From NCBI GenBank assembly GCA_963744145.1, contig CAVUSO010000001.1:4224001-4288000 (forward strand): a DNA stretch of 64,000 nucleotides, read 5' to 3'. Below, piece after piece: positions 1 through 64,000 of the stretch. Position 1 is the stretch's first letter, and each line of letters starts with the position of its first letter. The translations under genes were made by a program, and so were the position numbers. The stretch is from an uncultured cyanobacterium (GTDB taxonomy: Bacteria; Cyanobacteriota; Cyanobacteriia; Cyanobacteriales; CAWUOF01). The notes under the pieces were generated by a model. The model was given only the letters and a program-made list of their open reading frames with translations. It had not been told where the DNA came from and made no database searches.

Positions 1-1
1 G

Positions 2-640
2 ATTGGACTTCAAGCTGATCTAATGGGAGCCCATGCTTTGGGGATTCATAATATTCTCGCTTTAACTGGTGACCCGGTAAAAGTCGGAGACCATCCCAAA
101 GCTAGAAGTGTGTTTGAACTTGAATCAGTGCGATTATTAGAATTAATTAAACAACTCAATCTGGGGTGCGATGGGAATGGTAACTCCCTGACTGATGGAC
201 CAACTGATTTATTTGTGGGTGCCGCAGTTGATCCCCAATCCTCCAGTTGGTCAGGTTTACAACGTCGGTTTGAGCGGAAATTAGCCGCAGGAGCGCAATT
301 CTTTCAAAGCCAATTAATTTCTGATTTTCAGAAATTAGAAAAGTTTATGAATGAAATCGCCATTGGTAGTAATAAACCAATATTAGCCGGAATTTTTCTG
401 ATTAAATCAGCGAAAAATGCTCAGTTTTTAAATAAAAATGTCCCCGGAATCAAAATTCCCGAATCAATTATTAATCGACTAGCAAATGCTCCGCACCCTT
501 TGCAGGAAGGAATCGCGATCGCTGCTGAACAAATCCAGGAAGCACGTCAACTCTGTCAAGGAATACACCTGATGGTCATTAAGCGGGAAGACTTAATTCC
601 CCAAATTTTAGATCAAGCTGGAATTAAACCACTGCGGTAG
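2..640 (+). CDS. metF: Methylenetetrahydrofolate reductase, 5'-partial (starts before the window)
   Basis: Frame is open from base 2 (IGLQADLMGAHALG). NILALTGDP and KLAAGAQFFQSQ motifs match the MTHFR family. Confidence 0.85.
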   Translation: MGLQADLMGAHALGIHNILALTGDPVKVGDHPKARSVFELESVRLLELIKQLNLGCDGNGNSLTDGPTDLFVGAAVDPQSSSWSGLQRRFERKLAAGAQFFQSQLISDFQKLEKFMNEIAIGSNKPILAGIFLIKSAKNAQFLNKNVPGIKIPESIINRLANAPHPLQEGIAIAAEQIQEARQLCQGIHLMVIKREDLIPQILDQAGIKPLR

Positions 641-757
641 TTACAGCAATTTATTTAACCAATTATTGCTGAGGTTTAAAAAAAATTAAAAATAAATAGC
701 GATCGCATACAACCAAATCCCCGACGCGATCGCTTTCCGGTAAAAATTAACCGATAA

Positions 758-1321
758 TCACTCCTTTTTCATATTACTATCTGATTCATTTTTCACTAAC
801 CCAATTGCGCCTTCCAAATTCGCACTAACCAAATTCGCACCAGACAGATTGGCCCGACTCAAATGAGCGTTTAAAAGATTAGCATTAGACAGATTAGCAT
901 TAGACAAGTCTGTACTCCCTAGATCCGCACCACTCAAATTAGCACCAGTCAAGTCAGCACTACTGAGATCCGCAGCTCGGAGATCCGCACCCCTGAGATC
1001 CGCACCTCTGAGATTAGCACCTTGTAAATTTGTAGCTTGTAGATCGGCTCCTGTTAAATCAGCATCATTGAGATAAGCAAAGAATAAATTGGCATTACTT
1101 AAATCTGCCTTATTCAAATTGCTACCCTTTAGGTTTGCACCTCCAAGAATAGCACTTCTTAGACTTGCACCCTCTAAGTGACAATGTTGGCATTGTCTTG
1201 TTTCCAGCAACCGTCTAATATCTTCAGACTTGGCCCAACAGCCCGAGCAAATTGTGAGCAATAGCGCTCCGGTAGCTAGGATTCTTCGTTTCACATTTTC
1301 TTTCCTTGGTGGCGACCCCAT
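758..1321 (-). CDS. Pentapeptide repeat protein, probably exported
   Basis: A(D/N)Lxx repeats after a hydrophobic N-terminus and LLETRQCQHC. Confidence 0.9.
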   Translation of the reverse strand: MGSPPRKENVKRRILATGALLLTICSGCWAKSEDIRRLLETRQCQHCHLEGASLRSAILGGANLKGSNLNKADLSNANLFFAYLNDADLTGADLQATNLQGANLRGADLRGADLRAADLSSADLTGANLSGADLGSTDLSNANLSNANLLNAHLSRANLSGANLVSANLEGAIGLVKNESDSNMKKE

Positions 1322-1952
1322 TCCCTATTTTCTATTATCTGTCAATGAGGGTAGTACCCCTGCATTGCTTCATACCTTACTTACAATTTAAAGTAAAAAA
1401 GCCTAGCACAGGATATGGTGTCATTAAAGAAAAGCTTGATGGGGGAGATTAAGTCGAGGTCAGTATAGAAAAACACAGTCTCTTGAAAGACTAACGCTTT
1501 ATGCCACAATAGCAGGATGGATCGAGGGAAATTTTTTACCATGTCAGATAGTCCACATCAAAAATCACTTTGTCCTTTCTCCTAATTGATAAGAAGAACG
1601 GATGTCTAATGGCAACATGAATAGACAAACTCAATCAGCTAAAAAACATAGCAGATGATCTCCGGATCGATCACCCCAAGGAATTTGCTTGAATTTACCC
1701 TGTGATTTTCAGCGTTGAATCAAGTTAGCTGTCCTTTGAGCCCACCCATGATGAGAGAATAGTTGAATTTTACCCAGTTTAGCCATAGCTCGGCTCTGGG
1801 AAAACCGACAATCCGATTGGGCAACCAATCATGCAAACACTCTGATTGCTAAGATCAATTTGTCATATTACCCTGGATATATCCAAATTAAAATATTTTT
1901 CTAGCAATCGTTACTTAAAGCTGATCAATTATCAAAATTAATACTGATATAA

Positions 1953-2834
1953 ATGATAGGTAGCTCTTATGTTAGGTTACCTAGAATATCCATGCAAGAC
2001 TTATTTGAAATCGCCGCTGGTTCTATGATTGGTCGAGATCATTTTTTAGCTGGCAAAAATAACCAGGACAGCTATCATACTATATCTTCAGCCCAATTTA
2101 CAATTGGGATTGTCTGTGATGGTTGTGGTGGTAGTAAGCATAGTGAAGTAGGAGCTAAGATCGGTGCAGTTCTCGTTGCAGAAACAATTAGAAGTCTATT
2201 ATCTGAGCCATTTCCCCAGATAGATTGGCAACAAATTCAACAAGTAATTCTCACTCATTTGAAAAATCTGGCTCAGTCAATGGGAGAAAATTTTCACCAA
2301 ATATTAAACGAATATTTCCTATTTACGATTGTTGGGATATTAATTACACCCACAAAAGTAACAATTTTTTCAGTCGGAGATGGAATTATAATTGTAAATG
2401 GGAAGGTTATGGAAATTGGACCTTTTCCTGATAATGCACCACCTTATTTGACTTATGGGATTTTGCATCATCCTCCAGATGATTGTCCCCAAAACTCTCA
2501 CTTATTTCAGATCCATCAACAGTTACCACTTGAAGAGGTGGAATCAATTTTGATTGGTACTGATGGAGCGATCGCTTTACTTAATTCTGCCCACTTATTG
2601 TTACCAGGAAAATCTGAACCTGTTGGTTCTATTAGTCAATTTTGGCAAGAGGATCGATATTTTCGTAACCCCGATCTCCTCCGACGTAAATTAGCTTTAA
2701 TTAATCGTCAAATCACTCAACCAGATTGGCATAACCATCAACTAATTCAGCAAAAAGGTTTATTAGCTGATGATACCACATTAATCGTCATGAGAAAGCG
2801 AAAAAAATCAGATGAATATTTATGTCAAAGGTAA
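1953..2834 (+). CDS. PP2C-like protein phosphatase (TerY-P-associated type); start may be 1992
   Basis: GRDH...NNQD, VCDGCG, VGDG, GTDG and DDTT metal-binding motifs. Confidence 0.8.
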   Translation: MIGSSYVRLPRISMQDLFEIAAGSMIGRDHFLAGKNNQDSYHTISSAQFTIGIVCDGCGGSKHSEVGAKIGAVLVAETIRSLLSEPFPQIDWQQIQQVILTHLKNLAQSMGENFHQILNEYFLFTIVGILITPTKVTIFSVGDGIIIVNGKVMEIGPFPDNAPPYLTYGILHHPPDDCPQNSHLFQIHQQLPLEEVESILIGTDGAIALLNSAHLLLPGKSEPVGSISQFWQEDRYFRNPDLLRRKLALINRQITQPDWHNHQLIQQKGLLADDTTLIVMRKRKKSDEYLCQR

Positions 2835-4680
2835 AAAAATTCGTCTCGATCCCAGCCAATCGATTGGTAAGGGTGGAGAAGCTGAATTATATCAGATCGA
2901 TGATCATCAAGTTCTGAAAGTCTTTAAACAACCCAACCATCCCGATTATCAAAATTCACCGATTGCCCAACAAGCAGCTCGCGATCGCTTAAGTGAACAT
3001 CAGCAAAAATTACCCCAATTTCCTCGTAATTTACCTCCCCTTGTCATCCCACCAGACACCTTAGCTACTGATGCTAAAGGACAAACTATTTTAGGTTATA
3101 CCATGCCTTTAGTGAAAGATGCAGTAGTATTAATGAAATATAGCGATCGGAATTTTCGCAATCAGGGAATTTCCCATCAAACTGTTGTCCAAATATTTCA
3201 AGATTTACATACTACGATAAGTCAAATTCATGAGGTTCAAGTTGTCCTTGGTGATTTTAATGATTTAAACATTTTAATTAACCAGAATCAAGCTTATTTA
3301 ATTGATGCTGATTCTTTTCAATATGGTGGTTATTTATGTCGAGTATTTACCGCTCGGTTTGTTGACCCACTGCTTTGCCATCCCCAACAATCAAAACCAG
3401 TTTTACACCAACCTTACTCCGCTAATTCTGATTGGTATGCTTTTGGAGTAATGTTAATGCAATGTTTGCTATTTGTCGATCCTTATGGTGGAGTTTATCG
3501 ACCCAAAAATCCCAGTCAAAAAATTCTCCATGATGCTAGATTTTTACACCGAATTACGATCTTTAATCCTGAAGTAAAATATCCGAAACCAGCTCTACCA
3601 TATCAATTACTACCTGATGAATTAATCCATTATTTTTATCAAGTATTTGTGCAAGATGTCCGGGGAAAATTTCCGCGATCGCTCCTAGAGCAATTAATCT
3701 GGACAAAATGTGTGAACTGTCATCTAGAACACGCTCGTCCTACTTGTCCCAACTGTACTTTAGCCACACCTGTACCAACATTAATAGTAACAAAAGTCCG
3801 CGGTACTGTAACAGCAACCAGAATTTTTGAAACAGCAGGAATTATTTTATATGCAGTGGTACAAACCGGAAAATTACAATGGATCTATCATGATCAAGGT
3901 GAATTTAAACGGGAAGACAATCTCACAATTTTCAGCGGAGAATTAGATCCCCAACTAAAATTTCGGATCAAACATAAAACCACACTCATCGGTAAACGAG
4001 AGCAACTAATTACCCTAATTCCAGATCAAACTCCCCAACGTTTAGTAGTAGAAAGCTTTGATGTGAATGAAGATTATCGTTACTGGACCTATGGTGGTCA
4101 ATTATTACGGGATGGTCAACTAGGACCTGAATATATTGGTGATGTTTTAGCTCATCAAACTCAGTTTTGGGTAGGGTCTCATTTTGGATTTGGATTTTAT
4201 CATGCTGGATATTTGCATATTTTCTTTGTCTTTAATAGTAAAAAACGGGGTATTAATGATCAAGTTAAACTTCCAACTTGGACTGGACAACTACTAAATT
4301 CAACTTGTACCTTTACCCCAGAACGTTGCTGGTTTTTTTGGTCAACTCAAGAACAAGGAAAAACTATTCATCGATGTGCAGTGATTCGGTTTGATGGTAT
4401 AGTGGAGGCAACCAGTCAAAGTGAATTAGGAGATGGTTCTTGGTTGGGAAATAGTAATTTCCATCTTTCCAGCAATGGTACATGTGCTGTCGGCAATTTT
4501 TTACTGGTTGCTACTGATGATGGGATTATCCGAGTTGAGATCCAACATGACCAAATTATCCAAACAAAAGCATTTACTGACACAGAACCTTTGGTTGATT
4601 CTAGTTGTCAATTATTTTCTAGTTCCACCGGATTATATGTGGTAAATCAGCGAGAAATTTTGCTTTTGGAAATTAAATAA
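2812..4680 (+). CDS. Ser/Thr kinase-like protein (YegI/TerY-P type) with Zn-ribbon and beta-rich C-terminus
   Basis: GKGGEA loop, VLK lysine, GDFNDLN catalytic loop, IDADS and CxxC...CxxC. Overlaps the upstream phosphatase gene. Confidence 0.8.
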   Translation: MNIYVKGKKIRLDPSQSIGKGGEAELYQIDDHQVLKVFKQPNHPDYQNSPIAQQAARDRLSEHQQKLPQFPRNLPPLVIPPDTLATDAKGQTILGYTMPLVKDAVVLMKYSDRNFRNQGISHQTVVQIFQDLHTTISQIHEVQVVLGDFNDLNILINQNQAYLIDADSFQYGGYLCRVFTARFVDPLLCHPQQSKPVLHQPYSANSDWYAFGVMLMQCLLFVDPYGGVYRPKNPSQKILHDARFLHRITIFNPEVKYPKPALPYQLLPDELIHYFYQVFVQDVRGKFPRSLLEQLIWTKCVNCHLEHARPTCPNCTLATPVPTLIVTKVRGTVTATRIFETAGIILYAVVQTGKLQWIYHDQGEFKREDNLTIFSGELDPQLKFRIKHKTTLIGKREQLITLIPDQTPQRLVVESFDVNEDYRYWTYGGQLLRDGQLGPEYIGDVLAHQTQFWVGSHFGFGFYHAGYLHIFFVFNSKKRGINDQVKLPTWTGQLLNSTCTFTPERCWFFWSTQEQGKTIHRCAVIRFDGIVEATSQSELGDGSWLGNSNFHLSSNGTCAVGNFLLVATDDGIIRVEIQHDQIIQTKAFTDTEPLVDSSCQLFSSSTGLYVVNQREILLLEIK

Positions 4681-4692
4681 CGAGTTAAATTT

Positions 4693-5742
4693 ATGACAAC
4701 ACCAACAATCAACCAATTACCAATTCCCCCCCATTTTAAGCCGAAAATCGTGGGAGAAGTTTGGCAAGTTTTATATCAAGAGCGGGCTCGCGATGCAAAA
4801 ACTTGGGCTAATCAAAATAGGATTCAACCCGCAGCAAAAGATCAAACTCGGATTTGTTTAATGATCATTGATGCTCAGAATACTTTTTGTATTCCCAAAT
4901 TTGAATTATTTGTTGCTGGTCAATCTGGGACTGGTGCAGTAGATGATAATGTAAGACTATGTGAGTTTATTTATCGAAATCTGGGGGTAATTACGGCGAT
5001 CGCTCCGACGATGGACACCCATACAGCGATGCAAATTTTCCATCCTTTGTTCTGGATTAATGATGCAGGAGAACATCCGCTTCCTGCTGCGACTCATATT
5101 ACCTTAAATGATGTGCAAACTGGAGTTTGGAAAGTTAACCCAGCAGTTGCTTATAGTATCGCAGGTGGCAATTATTTAGCCTTGCAAAAACACGCTTTAC
5201 ACTATGTGAAAAAATTAAGTGATGAGGGTAAATATCCCTTGACAATTTGGCCCTATCATTCGATGTTAGGTGGGATTGGTCATGCTCTAGTTGCCGCAGT
5301 GGAAGAAGCGATATTTTTTCATAATATTAGTAGAAATAGTCAAACTTTATTTGAAATTAAAGGTGGTAATCCCTTAACTGAAAATTATTCAGTATTGCGT
5401 CCAGAAGTATTAGATGATGCAGAAGGAAGACCGATCGCGCAGAAAAATACTCGTTTTATTCAGAAACTACTTAACTTTGATGTCGTGATTATTGCTGGAC
5501 AAGCTAAAAGTCATTGTGTTGCTTGGACAATTGACGACTTATTAACCGAAATTCTCGCAGTTGATCCCCAGTTAGCTAAAAAAGTTTATCTATTAGAAGA
5601 TTGTACTTCTCCTGTAGTTGTCCCAGGAGTAATCGACTTTACCAATCAAGCAAATGAAGCTTTTAACCGATTTGCTCAAGCGGGAATGCACATTGTGACA
5701 TCGACTCAACCAATTCAAACTTGGGCAAATATTCCGATTTAA
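4693..5742 (+). CDS. Isochorismatase / nicotinamidase-like cysteine hydrolase
   Basis: IIDAQNTFC, DTH, WPYH and AGQAKSHCV (catalytic Cys) motifs. Confidence 0.8.
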   Translation: MTTPTINQLPIPPHFKPKIVGEVWQVLYQERARDAKTWANQNRIQPAAKDQTRICLMIIDAQNTFCIPKFELFVAGQSGTGAVDDNVRLCEFIYRNLGVITAIAPTMDTHTAMQIFHPLFWINDAGEHPLPAATHITLNDVQTGVWKVNPAVAYSIAGGNYLALQKHALHYVKKLSDEGKYPLTIWPYHSMLGGIGHALVAAVEEAIFFHNISRNSQTLFEIKGGNPLTENYSVLRPEVLDDAEGRPIAQKNTRFIQKLLNFDVVIIAGQAKSHCVAWTIDDLLTEILAVDPQLAKKVYLLEDCTSPVVVPGVIDFTNQANEAFNRFAQAGMHIVTSTQPIQTWANIPI

Positions 5743-5785
5743 TTTCAACCGCGATCGACTGAACTAATCACCCCTAAATAAACTT

Positions 5786-6577
5786 ATGAGTCAAACACCT
5801 AATCTCAACCATCTTTTCCAATCCGCTCACGCAGAAGGATTATTATCAACTGCATCGATCGAAGTCTTAAATATCATCGACATTGGGGCCCAAATTCAAG
5901 CAGGTTTGGGAGTAAATGTAGATGATGTGAGTGCTAGTGAAGTAGTGCTAGTGACAATTATGCCAGATGATTCAGGTTCGATTCGTTATGCTAATAATCA
6001 GCTAGTCGTGCAAGAAGGGCATAATGTGGTTTTAGATGCACTTTTAACATCAAATCACCAAGATAGCATTTTAGTTCATACTCGTTACTTAAACGGTCAT
6101 ATTCTCTATCCTTATTGTCTGTTAAACCAAGCAGTAAGAATGGATAACACTAATTATAATCCCAATAAAGGAACACCACTATATGATCAAACAGTGGTTT
6201 TATTGGGAACAGTTTTAGCTAAATCCCAAGAGTTTGCTGATAATGGAGTTCCAGTCAGAACTGTAACTTTAATTATTACTGATGGTGCCGATGAACATTC
6301 CGTCCGAGCTAGTGCAAAAACCGTTAGTAATTTAGTCAAAGATCTGCTAATGACAGAAACACATATTATTGCTGCGATGGGAATTTATGACGGTAAAACT
6401 GATTTTCACAAAATTTTCCAAGAGATGGGAATTCGACCAGAATGGATTCTGACTCCTGGCAATAATCAAAAAGAAATTCGTCGAGCATTTCAGGTATTTT
6501 CTCAGTCCGCAGTTAGAGCTAGTCAAGGTGCAGTTGGATTTAATCAAACCGCTCTAGGAGGTTTTGGGATACCGTAA
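5786..6577 (+). CDS. von Willebrand factor A (TerY-like) domain protein
   Basis: MIDAS DDSGS, GTPLYD and IITDG motifs. Confidence 0.8.
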   Translation: MSQTPNLNHLFQSAHAEGLLSTASIEVLNIIDIGAQIQAGLGVNVDDVSASEVVLVTIMPDDSGSIRYANNQLVVQEGHNVVLDALLTSNHQDSILVHTRYLNGHILYPYCLLNQAVRMDNTNYNPNKGTPLYDQTVVLLGTVLAKSQEFADNGVPVRTVTLIITDGADEHSVRASAKTVSNLVKDLLMTETHIIAAMGIYDGKTDFHKIFQEMGIRPEWILTPGNNQKEIRRAFQVFSQSAVRASQGAVGFNQTALGGFGIP

Positions 6578-6610
6578 TCGATAGCGATCTAATCAATCTT
6601 TAAAAGTGGG

Positions 6611-6657
6611 AGCGGTTAGAGATGATTAATCTAAAATGATTCATCAAACTAACCGCT
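6611..6657. terminator. Imperfect hairpin between convergent genes, possible terminator
   Basis: agcggttag...ctaaccgct inverted arms. Confidence 0.45.
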
Positions 6658-6852
6658 AGATTGAGACATTGAGGGTCAGGGTCTTCGGATTTTTCCGAAC
6701 TTAGCTGTTCTGAATTAAAAGTTCGGGTACTACTGCCAGAGCCTTCCATTTTTTTGTTTTTTAGGGTTGGGAAAATATTGACCCAAACAAGTTATAAACG
6801 ACCTTAGAGATTTTCAACTCGGTTGATCTATCTAACACACAGATCGAGTAAA

Positions 6853-8190
6853 TTATGCTACTACTGCTTCGGGAGTAGGTTGTTCCAGAAAAATTTCTCC
6901 CGATGGATCATCATATCCATAGAGTTCCGCATAACGACCCCAATCCGTGGCAGTTTTTAATTGTCGTTGTGCTTCCTGGGGACTAAAGTGACTTTCGAGA
7001 ATGTCTAAAATTAGTTCTTCAGAAATCCGTTGATTGCGTTTAGCTTGGAGCAGACGATTGATTTGTTGCACTAAACGAATATGAGTAAGTAGTTGTTCGC
7101 GCACAATTTGTTTGCGATCGTCAATGCTACCTTCAATAAATTTAGATCCTAAGGAGGTGAGACTAATATCCCCCTCCGCTAATTTGACAAAATCTAGCAA
7201 TTTCGCACCTTCAACGATCGGCAAAATTTCATCTACCTCTAATTGCAATTCTTGAGCTAGACGATATAAATCCTCATTTTGTCGATCTTCTAATAATTCC
7301 AACAAACCAGCGATCGAACCAACTCGGACATGGGGTAAAGATTGATATTTTTGCGGAACTGGAGAATCTGGTTCGGTGACAGGATCGACAGATGTTTGAG
7401 TTTCGGGCATTAAATCGGGGTTGGTCAGGATTTTATAGACTTGATCGACTAACGCTTGAAAACTGGGGCTTTGGCGATCGCGATAATGGGGTAAGGAGAC
7501 AGATAATTCTGCTCGTACTCGTCCAGGATTTCGTCCTAACACAATAATCCGATCGGCTAGAATTACTGCTTCTTCAATACTGTGGGTAACGATTAACACC
7601 GTTTGAGTGGGAATCCGACGTTCGATCCATAAATCCAATAGCTCAAAACGTAAGTTTTCCGCAGTTAACACATCCAGAGCTGAAAATGGTTCATCCATGC
7701 ACAATAATTCTGGTTCTACCGCTAAAGCTCGGGCAAAACCAACCCTTTGACGCATTCCTCCAGAAAGTTCTTTGGGGTAAGCATTTTCAAATCCATCTAA
7801 CCCAATAATATCAATCATCCGTAGGGCTTTTTGTCGGCGTGATTCTGGTGGTTCTCCCTTCGCTTTTAGTCCTAGTTCCACATTTTCCAATACCGTTAAC
7901 CAAGGATAAAGAGCAAAATTTTGAAAAACGATCGCCACACCAGAATTTAACCCAAGCAGAGGACGATTATGATAAACTACCTGACCATTTGTGGGCTGAT
8001 TTAACCCAGCAATCATCCGCATAATCGTCGATTTACCTGAACCCGAAGGACCTAATAAGGCCACAATCTCTCCGATATGGAGTTCGAGGTTAATATTTTC
8101 CAAAATGGTAATTTTCTGGCCGTTTGGTTGCTGATAAGACTTACTGACTTCTTCTAGCTTGATCAGGAGTTGGTTTTCTGCTTTAACCAT
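6853..8190 (-). CDS. Nitrate/sulfonate/bicarbonate-type ABC transporter ATP-binding protein with C-terminal associated domain
   Basis: GPSGSGKS, LSGGMRQRV, MDEPFSALD and DWGRYAEL. Confidence 0.9.
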   Translation of the reverse strand: MVKAENQLLIKLEEVSKSYQQPNGQKITILENINLELHIGEIVALLGPSGSGKSTIMRMIAGLNQPTNGQVVYHNRPLLGLNSGVAIVFQNFALYPWLTVLENVELGLKAKGEPPESRRQKALRMIDIIGLDGFENAYPKELSGGMRQRVGFARALAVEPELLCMDEPFSALDVLTAENLRFELLDLWIERRIPTQTVLIVTHSIEEAVILADRIIVLGRNPGRVRAELSVSLPHYRDRQSPSFQALVDQVYKILTNPDLMPETQTSVDPVTEPDSPVPQKYQSLPHVRVGSIAGLLELLEDRQNEDLYRLAQELQLEVDEILPIVEGAKLLDFVKLAEGDISLTSLGSKFIEGSIDDRKQIVREQLLTHIRLVQQINRLLQAKRNQRISEELILDILESHFSPQEAQRQLKTATDWGRYAELYGYDDPSGEIFLEQPTPEAVVA

Positions 8191-8465
8191 GATGATTTCC
8201 CTGTTCCCTAAAATATTTTTAATTTACCCACAGCAAGCATCGGTTATTCTGGTCTTCTGGTCAATATCTTAAGATTAGAACTTTTGATGATTTTCTTAAT
8301 TGAGAAATAGTCATTTCACCCCTCCCTAAATTGGCCTATTTACACGATTATAATCTCAATGTAAACTAAGAATAAATTAAGGGTGTTGGGGATCAGATCA
8401 GACAGTCCCAAATTTAAGGTTGTTTAATCAGGTAGAGTGAAATTGGTGATGACTTAAACGCGCAT

Positions 8466-10621
8466 TTCTTCACTGAACCATATTAATATATAGTTGATCT
8501 GTTGGCTGCATAGATGGTGAGGGCAAAGCATTTCGGTATTATTATTCTTCCCTTCGACTACGCTCAGGGTAAACGCTTCAGTTATGATTTATGCACCGAA
8601 ATGCTTTGCCCCTACAAGTTAACTGAACTGGATTGAATTATATATTATTTTTCAAGCCAACTAGGTTCAGTCAGCGCCCCTTACTTTTTGTCCGAGATCC
8701 TGTAGGGGTGAAGCATTCGGGCGATAATTGAGCGTTCAAACCAGTAATATTATACCCGAATGCTTCACCCTGCTTTTGCGCCGAGATCCCCAAAAATATT
8801 CTTAACTGAACCCTATTAATATATAGTTGATCTGTTGGTTGCATGGATGGTGAGGGCAAAGCATTTCGGTATTATTATTCTTCGCTTCAGTTATGATTTA
8901 TGCACCGAAATGCTTTGCCCCTACAAGTTAACTGAACTGGATTGGATTATATATTATTTCTCAATCCAACTAGGTTCCGTCGGTGCCCCTTGCCTTTTGT
9001 CCGAGATCCTGTAGGGGTGAAGCATTCGGGCGATAATTGAGCGTTCAAACCAGTAATATTATACCCGAATGCTTCACCCTGCTTTTGCGCCGAGATCCCC
9101 AAAAATATTCTTAACTGAACCCTATTAATATATAGTTGATCTGTTGGCTGCATAGATGGTGAGGGCAAAGCATTTCGGTATTATTATTCTTCCCTTCGAC
9201 TACGCTCAGGGTAAACGCTTCAGTTATGATTTATGCGCCGAAATGCTTTGCCCCTACAAGTTAACTGAACTGGATTGAATTATATATTATTTTTCAAGCC
9301 AACTAGGTTCAGTCAGCGCCCCTTACTTTTTGTCCGAGATCCTGTAGGGGTGAAGCATTCGGGCGATAATTGAGCGTTCAAACCAGTAATATTATACCCG
9401 AATGCTTCACCCTGCTTTTGCGCCGAGATCCCCAAAAATATTCTTCACTAAACCCTATTAATATATAGTTGATCTGTTGGTTGCATGGATGGTGAGGGCA
9501 AAGCATTTCGGTATTATTATTCTTCGCTTCAGTTATGATTTATGCACCGAAATGCTTTGCCCCTACAAGTTAACTGAACTGGATTGGATTATATATTATT
9601 TCTCAATCCAACTAGGTTCCGTCAGTGCCCCTTGCCTTTTGTCCGAGATCCTGTAGGGGTGAAGCATTCGGGCGATAATTGAGCGTTCAAACCAGTAATA
9701 TTATACCCGAATGCTTCACCCTTCGACTACGCTCAGGGTAAACCCTGCTTTTGCGCCGAGATCCCCAAAAATATTCTTAACTGAACCCTATTAATATATA
9801 GTTGATCTGTTGGCTGCATGGATGGTGAGGGCAAAGCATTTCGGTATTATTATTCTTCGCTTCAGTTATGATTTATGCACCGGAATGCTTTGCCCCTACA
9901 AGTTAACTGAACTGGATTGGATTATATATTATTTCTCAATCCAACTAGGTTCCGTCGGTGCCCCTTGCCTTTTGTCCGAGATCCTGTAGGGGTGAAGCAT
10001 TCGGGCGATAATTGAGCGTTCAAACCAGTAATATTATACCCGAATGCTTCACCCTGCTTTTGCGCCGAGATCCCCAAAAATATTCTTAACTGAACCCTAT
10101 TAATATATAGTTGATCTGTTGGCTGCATGGATGGTGAGGGCAAAGCATTTCGGTATTATTATTCTTCCCTTCAGTTATGATTTATGCGCCGAAATGCTTT
10201 GCCCCTACAAGTTAACTGAACTGGATTGGATTATATATTATTTCTCAATCCAACTAGGTTCCGTCAGTGCCCCTTGCCTTTTGTCCGAGATCCTGTAGGG
10301 GTGAAGCATTCGGGCGATAATTGAGCGTTCAAACCAGTAATATTATACCCGAATGCTTCACCCTGCTTTTGCGCCGAGATCCCCAAAAATATTCTTAACT
10401 GAACCCTATTAATATATAGTTGATCTGTTGGCTGCATGGATGGTGAGGGCAAAGCATTTCGGTATTATTATTCTTCCCTTCGACTACGCTCAGGGTAAAC
10501 CCTTCAGTTATGATTTATGCACCGAAATGCTTTGCCCCTACAAGTTAACTGAACTGGATTGAATTATATATTATTTTTCAATCCAACTCGGTTCCGTTAG
10601 TGCCCCTTGCATTTTGCCGAG
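8466..10621. repeat. Tandem array of ~6.5 units of 309 or 333 bp, each with an mfd 3'-end copy, two REP hairpins and two MITE-end-like motifs
   Basis: Marker tgtaggggtgaagcattcggg occurs at 8701, 9010, 9343, 9652, 9985 and 10294 (spacings 309/333/309/333/309). Confidence 0.97.
8551..8574. repeat. 24-bp small dispersed insert ccttcgactacgctcagggtaaac (also 9193-9216, 9720-9743, 10477-10500)
   Basis: Present in some array units and absent from others, accounting for the 333 vs 309 bp unit lengths. Confidence 0.9.
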
Positions 10622-13600
10622 CCAATCAATTAGATAATCAAGTTGTTTATCTGCACTTAATACTCCCATTCCTCTGACAGTTACTTTCCCTGGTGTATAA
10701 ACAAATTTGGGATGTAAATGTTCTGGCAGATTTGCTATTAATAATTTCCATCCAGGTTCTGCCATTGGTGTTTCTAAGACTATATGTTGTTTTCCTTCCG
10801 GTTTAATCCGCGAAAAACCGACTTTCTTACCCAGTTGTTTTAGTTCCATTACTCTTAATAATTGAGTAGCAGGAAGAGGAATATTACCGTAGCGATCGCA
10901 CCATTCCGAAGCGATCGCTGTTAATTCACCTTTTGATGTAGCAGCAGCGACCGCACGATAAGCACTCATTTTTTGATCTAAATCTGGAATATAATCAGCC
11001 GGAATAAAGGCAGTTAAACTCAAATCAATTTGGGTATCATCAACTTGGGGAATTTCCTGACCTCTAATTTCTCGAATTGCTTCTTGTAACATTTCTGTAT
11101 AAAGATCAAATCCAATTGCATCCAATTGACCTGATTGTTCAGCTCCCAAAATATCTCCGACCCCGCGAATTTCCATATCGCGCATTGCTAACTGATATCC
11201 CGAACCTAATTGGGTAAATTCTTGAATCGCTCGCAATCTTTTTCTAGCATCATCACTTAAAGCTCCTGTACCATGTTCACCAGCAGGATAAAATAACCAA
11301 GCATGGGCTTGAATTCCAGCTCTTCCTACTCTACCGCGCAATTGATAAAGTTGAGCTAATCCAAACCGATGAGCATCTTCTATTAAAATAGTATTTACTC
11401 GGGGAATATCTAACCCAGATTCAATAATTGTCGTACAAATTAAAATATCGGCTTCACCATTACTAAAACTGAGCATAGTAGCTTCCAATTCTGATTCAGC
11501 CAATTGACCATGAGCGATCGCAATTCGCGCTCCTGGGATCATTAATTGTAACTTAACGGCAATTTCCTCAATCCCTTCAATCCGAGGGACTACATAAAAC
11601 ACCTGACCTCCCCGATCTAATTCTTGTCGAATTCCGGTCCGAACTGCATCAGGATGATAAGGAGCTAAATGAGTTTGAATGGGACGACGTGAGGGAGGTG
11701 GAGTAGTAATCAAACTCATCTCCCGAATTCCAGACAATGCCATATATAATGTGCGCGGGATCGGTGTAGCTGTTAATGTCAATACATCTACTTGAGCTTT
11801 GAGACTTTTAATCTTTTCTTTTTGAGTGACTCCAAACCGTTGTTCTTCATCTACTACCAACAGTCCCAAATCCTTAAAATTAACTCCCTTACCTAAAATT
11901 GCATGAGTCCCCACTACTACATCTAACTCTCCAGTCGCTAAACGTCGTTGAATGTCCCGTCGTTCATCAGCAGACCGAAAACGATTTAATAGTCCCACAT
12001 TAATTGGGTAAGGAGCAAAACGTTCTTTTAAAGTGTGATAGTGCTGCTGAGTTAGAATTGTGGTAGGAGCCAATAAAGCCACCTGTTTACCAGCAGTAAT
12101 AGCTTTAAAAATACTTCTAATCGCTACCTCAGTTTTGCCAAAACCCACATCCCCACAGACTAAACGATCCATGGGTTGGTTTGATTCCATATCTCGTTTG
12201 ACATCTTGGGTTGCTTTCAACTGATCGGGAGTTGGTTGATAATGAAACGAATCTTCTAATTCCTCTTGCCAAGGTAAATCAGGTGGATAAGCATAACCTT
12301 GTTGTTGCGCTCTTTTAGCATAAAGCTTCAGCAAATCAACTGCTAATTTTTTAATGGCTTTTCTAGCCCTACTTTTAGTATTCTCCCAAGCTTTCCCGGT
12401 TAATTTACTTAATTCTGGTGCTTTATCACCTGCGGTCCGATAGCGAGATAATGATCCCAACTGATCAGCTGCGACTCTGAGTAAACCATCAGCATACTTC
12501 ACTACTAAATATTCGCGAGTTTCATTATTCAGGGTGAGACTTTCCAATTTGAGAAATTTCCCTACCCCATGACGTTTGTGAACGACATAATCTCCTTGAC
12601 TTAATTTATTGGGATCAACTTGTTGAGAAGCAGCACGACGACGTTTCCGAATATAGCCCACACTTGCTAAAACGTGCTGACCATAAAATTCCCGATCGGT
12701 GACGATGATCAGTCGGAAGGTGGGGAGAAGAAAACCTTCTAATTCCGCTAAACCACTATATTTCAGAGCGATCGGGATATGTTGGGTATGGAGTTTATCG
12801 ATCGCGGGATAGTCGTGGGGATTAGGAATAAATTGGGCAGGACAATCATGTTCTTGTAATAAAGACACACTCCGACTAGGTTGAGCAGAAATCAGAAAGA
12901 CCGAAAACCCTTGAATAATTTCACTCCGAATCGTTTCAGCAATTTTAGCAAATTGGTGGGGCATTACCGGTAAAGGACGACTCGCTAAATTCATTGGTTG
13001 ATAATTTTCTAGCGATCCCCGTTGACTGCGGTCTTCTACTAATTCCGATAGAAATATCCGCTCCCATTTAGCTGTAGCTTCCAAAGAATCGGCAAAATTG
13101 CGGTGCATTTTCAGAAACTGGTGGTTTGATAAGTCAGCACCTATAGTTAATTGTTGCCATTGTGCTTCAGTATGTTCCACCCAACGCAATCCGTGAGCGC
13201 TACATTGAGATACTTCATCGATCGCAATCAGGGTATCTGGAGGAAGATAGTCAAGTATACTAGCAGGTTGGGTAAATACCATTCCCAATAACTCAGACAG
13301 ACTTGGTTCTGAATCGAGATCAGACTCAAGTTGAGCTAAAACAATTGACCGAAAATCTGTCGGAGTCAGGGTAAGGTGATTAATTTTATCGAGCGATCGC
13401 TGGGTGGAGGGATCAAATTCTCGTAACTGTTCCAAATTATCCCCAAACCACTCTAACCGGACTGGTAGTTCTGCTGATACTGGGAATACATCAACTATAT
13501 CCCCACGCCGACTCCATTGACCTTCTGTTTCTACTAAGGCTACTCTTTCGTAACCTAATCGAGCTAGTTGGTTGTTAATCTCCTGAGAATCCAATGACAT

Positions 13601-14038
13601 TCCCCGTTTCAGGGTCAGACAATAGGATTTTAAGGTTTCTACTGGTGGTAAATGTTCCTGTAAAGCTCGTTCGGTGACGACGATCGCTTGATTTTTCGAC
13701 CCTTGCAATAATTCAGCTAATACTTGCATTTGACCCCAGGTAGTTTCTGATTCTGGGTGATAGCTCTCGTAGGGTGATGCTTCTGAGGTTGGATAAAAAT
13801 GTACTGTTTCCCAGCCGATCGCTTCTAGTTGGGCAAACCAGCGACCTGCTTCTTCTAAAGTTGCTGTGATTACTAATAAATTATGTTCTTGAGCTTGGGC
13901 TAAAGTCGAAGCAATCAAACCTTTGGGAAATCGGGATATCCCATTTAAGTATAAATTTTGCTGTCGATGCAGCTTATTCACCAGCTCCGTGGTGAGGGGC
14001 GATCGCTTGAGCAACCGAATTAGAGCAGAAAAAGCCAT
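10571..14038 (-). CDS. mfd: Transcription-repair coupling factor
   Basis: CarD-like [31 protein letters not shown] and QLRGRVGR. Confidence 0.98.
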
Positions 14039-14098
14039 AGCATAGTTAGAAATAATCTACTAAAATATAAGCTAATATATTAATGCCATCTACATGGT

Positions 14099-14239
14099 TA
14101 ATACCAATTTAATGTGAAGTTGCACAGATTTAGATCCCCCTCGCATCCCCATTAACAAGGGGGACTTTGAATTCTGGCTCCCCCTTTTTAAGGGGGTTGG
14201 GGGGATCGATCCTATACAGCTTCATCAAAAATTGGTATA
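14099..14239. mobile_element. MITE-like element with TATACCAATT terminal inverted repeats and internal CCCCC..GGGGG hairpins
   Basis: tataccaatt at 14099 and aattggtata ending 14239. The same ends occur at 31558-31805. Confidence 0.7.
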
Positions 14240-14411
14240 AGACTACCCTCCTCACGCTGGGTTTTGCCAACTCAAACCCATGACCATCAGGTGATGCGGA
14301 AAGTTGTCGGGTTTTTTTGTGTTTTTTTTCAAAAAAGGCTTGCCAGAAACAAGCATGATAAGGTAGAAATTAAGTGTAGTTGCTTTCCTAACAGCGGAAT
14401 CTGCGAATTAG

Positions 14412-14696
14412 GTGAAAAATCCACATCAGAAAGCAATGGTTAGGCAGTATTTGCAAAATTCAATTATGACCACACATCTTATGAACCAGCAGGTTATTCA
14501 CCCGATGGTGAAGTTACAGAGTCAAGTACGCTCTCTAGTAGAGTCCAAAATCATCAAACCAACGGATAGCCTGTGGAAAATCGCTTTTCTGTACGGAGAT
14601 GAATGGTCTTACTGGAAAAAAGAACTATTAGCTTATGAGTTCACTTTACAAGATCCAGTAAGCTACCTCCTCGATGTCGAAGAGTGGGAAGGTTAA
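14412..14696 (+). CDS. DUF4327-family cyanobacterial protein (start probably 14481)
   Basis: QQVIHPMVKLQ..VRSLV and WSYWKKELLAYEF pattern. Confidence 0.75.
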   Translation: MKNPHQKAMVRQYLQNSIMTTHLMNQQVIHPMVKLQSQVRSLVESKIIKPTDSLWKIAFLYGDEWSYWKKELLAYEFTLQDPVSYLLDVEEWEG

Positions 14697-14703
14697 TCCG
14701 TTC

Positions 14704-15990
14704 CTACAAACAAGCACTTAATGCTTGAGCAAGTTCCTGAGCGGTTTGATAGCGATCCCGTGGTCGTGGCTCCGTCACCCGCTCAATTACCTCTCTCACT
14801 TTTGGGGTAATAGTTGGCACATTTTCCACATTAAATCGATACTCTGCACCGCGTGGTTTATAAAAGTTAGATGGGCTTTTCCCAGTTAACAGAAAAATTA
14901 ATGTCGGACCAATAGCATAAAGATCAGATTGAGTCAGGGGTTGACCCTGTTCCTGTTCCACGGGACTATAATCGGGAGCGCCAATCCTGGTCCCGGAAGG
15001 TGTGCCAATTTCTTTGACCGCTCCAAAATCTAACACGATCACTCGGTTATCCAAATTCCGGACTAGCAAATTAGCTGGTTTAATGTCGCGATGGATAATC
15101 GGTGGTGTTTGGCTATGGATATACTCTAAAACCTCACAAGTTTGACACATCCAGGCGATCGCTTGAGCTAAAATCACCGGACCGGTAGTAATTACTCGTT
15201 TTTCTAAATCCTGACCGTGAACCATTTCCATTGCTAAATATTTTTTGCCACCTTCGACAAAAAAATCGTAATACTGGGGAATCCCAGGATGACGGATGTT
15301 TTGGAGAATTCGAGCTTCACGCTCAAATAGTTCACGCGCTTTAGCAATTTTTGCCATATCCGCGTTCATTTCTTTGAGAACGACGATCGCTGGAATTTTC
15401 GCGATCGCTCGTTCCCGATCCCAGGCTAAATAAGTAGTACCCATTCCTCCCTGTCCGAGAATCCGCAAAACTTGATAATTTCGGATCGTGCGTTGCACAT
15501 TCAGGGGTTGACCACATTGGAGACAAAACAAATTTTGGGGCAAATTCACATTGCCACAATAGTTACATAGTCCTGGGTTCTGAATTTTCGGGGAGGGGGG
15601 AGGATGACCCTGATTGGGGACAATTCCCCCCTGATTGATGGGTGGAAGAGGAGATGATATTCCTAATGATCCAGCAGGTTGCTGGGTAAACTGCAATAGC
15701 GGTCCACCCCAGCCTAATTGAATTAAACAACCATCCGTAACTAATCCTTGAGACATCAGGACATCATTAACAAAAGTCCCATTTGTCCCTTTGTTAATTA
15801 GTTGCCATAAATGCTGTTGTCCTAAATTCCCACTTTGTCGAAGTTCCAAATGATAGCGTGATACCAAAGGATTGTTCAACACAATTTGGTTATCCGGAGA
15901 ACGACCAATGCGAATGACGGGATCGGTGTCAAATTTCCACTGGTGCAGAGGAGTCTTTTTTTGGGGATCTAAAAGAGTAAGAGTGACCAC
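14704..15990 (-). CDS. FHA / Zn-ribbon / Ser/Thr protein kinase
   Basis: IGRSPDN..VSRYH FHA motif, LGQGGMG, HRDIKPAN and DFG. Confidence 0.92.
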   Translation of the reverse strand: MVTLTLLDPQKKTPLHQWKFDTDPVIRIGRSPDNQIVLNNPLVSRYHLELRQSGNLGQQHLWQLINKGTNGTFVNDVLMSQGLVTDGCLIQLGWGGPLLQFTQQPAGSLGISSPLPPINQGGIVPNQGHPPPSPKIQNPGLCNYCGNVNLPQNLFCLQCGQPLNVQRTIRNYQVLRILGQGGMGTTYLAWDRERAIAKIPAIVVLKEMNADMAKIAKARELFEREARILQNIRHPGIPQYYDFFVEGGKKYLAMEMVHGQDLEKRVITTGPVILAQAIAWMCQTCEVLEYIHSQTPPIIHRDIKPANLLVRNLDNRVIVLDFGAVKEIGTPSGTRIGAPDYSPVEQEQGQPLTQSDLYAIGPTLIFLLTGKSPSNFYKPRGAEYRFNVENVPTITPKVREVIERVTEPRPRDRYQTAQELAQALSACL

Positions 15991-16031
15991 ATCAGCCAGA
16001 AAATTCAGGGATCAGATAGGGAGCAATTACC

Positions 16032-18090
16032 TTACCGCTCTTGGTAAGGTCGCACCAAAGCTCGGATGACCAAAAGCGTAATATTATCATGACCATTATG
16101 TTGATTAGCTAAGGCAATTAATTCGATCACACTTTGTTCCAAATTAACTTGAGGATTAAACAGAGGTTTTAAATGGGTTTGCCAATGGGTTTCTAACAAA
16201 TTATGGTCAGTAAGACCATCTGATGCCAGAATCAGGATGGTATCTTCACTAAGATCCAAAAACTGAATATCCGGATGAACAAAACTGTCATTGCGCGGTC
16301 CTAATGCTTGGGTCAGTTGATAAGCATCTGGACGTCCATAAGCAATATCAGGCGCAACTCCCCGTTTAATTTCTCTTTGTCCAACTTCATGATCAACAGT
16401 GACTTGCTCTAAATCTACACGTCGGCGGAGACGATAAAGACGAGAATCACCAACATGAGCAACTGCAATTCTCATATCTTGCACTAAGACCATGACCAAA
16501 GTAGTCCCCATCCGACTACTACCCATCCGCGCATCTTTTTGATTGAGGTCATAGATCGCTTGATTAGCTACTTGTACCGCTTCACGGATGCTAGCTTCAT
16601 TGGGTAATTGTCCTGAGTGCCAATTGGTTTGAAAATATTGTTTGAGATGTTCCACCGCGATCTTACTAGCGACCTCACCACCTTCATGTCCACCCATCCC
16701 ATCGCACAGAATATACAAACCGCGAACTTTGAGGGTGCGACGGGAGGGAGTTTCTACCTTAATAATTTCATGCCAAATCTCAAACAAATCCTCATTATGA
16801 TCGCGTTGACGACCTACATCCGTCGCTCCCGCATCTTCAAATGCAACTAGGTGCATGGGTAACACCATTGTTGGCATATCATCACCCCCCATACTGATAT
16901 CCTCCTCAGCAGGAGAAAGTTGTAGATAAGTCGGAGCGAGAGTCGTTGTAGAAACAGGAGACACCGGACTAGATTCTTCTTGGTCAAGTTCGATCCGGAT
17001 TGCATCTAAACGCGATCGCAGCTCTTCAGTGGTAGTAATTTCTCCTGTTTCTAGGTCGCGGAGGAGGTGCCTTAATCGGTCCAATTTGAGTACGTTGGGA
17101 TTGAGTAAATAAATGTTGCCACACTTGTCCCAACTCTATTAGCGTTGGGGGAGTGGTAGGGTTTCGATTAGGATACAAACGGCGCAAACACAAAACCTGG
17201 TCTTCATCTAAACGCAGATTATCAATTTCTAGCAAGCTTTGGGTGCAATTCCATTCACTGGTAGCTATCCACAGTTTTAGCATGGCGGCTAACCAGGACA
17301 AACTCTGCCCAAGCAAAACCGTTCGATCGCGCCATCGATCTACTAACAATGGTAAATCCCCACGATTTTCTAACAATATCACTGTCTGACTACCTTGCTG
17401 CCAAGCGTCATGAATGGCTGGCAAACTGGGAAATAGTTCTGCTCCTAACTCTAAATAAGCTCTAGCCAAAGGGGGAAAAGCTAAGGTAGATTCTCGGGTT
17501 GAGGATTCTTGCATTGCTTGGAGCAGAGACATCTGGAATGGCTGAAGGTCAAGTACCTTTATTTCTATTTCCTGACTAGTGAGATTTGGTGTGGTTAACT
17601 GATCGAGCAAGCGATAACGCTGTTGGGAATCTAAATACTCAAATGCTGGAGACTGGACATCTTCTTGGGTTGGTAATATTTCTGATTTCCCATCAGCATC
17701 GATGGGAGTTACCTCCTTATTAGTTGTATTGACGGGGATTTCTGTTTCATTGACACAAATTTCTGGTGATTCCGGAGTGAGCAGTTCCGGGTGATTTAAA
17801 GCTAGTTGAGTAAATGGGTCTAGTTGGTCTCGTGGTCTAGAGGGCAAAGGTTCAACTCTCTTTGACGTTACCTGAATCGAGTGGCTCGGATTGACAGCAT
17901 TGGGGGCTTCGGAAATAATCCCTAACCAGATCGTGCCGGCGATTGTGCCACAATTTTGGCATTGTTCTAAATCCAATGGCACCTGAGTGCCACATTCGCA
18001 ACAGATTTTGTGGGTCAGGGAGATCCCGCACTGCTGACAAAATTTATTGATGTTGGGGTTGGCAAAATGACATTGAGGGCAAACAAGCAT
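16032..18090 (-). pseudogene. Double Zn-ribbon / PP2C Ser/Thr phosphatase, apparently split by one extra base near 17075
   Basis: N-terminal ORF 17026-18090 (CxxC pairs) overlaps C-terminal ORF 16032-17084 (DGMGG, HVGDSR, SDGL, HDN). Removing one A at ccg-a-tta joins them. Confidence 0.7.
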
Positions 18091-18119
18091 TGCTAATTGC
18101 TAATTGCTAATTGCTAATT
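18091..18119. repeat. Heptamer short tandem repeat (tgctaat)x4
   Basis: Read directly; typical of cyanobacterial short tandem repeats. Confidence 0.85.
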
Positions 18120-18193
18120 AAATTAACGGTTATTGGTCAAACAGTAAGCATCAAGAATATCGAAGTTAGCAACAGGGTTTAATCTATTACATC

Positions 18194-21151
18194 TTAGGCA
18201 TTCGCCATTAATGGTAACTCAACTGTAAAACAGGTCTGACAGTTTTTGCTGTAAACATTGATTGTCCCACCTAGGTGTTCTGTGAGTTTTTGCACTAGTG
18301 CTAGACCTAATCCTGTCCCACCTTGTTTCCAGGGATCGGCACTCGGAATCCGATAAAACTTGTCAAAAATTCGTGATTGCTCACTCTGGGCTATTTCGAT
18401 CCCAGAATTAATTACTTGTAATCGTAACTGATCAGATTTAGCCATCACCTTCAGGTCAATTTTTTCATTGGGAGGAGTATATTTACAAGCATTATTGAGT
18501 AATTCTACGAGAATCCGATCCAGACTAGTGGGATCGCAAAATAATAAAGGTAAATCTGAGTCGATATCGACTTGAAATATTTGCGATCGCTTTTGGGCAC
18601 GTTCTACGAAAGGCTGTACTATTTTCGAGATCCATTCTAATAAATTAATTTGACTGATGGTGATGGGTCTGGCCCCAGCATCAAGAGATTGGAGATCGAG
18701 TAAATCATTGATTAAGCTGATTTCTCGTTCACATTCGGTTTGTAAAATTTGCAGATATCGTTCGGATAAGGAGAAGTTTAGTTCTTTTTTGGCTAGTTGG
18801 AGTTGGAGAGCCCTGGTTAAGGAATGCAGCCCCATTTTAATATTGGTCATCGGTGTTCGCAGTTCGTGAGATACTGTACTCAAAAAGTCATCTTTGAGCA
18901 AGCTGAGTTTACGCAATTCTTCTACTTGGGTTTGAGCAGATTGGAACAGTCGAGCTTGACGAATCGCGATCGCACATTGATTTGCTACCTGTTGGACTAA
19001 TTGAATTTCGGTTTCTTCAAAATATCGGTGGGTTTGGTGGATTGCAGCTAAGTAGCCGATCGCGCCTCGATCATCAGAAATTGGGCATAATAGTTTGGCG
19101 GCTAGATGAGAAAATACTGATGGACAAGCTAAATCCCCGCTTTCGACTTGGAGTTGGGGATAGAAACGTTTATTTCGGTTAGTTAAGCGCGAATTCAAGT
19201 TAACTTTGCTGCGAAGATTGTAGTCAGTAAAAACTTCTCCATCTTGGAGTTGATGATGCACCCAAGGAGAATCGACGATCGCGAGGGTTTGACCAATTGC
19301 TGATCCTAATTCTGGTTGAGTTGATTCATAACGGATTGTGGCTGTAGTGCGTTCTTGATTATATAAAATGGCACCACAATAATCGATTTTCAGAACATTG
19401 GCAATTTGTTGTACTGCTGTTTGTAAAATCTGGCTTTCATCGAGACTATCGCGCACTTTATCGGTAATTTTTTGCAATCCAGCGGCAAAATTTAGTGCTT
19501 GTTGTAATTGGGTAGTGCGTTGATTAACTTGTTTTTCTAAATTGGTTTGAGCTTGATATAGTTGTTGGAATAGGGAAGATTGTTGAATCGCGATCGCTAG
19601 TTGGTTAGCTAATTGTTTGAGTAAATCGATTTCTAAGGATTCCCATGCTCTTGGTGTCTGACAATGATGAGCGATTAATAATCCCCATAGTCGATTTGGG
19701 GATGGACTCTCATTAGTTTTGGTAAATTTATGATTTAATTCATCGATCGCTTCACGGTTGATTGATGTTGCTGTACTTTGTAAAATGGGAACGACTAAGT
19801 TCGCTTTTACTTGAAACTGGGCTAATAAATCTGTATGACAGGGATTTAATCCACTATGATAAATATCATCGATCGCTCGAACTCGACCTTGTTGGTAAAG
19901 GAAAATATATTTTTCACTAAAACAAATATCTTTAATTAAAGTACCTTGGATCGATAACCAATTAGGTGCAACTGATTCGACTACAACCGTCCCAGACAGA
20001 TCCGGTTCAAATTGATAAATCAGCACTCGATCTGTTTCTAAAAATTGTCTAACTTCTGCTACTGTAGTATTCAGAATTTCTGCTAGATTTAATGATTGAC
20101 GAATCCGTTGGGTAATCGAACTCATCAGACGTTCTCGCTCAGTTTGCTGTCTCAGCAATACTTCTGAGCGTTTTCGCTCGGTAATATCTTTAGCTGTAGA
20201 TACGAAGTGAGTAATCACTCCACTCACATCACGAATCGGAGTAATAGTTTTTTCTTCATAAAATAATTTGCCATTTTTATGACGATTAATAAATATGGAG
20301 CGAAAAACTAACCCAGTCTTAAGAGTTCTCCATAGCTCTTGATAAAATGATTTGTCATGTTTACCTGATTTGAGAATTGCTGGTGTTTGACTAATAGCTT
20401 CTATTGCGGTATAACCAGTTATTTGTTCAAAAGCTGGGTTAACATATTCAATTATACCATTTCGATCTGTAATTACTACGCTATCAGCAGTTTGCTCAAC
20501 AGCACTAGACAGTTGTTGCAAAATTTCCTCTGATTGAATCCGCAGTGAATTTTCTACTTTTGTCGGTGCAGCAATTTCTTTATATTCAGTAATGTTTTGA
20601 CCAATTAACAAGATAATTTGACCGAGATTGGGAGCTTTTTTTTCCGATGCGATCGCATTTAAAACTTCTTTTTTATCATATTTTTTGGCGATCGATAACA
20701 AGCTAATTGCTGCTTTAATCCATAAATTCTTACCAGTTTTTTCGACTAAGCAAATTTCCCATTCTTCCGAGCTTTTTTCTACTGAAGTTCGATGTTTTTG
20801 ACAAAGTAAGCGGATTTTTTCTAGCAGACTTTGGTGATATTTTTCCTGAATTAGCTTGAAGATGTTTGGTTGAACTGTTGACGTGATGATCTGCTGATTT
20901 TGAGGGTGAACAATTAATTCTTCAACTAGATAACCTAAAGATTCCGCACCAGTCTGATTGATCGCAAGAATTAATCCCGTTGGGTCGATCGCTAAACAGA
21001 AAAATGGTAAATTTTTATAGGGAGCAAAATAATTCTCTAGCTCAATTTGCAGAAAATTTGGCACTATATTGGTATTGAACCCCATTTTTTTTTCACAACA
21101 GGAATTTTCGCAAGAGGAATCAGGGTTAATCAGTTGATATTTATTGAGCAT
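18194..21151 (-). CDS. PAS-GAF-GAF histidine kinase, putative DXCF cyanobacteriochrome
   Basis: PAS (YVNPAFE), GAF with DICF and CH cysteines, SHELRTP H-box and GTGLGL. Confidence 0.88.
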   Translation of the reverse strand: MLNKYQLINPDSSCENSCCEKKMGFNTNIVPNFLQIELENYFAPYKNLPFFCLAIDPTGLILAINQTGAESLGYLVEELIVHPQNQQIITSTVQPNIFKLIQEKYHQSLLEKIRLLCQKHRTSVEKSSEEWEICLVEKTGKNLWIKAAISLLSIAKKYDKKEVLNAIASEKKAPNLGQIILLIGQNITEYKEIAAPTKVENSLRIQSEEILQQLSSAVEQTADSVVITDRNGIIEYVNPAFEQITGYTAIEAISQTPAILKSGKHDKSFYQELWRTLKTGLVFRSIFINRHKNGKLFYEEKTITPIRDVSGVITHFVSTAKDITERKRSEVLLRQQTERERLMSSITQRIRQSLNLAEILNTTVAEVRQFLETDRVLIYQFEPDLSGTVVVESVAPNWLSIQGTLIKDICFSEKYIFLYQQGRVRAIDDIYHSGLNPCHTDLLAQFQVKANLVVPILQSTATSINREAIDELNHKFTKTNESPSPNRLWGLLIAHHCQTPRAWESLEIDLLKQLANQLAIAIQQSSLFQQLYQAQTNLEKQVNQRTTQLQQALNFAAGLQKITDKVRDSLDESQILQTAVQQIANVLKIDYCGAILYNQERTTATIRYESTQPELGSAIGQTLAIVDSPWVHHQLQDGEVFTDYNLRSKVNLNSRLTNRNKRFYPQLQVESGDLACPSVFSHLAAKLLCPISDDRGAIGYLAAIHQTHRYFEETEIQLVQQVANQCAIAIRQARLFQSAQTQVEELRKLSLLKDDFLSTVSHELRTPMTNIKMGLHSLTRALQLQLAKKELNFSLSERYLQILQTECEREISLINDLLDLQSLDAGARPITISQINLLEWISKIVQPFVERAQKRSQIFQVDIDSDLPLLFCDPTSLDRILVELLNNACKYTPPNEKIDLKVMAKSDQLRLQVINSGIEIAQSEQSRIFDKFYRIPSADPWKQGGTGLGLALVQKLTEHLGGTINVYSKNCQTCFTVELPLMANA

Positions 21152-21370
21152 TATTAATTTCTATTCCTCCTAAAACTTTTGTTTATATTTTGGATTTAAT
21201 ATGATATTTTAGTGAATTTAATTTTTGAGAAATTTAGTTTTTGACCAACTCAGATTTCTAGGGATCAAGGTAACCTGTTTTGGACATAGAGATTTTGCGA
21301 CTCTAAACCAAAGATAACTTTGATTCTCTCATTTCAATATGCCACTATTTTATTAAAAAATAACAAATGT

Positions 21371-21394
21371 AGAGACGTTCCGGTGGAACGTCTC
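21371..21394. repeat. Palindrome agagacgttcc-gg-tggaacgtctct region, REP-like or terminator after cimA
   Basis: Near-perfect inverted repeat preceded by tgt just beyond the cimA stop codon. Confidence 0.6.
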
Positions 21395-21402
21395 TGTCTA
21401 AT

Positions 21403-23034
21403 CTATTTAGCAACTAACAAAGGACCACCAAGGGTTTGATTTTGCAAGAGCAAACCATATTCAAGTCCTTCGACCACCGCACGATAGGAAGCATCTAGAA
21501 TATTAGTAGACACCCCGACAGTAGTCCAACGTTGTTGACCATCACTAGATTCCACTAAAACGCGGGTTTTCGCAGCAGTTCCCGTATGTCCATCCAGAAT
21601 TCTGACCTTATAGTCGGTCAAATGAAAATCAGCGATCGCTGGATAGAATTTAACGAGAGCTTTACGGAGAGCTGAATCAAGAGCTGAAACTGGACCATTA
21701 CCTTCTGCTGCTTCTAGTAAATCTTGATCATTAACCGCAAGTTTAATGGTAGCTAAAGCGTAGGAAGAGCCATAAGCACCAATATCACAATGAATTTGAA
21801 AACCTTTAAGTTCAAAAAAATGTTGACGCTGACCCATAGCAGACCGCATTAACAAATCAAAACTTGCTTCAGCTGCTTCAAATTGATATCCTTCACTTTC
21901 TAAATCTTTTAATTGCTGCAAGATTTCGCGACAAGTTGGGTCTTGTTTATTCAGTTCGATCCCAAAAGTGCGAGCTTTCGCTAACACATTACTCAATCCA
22001 GCTTGATCAGAAATTACAATTCTTCTGGTATTACCGATTAATTCTGGTTGAATATGTTCATAAGTTAAAGGATTTTTTTCTACAGCCGAAACATGAATTC
22101 CTCCTTTATGAGCAAAAGCCGAACGACCGACAAAGGGACTATGTTCGTCTGGAGCCAAATTTACCACTTCGCTGACAAACCGACTAACTTGAGTAAGTTG
22201 TGTTAGCTTTTCGTTTTCAATACAGGAAAAGCCGAGTTTAATTTGTAAATTGGGAATCACAGAACATAAATTAGCATTCCCACAGCGTTCTCCATAACCA
22301 TTGATCGTTCCTTGGACCATTCTCACACCCGAGATCACCGCAGTTAACGCATTAGCTACCGCAGTATCCCCATCATTATGAGTGTGAATACCTAGTTTTG
22401 GTAAGGGATGAGTCGAGCCGATCGCGACAACGACCTGACGGATAATTTGGCTAATTTCATGGGGAAGAGTACCACCATTAGTATCACAGAAAACTAACCA
22501 TTCAGCCCCAGCAGCGATCGCGGTTTTTAAAGTGGTCAGAGCATAAGCGGGATTTTGCTTATAACCATCAAACCAATGTTCAGCATCATAGATCACTCTG
22601 CGTCCCTGACTCCGGAGATACTTGATCGTATCACCAATCATCGAGAGGTTTTCTTCTAGAGTAGTTTTTAGCCCTTCTGTGACATGGAGATCCCAGGATT
22701 TGCCAAAAATCGTCACCCAGCGCGTGCCTGCGGCTAAGATGGGTTGTAACATTAGATCAGTATCAGCAGGAATTCCCGGACGACGAGTGGAACAGAACGC
22801 GACTATTTCGGCTTGTTTGAGGGGTTCTTCTTTTAGTTGCCAAAAAAATTGGACATCTTTGGGATTAGCCCCGGGCCATCCTCCCTCAATAAAGGGTATA
22901 CCTAATAAGTCTAATTGATGGGCAATTCTTAATTTGTCTTCAATTGATAGGGATAGTCCCTCCCGTTGGGCTCCGTCCCGTAAGGTAGTATCATAAATCC
23001 AAATGTTTGAGTTATCTGTAGTGATTAATGACAT
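21403..23034 (-). CDS. cimA: Citramalate synthase
   Basis: DTTLRDGAQ, GGWPGANPKD, YDAEH, HTHND, GYGERCGN and HKGGIH. Confidence 0.92.
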   Translation of the reverse strand: MSLITTDNSNIWIYDTTLRDGAQREGLSLSIEDKLRIAHQLDLLGIPFIEGGWPGANPKDVQFFWQLKEEPLKQAEIVAFCSTRRPGIPADTDLMLQPILAAGTRWVTIFGKSWDLHVTEGLKTTLEENLSMIGDTIKYLRSQGRRVIYDAEHWFDGYKQNPAYALTTLKTAIAAGAEWLVFCDTNGGTLPHEISQIIRQVVVAIGSTHPLPKLGIHTHNDGDTAVANALTAVISGVRMVQGTINGYGERCGNANLCSVIPNLQIKLGFSCIENEKLTQLTQVSRFVSEVVNLAPDEHSPFVGRSAFAHKGGIHVSAVEKNPLTYEHIQPELIGNTRRIVISDQAGLSNVLAKARTFGIELNKQDPTCREILQQLKDLESEGYQFEAAEASFDLLMRSAMGQRQHFFELKGFQIHCDIGAYGSSYALATIKLAVNDQDLLEAAEGNGPVSALDSALRKALVKFYPAIADFHLTDYKVRILDGHTGTAAKTRVLVESSDGQQRWTTVGVSTNILDASYRAVVEGLEYGLLLQNQTLGGPLLVAK

Positions 23035-23150
23035 TAGCGGTAATTTCTATTCGGCTGTTTGCTTAGAGCGTGAATACTTAGTAGTAAATTTTAAATATCA
23101 GTCATACTAAAATAGTCAAACTTAATAAAACATAATTTAGGTGCGTCAAT

Positions 23151-23483
23151 ATGCCTAAGGTTACAGCTCAAGGAAAAACGTTTGAGTGCGATCGCGGCGC
23201 TAATTTACGTCAGGTTTTGTTAAAAAATGGGGTTGATCTATATAATGGAGGTGCCAAAGGTCTGAATTGTCGGGGTCTGGGTACTTGTGGGACTTGTGCG
23301 GTCAAGGTGGAAGGAGAAGTTAGTGAAACTGGTGGATGGGAAAAAACCAGGCGATCGCTACCTCCCCATTCTCTCAAATCTAATCTGCGTTTAGCTTGTC
23401 AAACTCAAGTTTTAGGTGATGTCAAAGTAACAAAAATGGATGGATTTTGGGGTCAAGGTTCTCAACCTGTGTGGACTCCCTAA
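23151..23483 (+). CDS. 2Fe-2S ferredoxin-like protein
   Basis: CRGLGTCGTC and RLACQ. Confidence 0.9.
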   Translation: MPKVTAQGKTFECDRGANLRQVLLKNGVDLYNGGAKGLNCRGLGTCGTCAVKVEGEVSETGGWEKTRRSLPPHSLKSNLRLACQTQVLGDVKVTKMDGFWGQGSQPVWTP

Positions 23484-23528
23484 ACATAGTTAACTAGGTG
23501 TCGGGTGTGGGAGTTAAAACTTACCATC

Positions 23529-23567
23529 TCACACCTAACACCTGACACCTAACACCTGACACCTACA
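23529..23567. repeat. Heptamer tandem repeat (acacctr-type)
   Basis: acacctaacacctgacacctaacacctgacacct. Confidence 0.8.
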
Positions 23568-23931
23568 CCAAATGTTCTAAACGATTCAGACGTTCTGAGT
23601 AATTATGGATCACGGAGAGGGCAAACATCGGGGTTTCTTGTACAGCAAACAGAAATCTTTCCCGATCTAAGCAGGCTAAGGTAACATCAGTTTTAGCAAT
23701 AATGGTATAGGTTCGATTTTGTTGACCAACCAGTACCCCCACACCAAACATTGCACCTGGTGCCAAAGTTTCTACAACTTTACCATTAATGATTAGGTTA
23801 AGTTCTCCGGCAATAATACCATACATCTCATCTCCAGGTTGCCCTTCCTCAAAGATTGTTTGACCGGCTAAAAATGTCTAAGGTTTGGGTTGTTTTTGAA
23901 ACAGACTGATGGTTTCTATTGGACCTAACAT
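23563..23931 (-). pseudogene. Cyclic nucleotide-binding domain protein with in-frame TAG at 23878-23880
   Basis: MLGPIETISLFQKQPKP*TFLAGQTIFEEGQPGDEMYGII reads in the same frame as the 87-aa ORF. Confidence 0.8.
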
Positions 23932-24059
23932 TTGGGGATGGCTCCTAATGGGTAAGGGGGTTGAGGCAAAATTTATTATATAGCGATTTTGCACAAGAAA
24001 AAGTTATTCCCTATTATTGGGCAGCTTTTACGATGCAAGGTGAATGGTGCTAAGAATTT

Positions 24060-24503
24060 TTAGATACTTGCGGGATCTACGGCAATAATTCCATCACTAG
24101 AATACCGCATAAAGTCACGAGCATTTAAAGTCAAAATATGCGTGATATTATTGGTTTGCATTGCTGCTACAAGTCGCGCATCATGAACTTGAACACCAGA
24201 AACTTTAAATCTGACAACAAGCGATCGCCATTTAGAATAAACCGTCGAATTATCAGGCAAAATTAGAAAAATTCGCTCAATTAATCCTAAAAGTCTATCA
24301 GCTTCAATATGAGTAAACCCCAGCCCATTTCTATCAATAGGTCGAGTGACAACATTCCAAAACTCAACACAGTTTTGAGATGTCACATACAGGGTATAAT
24401 TTTCCTGTTTTAGCTGACGAATAGCAGCTCTAATAGTTAGATGTAAAGGATGAGAGCGAATCACAAATCGTAATAAAATATTTGTGTCAATCAGATAGAA
24501 CAT
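24060..24503 (-). CDS. PIN-domain (VapC-like) toxin
   Basis: YLIDTNIL, EFW and HDARLVA..ILTLN..DF. Confidence 0.88.
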   Translation of the reverse strand: MFYLIDTNILLRFVIRSHPLHLTIRAAIRQLKQENYTLYVTSQNCVEFWNVVTRPIDRNGLGFTHIEADRLLGLIERIFLILPDNSTVYSKWRSLVVRFKVSGVQVHDARLVAAMQTNNITHILTLNARDFMRYSSDGIIAVDPASI

Positions 24504-24506
24504 AAT

Positions 24507-24770
24507 TTAAGGATGCTCCTCATAAATACCAGCACGACTAACTGCGTACTCTGAGAGTTGTGGAATTCTATTGCCTGATATTTTTTCATATTCATCTGCT
24601 AATTGATCTGCTAATTGCTCGAATGTTTCCAGATCTTCAGTTGTTCTATTTTGCTTTTCTTTACTCCATTTATATTGTAAATATTCAAGAAATTCGGCAA
24701 TTTCAAGAATTAAATTATCTGGTAAAGTATTGATAACTTGAAATATTTGCTGACGATTGATAATAGACAT
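24507..24770 (-). CDS. Putative antitoxin (DUF2281-like)
   Basis: LPDNLILEIAEFLEYL motif; lies immediately upstream of the PIN gene. Confidence 0.7.
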   Translation of the reverse strand: MSIINRQQIFQVINTLPDNLILEIAEFLEYLQYKWSKEKQNRTTEDLETFEQLADQLADEYEKISGNRIPQLSEYAVSRAGIYEEHP

Positions 24771-24807
24771 AGTTAGGCTCTTTTTTGATCGGTATTCTTC
24801 TAATTAT

Positions 24808-24991
24808 AGGAGAAGTTAGTGAAACTGGTAGATGGGAAAAACCAGGCGATCGCTACCTCCCCATTCTCTCAAATCTAATCTGCGTTTAGCTTGTCAAACT
24901 CAAGTTTCAGGTGATGTCATAGTCAGGAAAATGGATGGATTTTGGGGTCAAGGTTTTCAACCTGTGTGGACAACCTAAGCATAGTTAACTA
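24808..24991 (+). pseudogene. Duplicated 3' half of the ferredoxin gene (copy of 23312-23496)
   Basis: Near-identical sequence with a 1-bp deletion in an A-run. Confidence 0.9.
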
Positions 24992-24995
24992 TTGT

Positions 24996-25406
24996 TTAAG
25001 TTTCTACTATGGTTGAGGAAAGCCCGACTAAATCACCAGATTCAGTTGTCCCAATGATATAAACCTCTATTTGGCGCTGACCGATGCGATAAACTTGTAA
25101 GTTATTAAGATTATTTTTGATAGTAGCTACCAGAATTTTAAACCTTTTAACTGTTTCTTGTTCTGTCTGATTATGCCAATCTTGTGCAGTGACAAAATTC
25201 TGAAAAAAAGCATCAATATTAACTAATTCAATTGGGGTATCTGGGGAATGGTTGGTTTTTGCTAAAATTTGACTAGCAGGGATAGGTGTAGCAACAGATT
25301 CCCAACAAAAAACTGTTAATGGGGATGTTGATTCACTCATTAATAATAAGTCATTTGTTGCTTGTTGCAGTTGCTTGAAAATTATCAAAGTTGGCTCTTT
25401 CATCAA
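24996..25406 (-). CDS. nuiA: Nuclease A inhibitor-like protein
   Basis: LLLMSES, VYRIG...YIIG and VET C-terminus. Confidence 0.8.
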   Translation of the reverse strand: MMKEPTLIIFKQLQQATNDLLLMSESTSPLTVFCWESVATPIPASQILAKTNHSPDTPIELVNIDAFFQNFVTAQDWHNQTEQETVKRFKILVATIKNNLNNLQVYRIGQRQIEVYIIGTTESGDLVGLSSTIVET

Positions 25407-25657
25407 GTTAATTTTAGTGATACCGACATATTATAAAACAAGATGGTTTGGAAATGCACCTATGTAACACTGACATGAGTAGCCCATTGGGGGGGTCTCT
25501 TCTGTCAACTGCGGAAGTCTTGAAAATAAATCGCGATCGCTATTTCCCAAACCAGTCTCAAATATTAACTTTTGTAAAAACCTGAGCAACCTCTGGCTGA
25601 ATCAAAAATAAATGTTGATACCATAATAGGAGGTGAAGGGGAGGGGAAAATAAGTTA

Positions 25658-26851
25658 ATGTTAGATGCCAAGTCTTTATTTAACGAGAGTTATTATGATA
25701 CTCTCTACCCAGATGTAGCTACGGCAATAGCTAAGGGATATTTTAGTAGTGGGTATGATCATTTTCTCAAATTTGGCAAATCAGAAGGTCGCAGCCCAAG
25801 TCCTTTTTTTGACCCAAATTTTTACCTGACTGAATATGCAGATGTAGCCAATGCTATCAAAAATGGTGTGATTACCAATGCTTTTGACCATTATATTACC
25901 TTCGGACAAAAGGAAGGTCGTGACGGTAGTGTTCTCTTTGATAACAACTACTATTTAGCTCATCAAGCTGATGTAGCTACAGCAGTAAATAACGCTGCTA
26001 ATACTATCGATCCGCTAACGGGAATCCAACACTATATTCAAAATGGTCTTAATGAAGGACGGGCTGGTTCTTTAGAGTTTGATCCGATCTACTACCAACA
26101 AAATAACTCAGATTTAAAAGCTGCTGGTTTGAATAACCAACAATTAGCTAACCATTTTGTACTTAATGGAGAACAGGAAGGACGTAGAGCATCCTTAGCA
26201 TTTGATGTGCAATTTTACTTAAATAATAATCCCGATTTAAAAGCAGCTAAATTAACTGATCAGCAATTATTTGAACACTATGCTACTAATGGATTAAAAG
26301 AAGATCGTGTAGCTAGACCTGGGATAGTTGCGGCTGGAGCTAACAATGATCAAGTGATCATGGGAGTACAAATTTTAAATAGTACCAAACCAACCGCGAT
26401 CGGAACTAATGGTTTAACCAGCGTAGCATTTCCTGGTGCGCTCAGTATTAATGGTGTATCTTTTGTGAACGGGGTTACTTATCTAGCTGGAATAAATGCT
26501 TGGAATTCTACTTATACGGACTCAGCTTATACCATTATCAATAATACTAATAATACTATTACCCAATTAGGATTTCATAACATTTACTTTACCTTATCAA
26601 CATTTAATGGTATTTCTCTCCATACAATTGGAGGTATTAATGCTTTTGGTCAAACTGATTTTCAGCCATCAGATGTAGCTGGTAGTACATCCGATATTTT
26701 TGGTAATATATCTTATGATCCTGTGACCAATACATTGATTTTTGCCAGTGGTAATAAAACTGGTATTTTACCAGGTCAATCTGTAGATGTTGTCTGGCAC
26801 TTTACCGTACCTCAAGATTTAGAATCTCACCGAGTTGTTATCGGTACTTGA
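25658..26851 (+). CDS. Surface-type protein with FDxxYYLxxxxDV...HYxxxGxxEGR repeats
   Basis: Five repeats in the N-terminal half and a Thr/Asn/Gly-rich C-terminus. Confidence 0.65.
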   Translation: MLDAKSLFNESYYDTLYPDVATAIAKGYFSSGYDHFLKFGKSEGRSPSPFFDPNFYLTEYADVANAIKNGVITNAFDHYITFGQKEGRDGSVLFDNNYYLAHQADVATAVNNAANTIDPLTGIQHYIQNGLNEGRAGSLEFDPIYYQQNNSDLKAAGLNNQQLANHFVLNGEQEGRRASLAFDVQFYLNNNPDLKAAKLTDQQLFEHYATNGLKEDRVARPGIVAAGANNDQVIMGVQILNSTKPTAIGTNGLTSVAFPGALSINGVSFVNGVTYLAGINAWNSTYTDSAYTIINNTNNTITQLGFHNIYFTLSTFNGISLHTIGGINAFGQTDFQPSDVAGSTSDIFGNISYDPVTNTLIFASGNKTGILPGQSVDVVWHFTVPQDLESHRVVIGT

Positions 26852-26942
26852 TCCCTGAATTTTGGGTAGTGCCATCTTGTTCATTGTTATATTTGAATTG
26901 TTATATTTGATTTTTATCTTTCAGTTATGAGTGTTGCCAATT

Positions 26943-27500
26943 TCACGGTTTTTGATGCACTGGCACCAGGTTGGAACTGCCTGTAGTAGAGGTTTGCACA
27001 TCTACAACTCCCCGATACATTCTCATACCGCAGGTAAATTGATATTCACCTGTTTTTTGAGGAGTAAATTGGATCGGAGTGGTTTTATTTAAAGGCAAAT
27101 GAGTATCAATTCCAAAATCGGGAAACAAAACTTCTTCTAAACAACTATTGGCATCTTTGCGGCAGAAATTGAGCCGCACAGGTTGACCAACCTGCACAAC
27201 TATGTAATTGGGTTGGTAGCCACCATCAACAGTAATAGTGAGTTCTTGCAAGCCCTGTTGGAGGGTAGTTTGCTGTACCTTGTTTTTTTTGAAGAGAAAC
27301 CACCAAACTTCTGCACCAATTAGGGCTATACCGCCCAGCGTTACTCCTAGTTTCAAAGCAAAAGGTTGCTCGACCTGACGGAATTGGTTAGTCTGCTGCG
27401 CTGGCATATTCATGCCAGTAGCGGTTGCCTCTAAAGCAATTCCCGTCAATAATCCTACAGATATAATTATACTACCTAAAACTTGGTTTTTGCTGTTCAT
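26943..27500 (-). CDS. Cupredoxin-domain membrane protein
   Basis: VDGGYQP and FTCGMRMYRG; downstream of the Cu-ATPase. Confidence 0.85.
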   Translation of the reverse strand: MNSKNQVLGSIIISVGLLTGIALEATATGMNMPAQQTNQFRQVEQPFALKLGVTLGGIALIGAEVWWFLFKKNKVQQTTLQQGLQELTITVDGGYQPNYIVVQVGQPVRLNFCRKDANSCLEEVLFPDFGIDTHLPLNKTTPIQFTPQKTGEYQFTCGMRMYRGVVDVQTSTTGSSNLVPVHQKP

Positions 27501-27538
27501 TATTTACCTGATTTTCTGCCATGTTTTGCCCTTTTCCA

Positions 27539-29830
27539 TTAACTCAGTTCGGGCTGGAAATGACGCAAGCGCAAAGCATTGGAGACTACGGAAACAGAAC
27601 TAAATGCCATAGCTGCTCCAGCAATCATGGGGTTGAGTAACCAGCCAAAGAAGGGGAAGAAAATGCCAGTAGCGAGGAAAAGACCAGCGACGTTGTAGGC
27701 AAAAGCAAAGAAGAGATTCTGGCGAATGTTCTGCATTGTAGCGCGACTGAGACGAATGGCGGTGATGATCCCTTGAAGATCACCTGAAATCAGGGTGATA
27801 TCGCTAGCGGCGATCGCCACATCTGTCCCCGTACCAATGGCTAAACCCACGTCTGCTTGAGCCAAAGCAGGTGCGTCGTTGATCCCATCTCCCACCATTG
27901 CCACAATTTTGCCTTCAGCTTGCAGCTTTTTCACGGTGTCCGCTTTTTGGTCGGGGCGCACTTCAGCTAACACGCGCTTAATTCCGACTTGTTGGGCGAT
28001 CGCTGTAGCGGTACGGTGATTATCTCCAGTCAGCATCACCACCTCTAACCCCATTTTTTGCATAGTTTTAATGGCAGTAGCTGAAGCAGGTTTGATGGTG
28101 TCTGCAATAGTGATCAGTCCCTGCAAGCGCCCGTCAACGGCGATAAATACGGCGGTTTTACCTGTGTCTTCCCCAGCAACTTTTTGAGCTTGGAGGGGTA
28201 GAGTTGCAATTCCCAATTCATCCATCCAGCGTTGAGTGCCGATTTGTACCAATTGACCTGCAACGACTCCCTGCACCCCACTACCTGCGATCGCTTCAAA
28301 ATTTTCAGTTTCTGGTAACAATTCTGGCTGACCAGGGGAGGAGCTTTGCTGGGTCTGGGCATAGTTAACCACAGCTTCTGCTAGAGGGTGTTCTGAGTTG
28401 CGCTCAACTGCCCCCACCAATTGCAACAGGGTGAGCGGCTCAATCGCCCAAGATTGGTGATTTTGTCGATCCACCTCCAGCATCGTCGCAAAATCTGTAA
28501 CTCCGGGTTTCCCTTGAGTGATAGTGCCAGTTTTATCTAAAACCACAATTTGAATTTGATGGGCAAGTTCTAAACTATCTGCCCCTTTAATCAAAATACC
28601 GTTTTCCGCACCTTTACCCATACCAACTGTCACAGATGTGGGAGTCGCTAAACCCAAGGCACAGGGACAAGCGATAATCAGGACGCTCACTGTAGTAATC
28701 ATGGCCAGGGTAATATTGCCCATCAAGTCAAACCAAATCACAAAGGTGGCGATCGCTAACCCAATCACCGCAGGTACAAACCATCCCGTTACTTGGTCAG
28801 CCAGTTTTTGAATTGGTGCTTTCGAGTTCTGGGACTCTTGGACCAGTTTGACAATTTGAGCTAATGCGGTATCTTTCCCCACTCGGGTTGTCTGGAACCG
28901 GAAACTGCCAGTTTTATTAATGGTGGCTCCCATCACCTGATCTCCCAATTGCTTAGTAACCGGGATGCTCTCACCTGTAATCATCGACTCATCTACTGCT
29001 GATGAGCCAGCAATTACCTCACCATCAACCGGGATTTTTTCTCCAGGACGCACGACGATGATATCTCCCACCACCACTTCAGCAATAGGAATATCTATCT
29101 CTTTCTGATCGCGAACTACCCTTGCTGTTTTTGCTTGTAACCCCATCAATTTACGAATGGCTGCTGAGGTTTCGCCCTTAGCCCGGTTTTCCAAAAAGCG
29201 ACCTACTAACGTTAAGGTAATGATGACAGTTGAAGCTTCAAAGTAAACCTCTGGCTTTAGTCCTTGGGATAGAAAGAATCCAGGATTTACCGTAGTCCAG
29301 ACCGAATAGGAGTAGGCAATCGTCGTTCCCAAAGCAATCAGAGTATTCATATCTGCGGTGCGATGTCGAAATGCCGAAATCGCTGATCTATAAAAGGATT
29401 GACTCACCCAAAACTGAACAGGGGCAGCGATGATTAACTGGACCCAAGGAATAGCTAGCCATTGGAGAGATGAAGGCAATGACATTCCTATATGCTCAAG
29501 TGTGCTAATTATCAATAGAACGCTTAATACACCACCAACTATTACCTTCAGCTTGAGGTCTTGCTGTTCGGCTTGGCGAAGGATTTTCTCTGCATCGTCT
29601 TCTTCCTCTCCAGGCTCAGATATGGGATAAGCAGAGTAACCCGCGGCACTTACCGCTTGGACTATCTGGTCAGAACTGGTTTGCTTGGCATCGAATGTGA
29701 TGGCAGCTTGCTCAATGCCAAAATTGACATTACAATTAATAACACCGGGAACAAATTTGATCGCTTGCTCAATTGTATTTGCACAAGATGCACAACCCAT
29801 GCCTTTCAATCGCAAATGCAATGTTTCCAT
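27539..29830 (-). CDS. copA: Copper-translocating P1B-type ATPase (PacS/CopA-like)
   Basis: CASC, TGES, CPC, DKTGT, SEHP and GDGINDAP. Confidence 0.92.
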
Positions 29831-29948
29831 ATCTGACTCGGATTAATATAAGGATCAGGCAAAAAGTTAAGTTTGTTGTTTTAATTATGGTATTTTTTTT
29901 AATCTCAGAGCAGTTATTTTAGGGGCGATCGCGCAAAATGGAAAAAAC

Positions 29949-30533
29949 ATGAGTGAATCAATCAAAGCAACCCGCGCTACTGTGGCGATCGGGACGTTAA
30001 ATGTAGATGGTTATATGTTGCCTGACGGTAGTTACCGTATGTCTCAGACACAGGCGGCTGAAACTGTCGGAAAAGAAGAATTTAACGCACGGGATTTTTT
30101 AGCGTCTAAGACCTTCAAACGCTTAAGTGGTGAAGGTTATACGGACGGGAAATTTATCGAGATTGAGTCAGAATCTACTCAAGTTAGGGGGCAAAGTCGT
30201 TTTAGAGCTTTACCTTTAGAGGTCGTGGTTATCTATTGGATATACCAGTGCCATCGCGGTAATAAACAAGCTTTCTCGCTGTTGATTGCACTTGCTACTG
30301 AATCCCTAGAGCGTAGGTTTGATAATGCTTTTGGTGTGGTTCGCACTGAGCAAGAGCGCAACGATATCACTACAGCAAGGATCAATGCTCTCGAAAGAGA
30401 CCTTGCTAATTTGGGTGATGGGTTTGCGATCGATGATGAAATCCGCCGCGAGCGTGATTATTTTGAGACACTACTAAAGCAAAACGGTATCGATCCTTAT
30501 GGGTTGCCAAGTGACGATCTCAAAAAACCATAA
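29949..30533 (+). CDS. Hypothetical protein, phage/plasmid-type DNA-binding-like
   Basis: GYMLPDGSYRMSQTQAA and ESLERRFDNAFG pattern recalled from mobile cyanobacterial genes. Confidence 0.5.
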   Translation: MSESIKATRATVAIGTLNVDGYMLPDGSYRMSQTQAAETVGKEEFNARDFLASKTFKRLSGEGYTDGKFIEIESESTQVRGQSRFRALPLEVVVIYWIYQCHRGNKQAFSLLIALATESLERRFDNAFGVVRTEQERNDITTARINALERDLANLGDGFAIDDEIRRERDYFETLLKQNGIDPYGLPSDDLKKP

Positions 30534-30782
30534 ATTTGATGGTCCAAACTTGGTGGACTCATCCTATTTATGCCAGAGTTGAACCAATCTATAGCTTTGA
30601 TGTGTGATCCGAATTAGGGGCGATCGCTGTTGACCAGTGTAGTTTTAGCCTTGCTGATTTATGATGACAACTGCCAACAACACGCGTCTTGAAATATCTG
30701 ATTTAATTGCTGATTTGGTTTGATCTAATGTGGTTCATTCTCAAGAAGAGAGAATAGACAGTCATTGGATAAGTTTTGATGA

Positions 30783-30853
30783 CTAATCAAACGGACATAA
30801 AGCTTGAAATGATTGCTAGTTAAACGGTAAGCGCGATTGAATCCGGTTGATTA
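30783..30853. repeat. ~70-bp imperfect palindrome following array genes (also 31805-31829 partial, 32778-32849, 33650-33721, 34783-34852, 35428-35463 partial)
   Basis: ctaatcaaacgga...tccggttgatta arms with a conserved aagcttgaaa core. Confidence 0.88.
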
Positions 30854-30861
30854 ATTTTTTG

Positions 30862-31446
30862 TCAATCCCCAAAAATCGCATCAACACTAATCACTATGTC
30901 CGGAAACGCAAGGGGTGAGATACTTTCACCGCGTCTAAACTGTTGTATACTTTCATAACCGTTCGGACCGGGATTGCGATAAACCTCAACTAATTCAGCA
31001 TTTATATCTACGATCCAAAGTTCAATAATCCCAGCTAGACTGTAGCGAAATGACTTAACATTACGGTCGTGTTCAATTGTGGTGTCTGCTACTTCGATCA
31101 ATAAATATACGTCTTGGGGTTGTGGATGTGGGTCTCGGTATGCGCGACTTTTCGAGATTGATATATCCGGCTGCGGTTCTAATCCCCCGTTTAGTCTAAC
31201 TGGAGTCTGAGCTGTAAGAAACGCACGATCACCCAAAGCCTTAGAGAAAATCGAGAGTAAAAACCCAATACAATTTGCATGACGACTACCCATCGGTGCC
31301 ATAAGAATGATATCCCCATCAATTAATTCCGTCCGTTCATCAGGTCCAATTATCCCAACTTCACCCAGTTTGTAATATTCCTCTACCGTAAACTTCTTTC
31401 TTGTTGGTGTTGTTGCTGTTGCTACTGCGATCATCTTTCTCACCAT
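30862..31446 (-). CDS. Uma2 (DUF820) family PD-(D/E)xK endonuclease
   Basis: ELIDG, PQPD, LLIEVADTT and ELWIVD. Confidence 0.9.
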   Translation of the reverse strand: MVRKMIAVATATTPTRKKFTVEEYYKLGEVGIIGPDERTELIDGDIILMAPMGSRHANCIGFLLSIFSKALGDRAFLTAQTPVRLNGGLEPQPDISISKSRAYRDPHPQPQDVYLLIEVADTTIEHDRNVKSFRYSLAGIIELWIVDINAELVEVYRNPGPNGYESIQQFRRGESISPLAFPDIVISVDAIFGD

Positions 31447-31557
31447 CCCATAAACTGACTAGCTCCGATCATTCTCATTCTAATTGCGTTCACTAGCTTG
31501 TACCGTAGGTAATCGCTTTACTGGTTTGCTCCGGTGATACCTACATAGAGAAACAGT

Positions 31558-31805
31558 AATACCAATTCACCATGAAGATACATTGATGTATATTGATCTG
31601 TGGGTGAGGGTGGGTTTTGATGATTAGTAGGTAAATGTCAAACATCTCGGTGAACCCACCCCTACAAAAACCCGCAAATAGAGGATAAAATTGGTAGGGG
31701 CAGGTTCACCAGTCAATTTTGCCACCAATAGATCACCATTATAAACCTGCCCTGGCCTAACAGATCAACCTCAGATTAAGTGCAATTTCATAGTTAATTG
31801 GTATA
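31558..31805. mobile_element. MITE-like element (ATACCAATT ends) carrying a GTAG-REP doublet; truncates the palindrome
   Basis: aataccaatt...aattggtata ends; internal gggtgggtt/aacccacccctac and gtaggggcaggtt/aacctgccct. Confidence 0.7.
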
Positions 31806-31835
31806 AGCGCGATTGAATCCAGTTGATTAATTTTG

Positions 31836-32453
31836 TTATATATTAATCCATAAAATCTCATCAACACTGATCGCTATGTCTGGAAATGAAAGAGGTGAGA
31901 TACTTTCGCCGCGTCTAAATTGTTGGATACTTTCATAACCGTTCAGACCAGGATTGCGATAAACCTCAACTAATTCAGCATTTACGTCTACGATCCAAAG
32001 TTCAATAATCCCAGCTTGACTGTAGCGGACTGACTTCACATTGCGGTCATTGTCGATGGTCGTATGTACGGGCGTATTGCAATACGCCCCTTCGATTAAT
32101 AAATATATATCTTGGGGTTGTGGATGTGGGTCTAGGTATGAAAGACGACGTTTCACGATTGATAGATCAGGTTGGGGTTCTAATCCCCCGTTTAGTCTTA
32201 CTGGAGTTTGGGACAAGATTGAAATACTTTTACCCAAAGCATCATAGAACAGTTCATACAAACGACCCATACAATTTGCATGACGATTACCCATCGCTGC
32301 CATATAAATAATATCCCCATCAATTAATTCTGTCTTACCATCCCCAAGCATCCCCAACTCACCCAGCTTGTAATATTCCTCTACTGTGAACTTCTTTCTT
32401 GTTGGTGTTGTTGCTATTGCTACTGCGATCATCTTTCTCACCATCCTATCCAC
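31836..32453 (-). CDS. Uma2 family endonuclease with in-frame palindromic insertion
   Basis: Paralog of its neighbours; LLIEGAYCNTPVHTT replaces LLIEVADTT. Confidence 0.85.
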   Translation of the reverse strand: MDRMVRKMIAVAIATTPTRKKFTVEEYYKLGELGMLGDGKTELIDGDIIYMAAMGNRHANCMGRLYELFYDALGKSISILSQTPVRLNGGLEPQPDLSIVKRRLSYLDPHPQPQDIYLLIEGAYCNTPVHTTIDNDRNVKSVRYSQAGIIELWIVDVNAELVEVYRNPGLNGYESIQQFRRGESISPLSFPDIAISVDEILWINI

Positions 32454-32864
32454 TAATTCTTATTCTAAATTGCTTGTGATCACAATCCCATCCCCAGCGA
32501 TCCAATGTCTGTCTATTCTCTCTTCTTGAGAATGAAGCACATTTTTATAGAATCGGATTTTTAGGCATCATCGTTGCGATCGGGCGGCAATTCTGGCCAG
32601 GCTTTCTGTTATTATTGTCCCCTCGTACTACGGATCACCCGTTCTTATGGTAATAATTAAAATTTATTGAATTTCCAAATACTTACTACATAAGCTTTTC
32701 TCCTACTCGCTCTGTCTGTTCATTTTCTGGCTAAAGAATAGACAGACATTGGGTAGTTTAGCGATCGCTAACAATTACTAATCAAACGGATCTGAAGCTT
32801 GAAACGATTGCTAATAAAACGGTAAGCGCAATTGAATCCGGGTGATTAGTAATCGAATATTGGT

Positions 32865-33446
32865 CTACAAAATATCGTCAACGCTAATTACTATGTCTGG
32901 AAACGCCAGGGGTGAGATAGTTTCCCCGCATCTAAATTGTTGGATACTTTCATAGCCATTAGCACTTGGTTGGCGATAAACCTCAATTATTTTGACTTCT
33001 ATGTCTACGATCCAAAGTTCAATAATTCCTGCTTTACTGTAGCTAACTGACTTCACATTACGGTCGTGGTCAATAGTGGTGTCTGCTACTTCAATTAATA
33101 AATATACGTCTTGGGGCTGTGGGAGTAGATCCCCGTAATCATCATCACGTAGTTTCAAAACCAATAGATCCGGTTCTGGCACTAATTTTCCGTTCAATCT
33201 GACTGGGATTCGTGCGGCGATTAAAGCGCGATCATCTAAAAGTTTGGGGAAAATTTTAATCAATCTAATTAGACCCCTTATATGACGACTACCCATCGCT
33301 GCCATATAGATAATATCCCCATCAATTAGTTCTGTCCTGCCATCTCCAAGCATCCCCAACTCACTCAGCTTGTAATATTCCTCTACCGTGAATTGCTTTC
33401 TTGTTGGTGTTATTGCTGTTGCTACTGCGATCATCTTTTTCACCAT
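32865..33446 (-). CDS. Uma2 family endonuclease
   Basis: ELIDG, PEPD and LLIEVADTT. Confidence 0.9.
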   Translation of the reverse strand: MVKKMIAVATAITPTRKQFTVEEYYKLSELGMLGDGRTELIDGDIIYMAAMGSRHIRGLIRLIKIFPKLLDDRALIAARIPVRLNGKLVPEPDLLVLKLRDDDYGDLLPQPQDVYLLIEVADTTIDHDRNVKSVSYSKAGIIELWIVDIEVKIIEVYRQPSANGYESIQQFRCGETISPLAFPDIVISVDDIL

Positions 33447-33738
33447 CCCATTTACTGACTAGCTCCGATTATTCCCATTCTAATTGCGTTCACTAGCTTG
33501 TACCGTAGGTAATCACGATCGCGTACCGTAGGTAATCGCGTGGTCGTTGTCCAGTATCTAGATTTTTTGGCGATCGCGATCGTGGTCTAGTTCCAATGTG
33601 GTCTATTATCTGGCTAGAGAATTAACAGACATTGGATAGGTTTTGATAACTAATCAAACGGATATAAAGCTTGAAACGATTGCTAGTTAAACGGTAAGCG
33701 TGATTGAATCCGGTTGATTAGTAATCGGATCTATTGGC

Positions 33739-34332
33739 CTACAAAATATCGTCAACGCTGATCTCTATGTCTGGGAATGACAGGGGTGAGATACTTTCAC
33801 CACGTCTAAATTGTTGGATACTTTCATAACCGTTCGGACCAGGATTGCGGTAGACCTCTATCAATTCGGCTTTTACATCTACGATCCAAAGTTCAATAAT
33901 TCCTGCTTGACTGTAGAGGACTGATTTTTCATTACGGTCATATCCCGCCGTGGTGACCGATACTTCAATTAATAGATATACGTCTTGGGGTTGTGGGAGT
34001 TGATACCTGTAACGATCACCACGCCGTTTCAAAATTGATATATCCGGTTCTGGTTCTAATCTGCCGTTTAGCCTGACTGGGGTCTGGGCTACGACTGATG
34101 CACGATCATTTAAAAGTTTGGGAAAAATTTCAATCAGCCCAATTAAACAACTTACATGACCACTACCCATCGGTGCCATAAGCATAATATCCCCATCAAT
34201 TAGTTCTGTCCGTTCATCCGGTCCGATTATCCCTAATTCACCCAGTTGGTGATATTCCTCGACCGTGAACTTCTTTCTTGTTGGTGTTGTTGCTGTTGCT
34301 ACTGCGATCATCTTTCTCACCATCCTATCCAC
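33739..34332 (-). CDS. Uma2 family endonuclease
   Basis: ELIDG, PEPD and LLIEVS. Confidence 0.9.
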   Translation of the reverse strand: MDRMVRKMIAVATATTPTRKKFTVEEYHQLGELGIIGPDERTELIDGDIMLMAPMGSGHVSCLIGLIEIFPKLLNDRASVVAQTPVRLNGRLEPEPDISILKRRGDRYRYQLPQPQDVYLLIEVSVTTAGYDRNEKSVLYSQAGIIELWIVDVKAELIEVYRNPGPNGYESIQQFRRGESISPLSFPDIEISVDDIL

Positions 34333-34524
34333 TAATTCTTATTCTAAATTGTTTAGATAGGCTTTGTTATATTTAGAATATCACTTTAAATTCTGCCAAG
34401 CCATCAGTAAAGCTTCAACTCAAAATTACTGCTCACAATTAAGCTGTGTTTAAGGGTACAATTAATTGTTAGGTAGACCCCATTCAAGCAATAGGATGGT
34501 AAGAAAGATGGTGGAAGTGACAGC

Positions 34525-34752
34525 AGCAACGAATATGACCGTAATGAAAAATCAATCCTCTACAGTCAAGCAGGAATTATTGAACTTTGGATTGTAGATG
34601 TAGAAGGGGCGTATTGCAATACGCCCATACTCGATGTTTATCGTAATCCTGGTCCGAACGGTTATGAAAGTATCCAACAATTCAGACGCGGAGAAACTAT
34701 CTCACCCCTGTCATTCCCAGACATAGTGATCAGTGTTGGCGATATTTTGTAG
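34525..34752 (+). pseudogene. Inverted C-terminal Uma2 fragment with REP insertion
   Basis: YDRNEKSILYSQAGIIELWIVD...ISPLSFPDIVISVGDIL* with no N-terminus; gggcgtattgcaatacgccc lies inside. Confidence 0.85.
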
Positions 34753-34858
34753 ACCAACCGATCCTAAAATCCACTTCGATTACTAATCAAACGGATATGA
34801 AGCTTGAAACGGTTAGCTATAAATATTTACAGCGATTGAATCTGGGTGATTAATTCTG

Positions 34859-35233
34859 TTAACCTTGTCCGTTGCCTTGGTTTCTCTGTTGCAGTTGTAA
34901 ATATTCCCAGATGCGTCTAATCTCGGCTCGATCTTCTTCACGTTGTCGGGATGCTGACCTATCGTGTCGTACCAATTCCGTAACTAATCCCGACAAGTCT
35001 GTAATTATTCCCGACAAGTCTGTAACGGTATTTTGTAGTTGCAACTGACCGTATGCCATTAAATCTACCTTTTCAGTTAATCGCTCTATCTTCTCTGTAA
35101 TAGATGAAAGATTTTGCTGAACTACGAGCATTTCATCAAGCATAATATTTGTTCTTTTCCCAAACTCTGTCTCGTTCTGACTAACTCGTTCCCTTAAATT
35201 AGTTATTTGTTCTTGTAGTGAATTAGTTTCCAT
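34859..35233 (-). CDS. Small coiled-coil protein, tandem copy 1
   Basis: Heptad-rich; near-identical to 35470-35823 with an extra 21-bp unit. Confidence 0.75.
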   Translation of the reverse strand: METNSLQEQITNLRERVSQNETEFGKRTNIMLDEMLVVQQNLSSITEKIERLTEKVDLMAYGQLQLQNTVTDLSGIITDLSGLVTELVRHDRSASRQREEDRAEIRRIWEYLQLQQRNQGNGQG

Positions 35234-35469
35234 TTTGCTTTAGTTGATTTGGCTCAATTTTATTGTCACTATCCGTTAGCGTTACATTCACGTAGTGTAC
35301 CATAGGTAATCGCTTGTTCCAGTTCTGCTTTGGAATTGCCGATTCAAGCAAGTATCTTAACAAATCTTTGCATCCTGTCCTATTTTGCACGTATCCTGGT
35401 AGGACTCGGTAAGGTAAGAGTAAAAAACTATAAATATTTACAGCGATTGAATCCGGGTGATTAATTCTG

Positions 35470-35823
35470 TTAACCTTGTCCGTTGCCTTGGTTTCTCTGT
35501 TGCAGTTGTAAATATTCCCAGATGCGTCTGATCTCTGCTCGATCTTCTTCACGTTGTCGGGATGCTTCCATATCGCGTCGTACTAATTCCATAATTAATC
35601 CGGACAAGTCTGTAATCGTATTTTGTAGTTGCAACTGACCATATGCCATTAAATCTACCCTTTCAGTTAATCGCTCTATCTTCTCTGTAATAGATGAAAG
35701 ATTTTGCTGAACTACGAGCATTTCATCAAGCATAATATTTGTTCTTTTCCCAAACTCTGTCTCGTTCTGACTAACTCGTTCCCTTAAATTAGTTATTTGT
35801 TCTTGTAGTGAATTAGTTTCCAT
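35470..35823 (-). CDS. Small coiled-coil protein, tandem copy 2
   Basis: Tandem duplicate of 34859-35233. Confidence 0.75.
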   Translation of the reverse strand: METNSLQEQITNLRERVSQNETEFGKRTNIMLDEMLVVQQNLSSITEKIERLTERVDLMAYGQLQLQNTITDLSGLIMELVRRDMEASRQREEDRAEIRRIWEYLQLQQRNQGNGQG

Positions 35824-35969
35824 TTTGCTTTAGTTGATTTGGCTCAATTTTATTGTCACTATCCGTTAGCGTTACATTCACTTAGTGTACCATAGGTAAT
35901 CGCTTGTTCCAGTTCGGCTTTGGAATTGCCGATTCAAGCAAGTATCTTAACAAATCTTTGCATCTTGTC

Positions 35970-38298
35970 CTATTTTGCACGTATTCCGGTAGGACTCGGT
36001 AAGGTGAGAGTAAAAGCAGTCTGACCTGGTGGGGTGCGATCAATCTTTAAATCACCACCATGTGCCCGGGCAATTTCTCGTGATAAACTAAGTCCTAAAC
36101 CAGTACCCTCAATTTGACGGTTACGTGCTGATCCACCTCGATGAAAACGTTCAAAAATTTGTTTGTGTTCACTAATTGGAATAGTCTCAGAACTATTACT
36201 GACTGTAACACAGACCGTAAAACCATAAAGTTTGGCTTCAATCCGGACCCAACCAGAGGGTAAGTTATATTTAATCGCATTAGTCAAAAGATTCTGTAAG
36301 ACCTGGACTATTAAATCGCGATCGCCCCAAATTTTTAAATTTTGCCCAATCTCACTTTGCAATTCTAGTTCAGGAGCAAGAATTTCTAGATCATCAGTTA
36401 AATCGACTAACATCTTAGATAAATCCATTTCAATTGCGTGTAAACGCATTTGTCCAGCATCAGCTAAGGAGAGGAGTAAGAGCTTACGAACAATGGTACT
36501 TAAGCGACATACTTCATCGAGGAGATGACTAAATTTTTGCTGAAGTTCGGAACCGGAATCAACTTGTTGGAGAGCGCATTCCAATTCTCCCTGTAAAATT
36601 GCTAAGGGGGTTTTTAGTTCATGAGCTGCATCAGCACTAAAACGTAAAGCTTGTTTAAAACTACGTTCTAATCGTCCCATCATCTGATTAAATACTTTCA
36701 GTAATTCCACAAATTCCAGAATCTGCTGTACCGATCGCAATCCTTTGATCTAATCCTTTAGCGGTTACTCTTTTAATCTTACCCGTAACTTCATGTAAGG
36801 GTTTAAGCGCACGTCCCGATAACCACCAAGCTCCCAATGCTACCAAAATTAGAGCGACGGGAATGGAAATCAAAAAAATATTACCAATCGTATTCATTTC
36901 CCGATCGATCAAGATTAAATTAATCGCGATCGCAATGCGTATTCCGGGAGTTGTCACTGCTCCAACTCGCCAATAACCGCTCAGAGTCTTTTTGGTAAAA
37001 AAATTAATATGATGGGGAATATTTTCTGGTGGTGGTAATTCTTCCGGAAGTGGGTTTACTGGTAACTGGGATGGGTGCCGAAAACTATCTCCTGGTGTGG
37101 GTGAGGAAGATGGTTTTTTCGGTGTTGAATTTAAAGTTGGATCTCGTTTTTCCGGAATCTCAGCAGATGGTAATTGTTTATTTGTTTCTAAATTTGAAGT
37201 TGGATAGGATTTTTCTTCAATTCCGTGAGAAGAAGATGGATTTTTCTCCACTGAGTTTGGTGCTGATTCCCTTCTTTCTTGAATTTCAATAACAGAAGAT
37301 TGTTTATTATGGATGGGGGTTGGTACTGGCTTTGGTTTTTCCGAGATACTAGGAGAGGGAGACGGTTTTTTCTCAACTGGACTCGGTACTGGCTTTGGGT
37401 TTTCCGGGATACTAGGAGAGGGAGACGGTTTTTTCTCAACTGGACTCGGTACTGGCTTTGGGTTTTCCGGGATACTAGGAGAGGGAGACGGTTTTTTCTC
37501 AACTGGACTCGGTACTGGCTCTGGTTTTTCCGGGATACTAGGAGGGGAAATCGGTTCTGGTTTTTCTGAATTTGGTGCTGGGGTTTGTTCTCCAGGGATT
37601 TCTGGTGGAGGAAATTGTCTTTCTCCTGGGGGATTAGATGGGGAAATGGGTTGACTGGGAATTCCTGGTGGAGGAAATTGTCTTTCTCCTGGGGGATTAG
37701 AGGGAGAAAAAGGTTGATCGGGAATTCCTGATGGAGGAAATTGTCTTTCTCCTGGAGGATTAGAGGGAGGAAAAGGTTGACCAGGAATTCCTGGTGGAGG
37801 AAATTGTCTTTCTCCTGGGGGATTAGAGGGAGAAAAAGGTTGATCGGGAATTCCTGGTGGAGGAAATTGTCTTTCTCCTGGAGGGTTTTGGGGTGGATGT
37901 GGTTGGATTTGAGGGAAGAAAATTTTTAAGGGATCGGCAAATAAAGATAATTCGAGACTAGATAATAGGGGAAATAATTTAGTTTGATCCAGATCAACGG
38001 GCCAACTCTGGGATTGATATAATACTTGTTCAGCATTATCAACCACGAGCAAAGCTACCCCACGTTCAGAACTAACATTAAAAAAAGACGGTAAATCGGC
38101 TTTGTATAATGACCAATGACTGATGGGACGAGGAGGATGGGACTCTCGTAACAACTGACTGGTAATTTCACTGTCAAGACGAGCAACTTTACTTTTATAA
38201 ATAAGTAACCAGGACGCAATTCCAAAACCGATTAGGGTACTACCTGCTAATAAGACGGAGAGGAAAGCAATCCGGAAACGGAAAGAACGTAACTTCAC
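35970..38298 (-). pseudogene. CusS/CzcS-like sensor histidine kinase with Pro-rich insert, split by one extra base near 36720
   Basis: TM/HAMP part in 36688-38298; FSADAAHELKTPL, NAIKYN and GTGLGL in 35970-36740. Removing one T at gat-t-ctg joins the frames. Confidence 0.8.
37313..37890 (-). repeat. Two blocks of 63-bp coding tandem repeats (PPGERQFPPPGIP... x5; PKPVPSPVEKKPSPSPSIPE x3-4)
   Basis: Visible in both DNA and protein. Confidence 0.92.
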
Positions 38299-38301
38299 GG
38301 T

Positions 38302-38982
38302 TTAATCTCCTCCGATTTTCCGAAACCGATAACCTACTCCACGGACACTTTCTAGATAGTCAACTCCACCCACTTGCTCCAGCTTTTTTCTGATGCGTTG
38401 AATACAAACATCAACTAGATTAGTATTTGGGTTAAAATCATATCCCCACACATGTTCAAGGATTTGGGTGCGAGTAAAGACCCGACCCGAGGAACGCATC
38501 AGGTATTCTAAGAGGTTAAACTCACGGGTAGTTAATTCGACGGACTGTTGATTATAGGTAACTTCACGAGTAATCCGATCGAGTTTTAGTGGTCCAGCAC
38601 TTAAGATATTTTGCCGATCGCCCGTCACTCTTCGGATTACTGCATGAATCCGAGCAATTAGTTCTTCGACAAAAAAAGGTTTAGATAAATAGTCATCAGC
38701 ACCAAAATTTAGTCCTTCTAGTCGATCGTTTAATTCATTGCGAGCTGTCAGTAAAATTACTGGTACATTCCGACCACTACGACGTAAGCTTTTGAGGATG
38801 AATAATCCATCCTTACCGGGAAGCATGATATCAAGCACAATTACATCATACTGATTCTCCATCGCCCGATTATATCCTTCATCACCATTATCCGTATAAT
38901 CAACGAGGAATCCCTGTTCTTTTAGTCCAGCACAGACAAAGCTGGCAATTTTCGCTTCATCTTCACAATAGAGAACATTCAT
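38302..38982 (-). CDS. OmpR-family response regulator (CusR/CzcR-like)
   Basis: EDE, LDIMLP, GADDYLSKPF, VWGYDF and VRGVGY. Confidence 0.92.
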   Translation of the reverse strand: MNVLYCEDEAKIASFVCAGLKEQGFLVDYTDNGDEGYNRAMENQYDVIVLDIMLPGKDGLFILKSLRRSGRNVPVILLTARNELNDRLEGLNFGADDYLSKPFFVEELIARIHAVIRRVTGDRQNILSAGPLKLDRITREVTYNQQSVELTTREFNLLEYLMRSSGRVFTRTQILEHVWGYDFNPNTNLVDVCIQRIRKKLEQVGGVDYLESVRGVGYRFRKIGGD

Positions 38983-39040
38983 TTGCAGAATTAATGATTG
39001 CGATTATACCCTATTCTAGCTCAATTTGACACCAACTTAA

Positions 39041-39056
39041 ATTACAAAAATGTAAT
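39041..39056. promoter_or_regulatory. ATTAC-N6-GTAAT palindromic operator, candidate regulator box
   Basis: attacaaaaatgtaat lies between the divergent regulator and operon; matches the CzcR-type box as I recall it. Confidence 0.6.
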
Positions 39057-39207
39057 TCAGCCATGTATAGAGATGTAATTTTTAGGTTGCTTAATGAAAT
39101 TATCGGGAAGAGGAAAGCCAAAAACGCAAATAAAGGTCATCTTCTTCTGCTTCAGTAAAATCACTTTCTTTCCCTCTATAAACTGCAACTATTTCAGGAG
39201 AATACTG

Positions 39208-39720
39208 ATGAAATTACGGAACTTAGTTTGTGTAGGAATTGTCTCACTGTTTATTCCTGTTAGTAGTCATCTTGCTTTTGCTCAATCCGAATTAAGTCAG
39301 ACTCAATCAAATTCAACTCCTGTTGATTCTAGTAATCAGAATTCCCCTTGTCCTCCTCCACCAACTATGGGTGGAAAGGGACCTGAAGGTAATGCTTTAC
39401 CACCTTGGTCTAAAGATATTAATCTGAGTAATCAACAAATAGAACAGATTAAAACACTCCACGAACAATCTCAAAAAGATACGGAAAGTTTACGACAACA
39501 ACTCCATCAAGCTGAAGACCAAATGCGATCGCTGTTAGAAAGTGATGCTCCGATGGATAAGTTACAGCAACAACATCAACAAATTCAAACCCTACGTCAA
39601 CAACTTGATGATAAACATTTCCAAATGATGGTAGCTGAAAATAAGCTTTTAACTCCCGCTCAACGTAGTCAAATTAGCAAATTTATGCAGCAACATCGTC
39701 CTCCTCAACCACCAATGTAA
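39208..39720 (+). CDS. Spy/CpxP-family (LTxxQ) periplasmic protein
   Basis: AGGAG before ATG 39208, signal-peptide-like start, LSNQQ and LTPAQR motifs. Confidence 0.82.
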   Translation: MKLRNLVCVGIVSLFIPVSSHLAFAQSELSQTQSNSTPVDSSNQNSPCPPPPTMGGKGPEGNALPPWSKDINLSNQQIEQIKTLHEQSQKDTESLRQQLHQAEDQMRSLLESDAPMDKLQQQHQQIQTLRQQLDDKHFQMMVAENKLLTPAQRSQISKFMQQHRPPQPPM

Positions 39721-39785
39721 TTTATCTTTTATCACCTTATCTTGCTCAAAAACAACTTTGTCATTACCTAAATCGGAGAAAAAAG

Positions 39786-40028
39786 ATGTCAGCTTTTACT
39801 ACTTTATCAATCACGGAAGATGGATTTGCTTTCGACTCAAAAACTGGCGAAAGCTATATTTTAAACAGTTGCGCTCAATTGGTGATTAAAGGTTTACAAA
39901 AAGGCGAAAATCGTCAAGATATCATTCACAATCTGGCACGGGAATTTGGGGTCACTCAAAATACAATTGAACGAGATATTGCCGACTTTTTTGGACAACT
40001 CAATAGTTTAGGAATGTTCACTAACTAA
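39786..40028 (+). CDS. PqqD-family (RRE-like) small protein
   Basis: FDSKTGESYILN...LAREFGV....IERDIADFFGQL. Confidence 0.8.
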   Translation: MSAFTTLSITEDGFAFDSKTGESYILNSCAQLVIKGLQKGENRQDIIHNLAREFGVTQNTIERDIADFFGQLNSLGMFTN

Positions 40029-40087
40029 GCTGAGGAAAAGTTGGTTGGAAATAATAAATAAACAGAATAATTCAGAGGAGGAAATCA

Positions 40088-41128
40088 ATGAGACATCCAA
40101 CCATAGCTGTTACGGGGATTAATGCGGTAGATAATCCTGGTCCTGGGACAGGAGTTGCCCGAAGTTTACGCGAAGATCAAGAATTATCAATGCAAATTGT
40201 TGGTCTAGCTTATGACGCAATGGAACCAGGGTTATATATGGATTGGCTATTCGATCGCCGTTATATTATGCCATATCCTGCGGCTGAACCGGAAGTTTCT
40301 TTAGAACGATTAGAACAAATTCAGTCACAATTTGGACTTGATTGCATTATCCCTAATTTCGATCTCGAATTACCCCTTTACATTCGTTATGCTCAGGAGC
40401 TAAAAGCACTCGGAATTCACACTTATCTACCTACTAAAGCTCAATTTGCGCTCCGTAATAAAGCGAATTTGACTGAAGCTGCGAAAAATTTTGGAGTAGA
40501 GACACCCAAGACTATTGTAGTAAGTTCAGTACAGGAATTGCAGGAAGCGACCAAAGAATTAGGGTTTCCCTTAATGATTAAAGGACCCTATTACAAAGCT
40601 TACAAAGTTTCTAGCAATCAAGAAGCATTACATCGCTTTTATCACTTAGCTAATGAATGGGGATATCCCATCATTGTGCAACAGATAGTGAGTGGAATTG
40701 AATTGAATTTAGTCTCAGTTGGGGATGGTAAAGGGAGTCACCTCGGTTTAGTCGCAATTAAAAAGATGGGGGTGACAGATTTAGGGAAAATCTGGAGTGG
40801 TTTAACGATTCATCATCCTGGGTTATTAAAAGTTGCGGAAAACTTTCTTCAACATACCCAATGGAAAGGTCCGTTTGAACTCGAATGTATCGCGGATGTG
40901 GATGGAACTATCTATCTGATTGAAATTAACCCTCGATTTCCAGCATGGACTTATTTTGCTACAGGAGTGGGAGTTAATTTACCTGCTCGATTAGTCCGAG
41001 CTGCTCTAGGATTACCTTTACCTCCCTTAGAACCCTATCCCGTCGGTAAATTATTGATGCGTTATACCTACGAAATGGTCATGGACGCAACCCCTCTACA
41101 AACCTTAGTAACCATCGGAGAAAGATAA
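40088..41128 (+). CDS. ATP-grasp carboxylate-amine ligase-like protein
   Basis: GFPLMIKG, IIVQQ.V.G.E and LIEINPRF. Confidence 0.85.
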   Translation: MRHPTIAVTGINAVDNPGPGTGVARSLREDQELSMQIVGLAYDAMEPGLYMDWLFDRRYIMPYPAAEPEVSLERLEQIQSQFGLDCIIPNFDLELPLYIRYAQELKALGIHTYLPTKAQFALRNKANLTEAAKNFGVETPKTIVVSSVQELQEATKELGFPLMIKGPYYKAYKVSSNQEALHRFYHLANEWGYPIIVQQIVSGIELNLVSVGDGKGSHLGLVAIKKMGVTDLGKIWSGLTIHHPGLLKVAENFLQHTQWKGPFELECIADVDGTIYLIEINPRFPAWTYFATGVGVNLPARLVRAALGLPLPPLEPYPVGKLLMRYTYEMVMDATPLQTLVTIGER

Positions 41129-41129
41129 A

Positions 41130-42506
41130 ATGTTAGCTCAATACGAAAAACCCGCAATCAAAAAGTTACAAAGTGGATTGATGAATAAGTTTGCTGGAGC
41201 AAGTTCACCACGTCGTAATGTGAAAACGGAAATAGCTGGAATTACGATCGATGATTTAGTTGCTGAGTTTGGTTCACCTCTATTTGTTTATTCTGAGCGA
41301 TCGCTCCGTCGGAAATTCCGGACAATTAAAAGTGCTTTCACTACCCGTTATCCTGATGTGACTTTTGGTTGGTCTTACAAAACTAATTACTTAAAAGCGA
41401 TTTGCGCTATTATGCACCAAGAAGGTGCGATCGCTGAATTGGTTTCCAAAATGGAATATGACAAAGCTAAAGCATTAGGTATTCCGGGAAATCAAATCAT
41501 TCTCAACGGTCCCCACAAACCCTTAGCTACCCTAGAAGCAGCAGTTTTAGATGGAGTGACAATCAATATTGATCATTTAGATGAAATTGACGACTTAGAA
41601 ACGATCGCTACTAAACTAGGACGCACAATTACCGTCGGATTAAGACTAAATCTGGATGTAGGAATTCAACCAAAATGGTCACGATTTGGATTTAATTTAG
41701 AGTCAGGTCAAGCATTAGAAGCAGTGCGACGAATTGCTAAGGGTGGAAAGCTACGTTTGAATGGATTACATAGCCATATTGGCACATTTATCCTTGAACC
41801 TAGTGCTTACGGTCGTCAAGTTGAGAAAATGGTGAAATTTGGTTATGAAATCGAAAATCTGTTTAATTGGAGAATGGATTATATCGATATCGGTGGTGGT
41901 TTTCCCTCTCGGAGTCGTTTAAAAGGTATCTATCATTCTGCTGAAGTAATGTTACCATCAATTGATGAATTTGCTGATGCGATTTGTGACGCTTTATGGG
42001 CAAATCTCAAACCCGGACATACCCCCAAACTGATTATTGAATCCGGACGAGCAATGGTGGATGAAGCAGGTACACTAATCTCAACAGTTTGGGCAAATAA
42101 AACTTTACCTGATGGTACTCCTGCGTATGTAATTGATGCGGGAATTAACCTACTCTTTACTAGCTTTTGGTATCGGTTTGATATCGCACTCGATCGCCAT
42201 GTTTCTGGTTCTGCTCAAAACTCAGTCATTTACGGACCGATGTGCATGAATATTGATGCGATCGATGAAGGAATCTCTTTACCACCTTTACCAAGAGGTA
42301 CAAGACTGGTAATTTCCACAGTTGGAGCTTATAACAATACTCAATGGATGCAATTTATTGAATACCGTCCTAACATTGTTCTCATCAGTGAAAGCGGTAA
42401 TGTTGAATTAATTCGTGAAGCAGAAGACCTCAGTGATTTAGAACGACGGGAACATTTACCAGCTCGATTAAGTCCGATCGCGAATTTATCTACTCGGACT
42501 CATTAA
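41130..42506 (+). CDS. PLP-dependent decarboxylase, DAP/Orn/Arg decarboxylase family
   Basis: FGSPLFVY, SYKTN, SRFG, HSHIG, DIGGGF, ESGR, GPMC and GAY. Confidence 0.88.
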   Translation: MLAQYEKPAIKKLQSGLMNKFAGASSPRRNVKTEIAGITIDDLVAEFGSPLFVYSERSLRRKFRTIKSAFTTRYPDVTFGWSYKTNYLKAICAIMHQEGAIAELVSKMEYDKAKALGIPGNQIILNGPHKPLATLEAAVLDGVTINIDHLDEIDDLETIATKLGRTITVGLRLNLDVGIQPKWSRFGFNLESGQALEAVRRIAKGGKLRLNGLHSHIGTFILEPSAYGRQVEKMVKFGYEIENLFNWRMDYIDIGGGFPSRSRLKGIYHSAEVMLPSIDEFADAICDALWANLKPGHTPKLIIESGRAMVDEAGTLISTVWANKTLPDGTPAYVIDAGINLLFTSFWYRFDIALDRHVSGSAQNSVIYGPMCMNIDAIDEGISLPPLPRGTRLVISTVGAYNNTQWMQFIEYRPNIVLISESGNVELIREAEDLSDLERREHLPARLSPIANLSTRTH

Positions 42507-42521
42507 TTTCTTCTATCTGGT

Positions 42522-42548
42522 GTAGTAAGCGTTCAAAACGCTTACTAC
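42522..42548. repeat. GTAG-type palindrome gtagtaagcgtt-caa-aacgcttactac
   Basis: Perfect 12-bp arms in the intergenic region of the operon. Confidence 0.7.
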
Positions 42549-42595
42549 CAAGTACATCTACTTTCATCACCTCAATCATTAGCGGAGTTAAAAAT

Positions 42596-44824
42596 ATGCT
42601 AGGTTTGCGCTACGAATCAATCCTAGACCTGGTTACCTTCACCACCGAAAAAAGTAAAAATTCTACTTTTCTACCCATCAAAATTTTTACCAAATTAGTC
42701 CAATTCTGTCAACCTTTAATTCTAGCATTATGTGCTGCAACTGCGGAAATTCTTTTTTTGCGTGGTGTCGGGACAGGGGCACTTTTACTAACAGCGATGC
42801 TCCTCCAACCAGCAGTTTTATTAATGGGAATAACCGGAGTAATCGCAGCAGTTACCTTTGCTAAAATTGCTCAACTTGGACAGAACTATCTCGATCGAGG
42901 TCCATTTCTCTTTAACCCACTTCTAGCAGGTTTAAGTGTCGGTTACCTATTTCAACCAGGAGCAGCTTCTTTATTTCTCGCTGGAGTAGCAGGAATATTA
43001 GCTTTTATTCTCACCTGGACTCTATCCCATATCTTCCGAACTTTCTTATTTTTACCTGTCTTAAGTTTACCCTTTATCATCGTCAGTTGGGTAGTACATC
43101 TAGCTGCATTTCGTTATGCTGGATTACAACCAGCAATTATTCCTGCTCATGTTTATTCCATTGGTTTACCAATCTGGATGGAAGGATTCTTGAGAACTTT
43201 AGGGTTGATTTTTTTCCTCCCTAATATCTGGGTAGGAATTGTCGTCGCAGGATTACTATTAGTCAACTCACGCATCCAATTTTTATTAGCAATAGGTGGT
43301 TATGCGTTAGGAACTTCCATTCGCGGTATTCTCACAGGAACATTTATTTATGTCTATTATGATCCAGCAGCATTAAATTTTGTATTAGTTGCATTAGCGA
43401 TCGGTGGTTTTTATCTCCTTCCCTCCATCCGAAGTTATGCGATCGCAGGTTTAGCAATTGGATTAGTTGCAGTATTAAGCGAAGCAGTGAGTGTATTTTG
43501 GGCAGCTTCTGGGTTACCAGTTCATGCGTTACCTTATAATTTAGTCACCTTATTATTGTTGTATGTATTGGGATTAGTAGGATATCGTTGGTTAACTAGA
43601 TATCCTCAACCAACTCCAGAACAAACTCTCGATTATGAATTAACTGCTCGATTAAGATATCAAGGTACGGGAAAAACAATTTCCTTACCTTTTTCTGGTC
43701 GTTGGTTAGTTTGGCAAGGTTTTCATGGTCAATGGACTCATCAAGGTTTGTGGTGTTATGCTTATGATTTTGTGATTCAAGATGAGTCTGGTTCTACTTA
43801 TCGTGATGATGGATTTAATCTGAAAGATTATTATGCTTATGGTAAACCAATCCTCTCTCCAGTTCGAGGTTGGATCGTTCGAGTCATTAGTGATTTACCA
43901 GATTGTGCGATCGGTAATATTGATCAGGAACATAATTGGGGTAATCATATAATTATTTACGATGAACGAGGTTTTTATGTCGAAATATCCCATTTTGCTC
44001 AACATAGCATTACCGTAAAATCAGGCGATCGCGTAGAAATTGGCACTTTATTAGGTCGTTGTGGTAATTCTGGTTATTCTTCCCAACCACATATTCATAT
44101 TCAAGTCCAACTTAGCGCCGAATTAGGTGCAGCAACAGCACTATTTAGTTTTGCTAATCTGATGGTAGATGGTGAATTTAGAGCCGAAGCTACCCCATCA
44201 GAAAATACTATATTAGAACCAGTAGCAAGCGATCGCGCTCTCGCTAAAGCTTTAACTTTCCCCCTTGATTCTAGTTTCGATTTTACTGTTACTCAAAAAG
44301 AAAAAATCGTTGATCATCTCTCTTTAACTACCCGGATCACAGGAGATGGTTGGTTTTATCTAGATTCGGGTAAAGCCAAATTATACTTTAGTCGAGATGA
44401 GTACGGATTTATCTTTCATCGATTAGATGGTAATGATCCTAACTTAGCCTTATTATTAACAGCAATTCCTCGATTACCCCTAGCTAGACGTGAACCCGGA
44501 AATACATGGTCTGATTATCTTCCCGTCGGGATGATGATTACTGGAATTCGACAAATGGTTTACTTATTTGCTAGTTCCTTTGTACCAGAGTTAGCTTCAG
44601 CTCGCTATACTGGTGAATGGATTTCAAATGAAACTTTAGTAGGAGCAGTCACCATCCCAGGAATCAAGAATAAAGTATTGACATCTGCTACTTTTGCTCA
44701 AAATGGAGAAATTCTCAGAGTCGGTGTCGGTCAGCGATCGCTAGTACGTCAAGATTTACAGGTTGTCACCCAGAAATCCCACCGTTGTTTAGGAGTCGGG
44801 ATGAATGGAAGTACCGTTGGTTAG
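42596..44824 (+). CDS. Urea-transporter-like membrane domain fused to an M23 peptidase-like domain
   Basis: About 10 hydrophobic segments (FNPLL, LSLPF, ALPYN), then THQG....YDF, WGN, SHF and GNSGYSSQPHIHIQ. Confidence 0.78.
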   Translation: MLGLRYESILDLVTFTTEKSKNSTFLPIKIFTKLVQFCQPLILALCAATAEILFLRGVGTGALLLTAMLLQPAVLLMGITGVIAAVTFAKIAQLGQNYLDRGPFLFNPLLAGLSVGYLFQPGAASLFLAGVAGILAFILTWTLSHIFRTFLFLPVLSLPFIIVSWVVHLAAFRYAGLQPAIIPAHVYSIGLPIWMEGFLRTLGLIFFLPNIWVGIVVAGLLLVNSRIQFLLAIGGYALGTSIRGILTGTFIYVYYDPAALNFVLVALAIGGFYLLPSIRSYAIAGLAIGLVAVLSEAVSVFWAASGLPVHALPYNLVTLLLLYVLGLVGYRWLTRYPQPTPEQTLDYELTARLRYQGTGKTISLPFSGRWLVWQGFHGQWTHQGLWCYAYDFVIQDESGSTYRDDGFNLKDYYAYGKPILSPVRGWIVRVISDLPDCAIGNIDQEHNWGNHIIIYDERGFYVEISHFAQHSITVKSGDRVEIGTLLGRCGNSGYSSQPHIHIQVQLSAELGAATALFSFANLMVDGEFRAEATPSENTILEPVASDRALAKALTFPLDSSFDFTVTQKEKIVDHLSLTTRITGDGWFYLDSGKAKLYFSRDEYGFIFHRLDGNDPNLALLLTAIPRLPLARREPGNTWSDYLPVGMMITGIRQMVYLFASSFVPELASARYTGEWISNETLVGAVTIPGIKNKVLTSATFAQNGEILRVGVGQRSLVRQDLQVVTQKSHRCLGVGMNGSTVG

Positions 44825-44983
44825 GGACAACAAGCGGACAAATAATTTGACACTCGACAATTGCCATATTATTTTTGTTCGCAGCGTAGGTTGTATATGT
44901 GGTTAAATGTAATGAGAGAGTCGGTGCCAAGAAAATTTGCGGAAATGACTTTCCTTCCAGATAAAATATAAACCTCTGTATTT

Positions 44984-45100
44984 GAGGAGCGACGAGAGCA
45001 AATTATTACTGCGATCGAGAATTGGTGGAATAAATATCGAGTGACGTTGCGTGAGATTGAAACTGAACGGGATACAGCAGCAAAGCGATTAGATGCTTAA
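44984..45100 (+). pseudogene. C-terminal remnant resembling type I R-M HsdM
   Basis: IITAIENWWNKYRVTLREIETERDTAAKRLD resembles HsdM C-termini; no upstream ORF. Confidence 0.5.
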
Positions 45101-45123
45101 AGTAAGTGAATTGAGGAAAGCTG

Positions 45124-45339
45124 ATGAAAGTTAAAGTAACAGAACAAGGTGTAGTCATTCCCAAAGATTTTCTAGAGGGAGTTGAAGAGGTAGAAATCCG
45201 TAAGGAAAATAATATTATCTTTGTGATAGTAACTAATAAAACAGATCCAATTTTTGAGATGGGAATAAATCCTGTAAACTGCGGAGTTTCTGATGCGTCT
45301 GAAAATTTAGATAACTATATTTACGGTTCTATTGAATGA
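45124..45339 (+). CDS. Putative antitoxin (AbrB-like)
   Basis: KVTEQGVVIPK and DASENLDNYIY; overlaps the start of the PIN gene. Confidence 0.7.
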   Translation: MKVKVTEQGVVIPKDFLEGVEEVEIRKENNIIFVIVTNKTDPIFEMGINPVNCGVSDASENLDNYIYGSIE

Positions 45340-45520
45340 ATAGAGTTTTTTTAGATACGAGTTATATTATCGCTTTATAAACAGCCGATGATAATTATTA
45401 TCGGACATTAAAACATTGGCAGGATTTGATTAAAGAACCACCAAAATTAGTAACTACATCTTATATTTTTGACGAAATGGCGCCATTTTTTAATAGTCGA
45501 AATCGTCATCATAAAGCTGT
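45336..45520 (+). pseudogene. PIN toxin pseudogene
   Basis: MNRVFLDTSYIIAL* (TAA at 45378) continues in frame to VTTSYIFDE and is then truncated. Confidence 0.78.
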
Positions 45521-45621
45521 GCTAATCGGTTAATGTCGCGATCGCTCGCATATACGGTATAATTCAATATGGTTCAGTTAAGGGTTGGTCAAGATGCAGG
45601 GATTTTGGGGCGATCGTCTCT

Positions 45622-45735
45622 GTAGATGCCTTGCACATCGCCAGCGCAGAAGCATCTAACAGCGATTACTTTCTCACTTGTGATCAGCGTCTGATTAATC
45701 GTTGCCAAGAGCTAGCCTTAAACGTTATGAACCCC
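45622..45735 (+). pseudogene. PIN-domain C-terminal fragment inside the element
   Basis: VDALHIASAEASNSDYFLTCDQRL...NP. Confidence 0.7.
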
Positions 45736-46104
45736 GCATCCTTTACAGCGGATTCGGTGGTTGATGAAGTACAGTAAGATTTAGCATGAATGGCGATCTG
45801 TTAAAGTCGCTTGTGAGTTATCTGTGTTGGTTGGGCAGGTTTATGATCGTTATCTGTTTGGAGCAGAATTGATTGGTGAACCTGCCCCTACAAATCCCGG
45901 TTGATTGTGATCATAAATTCATTCACCAGACATTTTTATGAGCTAATTTGATCTTAAATGTTATATTTTTTGGTGAATCTCTGTAGGGGCGGGTTCACCG
46001 ATGAACTTGCTACACACAAATAACCTTAATGAACCCGCCCTGCCCCACAGATCAACTTGATGAACTTCATAAACCTGGAATAGGCTGTATCACGGAGATC
46101 GACT

Positions 46105-46314
46105 ATGAAAGTTAATCTACCCAAGGAACAACAAGTGATCCAAGAAGCCCTGCAAATTCTCTATGCTCACATGACCCCACTCAAAGTCGCCCGCTTTATC
46201 ACCGCTTGTCAGCTAGGCGAAGGAGACTATCTCCAAACCAAAGACGAACTGTTTGTCGATGAAACCGTAGATAGTTTGTGTGACAAGATTAAAGCCTTTA
46301 AGCAAGGTAAATAG
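46105..46314 (+). CDS. Small hypothetical protein, probable PIN partner
   Basis: KVARF..GEGDYLQTK; lies downstream of the PIN fragment. Confidence 0.55.
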   Translation: MKVNLPKEQQVIQEALQILYAHMTPLKVARFITACQLGEGDYLQTKDELFVDETVDSLCDKIKAFKQGK

Positions 46315-46424
46315 ACAGCGATCGCCATCTCAATATTTCGCCCAGTTCTCCGCTGATGTCCTCCAAAATATTCTTAACTGAACCGTATTGCGGTATGATT
46401 AACTGTCAGAACGCTATTCCCAGA

Positions 46425-46694
46425 GCGAGGCGATCGCAGTGAAACAATAATAAAGATGCAACAATCGCGTGAGCTGATTCGCAGTTATGCCGCTTATGCT
46501 CTGAGTGCCTTTAAGAATTTTAGTGCAGCAGACATAGAAGAAATTACCCTGAAATTTGGGTTAAATATTGGTGGTAAAGCCGGAATTCCTTTTATCACAG
46601 AAGGAACTGCCGAAAGCAATTTAGAAATCGAAGTTAAATATAAATTTTCTAAGGCGACTTAAAAAAAATTAAATAAAAAACGATTAACTGTTAA
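46425..46694 (+). pseudogene. 5'-truncated copy of the 52792-53175 gene and its downstream DNA
   Basis: Matches ~52938-53207, starting at a HIP1 site. Confidence 0.88.
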
Positions 46695-46738
46695 GTGCTT
46701 TTTTATTGGTATTCGAGGAAGGCGATCGCTCCAAATGT

Positions 46739-47659
46739 ATGACCAATGATTTTCCCATCTTGTTTGTTACGGAAAAAGCTTATGAAGAATCCTCGAATGA
46801 AATTTTAGGGAGCAAGTATAAGTTTTGGTTCTATCACGAAGAATTTGGTCGTTGTCTTTACAAACAAAACCGAGTCAACTTGGGAGAAGATTGGGCAGAG
46901 AAAGTCGCATCAGAATTGTGTGAATTAATCGGACTTCCTCACGCTGTTTATGAATTGGCTTCAACTTGGAAAGGCGATCGCGGTGTAATTTCACCCAACT
47001 TTTTACCACAAGGGGGGACGCTTGTACATGGTAACGAACTGCTTACTTCAATTGTGCCAAATTACCTAACATTTAGCACCTACGGCGCATCACAACATAC
47101 AATTGATGTAGTTTTAAGAGTTATTGCAGGCAGTTCTGTAAATTTACCCATTAATTGGACACCGCCCTCTGGTATCCAAAAAGCAGTGGATGTATTTGTT
47201 GGCTATCTTTTGTTAGATGCGTGGATTGGTAACGGAGATCGTCACCATGAAAACTGGGGGATTGTCCGAATAAAACCGTCATCTACTTCAGAAGAAATGG
47301 AACACTTAGCACCTACTTACGATCATGCCTCAAGTTTAGGACGTGAACTCTCTGATGAAAAAAGGCAGAAACGATCTATACTGGATTATACCGACAAATG
47401 TTTTTCAGCGTTTTATGGTAGTGTTGATGATAAAAAGAGCCTGAAAGTTTTTGATACATTCTCCCAAGTTGTTCATCGTTATCCCCAAGCAGCTAGTGTG
47501 TGGTTGACGCGACTTGAAAATATATCAGAAGCCAATATATTAGATATTTTTAATCGCATTAATTGCTCACGGATCTCTCCCAATGCCAGTAATTTTGCTC
47601 AAAAAATTCTGGAAATTAACAAACACAGGATACTAACCTTATGGGAAACACTACCTTAA
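46739..47659 (+). CDS. HipA-like kinase
   Basis: GSKYKFW, EDWAEK, IGNGDRHHENWG and LAPTYDHASSLG. Confidence 0.85.
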   Translation: MTNDFPILFVTEKAYEESSNEILGSKYKFWFYHEEFGRCLYKQNRVNLGEDWAEKVASELCELIGLPHAVYELASTWKGDRGVISPNFLPQGGTLVHGNELLTSIVPNYLTFSTYGASQHTIDVVLRVIAGSSVNLPINWTPPSGIQKAVDVFVGYLLLDAWIGNGDRHHENWGIVRIKPSSTSEEMEHLAPTYDHASSLGRELSDEKRQKRSILDYTDKCFSAFYGSVDDKKSLKVFDTFSQVVHRYPQAASVWLTRLENISEANILDIFNRINCSRISPNASNFAQKILEINKHRILTLWETLP

Positions 47660-47669
47660 AAACACTAAA

Positions 47670-48435
47670 AATGAAGACATCAAAAACACTATTTTTAGCT
47701 TGGCAAGACTATTTTAGTCGCGCTTGGTTTACCATAGGTCGGTTAACATTTGACGGAGATATTTATAAATTTGTCTATACGCAAGGTGTAAAAGAAGCTC
47801 AAGAAAAATGTGCTTTTAATCCTTTATCTTCCTTTCCATATTTAGATCAAGTCTATACATCAACTCACCTATTTCCAGTCTTTGCTAATCGGTTAATGTC
47901 GCGATCGCGTCCTGATTATTCCAGTTTTATTGAATCGTTAAATCTTTTACCTGATAATAACGAACCAATGGAAGTTTTAGCCCGCAGTGGTGGAGAACGA
48001 GAAACAGATACACTTGCGGTTTTTCCTTGTCCAGAAGTTGATGAAAAGGGACAATACAATCTCTATTTTTTCTCGCATGGGTTGCGACACTTACCAACCA
48101 GTGCAATTGAGCGGATTAATCAGTTTGAACCTAGAGAAGAATTATGGTTAGCTCACGAATTTCAAAATTCTTACGATTATCAGGCTTTAACTTTAAATAC
48201 TAAAGACCATTACATTGTCGGTTATTGTCCGCGATATTTGCTGGCAGAAATTTTTGAATTGCTTCGGCAAAATTCCAGTCTAAAAGTGCGAGTAGAGCAA
48301 GTAAATAAATCTCCAACCCCACTTCAGTTTCGTCTGTTATGTAAAATGAGTGTCAATTGTAGAGATAATTTTTGTCCTTTCTCAAGTAGTCAATATCAAT
48401 CGCTGATTGTAGAAATTGCGATGAAATCTGCATAA
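47670..48435 (+). CDS. HIRAN-domain partner protein
   Basis: LFLAWQD, LFPVFANRL..RPDY and NSYD..A....VGYCPRY. Confidence 0.8.
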
Positions 48436-48453
48436 CGCTTGGTATTATAATAA

Positions 48454-48557
48454 CAAGATTTACGCAAAATATCAACGCGATCGCATATACGGTATAATTA
48501 ACTGTCAGAACGCTATTCCTAGAACGAGGCTCGCTAACATAAAATGCGTAAGTCTTG
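48454..48557. mobile_element. 104-bp MITE-like element with 13-bp TIRs
   Basis: caagatttacgca ... tgcgtaagtcttg (1 mismatch); target duplication is weak. Confidence 0.55.
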
Positions 48558-48650
48558 TATATATTAAGTGCTGCTGAATATCTCATTAACTAGGAATATG
48601 CTGTAAATTGCACCAGTCTATAAATCGTGGCAGTTTATAAATCTTTGTGA

Positions 48651-51600
48651 TCATTTCCATTGATTACAAACTTCTTTTATAGAATCAACTACACCTCGCA
48701 TAGCTGTTTCTTCACCTAATGAAATAATAGCAGGATAAAGAGTTACTAAGTTTTTTATAAAGTCTTGTCTATTAGTAGATGCTAGGATGTGAAGATATAA
48801 CTTCCAATCAGAGAATGATAAATTAGATAAATCAAGACTATGGAGAAAACCATTGATTGCTTTTGCTTGATTTGGTTTAGAATTTATCTTAAAAATCTCA
48901 TTTTTCACTTGAGATAATAATTGTTCAGGTACGAATTTACTTAGACCATTCAATACCTCTGCCCGACTGGATTCATCCTGAATAGTGCGTGCCGCATCCA
49001 AGGCTTCGGCAAAATAGGCCCTATCAATCTGAGCAAGGGAACTCAATACCTCTGCCCGACTGGATTCATCCTGAATAGTGCGTGCTGCATCCAAGGCTTC
49101 GGCAAAATAGGCCCTATCAATCTGAGCAAGGGAACTCAATACCTCTGCCCGACTGTATTTATCCTGAATAGTACGTGCCGCATCCAATAAAACTGAGAAA
49201 TCTGCACCATCAATCTGAGCAAGAGATCTCAATACCAATGCCCGAAGGGATTCAGACTGAATAGCGCGTGCCGTATCCAATAAAACTGAGAAATCTGCAC
49301 TATCAATCTGAGCAAGAGATCTCAATACTAATGCTCGAAGGGGTTCAGACTGAATAGTGCGTGCTGCATCTAATGCTTCTCCAAAATAAGCACTATCAAT
49401 TTGAGCAAGGAATCTCAATACCTCTGCCCGACTGTATTTATCCTGAATAGCGCGTGCCGCATTCAATAAAACTGAGAAATCCGCACTATCAATCTGAGCA
49501 AGGGATCTTAATACCCATGCCCGCAAGAATTTATCCTGAATAGTGTGTGCCGCATCCAATAAAACTGAGAAATCCGCACTATCAATCTGAGCAAGGGAAC
49601 TCAATACCTCCGCCCGAATAGATTCAGACTGAATAGCGCGTACTGCATCCAATGCTTCGGCAAAATAGGCCCTATCAATCTGAGCAAGGGAACTTAATAC
49701 CTTTGCCCGAATAGATTCATCCTGAATAGCGCGTGCCGCATCCAATGCTTCTGTAAAACAGGCACTATCAATCTGAGCAAGGGAACTCAATACCTTTGCC
49801 CGAAGTGCCCGACGGGATTCATCCTGAATAGCGCGTGCCGCATCCAATGCTTCTGTAAAACAGGCACTATCAATCTGAGCAAGAGAACTCAATACCCATG
49901 CCCGAAAGGATTCATCCTGAAGAGCGCGTGTCGCATCCAATGCTTCGGCAAAATAGGCCCTATCAATCTGAGCAAGAGAACTCAATACTAATGCCCAAAT
50001 GAATTGATCCTGACTAGCTTGTGCTGCATCCAATGCTTCTGTAAAATAGGCATTATCAATCTGAGCAAGAGAACTCAATACTAATGCCCGATTTTTTTCA
50101 TCCTGAATAGCGCGTGCTGCATCTAATGCTTCGGTAAAATAGGCCCTATCAATCTGAGCCAGGGCACTCAATGCCTCTGCCCGATTTTTTTTATCCTGAA
50201 TAGCGCGTGCTGCATCCAATGCTTCGGTAAAATAGGCCCTATCAATCTGAGCCAGGGCACTCAATACTTCTGCCCGATTGGATTCATTCTGAATAGCGCG
50301 TGTCGCATCCAATGCTTCGGCAAAATAGGCCCTATCAATCTGAGCCAGGGCACTCAATGCCTCTGCCCGATGGTATTCATCCTGAATAGCGCTTATTTTT
50401 GTTAAAGCCTTCTTAAATAATGGTTTGGAAAAATAACAACATAATCCCTTAATCCATTCGGCTATTTTATGTTCATCTTGCATTTGCTCTACATAAGCCC
50501 AAGCTTGCTCTATTGTCCAAAATTTACCTTTGACAAATTCTTTGATCATGTCAATCGGTAGGTTTTCCAATAAACTGTTTAATGTTGCTGTAATTAAGGC
50601 ATACCGATATTGCAGAACAATAGAGCGGGTTTTGTCTTGCTCATATTGTTGTTCGGCGATCGCCCAAGCTCTAGCCACATCTTCCACAAAAATTGCTGGT
50701 TGACCAAGGCGATCGCAAGTTTCAAACCAAGCATTATGTCCTAAGCGATCGCTACTACCTAGAAGAGTATGAATTTCATCAATCCAACCAGCTTGCTCTA
50801 AGTGCCAAGTCAACTGACGATGAATATATCCATCATTCGGTAAATTATACCAAGATTTTTCCTCAGTTTTTTCTCGGTAACGTTCTAGAAATTGTTGATG
50901 AGCCAAAGATAAGCAAGAACAATTTTTATCCCTAGAGCCTAGAGAATTAAGCTTACCTTCTTCAATCAGACTCCGAGCCATATCGTGCATAAGGTCGTGG
51001 ATACGATAGGTTGGCTCATCCTCTAATGTAGTAACACCATCAGTCAGAAAAGAACGGTGTCGCAATAATGACAATCTTTGTTTAACTTGCACATTAGACG
51101 ACAAATTCCACAGAACCGAAGCAACCTCTAGGGTAAGATTAACATCTTCTGGCAAAATACCTAACCAGGCAAACTGTTCTAACTGTTCCTGATTCAGCCG
51201 CTTTAAACTTAAGTTGAAACAAACTTCCAAACTATGTTTACGCTGTTCTTGCTCATCTAAATCTTCCCATCTTTCCGATGACTGTAAAAGTTTAAATACT
51301 CTAGAAAACTCAGCCTTAAATTCAGCTCGTAATTCCGCCCAAGTTGAACCATCTTTGATTAAGTTAATCGCTAAATCCAGAGCTAATGGCAAATATCCCA
51401 ATACCTGAGCAAAGGCTTTTGCTTCTATTTGATCAGCATCTTTCCAATCTTTGCCTAACTTTCCTTTAATCAGTTCTAACGCTTCATCTTCGCTCATCAA
51501 ATCTAAAGAATAGTAATCAGCCTGAGCAATTCTTGCTTCCCTAGTTGTCACCAATACCCGACAACCTTCACCACCCACCTGAAACCATTTAGCATGATCT

Positions 51601-52754
51601 GCATTCCACACATCATCTACTACCAGCAACATTTGTTTTTCTGCTAACAAAGTTTGTAAATACTGAGTAGCTGATTCCTTAGTATTTGCACTAAATGCTT
51701 CCCGCGATCGATCAAGCTCTCGAATCCAATCCCCTAATAACTTCTGTAAATCCGGTTTTTGTCCTAAAGTTACCCAGAGAATTCCATCTTCAAACCGAGC
51801 ATTTACTTCTGGATCTCGCACTAGAGCCGCAGCTAAAACTGACTTTCCTAAACCTCCTAATCCAGCGATCGCGGTTACTACCAGAGTTTGTCCATTTCTG
51901 CCCAGAAGTTTTTCTTTTACTGCTTTGAGAGCATCTAACCGTTCCACGTAATTTTCTGGTAAGGGAATATGGGGAAACGACTTAGATTTCTGAGGTTTTC
52001 TTTGAGTAGAATAATTGAGAATGGGAATAGGTCGTCCACTGAGCAGGTGAACGGGTTCTTGACCACTTCCCTTTAATTGAATACAAATAAAAACGGTTAG
52101 TATACCAGCATAAATATTGCCATCATCAGCAGCTTGTTCCGGTTGGAGTCCTTGCAGCAACGCTTTAGTAAAAAGACCATGCTCTTGATCTTCATAAGCC
52201 TTTTCTTCGGCTCTACAAGCTGTAATTAAACAATAGTCAGGCTGACGATTAAAGCTTTTTAAAGTTGACTGTACTAAATCTTTGCTGAAGGTCTCAAGTA
52301 AAGCTCCTGCATGACAGCAATCTAAGAGAATTACTAAACTGCTGAGATCAGAATCGCTCACCAACTTATTCAAATCTTCTAATCGAATCAGCGTTTCCAT
52401 ATCTTTTTTAGCAGAATTGGAAGCAGCGAGAAAACCTTGTTTTTCTCCAGAAAGAGTAGTTATTTGAAAACCATGTCCTGCATAATAAACTAGAGCATCT
52501 TTCCGAGCAGCTTTTTCGAGCAGAAAAGTTTTTAGAGTTTGATAGAGATCGGCAGCTAGAACTTTTTGTGAGATAATCTCATAACGACTTTTCTCATTAA
52601 CCCATTTACAAGGAAACCGGACAACCTCTTGAAAAGCTCCAGACCGTTCTAGCAATTGAGCCATTTCCTCCGCATCAGTAACCGCTTTCTTTAAGGAAGG
52701 GAAACTAGGAGAGTCATATTGAGAAATACCGATTACCAGTGCATATCGCGTCAT
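48651..52754 (-). CDS. Caspase-like protease / NB-ARC NTPase / 31-aa helical repeat protein (bacterial NLR-like)
   Basis: AGHG and LDCC dyad, GLGGLGKS, VVDDVW, TTR, GYLPLAL, IHDL and ~15 C-terminal repeats. Confidence 0.9.
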   Translation of the reverse strand: MTRYALVIGISQYDSPSFPSLKKAVTDAEEMAQLLERSGAFQEVVRFPCKWVNEKSRYEIISQKVLAADLYQTLKTFLLEKAARKDALVYYAGHGFQITTLSGEKQGFLAASNSAKKDMETLIRLEDLNKLVSDSDLSSLVILLDCCHAGALLETFSKDLVQSTLKSFNRQPDYCLITACRAEEKAYEDQEHGLFTKALLQGLQPEQAADDGNIYAGILTVFICIQLKGSGQEPVHLLSGRPIPILNYSTQRKPQKSKSFPHIPLPENYVERLDALKAVKEKLLGRNGQTLVVTAIAGLGGLGKSVLAAALVRDPEVNARFEDGILWVTLGQKPDLQKLLGDWIRELDRSREAFSANTKESATQYLQTLLAEKQMLLVVDDVWNADHAKWFQVGGEGCRVLVTTREARIAQADYYSLDLMSEDEALELIKGKLGKDWKDADQIEAKAFAQVLGYLPLALDLAINLIKDGSTWAELRAEFKAEFSRVFKLLQSSERWEDLDEQEQRKHSLEVCFNLSLKRLNQEQLEQFAWLGILPEDVNLTLEVASVLWNLSSNVQVKQRLSLLRHRSFLTDGVTTLEDEPTYRIHDLMHDMARSLIEEGKLNSLGSRDKNCSCLSLAHQQFLERYREKTEEKSWYNLPNDGYIHRQLTWHLEQAGWIDEIHTLLGSSDRLGHNAWFETCDRLGQPAIFVEDVARAWAIAEQQYEQDKTRSIVLQYRYALITATLNSLLENLPIDMIKEFVKGKFWTIEQAWAYVEQMQDEHKIAEWIKGLCCYFSKPLFKKALTKISAIQDEYHRAEALSALAQIDRAYFAEALDATRAIQNESNRAEVLSALAQIDRAYFTEALDAARAIQDKKNRAEALSALAQIDRAYFTEALDAARAIQDEKNRALVLSSLAQIDNAYFTEALDAAQASQDQFIWALVLSSLAQIDRAYFAEALDATRALQDESFRAWVLSSLAQIDSACFTEALDAARAIQDESRRALRAKVLSSLAQIDSACFTEALDAARAIQDESIRAKVLSSLAQIDRAYFAEALDAVRAIQSESIRAEVLSSLAQIDSADFSVLLDAAHTIQDKFLRAWVLRSLAQIDSADFSVLLNAARAIQDKYSRAEVLRFLAQIDSAYFGEALDAARTIQSEPLRALVLRSLAQIDSADFSVLLDTARAIQSESLRALVLRSLAQIDGADFSVLLDAARTIQDKYSRAEVLSSLAQIDRAYFAEALDAARTIQDESSRAEVLSSLAQIDRAYFAEALDAARTIQDESSRAEVLNGLSKFVPEQLLSQVKNEIFKINSKPNQAKAINGFLHSLDLSNLSFSDWKLYLHILASTNRQDFIKNLVTLYPAIISLGEETAMRGVVDSIKEVCNQWK
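48950..50392 (-). repeat. 93-bp coding tandem repeats, ~15.5 copies
   Basis: Recurring ctatcaatctgagc motif; encodes LSSLAQIDxAxFxxxLDAARxIQ. Confidence 0.95.
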
Positions 52755-52791
52755 TCTGATAATTGACCTAAAATCATTTTGCTGTTAACCT

Positions 52792-53175
52792 ATGATAAAC
52801 CATTCTCTTGAGGGTACTATGTCCGAGATTCAAAAAATGCTATATACCGATGAAGATGGTAAAGAGTACGAAATCCTGATAGAAAATAAATCAGCAGTCA
52901 ATCTTCCTGATGCTGATGTTGATGAAGGACGTGGTTCGCGAGGCGATCGCAGTGAAACAATAATAAAGATGCAGCAAGCTCGTGAAATGATTCGCGGTTA
53001 TGCAGCTTATGCTCTGAGTGCCTTTAAGGATTTTGGGGTAGCAGAAATAGAAGAAATTACCCTGAAATTTGGGTTAAAGATTGGTGGTAAAGCCGGAATT
53101 CCTTTTATCACAGAAGGAACTGCTGAAAGCAACTTGGAAATCGAAGTTAAATGTAAATTTCCTAAGGGGACTTAA
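52792..53175 (+). CDS. CU044_2847 / Trypco1-like protease co-occurring protein (start probably 52819)
   Basis: EEITLKFGLKI.G.AG.PFITEG.AESNLEIEVK pattern; divergent from the caspase-NLR gene. Confidence 0.7.
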   Translation: MINHSLEGTMSEIQKMLYTDEDGKEYEILIENKSAVNLPDADVDEGRGSRGDRSETIIKMQQAREMIRGYAAYALSAFKDFGVAEIEEITLKFGLKIGGKAGIPFITEGTAESNLEIEVKCKFPKGT

Positions 53176-53340
53176 ACAAAATTAAATAAAAAACGATTAA
53201 CTGTTAACTGTAATTACAAGCTAAAATAATTAAACCCTTTGGAAGAAGTGGTTTTAAAGCAATTAAGCTTCGCGGTCAATAATGTGACACTTGATGGTAT
53301 GGGTTCGATCCAACTAGGATTTTAGTGGAAAGTTGTTAAG

Positions 53341-53919
53341 ATGAACAGTTTAACTCTCAACCTACCGCCTGTTCTCAAATTAACAGATGAGCAGTTTGAA
53401 CAATTGGCGGCTGTTAATGGCGATTTAGGTTTAGAATTGACACCGAAGGGAGAACTAATTGTTATGCCACCGACGGGAGGAGAAACCGGAAACCGAAATT
53501 TTGAGGCTTACATTGACTTGGGAATTTGGAACCGTCAAACTCTTTTGGGAAAAGCTTTTGATTCTTCTACAGGATTTCGATTACCTCAAGGTGGTACTCG
53601 TTCCCCTGATATTTCTTGGGTGACGATAGGACGTTGGAATAATCTTACTGAAGAGCAACGCAAGAAATTTTTGCCTTTATGTCCTGATTTTGCGATCGAA
53701 CTAGTTTCAGAAACAGATGATGTGGAAGAAACACGGGCAAAAATGCAGGAATATTTACAAAATGGGTTACGTTTGGGATGGTTGATTAATCCTAAACTCA
53801 GACAAGTGGAAATTTATCGCCCGAATCAAGAGGTAGAGGTTTTGGCATCTCCTACGACTTTATCGGGTGAGGATGTTTTACCAGGGTTTGTTTTAGATTT
53901 AGAGTTCATTTTTTCCTAA
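53341..53919 (+). CDS. Uma2 family endonuclease
   Basis: FDSSTGF, RSPD and CPDFAIELVS. Confidence 0.9.
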   Translation: MNSLTLNLPPVLKLTDEQFEQLAAVNGDLGLELTPKGELIVMPPTGGETGNRNFEAYIDLGIWNRQTLLGKAFDSSTGFRLPQGGTRSPDISWVTIGRWNNLTEEQRKKFLPLCPDFAIELVSETDDVEETRAKMQEYLQNGLRLGWLINPKLRQVEIYRPNQEVEVLASPTTLSGEDVLPGFVLDLEFIFS

Positions 53920-54044
53920 TGGACTCCGATGACTTAATGACACAACTGCAACAACTGGCGAGCCAAAATAATCAAACCATCAACGAACTCAGATTCCTGA
54001 TCTGCGAAAGCACAACAACTATTCGCCCATCTTGCTAATTCAGG

Positions 54045-54332
54045 TCATCGTCAGTTGGGTAGTACATCTAGCTGCTTTTCGTTATGCTGGATTACAACCT
54101 CGCAGGTTTAGCAATTGGATTAGTTGCAGTATTAAGTGAAGCAGTGAGTGTATTTTGGGCAGCTTCTGGGTTACCAGTTCATGCGTTACCCTATAATTTA
54201 GTCACCTTATTATTGTTGTATGTATTAGAATTAGTAGGATATCGTTGGTTAACTAGATATCCTCAACCAACTCCAGTGTCGGTCAGCGATCGCTAGTACG
54301 TCAAGATTTACAGTTTGTCACCCAGAAATCCC
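54045..54332 (+). pseudogene. Three joined fragments of the urea-transporter/M23 gene
   Basis: 54045-54099 matches 43077-43131; 54100-54276 matches 43443-43619; 54277-54332 matches 44725-44780. Confidence 0.9.
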
Positions 54333-54367
54333 GAGTTGGGTTATCTTTAGTTTAATTAGGATAAATA

Positions 54368-54655
54368 TTGATGTCTAATCCGACAATTGAAGCAAAAATT
54401 AGTCTTCCGGTAAGTTTATTAGAAGCGACTAATAAAGCAGTGCAACAAGGAAAAGCAAATAGCCGCGATGAATTTATTATGCGGGCAATTCGCAAGGAAT
54501 TAGCGGCGCTGAAGCGAGCAGAAATTGATGCTTCATTTGCTAAAATGGCGAATGATGCAGAGTATCAAGCCGAAGCATTGCAAATTGCCGAGGAATTTGC
54601 TATTTCGGACTGGGAAGCTTGGCAAATGGGAGAATCTGAATATGAACAGGGGTGA
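54368..54655 (+). CDS. Ribbon-helix-helix antitoxin-like protein
   Basis: ISLPVSLL..SRDEFIMRAI; overlaps a mazF-like gene. Confidence 0.75.
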   Translation: MMSNPTIEAKISLPVSLLEATNKAVQQGKANSRDEFIMRAIRKELAALKRAEIDASFAKMANDAEYQAEALQIAEEFAISDWEAWQMGESEYEQG

Positions 54656-54827
54656 TGTTTACAATGCTCGTCTCGATCCAATTGAGGGATCTGAACAAGG
54701 GGGAAATCGTCCAGTGATTATTGTCAGTCGTAATGCTATTAATGTGAGTAGTTCTTTCGTGATAGCAGTTCCTTGGTCATTGTATAAACCTTCGTATAAA
54801 GTTGCGGGGTTTTATACGCTCATTTGA
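54642..54827 (+). pseudogene. PemK/MazF toxin, truncated after VIAVP
   Basis: MNRGDVY..LDPIEGSEQGGNRPVIIVS; C-terminal half missing. Confidence 0.8.
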
Positions 54828-54912
54828 TGCTTGTCAATAGGTTTTGTAAAAATATTTTATAAAGCATCTAAACGCTATAACAACGTAATACCAATGTTTT
54901 CACGCCACACCG

Positions 54913-55015
54913 TGTAATGTTTCTACGCTCACCTGTAGAAATTTCTATGCTCACCTATAAAATTTTCTACGCTCACAAGATATAATTTCTACGCGGGACT
55001 ATATAATTTTCTATA
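54913..55015. repeat. Direct repeats TTTCTAYGCTCAC at exact 22-bp period (4-5 copies)
   Basis: Copies start at 54920, 54942, 54964, 54986 and 55008. Confidence 0.85.
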
Positions 55016-55347
55016 TTATTTTTACTGGTAGTATAGAAATTATATGAGGCTTAAAGCATTTTATATGTTTTCTTTAGAGAAGAAAAAATCAGGGTCATGG
55101 TTCTCTGGGACTGATTTTGGTGATTAGTCCTGGTTGTGATCGCTAATAAATTAAATATAAAAAAAGCCACAATGGTGCATTACATTGTAGCTAATAATAT
55201 TTTTCATTCTAGGGAAAATTTGGTGCGAGATTTCGGTGATCGTCTAGTATAGACAAGGACTCTTCTCGGCGATCGCCTGTCCGAACTGAACAATGAAGGC
55301 GCGATCGCATCGCCAACTCCCCTACACCCTAAAAAGCGATTAATATA

Positions 55348-57168
55348 TTACCAAGGTAAATCTTGAGGTATTCCATAAGCTTGTTCTAATTGTTTCATAT
55401 ATGTATTTAATTTTCTCAAAACATAATCAGCAAGATTTCCGGGTGTAGTATCAATTGTGTAACAAAATTCTAAACAAATAATTTTATTGCTTGTTTCAAC
55501 TGTTATATCTGGTTTAATTCTTAAATGTGGATGATACTGTTCACATCTAAAGTGAAAGTTTAATCCAGATAATACTTCTTCAAGTGCTAAACAGATAGCT
55601 TTATTAAATGGTTGATCTCCTATTTTTCCTGGTTTAGATGCAGATGTAGCTTCATTAATTTTTTTAAAGGCTTCTCTTGAACTATTTAATGCTTGTCCAA
55701 CTGTGCCACTTTTACGTTTACCAGTAGGATTTTGACTACCAGATAATTGCAAATATAAAGGAGTTCTTTTCAATGTTTCATTTGCTAATTTTTTACCAAA
55801 CCAATGCTTAGGTACATTATATTTTTTTGGATCTTTAAAATCTTCTCTTGAAATTTTAATTTTTGCATCATCAGCGTAAGCAACAATACAACTGATTAAT
55901 GCGTTTGTTGGTAAATACATAATTTTTGTGGTTAACATACGGCTATTTAGAGCTAATGTTAAACGGTGAGGAGGTCAATCAGCTTTTCTTTGTGTATGTT
56001 CAATATAAGGCTGTAAAGGGTTATATTCAGCATTCCACATTTCATTGATATTTTCAGGAATTTGTTTAGCAAAACGTGCTACAACTCCTTCCGCTTCTGG
56101 ATAAGAAAATATAAACCAAACTTCTGTAGATTTTGGAATCGAGTTTTCAATTTGCTTAATATAATTAGTTCTTTGTTCCCAAAGAGTTCTAACATTTTTT
56201 AAATAATCTCTAATCAAATGTTTTTCTTGAGGTTTTTGCTGATAGTCATCTTTCAATTGTTCAAAATCATTATCATTTAATTGAAACTCATGACAACTTT
56301 TTCCACTATTAAAAAATTCAATGGTTTTTCGGGCAATATTAGGATATTCTTCCAGAGGTGGACCCGTAAATTCTATATAAGGAAGTCTACTATGAAACAT
56401 GGTACTAGAGTAATTTTTTGCAAAACTTTGCATTTTTTCTAAATCTTTACGAACTGTTACAGGCCAAATAATCAAAATTGCATATTTACGAAGGAAACTA
56501 TTTAAATCTCTAAAAAAACCTTTCACTTCCTCTTCTTGCTCATCTCCTAAGTTTTCTAAATACTCAATTACGATACATAATTTATTATGATTTTTTTTAT
56601 TCTCTGAAAAAAATTTGATAGCCTCTTGTTTAATTGTTTTGATTAATTCTTTAAGTTTTAATCCAGAATTATCTTCTTTTATTAACTCACTAGCATCAAT
56701 TGATACTATTTCTTGTATCATCATATATTGTTGAAATTTTAATGAACTAATGAATGTAGATTTTCCAACACCGGAAACACCATATAAAAACAATAGATAA
56801 CCATTATTTCTCATGTCTTTTAAAACAGGTATAATTAGTTCTTCAAATTTAGTAACTCGAACAATTAAATCAGGAAGCCTAGATTTCTTTTCTCCAATTT
56901 CTTCTAAAATTTCTTCATAAGTTAATGGCAAGAATAAATCTAAGTTTTCTCTATTATTTGTTTTAGAGTTTGAAATTATTATTTGGGGGGAAACTAATTT
57001 TTCTTCAACAACAATTTGTTCGGCTGATAAATTACCATTTTCATTTACTGAATCTGATTTGAAAATATCAATTTTTGACTGATCTTCTTGAGATTTAGAA
57101 GAACCGTCAAAGTCAGGAAATAATAAAGGTAATTGATCTGGATTGTCTGATCTTTTTCTTCTGGACAT
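55348..57168 (-). pseudogene. P-loop ATPase with putative PD-(D/E)xK C-terminus, interrupted by one in-frame TGA at 55975-55977
   Basis: GVSGVGKS; RKAD*PPHRLTLALNSRMLTTK reads in frame into the 196-aa ORF; IKPDI....ICLEF; very AT-rich. Confidence 0.75.
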
Positions 57169-57454
57169 ATTTAGATACTTAGATTAAAAATTAGGCGAAA
57201 ACTAAAATTAAGGTGAGTCCGTTAAGACCCACACTAAAAATTATACTATACCAAAACCTCTACTGTGTCAAGCTTAGGCATCTTATCCACAGGAATCACC
57301 CGACCGAAATTCTCAAAACACTAAATCTCATGCTCTAATATTTTACTATAAACCTAATTTTCTTTTCAAGATATCTAACTAACTTAATTATTAAGTTACC
57401 TTATTAGTCAAAGTCAATGCTATAATTCCTAGGCTTGTTTATTTCCCACTATCA

Positions 57455-57856
57455 ATGAGTATATTTGCAATTCAGTTTAAGAAAGAGGAACAAGTTAGAT
57501 ATGCGATCGCCACTCAAGGAGATCCAGAATATAACGGGATAGACTCAGGGAATTTAGAGGATGCAAAAACATGGAAAACATCAAAGGGTGCTAAGAAATA
57601 TTTAGAAACTCATGTATTGGTGAACCGCCAAGGCGATAGAATTCGGACAAGATAGGATTCTATAGAAGTAGTAGAAATATCATTAGAGCTTAATAATGAA
57701 CTGGCAAATAATACAGAACTTCAATCTAAGTCTAAGGAAGTTTCTATGATTAATTTTTATCCAACTCCTGAAATTTTGGAATGGTTGGAGAATGAATGGG
57801 ATAATGAGAATAGAGAAACTGATTCAGAATACTTAATCGGAAACTGGAGAAGTTGA
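57455..57856 (+). pseudogene. Hypothetical gene with in-frame TAG at 57653-57655
   Basis: Frame stays open for 66 further codons after the stop (DSIEVVEI...GNWRS*). Confidence 0.5.
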
Positions 57857-57910
57857 TTAGATTGGAACGTGAAGGTTTTTAGGTTGATTTTTTTGAAAGA
57901 GGTATTGATT

Positions 57911-58258
57911 ATGAGCCAAACAGCTTGGAATATTCTCGGTATCCTTACCATTTTGGCAGGGATTTTATTGTTCTTGACAGAACGAGAAAGATTTGTCACA
58001 GTACCTCCAGATCAGTATTTTCAATTTTTCGCAATAGGTTTTTTAATTTTTGGGTTTCTAGGTATAATTGCAAGCACCTGTTTTTTTCCTAAAGTACGTC
58101 CTTTTACTTTGCGAGTTTTGGGAACATACGGGATATTTTGCTGTGTTTTTAATCTAATTACTGGTTTTAAAAAAGGTGACTTTTCTCAATTTCCTATGAC
58201 AATTTGTTTCTGGCTACCGGGCTCAGTTTATCTAGTAGTTAAAGGAAAAATGGATTAA
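57911..58258 (+). CDS. Small hypothetical membrane protein
   Basis: GAGG before ATG 57911; 3-4 hydrophobic segments. Confidence 0.65.
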   Translation: MSQTAWNILGILTILAGILLFLTERERFVTVPPDQYFQFFAIGFLIFGFLGIIASTCFFPKVRPFTLRVLGTYGIFCCVFNLITGFKKGDFSQFPMTICFWLPGSVYLVVKGKMD

Positions 58259-58470
58259 TTTTATTTGCGATCGCCCAAAAAGCAACCCCCTCACCAGAAA
58301 GACAGAATCCTTGTCTGCTAAAGGGTTGAGTGTTATGGACAAATTGGGATTAATTAGCGCTAACTAAGTCAAAAATTTATACTGCTGATGAACATCTGGA
58401 GTTTGAGGTTAAGATACCGGACATGATATAATTCCTCAAACATACCTGTTAACCCTAATTACCAGCTAAA

Positions 58471-59049
58471 ATGAACAGTTTAACTCTCAACCTACCGCCT
58501 GTTTTCAAATTAACAGATGAGCAGTTTGAACAATTGGCGGCTGTTAATGGCGATTTAGGTTTAGAATTGACAGCGCAGGGAGAACTAATTATTATGCCAC
58601 CGACGGGAGGAGAAACAGGCGATCGCAATTTTGAAATTGATGGACAGCTTTGGTTGTGGAATCGTCAAAATTTTCTGGGGAAAGCCTTTGATTCTTCTAC
58701 AGGGTTTCGATTACCAAATGGCGCAACTCGTTCTCCCGATGTGGCTTGGATCAAAATTGAAAGATGGGAAGCTTTAACCCCGACACAAAGAAAGAAATTT
58801 TTACCGCTATGTCCTGATTTTGCGATCGAACTGGTTTCAGAAACAGATGATGTGGAAGAAACGCGAGCAAAAATGCAGGAATATTTACAAAATGGATTGC
58901 GGTTGGGATGGTTGATTAATCCTAAACTCAGAGAAGTGGAAATTTATCGCCCGAATCAAGAGGTAGAGGTTTTGGTATCTCCTACGACTTTATCGGGTGA
59001 AGATGTTTTACCAGGGTTTGTTTTAGATTTAGAGTTCATTTTTTCCTAA
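58471..59049 (+). CDS. Uma2 family endonuclease, paralog of 53341-53919
   Basis: Same motifs; ends are near-identical to the paralog. Confidence 0.9.
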   Translation: MNSLTLNLPPVFKLTDEQFEQLAAVNGDLGLELTAQGELIIMPPTGGETGDRNFEIDGQLWLWNRQNFLGKAFDSSTGFRLPNGATRSPDVAWIKIERWEALTPTQRKKFLPLCPDFAIELVSETDDVEETRAKMQEYLQNGLRLGWLINPKLREVEIYRPNQEVEVLVSPTTLSGEDVLPGFVLDLEFIFS

Positions 59050-59293
59050 TGGATGATTGAATCTGATTCAACCTACGAACTTTCTTCCTCTGTTGGAGAA
59101 AACCACAGTTTCCTTACCTATCGATGGGTCAGCTCCTCACCTACCTCAATATCCCCAATTTTTCTCTTGAGATGTTAATATTTATGTAACGATATATCAC
59201 GATCGGAGCTTTTCTAACTTGATATAATAACATCGCTCACTTAAAAAGCTGTTTTTGTGGTAAGACAAACTTGCAAGTTTTGTCTGAAATTGA

Positions 59294-61255
59294 ATGAAAT
59301 CATCTAGCGACTTCTTAATTATTGGCGGTGGTATTATTGGTCTATCACTAGCAGTTGAACTGAAATTGCGAGGGGGATCAGTAAGAGTCCTCAGTCGGAA
59401 TGCTCCCGAAGGTGCTACTTATGCTGCTGCTGGAATGCTAGCACCTCAAGCAGAAAGAATTCCTGCCGGACCAATGTTAGATTTATGTATCCGATCGCGA
59501 TCGCTCTATCCAGAATGGGTTCGCAAACTGGAGGATATTTCTGGTTTATCGACCGGATATTGGCCTTCTGGCATTTTAGCACCAGTTTATGCAGAAGATC
59601 AGCTCGAAAAAATTCCGACTGATTCATCTTTTTGGTTAGATCATCGGGCAATTCATCAATGTCAATCGGGATTAGGTCCAGATGTTATTGGTGGTTGGTG
59701 GTTTCCAGAAGATGGACAAGTTGATAATCGTGCTTTAGCGGTGGTCTTATGGACATCAGCTCGGGAATTAGGAGTGAATCTGGATGAAGGTGTTACGGTA
59801 GAAGCGATCGAACAACAACATGGTCAGGTTAGTGGTGTCAGAACTACCACAGGTTTATTCACAGCAGGACATTATATTTTAGCTACTGGAGCTTGGTCAA
59901 ATCAGTTATTACCACTCCCAGTCTCTCCAAAAAAAGGACAAATGTTATCAGTCCGAATCCCTGGAGAGGGAAATCATTTAGCCAGAGTTTTATTTGGTTC
60001 GGAAACCTATATTGTCCCTAGACGTGATGGACAAATTATCATTGGTGCTACCACTGAAGAGGTGGGATTTACTCCCCATAATACTCCAGTCGGAATTCAA
60101 GCTTTATTAAACAGGGCAATTCGGCTTTATCCAGAATTGCAACATTATCCTATTCAAGAATTCTGGTGGGGATTTCGGCCCAATACTCCTGACGAGATGC
60201 CGATCTTAGGACCAAGTTTATGTCAAAATTTAAGTTTAGCGATCGGTCATTATCGGAATGGAATTTTGTTAGCACCAGTGACAGCTGTTTTGTTAGCAGA
60301 ATCTATTCAGGGACAAAAATCTGATCCTTTATTAGCAAATTTTCAGTTAGAACGGTTTTTCTTGACTAATTCAGCTTTGTGTGCATCCAAACCAGATCAA
60401 TATTCCCCATCTATGCTAACTTATCCCAACCCAACCCCAGTCATTCCATCGGTTCTAGCTCTTGATCCTCCCTTAATTATTGCCGGTCGTAAGTTTAAGT
60501 CTCGGTTAATGACAGGTACAGGTAAATATCGCAGTATTGCCGATATGCAGCAAAGTATCCTGAAAAGTGAATGTGAAATTGTCACTGTCGCAGTCAGAAG
60601 AGTGCAAACTCAAGCACCAGGACATGAAGGATTAGCAGAAGCATTAGATTGGACTAAGATTTGGATGTTACCGAATACCGCGGGTTGTCAAACGTCTGAA
60701 GAAGCAATTCGAGTAGCGAGGTTAGGACGGGAAATGGCGAAATTATTAGGGCAAGAGGACAATAATTTTGTCAAATTAGAGGTGATTCCTGATCCAAAAT
60801 ATTTACTACCCGATCCGATCGGCACCCTGGAAGCTGCGGAAAAATTAGTGCAAGAAGGGTTTGCGGTATTACCTTATATTAATGCTGATCCGATCCTGGC
60901 TAAACGTTTAGAAGAAGTGGGCTGTGCTACAGTTATGCCATTGGGTTCACCAATTGGTTCCGGTCAAGGGATTAAAAATGCAGCCAATATTCAGATTATT
61001 ATTGAAAATGCTAGGATTCCCGTCGTAGTTGATGCAGGGATTGGGACTCCGAGTGAAGCAGCTCAAGCAATGGAAATGGGAGCTGATGCTGTTCTGATTA
61101 ATACAGCGATCGCTAACGCTCAAAATCCGGCATTAATGGCCCAAGCTATGGGAATGGCTACAATTGCTGGTCGTCTCGCTTATTTAGCAGGGAGAATTCC
61201 AGTTAAATCTTATGCTAGCGCCAGTTCGCCTCTGACTGGGACAATTAACAGTTAA
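59294..61255 (+). CDS. thiO-thiG: Fused glycine oxidase ThiO / thiazole synthase ThiG
   Basis: GGGIIG, AAAGML and [31 protein letters not shown] and DAGIG. Confidence 0.95.
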
Positions 61256-61350
61256 GTTTTTTTGATTAATTTTGAAGATTTGTTGCAAAATATGTAGATT
61301 TAATACATAATTTTTGATAAAGTAATCTTAATTAATCAAGAGGTTTTTTC

Positions 61351-61530
61351 ATGCGCTATACCCAAGAAAGTGGTGGACGTTTAAATAATTTTGCCGTTGA
61401 GCCAAAAATTTACCAAGCTGAATATCCCAGCAAAGCCCAGCAAATCAGATATATTTTCATGGGAATTGCCTCATTAGCTTTGGTAAGCGGTTTAATCGCT
61501 GTTGCTTTTGCCGTTTCCAAAGTCGGTTAA
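61351..61530 (+). CDS. psb34: PSII assembly factor Psb34 (Ssl1498 family); not in the ORF track
   Basis: MRYTQESGGRLNNFAVEPKIYQAEYPS plus one TM helix, 59 aa. Confidence 0.85.
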   Translation: MRYTQESGGRLNNFAVEPKIYQAEYPSKAQQIRYIFMGIASLALVSGLIAVAFAVSKVG

Positions 61531-61616
61531 TCGAAAAATTAATAATCTTGATCCTCCAGGTGCCTAATTTTCGAGGTGCCTGGTGAGAAATTTCCCAAAA
61601 AATTAGACCTAGGGAC

Positions 61617-61646
61617 TTGCAAATCAAGATTAGAATTTGTTATAAT
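61617..61646 (+). promoter_or_regulatory. Sigma70-like promoter TTGCAA-N18-TATAAT, probable original tRNA promoter
   Basis: Consensus match; the -10 box is duplicated at 61807-61812 by the MITE insertion. Confidence 0.6.
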
Positions 61647-61647
61647 C

Positions 61648-61803
61648 TAGTACAGTTCAGTTAATTGTAGGGGCGTTCGCGTAGCGTGCCGGAGGCATAG
61701 CATTCGGGCGATAACTTATCACTTAAACAAGTTAATATTATATCCGAATGCTTCGCCCTTCTTCGCCGATATCTCCCAAAATATTCTTAACTGAACCATA
61801 TTG
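61648..61803. mobile_element. 156-bp MITE with perfect 10-bp target duplication tgttataatc
   Basis: tagtacagttcagttaa / ttaactgaaccatattg ends; duplication at 61638-61647 and 61804-61813. Confidence 0.88.
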
Positions 61804-61822
61804 TGTTATAATCAAGGTTATT

Positions 61823-61895
61823 GCTGGTGTAGCTCAGTTGGTAGAGCATTCGATTTGTAATCGAACGGTCGTGGGTTCAAGTCCCTTCACCAGCT
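61823..61895 (+). tRNA. trnT: tRNA-Thr(UGU)
   Basis: gctggtg/caccagc acceptor stem, D arm, ttcga-tttgtaa-tcgaa anticodon arm and gttcaag T loop; CCA not encoded. Confidence 0.96.
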
Positions 61896-62014
61896 TTTAG
61901 GATTGGCTCGATATTGCATCTAGCCGATTTGTGAAAATATGTTTGCAACTTAACCAACAGTTATAGTGCTAGCCAATTAGAAAATGGCTATATTTATAAC
62001 TATGATTAATCGAA

Positions 62015-63049
62015 ATGTCATCAAAATATATGTTTCCCTTTCAATATCCAGTTCCCCAAAAAGATCCTCCGGCTCACCCGCGAGAAACTCTCCCCACCAT
62101 GTATGATCTACCCAGTGAAAACCCGGAGGAACCTGGTTTGCCCGATGAATTTCATGATTGGCAACCTCAATTTTTGAGTGCAACTTTTCGTCCCCGAAAA
62201 TATCCGATCGCGCGAGTATTTAGTGCCAGTGACATGAATCTTTACTATGATGTGCGTCATCCTTTGTGGTACAAACGACCAGATTGGTTTGGAGTCGTGG
62301 GGGTATCGAGATTGTATGATGAAGTTGATTTACGTCTTTCCTATGTGATTTGGCAAGAAGGTGTCAATCCAGTGGTCGTAGTAGAATTGCTCTCACAAGG
62401 AACGGAAAAGGAAGATTTAGGTACTAGAAATATAAAAACTTGGTCTGGAGAAGATGCTTCAGGAACAGGGAATGGAAAAGAAGGGAAACCCCCAAGCAAA
62501 TGGGAAGTATATGAGCAAGTGTTAAGAATTCCCTATTATTTTGTCTTCAGTCGTTATACTAATCAACTGCAAGCATTTCAGTTAGTCGGAGGAAAGTATC
62601 AAGCATGGGAACTAGAATCGCAAGGGAGATGGATTGAAGAATTAGGTTTAGGATTGGGTTTATGGCAAGGCGAATATCAAGGAGTAGAGCGATTATGGTT
62701 ACGTTGGTATGATCAAGAAGGTAATTGGATTCTAACAGAAGCTGAACAGGAACGTCAACGCGCTGAACAACAGGCTCAATTAGCCCAACAAGAGCATCTG
62801 AGAGCTGAACAACAGGCTCAATTAGCTCAACAAGAGCGTCTGAGAGCTGAACAACAGGCTCAATTAGCTCAACAAGAGCGTCTGAGAGCTGAACAACAGG
62901 CTCAATTAGCCCAACAAGAGCATCTGAGAGCTGAACAACAGGCTCAATTAGCCCAACAAGAGCGTCTGAGGGCTGAACAACAAGACCAACAATATCAAGA
63001 TTTGTTGCGAAAATTGCAAGAAAAAGGCATTAATATAGAAGACCTATAA
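62015..63049 (+). CDS. Uma2 family protein with C-terminal 14-aa (42-bp) coiled-coil repeats
   Basis: LPTMYDLPSE, RPDWF, VELLS and (RAEQQAQLAQQE[H/R]L)x5. Confidence 0.88.
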   Translation: MSSKYMFPFQYPVPQKDPPAHPRETLPTMYDLPSENPEEPGLPDEFHDWQPQFLSATFRPRKYPIARVFSASDMNLYYDVRHPLWYKRPDWFGVVGVSRLYDEVDLRLSYVIWQEGVNPVVVVELLSQGTEKEDLGTRNIKTWSGEDASGTGNGKEGKPPSKWEVYEQVLRIPYYFVFSRYTNQLQAFQLVGGKYQAWELESQGRWIEELGLGLGLWQGEYQGVERLWLRWYDQEGNWILTEAEQERQRAEQQAQLAQQEHLRAEQQAQLAQQERLRAEQQAQLAQQERLRAEQQAQLAQQEHLRAEQQAQLAQQERLRAEQQDQQYQDLLRKLQEKGINIEDL

Positions 63050-63113
63050 AATTCAGCAAGCTAGGCAAATTGCGATCGCGATCAATTTCGAGATTAGCGA
63101 TCGCGAATAATTA

Positions 63114-64000
63114 TTAGCTATCTTCGTCTTCTTCTCCAGTATTAATGGATGGTGAGCGTTGGAAGGTAAAGGTAAAAGTATCTCCACTCGCAATTACTCG
63201 TCGGATTTCATCATAGAAAGGATAATTACCAATCCCGCTTAAATAAGCCCAACCGCGCGATCGCGTCAATCCGATAAATAACTGATTACGTAAACTGGGA
63301 TTACCTTCATCTTTAGCTACATGATCGCACCCAATTACATAAACTATATTGGCTTCATTTCCTTTAGCGCGGGGAGGACGGGATATAGTTACTCCTCCCT
63401 GATACCAAAAACGATCAGGATCATTTTCCGGATATTTAGGGTTAAGTTGATTCAAACGTATGGCACTAGGAATATAGATTTTAATTCCTGACTCCATTAA
63501 AAACTTACCCACTTCATTTTCTAAGTTGAGTGCATCTAATCGAGTTCCTAAAACCACTACCAAAATATCTTGACTTGGTTTTAATTCATCATATTGAAGA
63601 TTATATTTAATCTTCTCAACCACCGCAGCTAATTCCTCAGCTCGAGAGTTATAAGTGGTAAACTCTAATAAAGGTTCATCCCAATATTTGGGAATTGGAT
63701 TAGGAGAATTTTCTGGGGGTCGTTGCAAAATAATTTGTTGTCCAGGAGGAGAAAAACTACCTTTAATCACTTTATAACCAATTGCATCCCAACTTTTTTG
63801 ATTGGTTAATCCAGCTACCATTCCATTTGGACGTAATAATCCCATCCCGATCGCATGAGCCGCAGTTAAGATTGTCCCAGGAGTACGATAACAGCGTTGG
63901 ATGATCTCACTTTTTTTAATGTTCCCTTTATGTCTCCCTGTCACTAATTTAGTTAAGCGATCGCCAAACAATTCTTTAGCCATCGGAATTTTGGTACTAT
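63114..64000 (-). CDS. Superfamily I helicase C-terminal part (gene starts beyond the window)
   Basis: CYRTP, AKGNEA and LFIGLTRSR motifs. Confidence 0.8.
   Translation of the reverse strand, partial: STKIPMAKELFGDRLTKLVTGRHKGNIKKSEIIQRCYRTPGTILTAAHAIGMGLLRPNGMVAGLTNQKSWDAIGYKVIKGSFSPPGQQIILQRPPENSPNPIPKYWDEPLLEFTTYNSRAEELAAVVEKIKYNLQYDELKPSQDILVVVLGTRLDALNLENEVGKFLMESGIKIYIPSAIRLNQLNPKYPENDPDRFWYQGGVTISRPPRAKGNEANIVYVIGCDHVAKDEGNPSLRNQLFIGLTRSRGWAYLSGIGNYPFYDEIRRVIASGDTFTFTFQRSPSINTGEEDEDS

What the first reader, a model, noticed from the sequence alone, without database searches (positions are those of the whole stretch)
8645..10621. Array units store alternative, mostly synonymous versions of the mfd 3' end
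Seen: the last ~50 bp of mfd ([12 protein letters not shown], stop at 10571) recurs with stops at 8645, 8954, 9287, 9596, 9929 and 10238 in three alleles. The 9596/10238 allele encodes the same peptide with only wobble changes (cta>ctg, ccg>cct, gaa>gag). The 8645/9287 allele gives [11 protein letters not shown] with four wobble changes, and 8954/9929 has L>P. Inference: third-position bias means these pieces evolved as functional mfd ends, as when an integrating element replaces the 3' end of its target gene. The array may record successive integrations into mfd by a tiny non-coding element.
Basis: partly seen in the sequence, partly recalled or inferred. Interest (0 to 1): 0.78.

Follow-up and report, generated by a model that had tools for sequence, protein, structure and literature searches.

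The report
Tandem MITE array repeating mfd's end
A small hairpin-bearing mobile DNA element that landed just behind the repair gene mfd was multiplied head to tail together with the gene's last 40 bases, which is a known side effect of such elements rather than a record of repeated integrations.

Summary
The last 40 nt of mfd recur six times, with stops at 8645, 8954, 9287, 9596, 9929 and 10238, in three alleles, inside a 309-nt tandem array at 8466-10621.

Each unit is the copied mfd end, a 16-nt junction patch and a 268-nt double-hairpin MITE. That MITE belongs to a family with about 274 loci and 22 tandem clusters in this genome. The family has 10-bp target duplications and shares its terminal repeats with a 1472-bp IS4-family insertion sequence.

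At least three other arrays repeat their own flanks, one of them another gene's last 29 nt. The mfd end occurs nowhere else in the genome. No integrase lies nearby. None of 29 relatives has anything similar behind mfd. Tandem REP/REPIN clusters that include flanking DNA are already in print.

Constraint on the real gene end alone accounts for it (p 0.11-0.22).

My best reading is local tandem amplification followed by gene conversion (about 0.72). One puzzle remains: the copied ends differ far more than the element parts beside them. I rate it as a new member of a known kind, of low to moderate interest.

The parts
10571..14038 (-). mfd (transcription-repair coupling factor), 1155 aa; its stop codon is at 10571-10573
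   Evidence: ORF list. Pfam hits: UvrB_inter, CarD_TRCF_RID, DEAD, Helicase_C and TRCF.
8466..10621 (.). Tandem array of six full units (309 nt, or 333 nt with a 24-nt insert) plus one distal truncated unit; its last 51 nt overlap the real mfd end
10571..10610 (-). Real mfd end (E0): the last 13 codons including the stop, which is the source of the copies
10238..10277 (-). Copy of the mfd end, allele C (same peptide, three wobble changes)
9929..9968 (-). Copy of the mfd end, allele B (as C, plus Leu>Pro)
9596..9635 (-). Copy of the mfd end, allele C
9287..9326 (-). Copy of the mfd end, allele A (four wobble changes, Ile>Leu, Gln codon>TAA)
8954..8993 (-). Copy of the mfd end, allele B
8645..8684 (-). 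Copy of the mfd end, allele A
10278..10293 (.). 16-nt junction patch between a copied mfd end and the foot of hairpin H1. The same patch lies at 8685-8700, 8994-9009, 9327-9342, 9636-9651 and 9969-9984. It shares TTTTG.CCGAG with mfd (10611-10621) and resembles a left flank found before GTAGGGG hairpins at 22 other loci.
10294..10561 (.). Element body D of the unit next to mfd: a 268-nt double-hairpin MITE lacking its canonical left terminal repeat
   Evidence: BLAST family; solitary copies with both terminal repeats.
9985..10228 (.). Element body D
9652..9919 (.). Element body D, carrying the 24-nt insert beside H1
9343..9586 (.). Element body D
9010..9277 (.). Element body D, carrying the 24-nt insert in the H2 loop
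8701..8944 (.). Element body D
8466..8635 (.). Distal truncated element body (positions 99-268 of D: the H2 module only). It abuts unique DNA at 8465/8466.
10295..10363 (.). Hairpin H1, with a GTAG-tagged foot and a 16-bp perfect stem. The same hairpin lies at 8702-8770, 9011-9079, 9344-9412, 9653-9721 and 9986-10054, identical in all six units.
   Evidence: Fold -21.7 kcal/mol, z -7.2, 0 of 200 shuffles as good; coordinates; 0 of 72 columns variable.
10445..10541 (.). Hairpin H2, with a 17-bp stem and its GTAG-tagged foot on the minus strand. The same hairpin lies at 8519-8615, 8852-8924, 9161-9257, 9494-9566, 9827-9899 and 10136-10208.
   Evidence: Fold -18.8 to -20.6 kcal/mol, z -4.2; coordinates.
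10562..10570 (.). 9-nt AT-rich spacer between the element's right terminal repeat and the mfd stop. Together with base 10571 it has the length and composition of the family's 10-bp target site. It is repeated in every unit.
   Evidence: AT-rich 10-bp duplications at solitary copies.
10476..10499 (.). 24-nt small dispersed insert in the H2 loop. The same insert lies at 8550-8573 and 9192-9215.
   Evidence: 75 exact and 171 copies with 2 or fewer mismatches in the genome.
9719..9742 (.). The same 24-nt insert at a different site, beside H1, in one unit only

Best explanation
A 286-nt non-coding transposable element with two hairpins, a MITE mobilised by an IS4-family transposase, inserted directly behind the mfd stop codon. 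A short patch of similarity (TTTTG.CCGAG) exists between mfd, 40 nt upstream of its stop, and the DNA at the far foot of the element. Slippage or unequal exchange at that patch duplicated a 309-nt segment: the element without its left terminal repeat, the 9-nt spacer, and the last 40-51 nt of mfd.

Ordinary unequal crossing-over between the now repeated units then raised the copy number, partly in two-unit blocks. Small 24-nt inserts landed in some units, and short-tract gene conversion shuffled and homogenised the element parts. The copied mfd ends are untranslated by-products that drift. The real end stays under selection.

Shown here: the anatomy, the element family with its transposase partner, reiterated flanks at other loci, the uniqueness of the mfd-end copies, and signs of recombination among units. 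Inferred: the order of events, hairpin-promoted slippage as the trigger, and gene conversion as the homogenising force.
For: Element family. The 268-nt body gives 466 BLAST matches at 274 loci, of which 22 are tandem clusters longer than 500 bp. 29 of 94 terminal-repeat pairs closer than 450 nt have a perfect duplication of 10 bp or more, against 0 in a shifted control. Seven 1472-bp copies with the same terminal repeats each carry a 10-bp duplication (7 of 7) and encode a 461-aa IS4-family DDE transposase. Solitary double-hairpin copies have both terminal repeats.

Reiterated flanks elsewhere. At least 4 of the 22 clusters have spacers that copy their own unique flank: mfd, C1:4207758, C1:696149 and C1:6029808. 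The last of these repeats the final 29 nt of a 700-aa ORF.

Uniqueness. Outside the array, the 62-nt end segments find only 12-20-nt chance matches.

Junction. The 16-nt patch resembles a left flank seen before GTAGGGG hairpins at 22 other loci and shares TTTTG.CCGAG with mfd.

Block duplication. U0 is like U2, and U1 is like U3.

Recombination among units. 17 of 66 informative site pairs show all four gametes.

Copies are decaying. The Met codon conserved in 14 relatives' loci is changed in all six copies. Allele A has a stop at the Gln codon and allele B has Leu>Pro. No Pfam family is found in the two array ORFs tested.

Precedent in print. [quoted passage not shown]
Against: Uniform drift after duplication does not fit the data. 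Among copies U1-U5, 7 of 55 columns of junction plus mfd end vary, against 8 of 254 in the rest of the unit (p 0.008). The real unit U6 and the neighbouring copy U5 differ at 5 of 47 against 2 of 254 positions. The H1 module is invariant: 0 of 102 columns against 16 of 191 elsewhere (p 0.002). An extra process is therefore needed, either homogenisation that spares the ends or extra mutation in the ends, and I did not demonstrate either.

Other arrays do not show the same contrast consistently. The spacer is less variable than the element at C1:250106 and C1:4207758, and more variable at C1:7452867.

The distal unit is truncated, so the original left side of the element is lost and the breakpoints cannot be fixed to the base.

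The synonymous excess is nominally significant on the narrow stretch.

No amplification event was observed directly, and no close relative exists to supply an empty or single-copy site.
Confidence: 0.72

Rival explanations
1. One reading: the copied ends are an archive of earlier or foreign functional mfd ends. Each was attached to mfd at some time and evolved under coding constraint there, possibly in other strains and then imported by recombination. Each was then pushed outward when a new element-plus-end unit was added at the gene.
For: 5 of 7 (or 5 of 8) changes in the surely mfd-derived stretch are synonymous, p 0.008-0.04. The ends are 10-15% diverged while the element parts next to them differ by under 1-2%, as if the ends were older than the elements or came from elsewhere. 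The five changes specific to allele A form one block within about 30 nt (positions 16-43 of the unit alignment), and no donor for that block exists in the genome.
Against: Constraint on the real end alone predicts 35-43% synonymous differences, and 5 of 8 is compatible with that (p 0.11-0.22). By my own rate argument, if the capture events were separated by enough time for 3-4 synonymous changes in 12 codons, the silent copies and their element parts should have accumulated many more random changes than are seen. Both copy lineages share one identical junction patch, which points to a single junction-forming event. The order A,B,A,C,B,C fits block duplication. No source of units carrying an mfd end exists outside the locus. 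0 of 29 relatives show anything behind mfd.
Confidence: 0.1
2. The units were added by an element enzyme rather than by general recombination. One version has the IS4 transposase treating each unit as a new MITE, because the mfd tail itself looks like a left terminal repeat. The other has a hairpin-specific HUH (IS200/RAYT-like) nuclease cutting at the GTAG foot and rejoining, as proposed for REP arrays.
For: The mfd tail aligns with the element's terminal repeat at 15 of 16 positions across a 5-nt gap; 13 of 2000 shuffles score as well. Each unit is therefore bounded by inverted repeat-like ends. In this array and in the ten arrays that share a 35-nt spacer, the junction lies exactly at the GTAG foot of H1. 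The genome has 17 Y1-transposase matches, and one such gene is flanked by inverted GTAG palindromes. The RAYT model for REP arrays is cited in PMC3733652 (passages).
Against: The spacers between units are 17 nt throughout. Serial insertion with a 10-bp duplication into a 17-nt site would leave spacers summing to 27 nt, not two of 17 nt (my reading). None of the 14 Y1-transposase loci tested has a family copy within 1.5 kb. The Y1 gene flanked by palindromes scores as IS200, and the RAYT model reaches 36.7 bits against a cut-off of 80. That gene's palindrome differs from H1 and H2 beyond the first nine bases.
Confidence: 0.1
3. The array is kept for a function: repeated small RNAs, 3' stabilisers or terminators of the mfd message, or antisense promoters against the mfd end.
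For: Strong hairpins lie directly behind the stop. Every unit has weak promoter-like matches (TTAACT, 16 or 18 nt, then TATATT or TATTAT) pointing into the end copy; 15 sites in the region against 7.8 +/- 2.4 in shuffles. The H1 module is invariant in all six units.
Against: No Rfam family comes near its threshold: the best is 23.8 bits where 90 are needed. There are no terminator-like sites. The same module varies in its loop within other arrays. The family behaves as a transposon with target duplications.
Confidence: 0.04
4. The array, or its allele pattern, is an assembly artefact.
For: Tandem repeats of a family with hundreds of copies are hard to assemble.
Against: Contigs of run X1 reproduce a unit-to-unit joint and allele A, at about twice the depth of unique mfd. 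That run may, however, be the source data.
Confidence: 0.02

Closest known systems
Tandem REPIN clusters of Pseudomonas fluorescens SBW25 (Bertels & Rainey 2011, PMC3116915; passages read)
   Same: Hairpin-forming doublets of inverted repeats are reiterated head to tail as nearly identical units that include their flanking sequence. Such clusters occur at many loci in one genome (16 there, 22 here).
   Different: Those units are RAYT-associated REP doublets of about 70-110 nt, with at most four REPINs plus one extra REP sequence per cluster. Here the unit is a 268-nt MITE with IS4-type terminal repeats, there are six to seven units, and the reiterated flank is the coding end of a gene. I found no RAYT link here.
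GTAG-tagged REP clusters and BIMEs (Di Nocera et al. 2013, PMC3733652; passages read)
   Same: Stem-loops carry an unpaired GTAG at one foot. Pairs have their GTAG ends pointing outward. [quoted passage not shown] Such repeats are reported in cyanobacteria.
   Different: REPs are 20-40 bp. H1 and H2 have 16-17-bp stems and loops of roughly 35 nt (more with the 24-nt insert), and they sit inside a transposon with terminal repeats and 10-bp duplications. I did not see the sequences of the paper's cyanobacterial families (GTAG-12, -15, -16), so identity with them is untested.
Cyanobacterial MITEs such as Nezha (Zhou et al. 2008, as summarised in PMC3184786; passages read)
   Same: Size of 130-300 nt; terminal inverted repeats shared with a full insertion sequence; flanking direct repeats; very stable predicted hairpins; location next to genes.
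   Different: I did not see Nezha's sequence, so membership is untested. The passages read do not describe tandem arrays that reiterate a gene end.
Integrative elements that duplicate the 3' end of their target gene, such as islands in tRNA or tmRNA genes (recalled, no call)
   Same: A gene's 3' end appears again downstream as a direct repeat, and the gene stays intact.
   Different: Those elements carry an integrase and cargo, and the duplicated end is part of the element wherever it goes. Here there is no integrase, no cargo, and the end copies exist only at this locus.
Small dispersed repeats (SDR) of Nostoc (Elhai et al. 2008; seen only as a reference entry, content recalled; the paper is not held)
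   Same: The 24-nt insert is in the SDR size range, is highly repeated (75 exact copies), and sits inside other repeats at different sites in different units.
   Different: I could not compare it with the named SDR families.
Diversity-generating retroelements, with a variable repeat at a gene's 3' end and a template repeat nearby (recalled)
   Same: Near-copies of a gene's 3' end lie close by and differ at scattered sites.
   Different: No reverse transcriptase lies within window 1-24000. By my own reading, only 4 of the 10 variable sites fall where the real end has adenine.

Membership tests
MITE (non-autonomous derivative of an IS4-family insertion sequence) | Terminal inverted repeats shared with an autonomous element in the same genome | tested here: met
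   The repeat CAATACGGTTCAGTTAA, with 3 or fewer mismatches, occurs 205 + 271 times. Seven 1472-bp copies have the same ends and a 461-aa transposase that scores as IS4 family: NF033592 at 178 bits against a cut-off of 115, plus PF13006 and PF01609.
MITE (non-autonomous derivative of an IS4-family insertion sequence) | Target-site duplication of fixed length | tested here: met
   29 of 94 short repeat pairs have a perfect duplication of 10 bp or more, against 0 in the shifted control. 7 of 7 full elements have a 10-bp duplication. The units inside the mfd array lack the canonical left repeat and have no duplication of their own, so they are immobile derivatives.
MITE (non-autonomous derivative of an IS4-family insertion sequence) | Small, multi-copy, without coding capacity | tested here: met
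   268-286 nt, about 274 loci. The two array ORFs tested (73 and 62 aa) have no Pfam family.
REP / REPIN (RAYT-mobilised palindromes) | Stem-loop with an unpaired GTAG at one foot; inverted doublet | tested here: met
   H1 and H2 both start GTAGGGG and fold with 16-17-bp stems. They lie in opposite orientation with their GTAG feet outward.
REP / REPIN (RAYT-mobilised palindromes) | Association with a REP-associated tyrosine transposase gene flanked by the same repeats | tested here: not met
   0 of 14 Y1-transposase loci have a family copy within 1.5 kb. One Y1 gene is flanked by a different GTAG palindrome and scores 36.7 bits on the RAYT model, whose cut-off is 80.
Tandem REP/REPIN-type cluster with reiterated flank | Head-to-tail units, each made of the element plus a piece of the locus's own flank | tested here: met
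   Six copies of 40-51 nt of mfd plus the 9-nt spacer. The same holds at C1:4207758, C1:696149 and C1:6029808, each with its own flank.
Integrative element replacing the 3' end of its target gene | Integrase or recombinase in or beside the element | tested here: not met
   All 13 ORFs of 120 aa or more in window 1-24000 were scanned. None hits an integrase, recombinase, transposase or reverse-transcriptase family; two have no Pfam hit at all.
Integrative element replacing the 3' end of its target gene | The replacement end travels with the element (found at other loci or genomes; same site used in relatives) | tested here: not met
   The end sequence occurs only at this locus. A degenerate pattern for the tail peptide gave 0 hits in genome contigs and 1 chance hit in metagenome contigs. 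0 of 29 relatives' loci have copies or hairpins behind mfd, and 26 of those loci hold at least 1.2 kb of downstream DNA.
Diversity-generating retroelement | Reverse transcriptase nearby and adenine-specific differences | tested here: not met
   No reverse-transcriptase family among the neighbouring ORFs. 4 of 10 variable sites lie at adenines of the real end (read).
Small dispersed repeats (Elhai 2008) | 21-27-nt highly repeated insert nested in other repeats | tested here: inconclusive
   Size (24 nt), copy number (75 exact, 171 with 2 or fewer mismatches) and nesting all fit. The named family sequences could not be consulted.

The most novel reading that the evidence does not exclude
The six copies are not mere debris. 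They would be a recombination-accessible store of alternative Mfd C-termini, some of which once were the working end of the gene, in this lineage or in other strains from which they were imported. They are kept diverged while the mobile-element parts around them are constantly homogenised. Unequal exchange between the real end and a copy would swap the last 11 residues of Mfd. The result would be an identical peptide with allele C, Leu>Pro with B, and Ile>Leu or a truncation with A.
Probability: 0.1. Interest if true: 0.55.

Novelty: new member of a known kind. Interest (0 to 1): 0.25.

Why it matters
The case shows, at base resolution, how a MITE that lands behind a gene can drag the gene's last codons into a tandem array. 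That creates pseudo-ends which look like alternative alleles. This is useful to know when reading repeats next to genes, and it is a caution against inferring selection from a handful of wobble changes.

The array is also a compact natural case of concerted evolution. Within a 309-nt unit one module is identical in six copies, a second carries shuffled polymorphisms, and the captured gene end is 10-15% diverged. If that contrast reflects gene conversion that halts at diverged patches, or mutation focused next to hairpins, it could be studied here.

The extreme C-terminus of Mfd is not conserved among relatives, so consequences for the protein are probably small.

Tried and rejected
Polarising the wobble changes with relatives failed. 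The nearest genomes are only 75% identical in mfd and third positions are saturated. A degenerate pattern for the tail peptide found nothing in genome contigs and one chance match in metagenome contigs, in an unrelated contig with no resemblance to mfd.

An in-genome donor for the block of changes in allele A was sought and not found.

A DGR-like mechanism was rejected: no reverse transcriptase and no adenine bias.

A CRISPR-like reading of the regular 35-nt spacers was rejected. The long parts of those arrays are all copies of one family, and the 35-mer itself is the same at ten loci.

A RAYT link was tested and not found.

The Rfam search gave only sub-threshold microRNA-like hairpin matches.

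Serial insertion by the transposase was rejected on spacer arithmetic.

Expression could not be addressed, because no RNA holder was listed among the sequencing runs. Runs X2-X4 hold only fragments of other organisms' mfd or of the repeat family.

Earlier notes of this scan held nothing on this locus or sequence.

Elhai et al. 2008 is not held, so the 24-nt insert could not be matched to a named SDR family. Its supplements, and those of Di Nocera 2013 listing the cyanobacterial GTAG families, may bear on naming the hairpins, and I did not read them.

A full-text search for mfd + 'miniature inverted-repeat' + tandem found no paper.

Full report
OBSERVATION. The window lies at C1:4224001-4288000 of a 7.7-Mb genome. 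The octamer GCGATCGC occurs 7760 times where 116 are expected. From my own knowledge that excess is a hallmark of cyanobacteria.

mfd is the 1155-aa ORF at 10571-14038 on the minus strand and has all the Mfd domains. There are three alleles: C at 9596 and 10238, B at 8954 and 9929, and A at 8645 and 9287, with the stated wobble changes. Allele A has TAA in place of the Gln codon just upstream. All copies alter the Met codon that is conserved in the relatives. Tandem Repeats Finder reports period 309, 6.4 copies and 90% matches. BLAST places the array at 8466-10621.

ANATOMY OF A UNIT. Read in the direction of mfd, each unit holds the following parts.
- 40 nt that are clearly mfd-derived: 12 codons plus the stop.
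- A 9-nt AT-rich spacer.
- A 268-nt body, D.
- A 16-nt junction patch.

D contains two strong hairpins in opposite orientation. Each starts with GTAGGGG at its outer foot. H2 has a 17-bp stem (z -4.2) and H1 has a 16-bp stem (-21.7 kcal/mol, z -7.2, 0 of 200 shuffles as good). The copied mfd end itself has no structure (z +0.4).

Units are 309 nt, or 333 nt where a 24-nt insert is present. That insert sits in the H2 loop in three units and at a different site beside H1 in one unit. The 24-mer has 75 exact copies and 171 copies with 2 or fewer mismatches in the genome. The distal unit is truncated to the H2 module and abuts unique DNA at 8465/8466.

WHAT D IS. D is a member of a large dispersed family: 466 BLAST matches, 65 of them near full length, at 274 loci. 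A strict motif for the hairpin foot occurs 456 times.

Typical solitary copies carry the terminal inverted repeat CAATMCGGTTCAGTTAA and its complement. 29 of 94 repeat pairs closer than 450 nt have a perfect direct duplication of 10 bp or more, against none in a shifted control. Seven 1472-bp elements have the same ends. All seven have 10-bp duplications and encode a 461-aa transposase of the IS4 family. Solitary double-hairpin copies of D with the left repeat directly before H1 and AT-rich flanks also exist.

D is therefore a MITE. At the mfd locus its right end sits 9 nt from the stop codon. The units in the array lack the canonical left repeat.

The hairpin module recurs at 73-81% identity in 5 of 40 relatives searched. 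The 24-mer recurs at 97% in two others. The H1 module also appears at 79.7% on a plasmid of Allocoleopsis franciscana PCC 7113.

ARRAYS ARE A HABIT OF THE FAMILY. 22 of the 274 loci are tandem clusters longer than 500 bp. Ten of these share one 35-nt spacer. At least four have spacers that copy the unique DNA beside the array:
- mfd;
- C1:4207758, where the spacer joins 26 nt of one flank to 43 nt of the other, as a tandem duplication must;
- C1:696149;
- C1:6029808.

In the last of these, a 700-aa ORF ends inside the first hairpin foot and its final 29 nt are repeated in each spacer. The mfd-end sequence is found nowhere else in the genome.

This behaviour is in print for hairpin repeats. REPIN clusters are tandem repeats 'including the flanking sequences' (PMC3116915, passages). 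[quoted passage not shown]

THE JUNCTION. The 16-nt patch between a copied end and H1 shares TTTTG.CCGAG with mfd at 10611-10621. It also resembles a left flank (TTTTGTCCRGATTT) that precedes GTAGGGG hairpins at 22 other loci, and a stretch of D itself just beyond H1. The duplication joint therefore lies in a short patch of similarity between mfd and element DNA. Because the distal unit is truncated, the exact breakpoints cannot be recovered.

(a) Synonymous bias. Counting the Gln>stop change gives 5 of 8 (p 0.014-0.04). By codon position over all 16 homologous codons it is 5 of 11 (p 0.29). Among the copies alone it is 3 of 7 (p 0.43).

If copies drift freely while the real end accepts only synonymous changes, 35-43% of differences should be synonymous, and 5 of 8 is then ordinary (p 0.11-0.22). 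The bias is real but small, and it does not require the copies ever to have been functional.

(b) Relatives. The nearest genomes are 75% identical in mfd. Their C-termini read ...KMQGALPEPALV or variants, so the last eight residues of Mfd are poorly conserved and the tail here is lineage-specific. None of the 29 loci has copies of its own end or these hairpins downstream. No closer relative turned up in pattern scans of two public collections.

(c) No integrase, recombinase, transposase or reverse-transcriptase family is found among the 13 ORFs of 120 aa or more in window 1-24000.

(d) The order A,B,A,C,B,C, with U0 like U2 and U1 like U3, points to duplication of two-unit blocks.

A REMAINING PUZZLE. 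Variation is very uneven along the unit. Among copies U1-U5, 7 of 55 columns of junction plus mfd end vary against 8 of 254 elsewhere (p 0.008). H1 (0 of 72) and the tail before it (0 of 30) are invariant. Splitting the unit into the block from the mfd end through the H2 module and the H1 module gives 16 of 191 against 0 of 102 (p 0.002).

Pairwise, unit U2 (allele A) and U5 (allele C) differ at 6 of 47 positions in the end but 2 of 254 elsewhere. The real unit U6 and U5 differ at 5 of 47 against 2 of 254.

The few polymorphisms in the H2 module are shuffled relative to the end alleles: 17 of 66 informative site pairs show all four gametes. That indicates gene conversion or exchange among units.

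Other arrays do not share the pattern consistently, and H1 loops do vary within other arrays, so a general constraint on H1 is unlikely. My inference is that short-tract conversion keeps the element parts alike and stalls at the already diverged ends. Extra mutation in the ends, or import of diverged mfd ends by recombination with other strains, are not excluded.

INDEPENDENT DATA. One soil-metagenome run (X1) holds mfd without a difference over 642 nt. It also holds a contig joining an element end to a C-type copy and a contig with allele A, at roughly twice the depth of unique mfd. It may be the source sample. No run with RNA was listed.

MECHANISM AND ODDS. Most likely (about 0.72) is MITE insertion behind mfd, followed by one slippage or unequal-exchange event at the short patch of similarity, then expansion by unequal crossing-over, with conversion and small inserts afterwards. 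The anatomy, the family behaviour and the signs of recombination are shown. The trigger and the homogenising force are inferred.

The rivals are:
- an archive of once-functional or imported ends (0.10);
- enzyme-driven addition of units, supported only by the resemblance of the mfd tail to the element's terminal repeat (15 of 16 positions, 13 of 2000 shuffles) and by joints at the GTAG foot, and opposed by the spacer arithmetic and the lack of a linked Y1 transposase (0.10);
- a functional RNA or regulatory array (0.04);
- an assembly artefact (0.02).

NOVELTY. This is a further example of a described phenomenon, tandem hairpin-repeat clusters that include flanking DNA. Here it occurs in an IS4-type MITE of a cyanobacterium, and the flank happens to be the end of mfd. 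A full-text search for mfd with 'miniature inverted-repeat' and tandem found no paper, but the kind is known. Interest is low to moderate. The uneven divergence within the unit is the only part a specialist might want to follow.

Noticed in passing
G000 C1: 161849, 250106, 2895299, 2922088, 2925395, 3120366, 5245957, 5942689, 7452640, 7497509 (outside the window): Ten tandem arrays of the same double-hairpin element, at ten different loci, all use one and the same 35-nt spacer (GTATTTAATCAGCGATCGCTTGCCGATCAATCGGG and close variants) between units. The regular spacing looks superficially CRISPR-like but is not. How one element-plus-spacer unit came to be arrayed at ten loci is unexplained.
   Followed up: partly
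G000 C1:6027710-6030354 (outside the window): A 700-aa ORF ends with its stop codon inside the GTAG foot of the first hairpin of an array, and its last 29 nt are repeated in each spacer. This is a second case of a reiterated gene end, here with no divergence between copies.
   Followed up: partly
window 10579-10599 (minus strand, last codons of mfd): The lineage-specific tail of Mfd (TEPSWIEK) is encoded by a sequence that aligns with the MITE terminal repeat at 15 of 16 positions across a 5-nt gap; 13 of 2000 shuffles score as well. Relatives end in PEPALV or similar. The tail may be a leftover of an older MITE end fused to the ORF, or a chance pseudo-end.
   Followed up: partly
G000 C1:1537460-1538932 and six further copies (L044): An IS4-family insertion sequence of 1472 bp in 7 copies, each with a 10-bp target duplication. 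It is the likely mobiliser of the hairpin MITEs.
   Followed up: yes
G000 C1:5991088-5991810 (L045) and C1:5547107-5547441: A 187-aa Y1 (IS200-like) transposase gene is flanked on both sides, in inverted orientation, by the palindrome GTAGGGGCGTATTGCAATACGCCC. This is a REPtron-like layout. A broken second copy has the same flanks. It scores as IS200 and falls below the RAYT model's cut-off.
   Followed up: partly
G000 C1:6661507-6662857: A partial Y1-transposase match lies between runs of a third GTAG-tagged repeat (GTAGGGGCGGGTTCACC...), spaced about 172-192 nt apart.
   Followed up: no
window 8550-8573, 9192-9215, 9719-9742, 10476-10499: A 24-nt insert with 75 exact genome copies sits at two different sites in different units of the array, each time next to a short GGG-containing duplication. 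It recurs at 97% identity in two other genomes of the order. It is probably one of the small dispersed repeats described for Nostoc.
   Followed up: partly
window 8619-8648 and the same place in every unit, up to 10545-10574 (plus strand): Weak sigma-70-like matches (TTAACT, 16 or 18 nt, then TATATT or TATTAT; 9 of 12) point from each element into the adjacent mfd-end copy. At the real gene this is antisense to the mfd 3' end. These are consensus matches only.
   Followed up: no
window 61699-61802: A further fragment of the same element family (positions 12-117 of D, 83% identity) lies elsewhere in the window.
   Followed up: no
G000 C1: 20 loci, e.g. 179985, 182067, 5579496, 7103631: A third hairpin sub-family has the conserved left flank ...ACAGAATTTTGTCCGGATTT directly before GTAGGGGCAAAGC. 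That flank resembles the junction patch of the mfd array.
   Followed up: partly

Follow-up and report, generated by a model that had tools for sequence, protein, structure and literature searches.

A caspase-like NB-ARC sensor with variable HEAT-like repeats and its divergent Trypco1 partner in an uncultured cyanobacterium

A 64,000-nucleotide stretch of DNA from an uncultured cyanobacterium (GCA_963744145.1, CAVUSO010000001.1:4224001-4288000; the window) contains two divergently transcribed genes, one encoding a large protein with a caspase-like protease at its N-terminus and an array of 31-residue repeats towards its C-terminus, and the other a small protein of the Trypco1 family. What does such a pair do? 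An initial annotation proposed that the large protein is a rapidly reprogrammable immune receptor, and that its protease may cleave the small partner. We consider it somewhat probable that the pair is a two-gene immune module of the regulated-cell-death (abortive-infection) type, acting by the mechanism proposed below. The larger gene, referred to here as the sensor, has the following parts:

48651..52754, minus strand: sensor gene, 1367 aa, with a caspase-like protease, NB-ARC, helical domain, HEAT-like repeat array and C-terminal cap
52137..52751, minus strand: Peptidase_C14 (caspase/metacaspase-like) domain, aa 2-206 (Pfam)
52473-52475, minus strand: codon of the catalytic His94
52314-52316, minus strand: codon of the catalytic Cys147
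51267..51932, minus strand: NB-ARC (AP-ATPase) STAND module, aa 275-496 (Pfam)
50754..50903, minus strand: APAF1_C-like helical domain, aa 618-667 (Pfam; 26.6 bits against a cut-off of 22.8)
48951..50405, minus strand: HEAT-like repeat array of 15 full units and one partial unit of 31 aa, aa 784-1268 (full units 784-1251)
48654..48950, minus strand: non-repeat helical C-terminal cap, aa 1269-1367, kept in relatives

The sensor is an NLR-like STAND protein, with an N-terminal effector, a central NB-ARC and C-terminal repeats, and the Pfam matches within its 1367 residues (Peptidase_C14, 1e-18; NB-ARC, 9.5e-27; APAF1_C, 6.1e-06) bear out its description as a caspase-NLR. The His-Cys dyad is intact, as had been claimed; in an alignment with Arabidopsis metacaspase-4 (6w8s, E=0.002), the catalytic His and Cys of that enzyme fall opposite His94 and Cys147, and H94, G95, D145 and C147 are invariant in the alignment of all 22 caspase-bearing relatives. 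The solved structure nearest to this domain is a metacaspase, and the D-x-C motif (D145, C147) is retained. An Arg/Lys-specific acidic S1 pocket, as in metacaspases and orthocaspases (C14B), may be present; residue 113, however, is Asn where at least 90% of relatives have Asp. The NB-ARC carries Walker A (G298-S305), Walker B (D380 D381) and TTR (403-405) motifs, with GxLPL (453-457) inside the Pfam span and MHD (589-591) downstream of it; GLGGxGKS, DD, TTR, GxLPL and MHD are all invariant or nearly so across the aligned relatives (alignment A1). The C-terminal cap is helical in the AlphaFold2 model, and its motif also closes the open reading frames of relatives L001 and L002.

The closest relative of the sensor among the matches listed shares 59% identity. 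In the 120 relatives listed, different modules are attached at the N-terminus of this NB-ARC/repeat chassis: caspase in 22, EAD4 in 21, TIR in nine, and trypsin plus EAD10 in three. A search of PADLOC-DB 2.0, a database dating from 2023, matched no Avs model to the NTPase or the sensor, the generic 'caspase' and 'TPR' models alone giving matches.

Tandem Repeats Finder places the repeats at 48950-50392, with a period of 93 nt, 15.4 copies, 84% matches and 1% indels; unit 7 has a 3-aa insertion. DNA identity between units averages 81%, ranging from 63 to 96%, and the initial annotation of these repeats as near-identical is thus overstated, the units being similar. At the amino-acid level Psim is 0.79 over 15 units, above the value of at least 0.70 between units that is used to denote high internal repeat conservation (PMC13449251); among the 35 relatives that have 10 or more units, 28 reach this threshold too. 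Repeat number differs among relatives, from one to 26 HMM matches. The AlphaFold2 model of the repeat domain (pLDDT 79.7) has two helices per unit, with unit positions 10-21 forming a single helix; Foldseek matches it to HEAT solenoids (E about 1e-6), and an alignment with the engineered HEAT-like binder bGFP-A (4xl5_C) keeps the repeats in register.

The 16 five-residue patches listed in the initial annotation agree exactly with unit positions 9-13, as do the AE, AL, AW and AK pairs that follow them with positions 14-15. The variable unit positions are 9-12 and 15, with entropy maxima within the array at 12, 11 and 15. Across the 35 relatives, the five positions of highest entropy include position 15 in 30 proteins, 12 in 28, 11 in 24 and 9 in 15. 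With a turn of 100 degrees from one residue to the next, positions 11, 12, 15, 18 and 19 fall within an arc of 80-200 degrees, and the conserved positions 13, 14, 16, 17, 20 and 21 occupy the opposite helical arc. The suggestion that modelling might place the variable residues on one face holds in the predicted structure, where residues 9, 11, 12 and 15, and more weakly 18/19, share one face of one helix per repeat. Internally conserved repeats with variable positions on one helical face are also a pattern familiar from fungal NLRs that have highly self-similar repeats. In the alphaRep description (PMC3754942), the randomised, target-contacting positions of that scaffold are 18, 19, 22, 23, 26 and 30, which map onto sensor unit positions 10, 11, 14, 15, 18 and 22. 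We propose that the array would form an alpha-solenoid, with the variable residues as its ligand-binding surface.

Is this variation adaptive? Non-synonymous changes per codon are 3.5 times more frequent at positions 9-12 and 15 than elsewhere (4.2 versus 1.19), and synonymous changes are equal (0.60 versus 0.65). N:S counts at variable positions versus the rest are 21:3 versus 31:17 in the sensor array (Fisher p=0.052), and 14:4 versus 30:10 in relative L001 (p=1). The recommended dN/dS comparison by repeat position yields a non-synonymous excess, but the evidence for positive selection is weak, this excess being borderline in the sensor and absent by the same count in L001. These Fisher results are also what would be expected if the variable positions were simply the least constrained, solvent-exposed ones and gene conversion homogenised the array, with no adaptive reprogramming of specificity. 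The dN/dS ratio of 1.4-1.5 at positions 9-12 and 15 (0.5-0.6 elsewhere), which is not clearly above 1, fits this explanation too, as does the substantial synonymous divergence between units (pS about 0.25), because of which the array is not freshly shuffled. It accounts less readily for the recurrence of the same few positions at the head of the entropy ranking in 24-30 of the 35 relatives, for the far lower variability of other exposed positions in the same helices, or for the overlap of the variable positions with the surface through which the homologous engineered scaffold binds. There is also some mosaicism, the middle segment of unit 11 being identical to that of unit 14, and unit 8 being nearest to unit 15. 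We regard relaxed constraint as a possible but rather unlikely explanation, and prefer a variable ligand-binding face.

Retroelement-diversified sensors with Trypco and caspase neighbours are known in multicellular bacteria, according to PMC10907252, and a diversity-generating retroelement could in principle write the variable patch. However, a scan of all window ORFs of at least 260 aa gave zero reverse-transcriptase matches, and departures from the unit consensus show no adenine specificity, either overall (G 62, T 41, A 38, C 34) or in the variable codons (G 21, A 15, T 12, C 11). The variation moreover lies between tandem units and not between a template and a target. We therefore rejected the array as a retroelement target, an origin that we consider extremely improbable.

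The partner gene and its surroundings are as follows:

52819..53175, plus strand: Trypco1 (Pepco, CU044_2847 family) gene, 118 aa (PF19493, NF041216)
52755..52818, no strand: divergent intergenic region, 64 bp, between the two start codons
52894..52947, plus strand: Trypco1 linker, predicted disordered, Pro/Asp/Arg-rich, aa 26-43 of 118, a candidate cleavage region

Its product is of the Trypco type, as first read, matching PF19493 (E=2.3e-18, 67.1 bits against a cut-off of 24.6) and NCBIfam NF041216 (83 bits against 23). Translation from an alternative in-frame ATG upstream, at 52792, would yield 127 aa; the start used by 115 of 120 homologues is the Met codon at 52819, which is preceded by GAGGG. 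The head-to-head genes lie less than 70 bp apart, as annotated, with either start: 37 bp separate the sensor from the ATG at 52792, and 64 bp from that at 52819. A single promoter-like match is present between them (minus strand, 52788-52759), and promoter-like sites across the scanned region show no excess over shuffle expectation.

The claim that Trypco proteins accompany proteases stands up well among relatives. At all seven cyanobacterial plasmid loci (the plasmid best hits), a Trypco1 gene and a gene with Peptidase_C14 at its start lie head-to-head, and in six of the seven the latter runs on into an nSTAND1 NTPase. Over eight loci, Trypco1 and the caspase domain covary in their pairwise identities (r=0.97, for 28 non-independent pairs). 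A further plasmid Trypco1 gene (L010) sits amid fragments broken up by IS elements, where no caspase gene is annotated.

The AlphaFold2 model of Trypco1 is moderately confident (pLDDT 64) and has an N-terminal hairpin, a disordered segment (26-43), a helix (41-70) and a long hairpin (76-113); a structural search with it gave no matches at E<=0.001. Hydrophobic and polar residues alternate in the strands TLKFGLKI and LEIEVKCKF, read from sequence. The linker (pLDDT below 50) is the most variable stretch of the 120-homologue alignment and contains no strictly conserved residue there; alignment position 47 is Arg or Lys in 75 of the 120 homologues, and Met, Lys and Tyr each occupy position 50 in 31.

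SsPepco of Streptomyces subrutilus offers a guide to how such a protein may act. As described in a 2025 preprint (10.1101/2025.11.14.688446), it is cut by the trypsin domain of SsAvs4, the adjacent protease, to yield a toxic pore former of 9- to 10-mer beta-barrels; it is activated by a cut behind a conserved Ile, which removes a C-terminal tail of 20 aa. By analogy, the proposal that the sensor protease cuts its partner agrees with these published experiments on a family member. The SsPepco route is not applicable as such, because the Pfam domain of Trypco1 stops 4 residues before the C-terminus (residue 123 of the 127-aa form); fewer than 10 residues follow the match in 110 of the 136 family representatives that reach the core end. 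Since Trypco1 lacks the tail that is cut in SsPepco, cleavage would most likely occur in the predicted disordered linker, between the N-terminal beta-hairpin and the helix-plus-hairpin core.

We infer the following course of events. A foreign protein, most likely phage-derived, would bind the array and release the NB-ARC switch, and the resulting oligomerisation would bring the N-terminal caspase-like domains together and activate them. The activated protease would then cut the divergently encoded Trypco1/Pepco, and the cut form, with its long amphipathic beta-hairpin, could assemble into a membrane-permeabilising beta-barrel pore that would kill the cell before the phage cycle is completed. 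Alternatively, Trypco1 may be an adaptor or regulator of the protease instead of its substrate and effector, with killing or signalling through other cellular substrates or self-processing. Trypco domains are treated as adaptors in earlier comparative papers (PMC10907252; PMC7159879), and no P1 residue is conserved in the 120 homologues. Against this, the preprint reports cleavage of SsPepco, a toxic truncated form, and loss of toxicity upon Pepco deletion, and Trypco1 retains the long amphipathic hairpin; we find an adaptor or regulatory role improbable and favour Trypco1 as the putative pore former.

The gene pair sits in a defence island. Among its neighbours, the HipA-like and HIRAN genes are matched by the PADLOC models for PDC-M03A/B, a candidate defence system (E=8e-111 and 2e-103), and toxin-antitoxin genes are nearby. 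This setting, together with the residence of relatives on conjugative plasmids and a variable binding face that would suit a changing, foreign ligand, argues against an internal programme, for instance one of cell death under stress or during development of a multicellular cyanobacterium, in which a host signal would be sensed rather than a phage. Systems of this type are enriched in multicellular prokaryotes, according to PMC7159879, and stress responses have been raised for EACC1-DnaK fusions by Evans et al. (10.1101/2025.11.14.688446), but we give an internal programme only a small chance and favour a role in defence. The MoxR-vWA (VMAP) ternary system, the original Trypco context, was also considered and set aside, as neither a MoxR ATPase nor a vWA gene is found among the 34 window ORFs scanned against Pfam. 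The window additionally holds a remnant of a second copy of the module:

46391..46697, plus strand: second-copy module remnant, a 41-nt copy of the sensor gene 3' flank joined to the 3' half of a Trypco1 gene

The junction is a CGAGGC microhomology, and the Trypco1 part contains a 68-aa ORF (46456..46662). The remnant was recognised from repeat families D2 (92% over 273 nt) and D10 (93% over 41 nt).

How does the module compare with known systems? The sensor resembles fungal NLRs of the HET-E/HET-D/NWD type in its three-part layout, in repeats far more alike than structure requires, in having few variable positions on one surface, and in a repeat number that varies among relatives. Strain-level length polymorphism and positive selection are established for the fungal proteins; in the sensor array these, and with them the rapid reprogramming first proposed, would be putative. 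Bacterial NLRs with self-similar WD or TPR repeats have been noted (Dyrka et al.; PMC13449251); the sensor differs from these and from the fungal proteins in its 31-aa HEAT-like unit, a type outside the scope of the bacterial surveys consulted, which covered ANK, TPR, WD40 and LRR only. With alphaRep binders and their natural 31-aa HEAT-like (PBS-lyase type) parents, the array shares the 31-aa period, an in-register alignment (E=3e-4), and variable positions on the helix that carries the randomised binding positions. Coincidence of positions is partial (sensor 11, 15 and 18), and the array differs in serving an NB-ARC protein as its sensor arm. Apaf-1 and the NB-ARC NLRs of plants have the same P-loop, Walker B, TTR, GxP and MHD motifs, an APAF1_C-like helical domain and C-terminal sensor repeats, and provide a working analogy for protease activation through induced proximity, although in the sensor the protease is fused and not CARD-recruited, and the repeats are HEAT-like and not WD40 or LRR.

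Also comparable are the EACC1-caspase two-gene systems (Kaur et al. 2020; KrAvs12, Evans et al. 2025), in which an N-terminal caspase-like domain is likewise carried on a variable sensor and the product of a small partner gene is cleaved into a pore former; the pair described here also has a small partner gene, the product of which we propose is cleaved. The EACC1-associated caspase model NF047832 is the best NCBIfam match of the sensor caspase domain, but its 88.7 bits fall below the cut-off of 140 and the partner is Trypco1 and not a single-TM EACC1, so this assignment was rejected.

Like SsPepco-SsAvs4, the pair consists of a small Trypco1-family protein with an amphipathic beta-hairpin core, adjoining a protease that has intact catalytic residues and is fused to a STAND sensor, an arrangement expected of a Pepco-protease module, and the proposed logic is the same: sensor activation, proteolysis, pore and cell death. 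It differs in that the protease is caspase-like (C14) and not trypsin-like, the genes are divergent and not co-directional, the sensor consists of NB-ARC and HEAT-like repeats, and Trypco1 has a predicted disordered internal stretch after its N-terminal beta-hairpin in place of the charged, Pro-rich 20-aa tail and Ile site. With SsPepco described as a cleavage-activated pore toxin in the 2025 preprint, the earlier suggestion that the protease cleaves its partner had been largely anticipated in print. The pair is a good fresh representative of a type of bacterial immune module that is already known, and departs from the studied case in its caspase-like protease, its NB-ARC/HEAT sensor and the absent C-terminal tail.

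The sensor gene encodes a caspase-like protease domain, an NB-ARC domain and an APAF1_C-like helical domain, followed by a repeat array; HEAT_2 was also matched by Pfam, under the cut-off.

48651..52754, minus strand: sensor gene, 1367-aa ORF (ORF calling)
sensor aa 2-206: Peptidase_C14 (Pfam, E=1e-18)
sensor aa 275-496: NB-ARC (Pfam, E=9.5e-27)
sensor aa 618-667: APAF1_C-like helical domain (Pfam, E=6e-6)

Among solved structures the N-terminal domain comes closest to Arabidopsis metacaspase-4 (6w8s, E=0.002), the catalytic pair of which aligns with sensor His94 and Cys147. When the sensor is aligned with 21 relatives that likewise bear a caspase domain, H94, G95, D145 and C147 of the protease part are invariant or nearly so, as are the P-loop (G298-S305), the Walker B residues D380/D381, TTR 403-405, GxLPL 453-457 and the MHD-type motif at 589-591. 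With these motifs kept, the gene looks fully functional. The window is of cyanobacterial origin: database searches returned only cyanobacterial sequences as close relatives of the genes studied here, and the octamer GCGATCGC occurs 68 times in the window against 0.26 expected; four of its sites lie in the body of the sensor gene (50656, 50709, 50745 and 51865), and none is inside the repeat array.

Tandem Repeats Finder reports a 93-nt unit in 15.4 copies at 48950-50392, with 84% matches. At the protein level aa 784-1251 make up 15 complete units of 31 aa, with a 3-aa insertion in unit 7, and a partial 16th unit follows. The variable patches listed in the initial annotation match the translated units exactly, and the repeats are, as described there, very similar at the DNA level, although they are not near-identical, since identity between units averages 81% and ranges from 63 to 96%. 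The Psim of the units is 0.79, above the threshold of 0.70 for high internal conservation that we took from the available portion of PMC13449251.

Positions 9-12 and 15 of the unit concentrate the variation. With substitutions counted on minimum spanning trees of distinct codons, there are 4.2 non-synonymous changes per codon at these positions and 1.19 elsewhere, and synonymous changes are equal (0.60 versus 0.65). Pairwise Nei-Gojobori dN/dS is 1.4-1.5 at the variable positions and 0.5-0.6 at the others, and the ratio of non-synonymous to synonymous counts is 21:3 versus 31:17 (Fisher p=0.052), these dN/dS and count results being affected by the choice of row set, either the 15 units with the unit-7 insertion taken out or 15 ungapped hits without unit 7 and with the partial 16th. 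For the array of L001, a relative in a Pseudanabaena genome, dN/dS is 1.35 versus 0.69, with counts of 14:4 versus 30:10 (p=1). The non-synonymous changes are thus clustered and the count tests borderline or flat; therefore the hypervariability at positions 9-12 and 15 is real, and positive selection is not established. A diversity-generating retroelement as the writer of the variable patch was rejected, there being no reverse-transcriptase match in window ORFs of at least 260 aa and no adenine-specificity of the mismatches.

An AlphaFold2 model of sensor aa 742-1367 (single-sequence input, mean pLDDT 79.7) folds as a solenoid of helices only, two to a unit: one spans positions 10-21, and the other runs from position 25 to 31 and on through positions 1-5 of the next unit. 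Foldseek matched the model to the HEAT solenoids RanBP5, mTOR, CAND1 and SF3B1 at E about 1e-6. The expectation that the variable residues share one face is borne out in the model: by arithmetic on its DSSP string, helix 10-21 carries positions 11, 12, 15, 18 and 19 on one arc of 120 degrees and the conserved positions 13, 14, 16, 17, 20 and 21 on the opposite side. The array also aligns, without a shift of register, with bGFP-A (4xl5_C, E=3e-4), an engineered binder of the 31-aa HEAT-like type. In the portion of PMC3754942 available, the randomised positions of that scaffold are 18, 19, 22, 23, 26 and 30, on the concave binding face; they map to sensor unit positions 10, 11, 14, 15, 18 and 22, a set that coincides with the sensor's variable positions only in part.

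The pattern of variable unit positions extends through the family. Of 7996 candidates scored against sensor aa 1-780, 417 passed E<=1e-3, and the closest full-length relative among the matches listed is 59% identical. In the best 120 of the 417, a unit HMM hits 116, with 1 to 26 hits per protein; as the HMM was built from the sensor gene's own units, this count and the entropy and Psim figures below pass over strongly divergent units. Among the matches listed, 35 proteins have at least 10 full units; the five positions of highest within-protein entropy include position 15 in 30 of these, 12 in 28, 11 in 24 and 9 in 15, and 28 of the 35 reach a Psim of 0.70 or more. The N-terminal module carried on the NB-ARC/repeat chassis differs among the best 120 of 417, with caspase in 22, EAD4 in 21, TIR in nine and trypsin plus EAD10 in three (precomputed Pfam annotation, names verified on five examples). 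Searching genome contigs with the N-terminal 780 aa gave only two loci, L001 and L002 (Nostoc), with other N-terminal modules and no Trypco1. In L001 a transposase gene (9964-10731) splits the array of the homologous NB-ARC gene, and highly similar units are kept on both sides of the insertion. The unit of L002 (7737-11877) is longer, at ∼39 aa, and several consecutive copies are identical; its reading frame breaks within the array, possibly by a frameshift or by an assembly error in near-identical repeats.

The gene divergent from the sensor encodes Trypco1, also called Pepco (PF19493, E=2.3e-18; NF041216, 83 bits). The Met encoded at 52819 is preceded by GAGGG and is the protein start in 115 of 120 homologues; Trypco1 is therefore 118 aa long, and 64 bp separate the two genes. 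A scan of the locus for promoters and terminators gave counts at or under shuffle expectation. Plasmid tblastn with Trypco1 returned seven records, and in the best place of all seven Trypco1 is head-to-head with a gene starting with Peptidase_C14, which upholds the proposed link between protease and partner. Six of these caspase genes run on into an nSTAND1 NTPase and then WD40, pentapeptide or other regions, and the remaining one is a caspase-only ORF of 207 aa. A second Trypco1 gene on one plasmid (L007) is likewise head-to-head with a caspase gene, and one on another (L010) is surrounded by fragments that IS elements have broken up, none of them annotated as a caspase gene. Two tail-bearing Trypco1 representatives used as tblastn queries found the same seven plasmids only and no new protease context. 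The domain name of Kaur et al. derives, in the part of PMC7159879 available, from co-occurrence with trypsin-like peptidases.

An alignment of 120 homologues divides Trypco1 into three parts: its N-terminal segment is conserved, the Pro/charged linker that follows varies, and the core, which stops 3-8 residues short of the C-terminus, is highly conserved. A model from 67 sequences (pLDDT 64) has strands at 3-10 and 16-23; residues 26-43 are disordered, 41-70 are helical, and 76-113 make up a long hairpin. Hydrophobic and charged residues alternate along the strands of this hairpin, as would be expected of a barrel whose lumen is charged. A fold search with this model gave zero matches at E<=0.001, and the sequence gave no match under E=0.3 among solved structures. 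A likeness to haemolysin-type hairpins (E 1.1 or more, probability 0.28 or less) is not evidence and was set aside.

The available text of 10.1101/2025.11.14.688446 describes SsPepco of Streptomyces subrutilus as forming 9- to 10-mer beta-barrels; the trypsin domain of its sensor, SsAvs4, cuts SsPepco after Ile97, and SsPepco truncated exactly there is toxic. With a Trypco1 profile, 309 representatives of the family were recovered at E<=1e-3, and among the 136 that reach the core end, fewer than 10 residues follow the match in 110 and at least 10 in 26. The tail-cleavage route of SsPepco is therefore unfit for this Trypco1 subfamily. The earlier proposal that the protease cleaves its partner thus has a precedent in SsPepco, albeit with a different protease; here the disordered, exposed linker would be the likeliest target. 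The linker holds Arg and Asp residues, none strictly conserved, and no linker position in the 120-homologue alignment was conserved enough to single out a cleavage residue. A cut there would remove the N-terminal beta-hairpin as a plug instead of trimming a C-terminal tail, and the caspase-linked Trypco1 may thus be armed by a route not yet described for Pepco.

The module is located in an island of defence-type genes.

46456..46662 (within 46391-46697): 5'-truncated Trypco1 copy, 68-aa ORF
46706-48435: HipA_C-like kinase gene and HIRAN-domain gene, overlapping by 19 nt
53341-53919 and 58471-59049: two Uma2-family genes, about 94-95% identical, 5130 nt apart
54898-55007: 22-nt tandem repeat (TTTCTACGCTCAC...), four to five copies, downstream of a MazF-like gene
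55348-57168, minus strand: low-GC region (0.27-0.32 versus about 0.40)

The truncated copy is 92% identical to the 3' half of the Trypco1 gene over 273 nt, 35 nt of flank included, and a CGAGGC microhomology marks its junction with a 41-nt copy of the flank downstream of the sensor gene (48490-48530). It looks like the scar of a second module copy that lost 4.4 kb. A GCGATCGC site adjoins the junction. The remnant ORF begins exactly at the conserved Met following the linker, and if the linker is where arming occurs, its product would resemble the activated fragment. It has changes at three invariant or near-invariant family positions (K96N, C121Y and P124S), and its pN/pS against the full gene is 0.43. 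Between the remnant and the 41-nt repeat lies the HipA_C-like/HIRAN pair, which hits PDC-M03, a candidate defence system in PADLOC (A, E=8e-111; B, E=2e-103).

Three pieces of a urea-transporter/M23-peptidase gene (42596..44824; 43077-44780) occur again, side by side, at 54045-54332 (98% identical), where they make up a second copy with internal deletions; sequence of this gene thus lies on both sides of a ∼9.5-kb island that contains the module. The wider defence-type island further holds Uma2 genes, a low-GC insert and small toxin-antitoxin genes, MazF-like ones included; the MazF-like toxin gene, the 22-nt tandem repeat and the low-GC stretch lie between the two Uma2 genes. The low-GC genes encode a 397-aa P-loop ATPase (weak nSTAND6/AAA) and a 196-aa protein (weak CoiA-nuclease-like); neither has a PADLOC match, and the pair may be an uncharacterised two-gene defence candidate.

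The initial observation is confirmed. The interpretation first proposed for this locus is borne out in part: the domain architecture, the variability along one face and the link between protease and partner stand, and positive selection (p=0.052 and p=1) and rapid reprogramming are possible rather than established. The 31-aa HEAT-like arrays of this clade may constitute a natural combinatorial binder library on cyanobacterial NB-ARC proteins, and unit exchange would then be a source of new phage specificities. The joint reading, in which such arrays are coupled to arming of Trypco1 at its internal linker, we consider rather unlikely to be right as a whole. At two genes and about 4.6 kb the module is small enough for reconstitution in a laboratory strain, and its array offers a tractable system for the effect of repeat exchange on ligand specificity.

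Protease-gated pore effectors and NLR-like sensors are now viewed as a logic common to bacterial and eukaryotic immunity, and this locus is a clean, intact case of Trypco1/Pepco paired with a caspase-like instead of a trypsin-like protease. High internal repeat conservation is already known in general from bacterial NLRs with WD or TPR repeats (10.1101/2020.01.06.895854 and PMC13449251, in the portions available), and the locus adds a HEAT-like type to the NLRs with unusually self-similar repeats. In the limited collection of literature searched we found no account of such HEAT-like repeats joined to an NB-ARC chassis and a caspase-Trypco1 cassette, nor of a cyanobacterial orthocaspase plus NB-ARC or STAND/HEAT/caspase architecture. 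The array has its scaffold in common with the engineered HEAT-like binders, although randomised and naturally variable positions coincide only partly. In SsPepco a trypsin-like protease cuts a C-terminal tail, whereas here the protease is caspase-like and Trypco1 is without such a tail; the locus thereby adds a Trypco1 subfamily in which the layout of the protein points to cleavage at another site, and cleavage at an internal linker would potentially be a new mechanistic twist on the SsPepco scheme.
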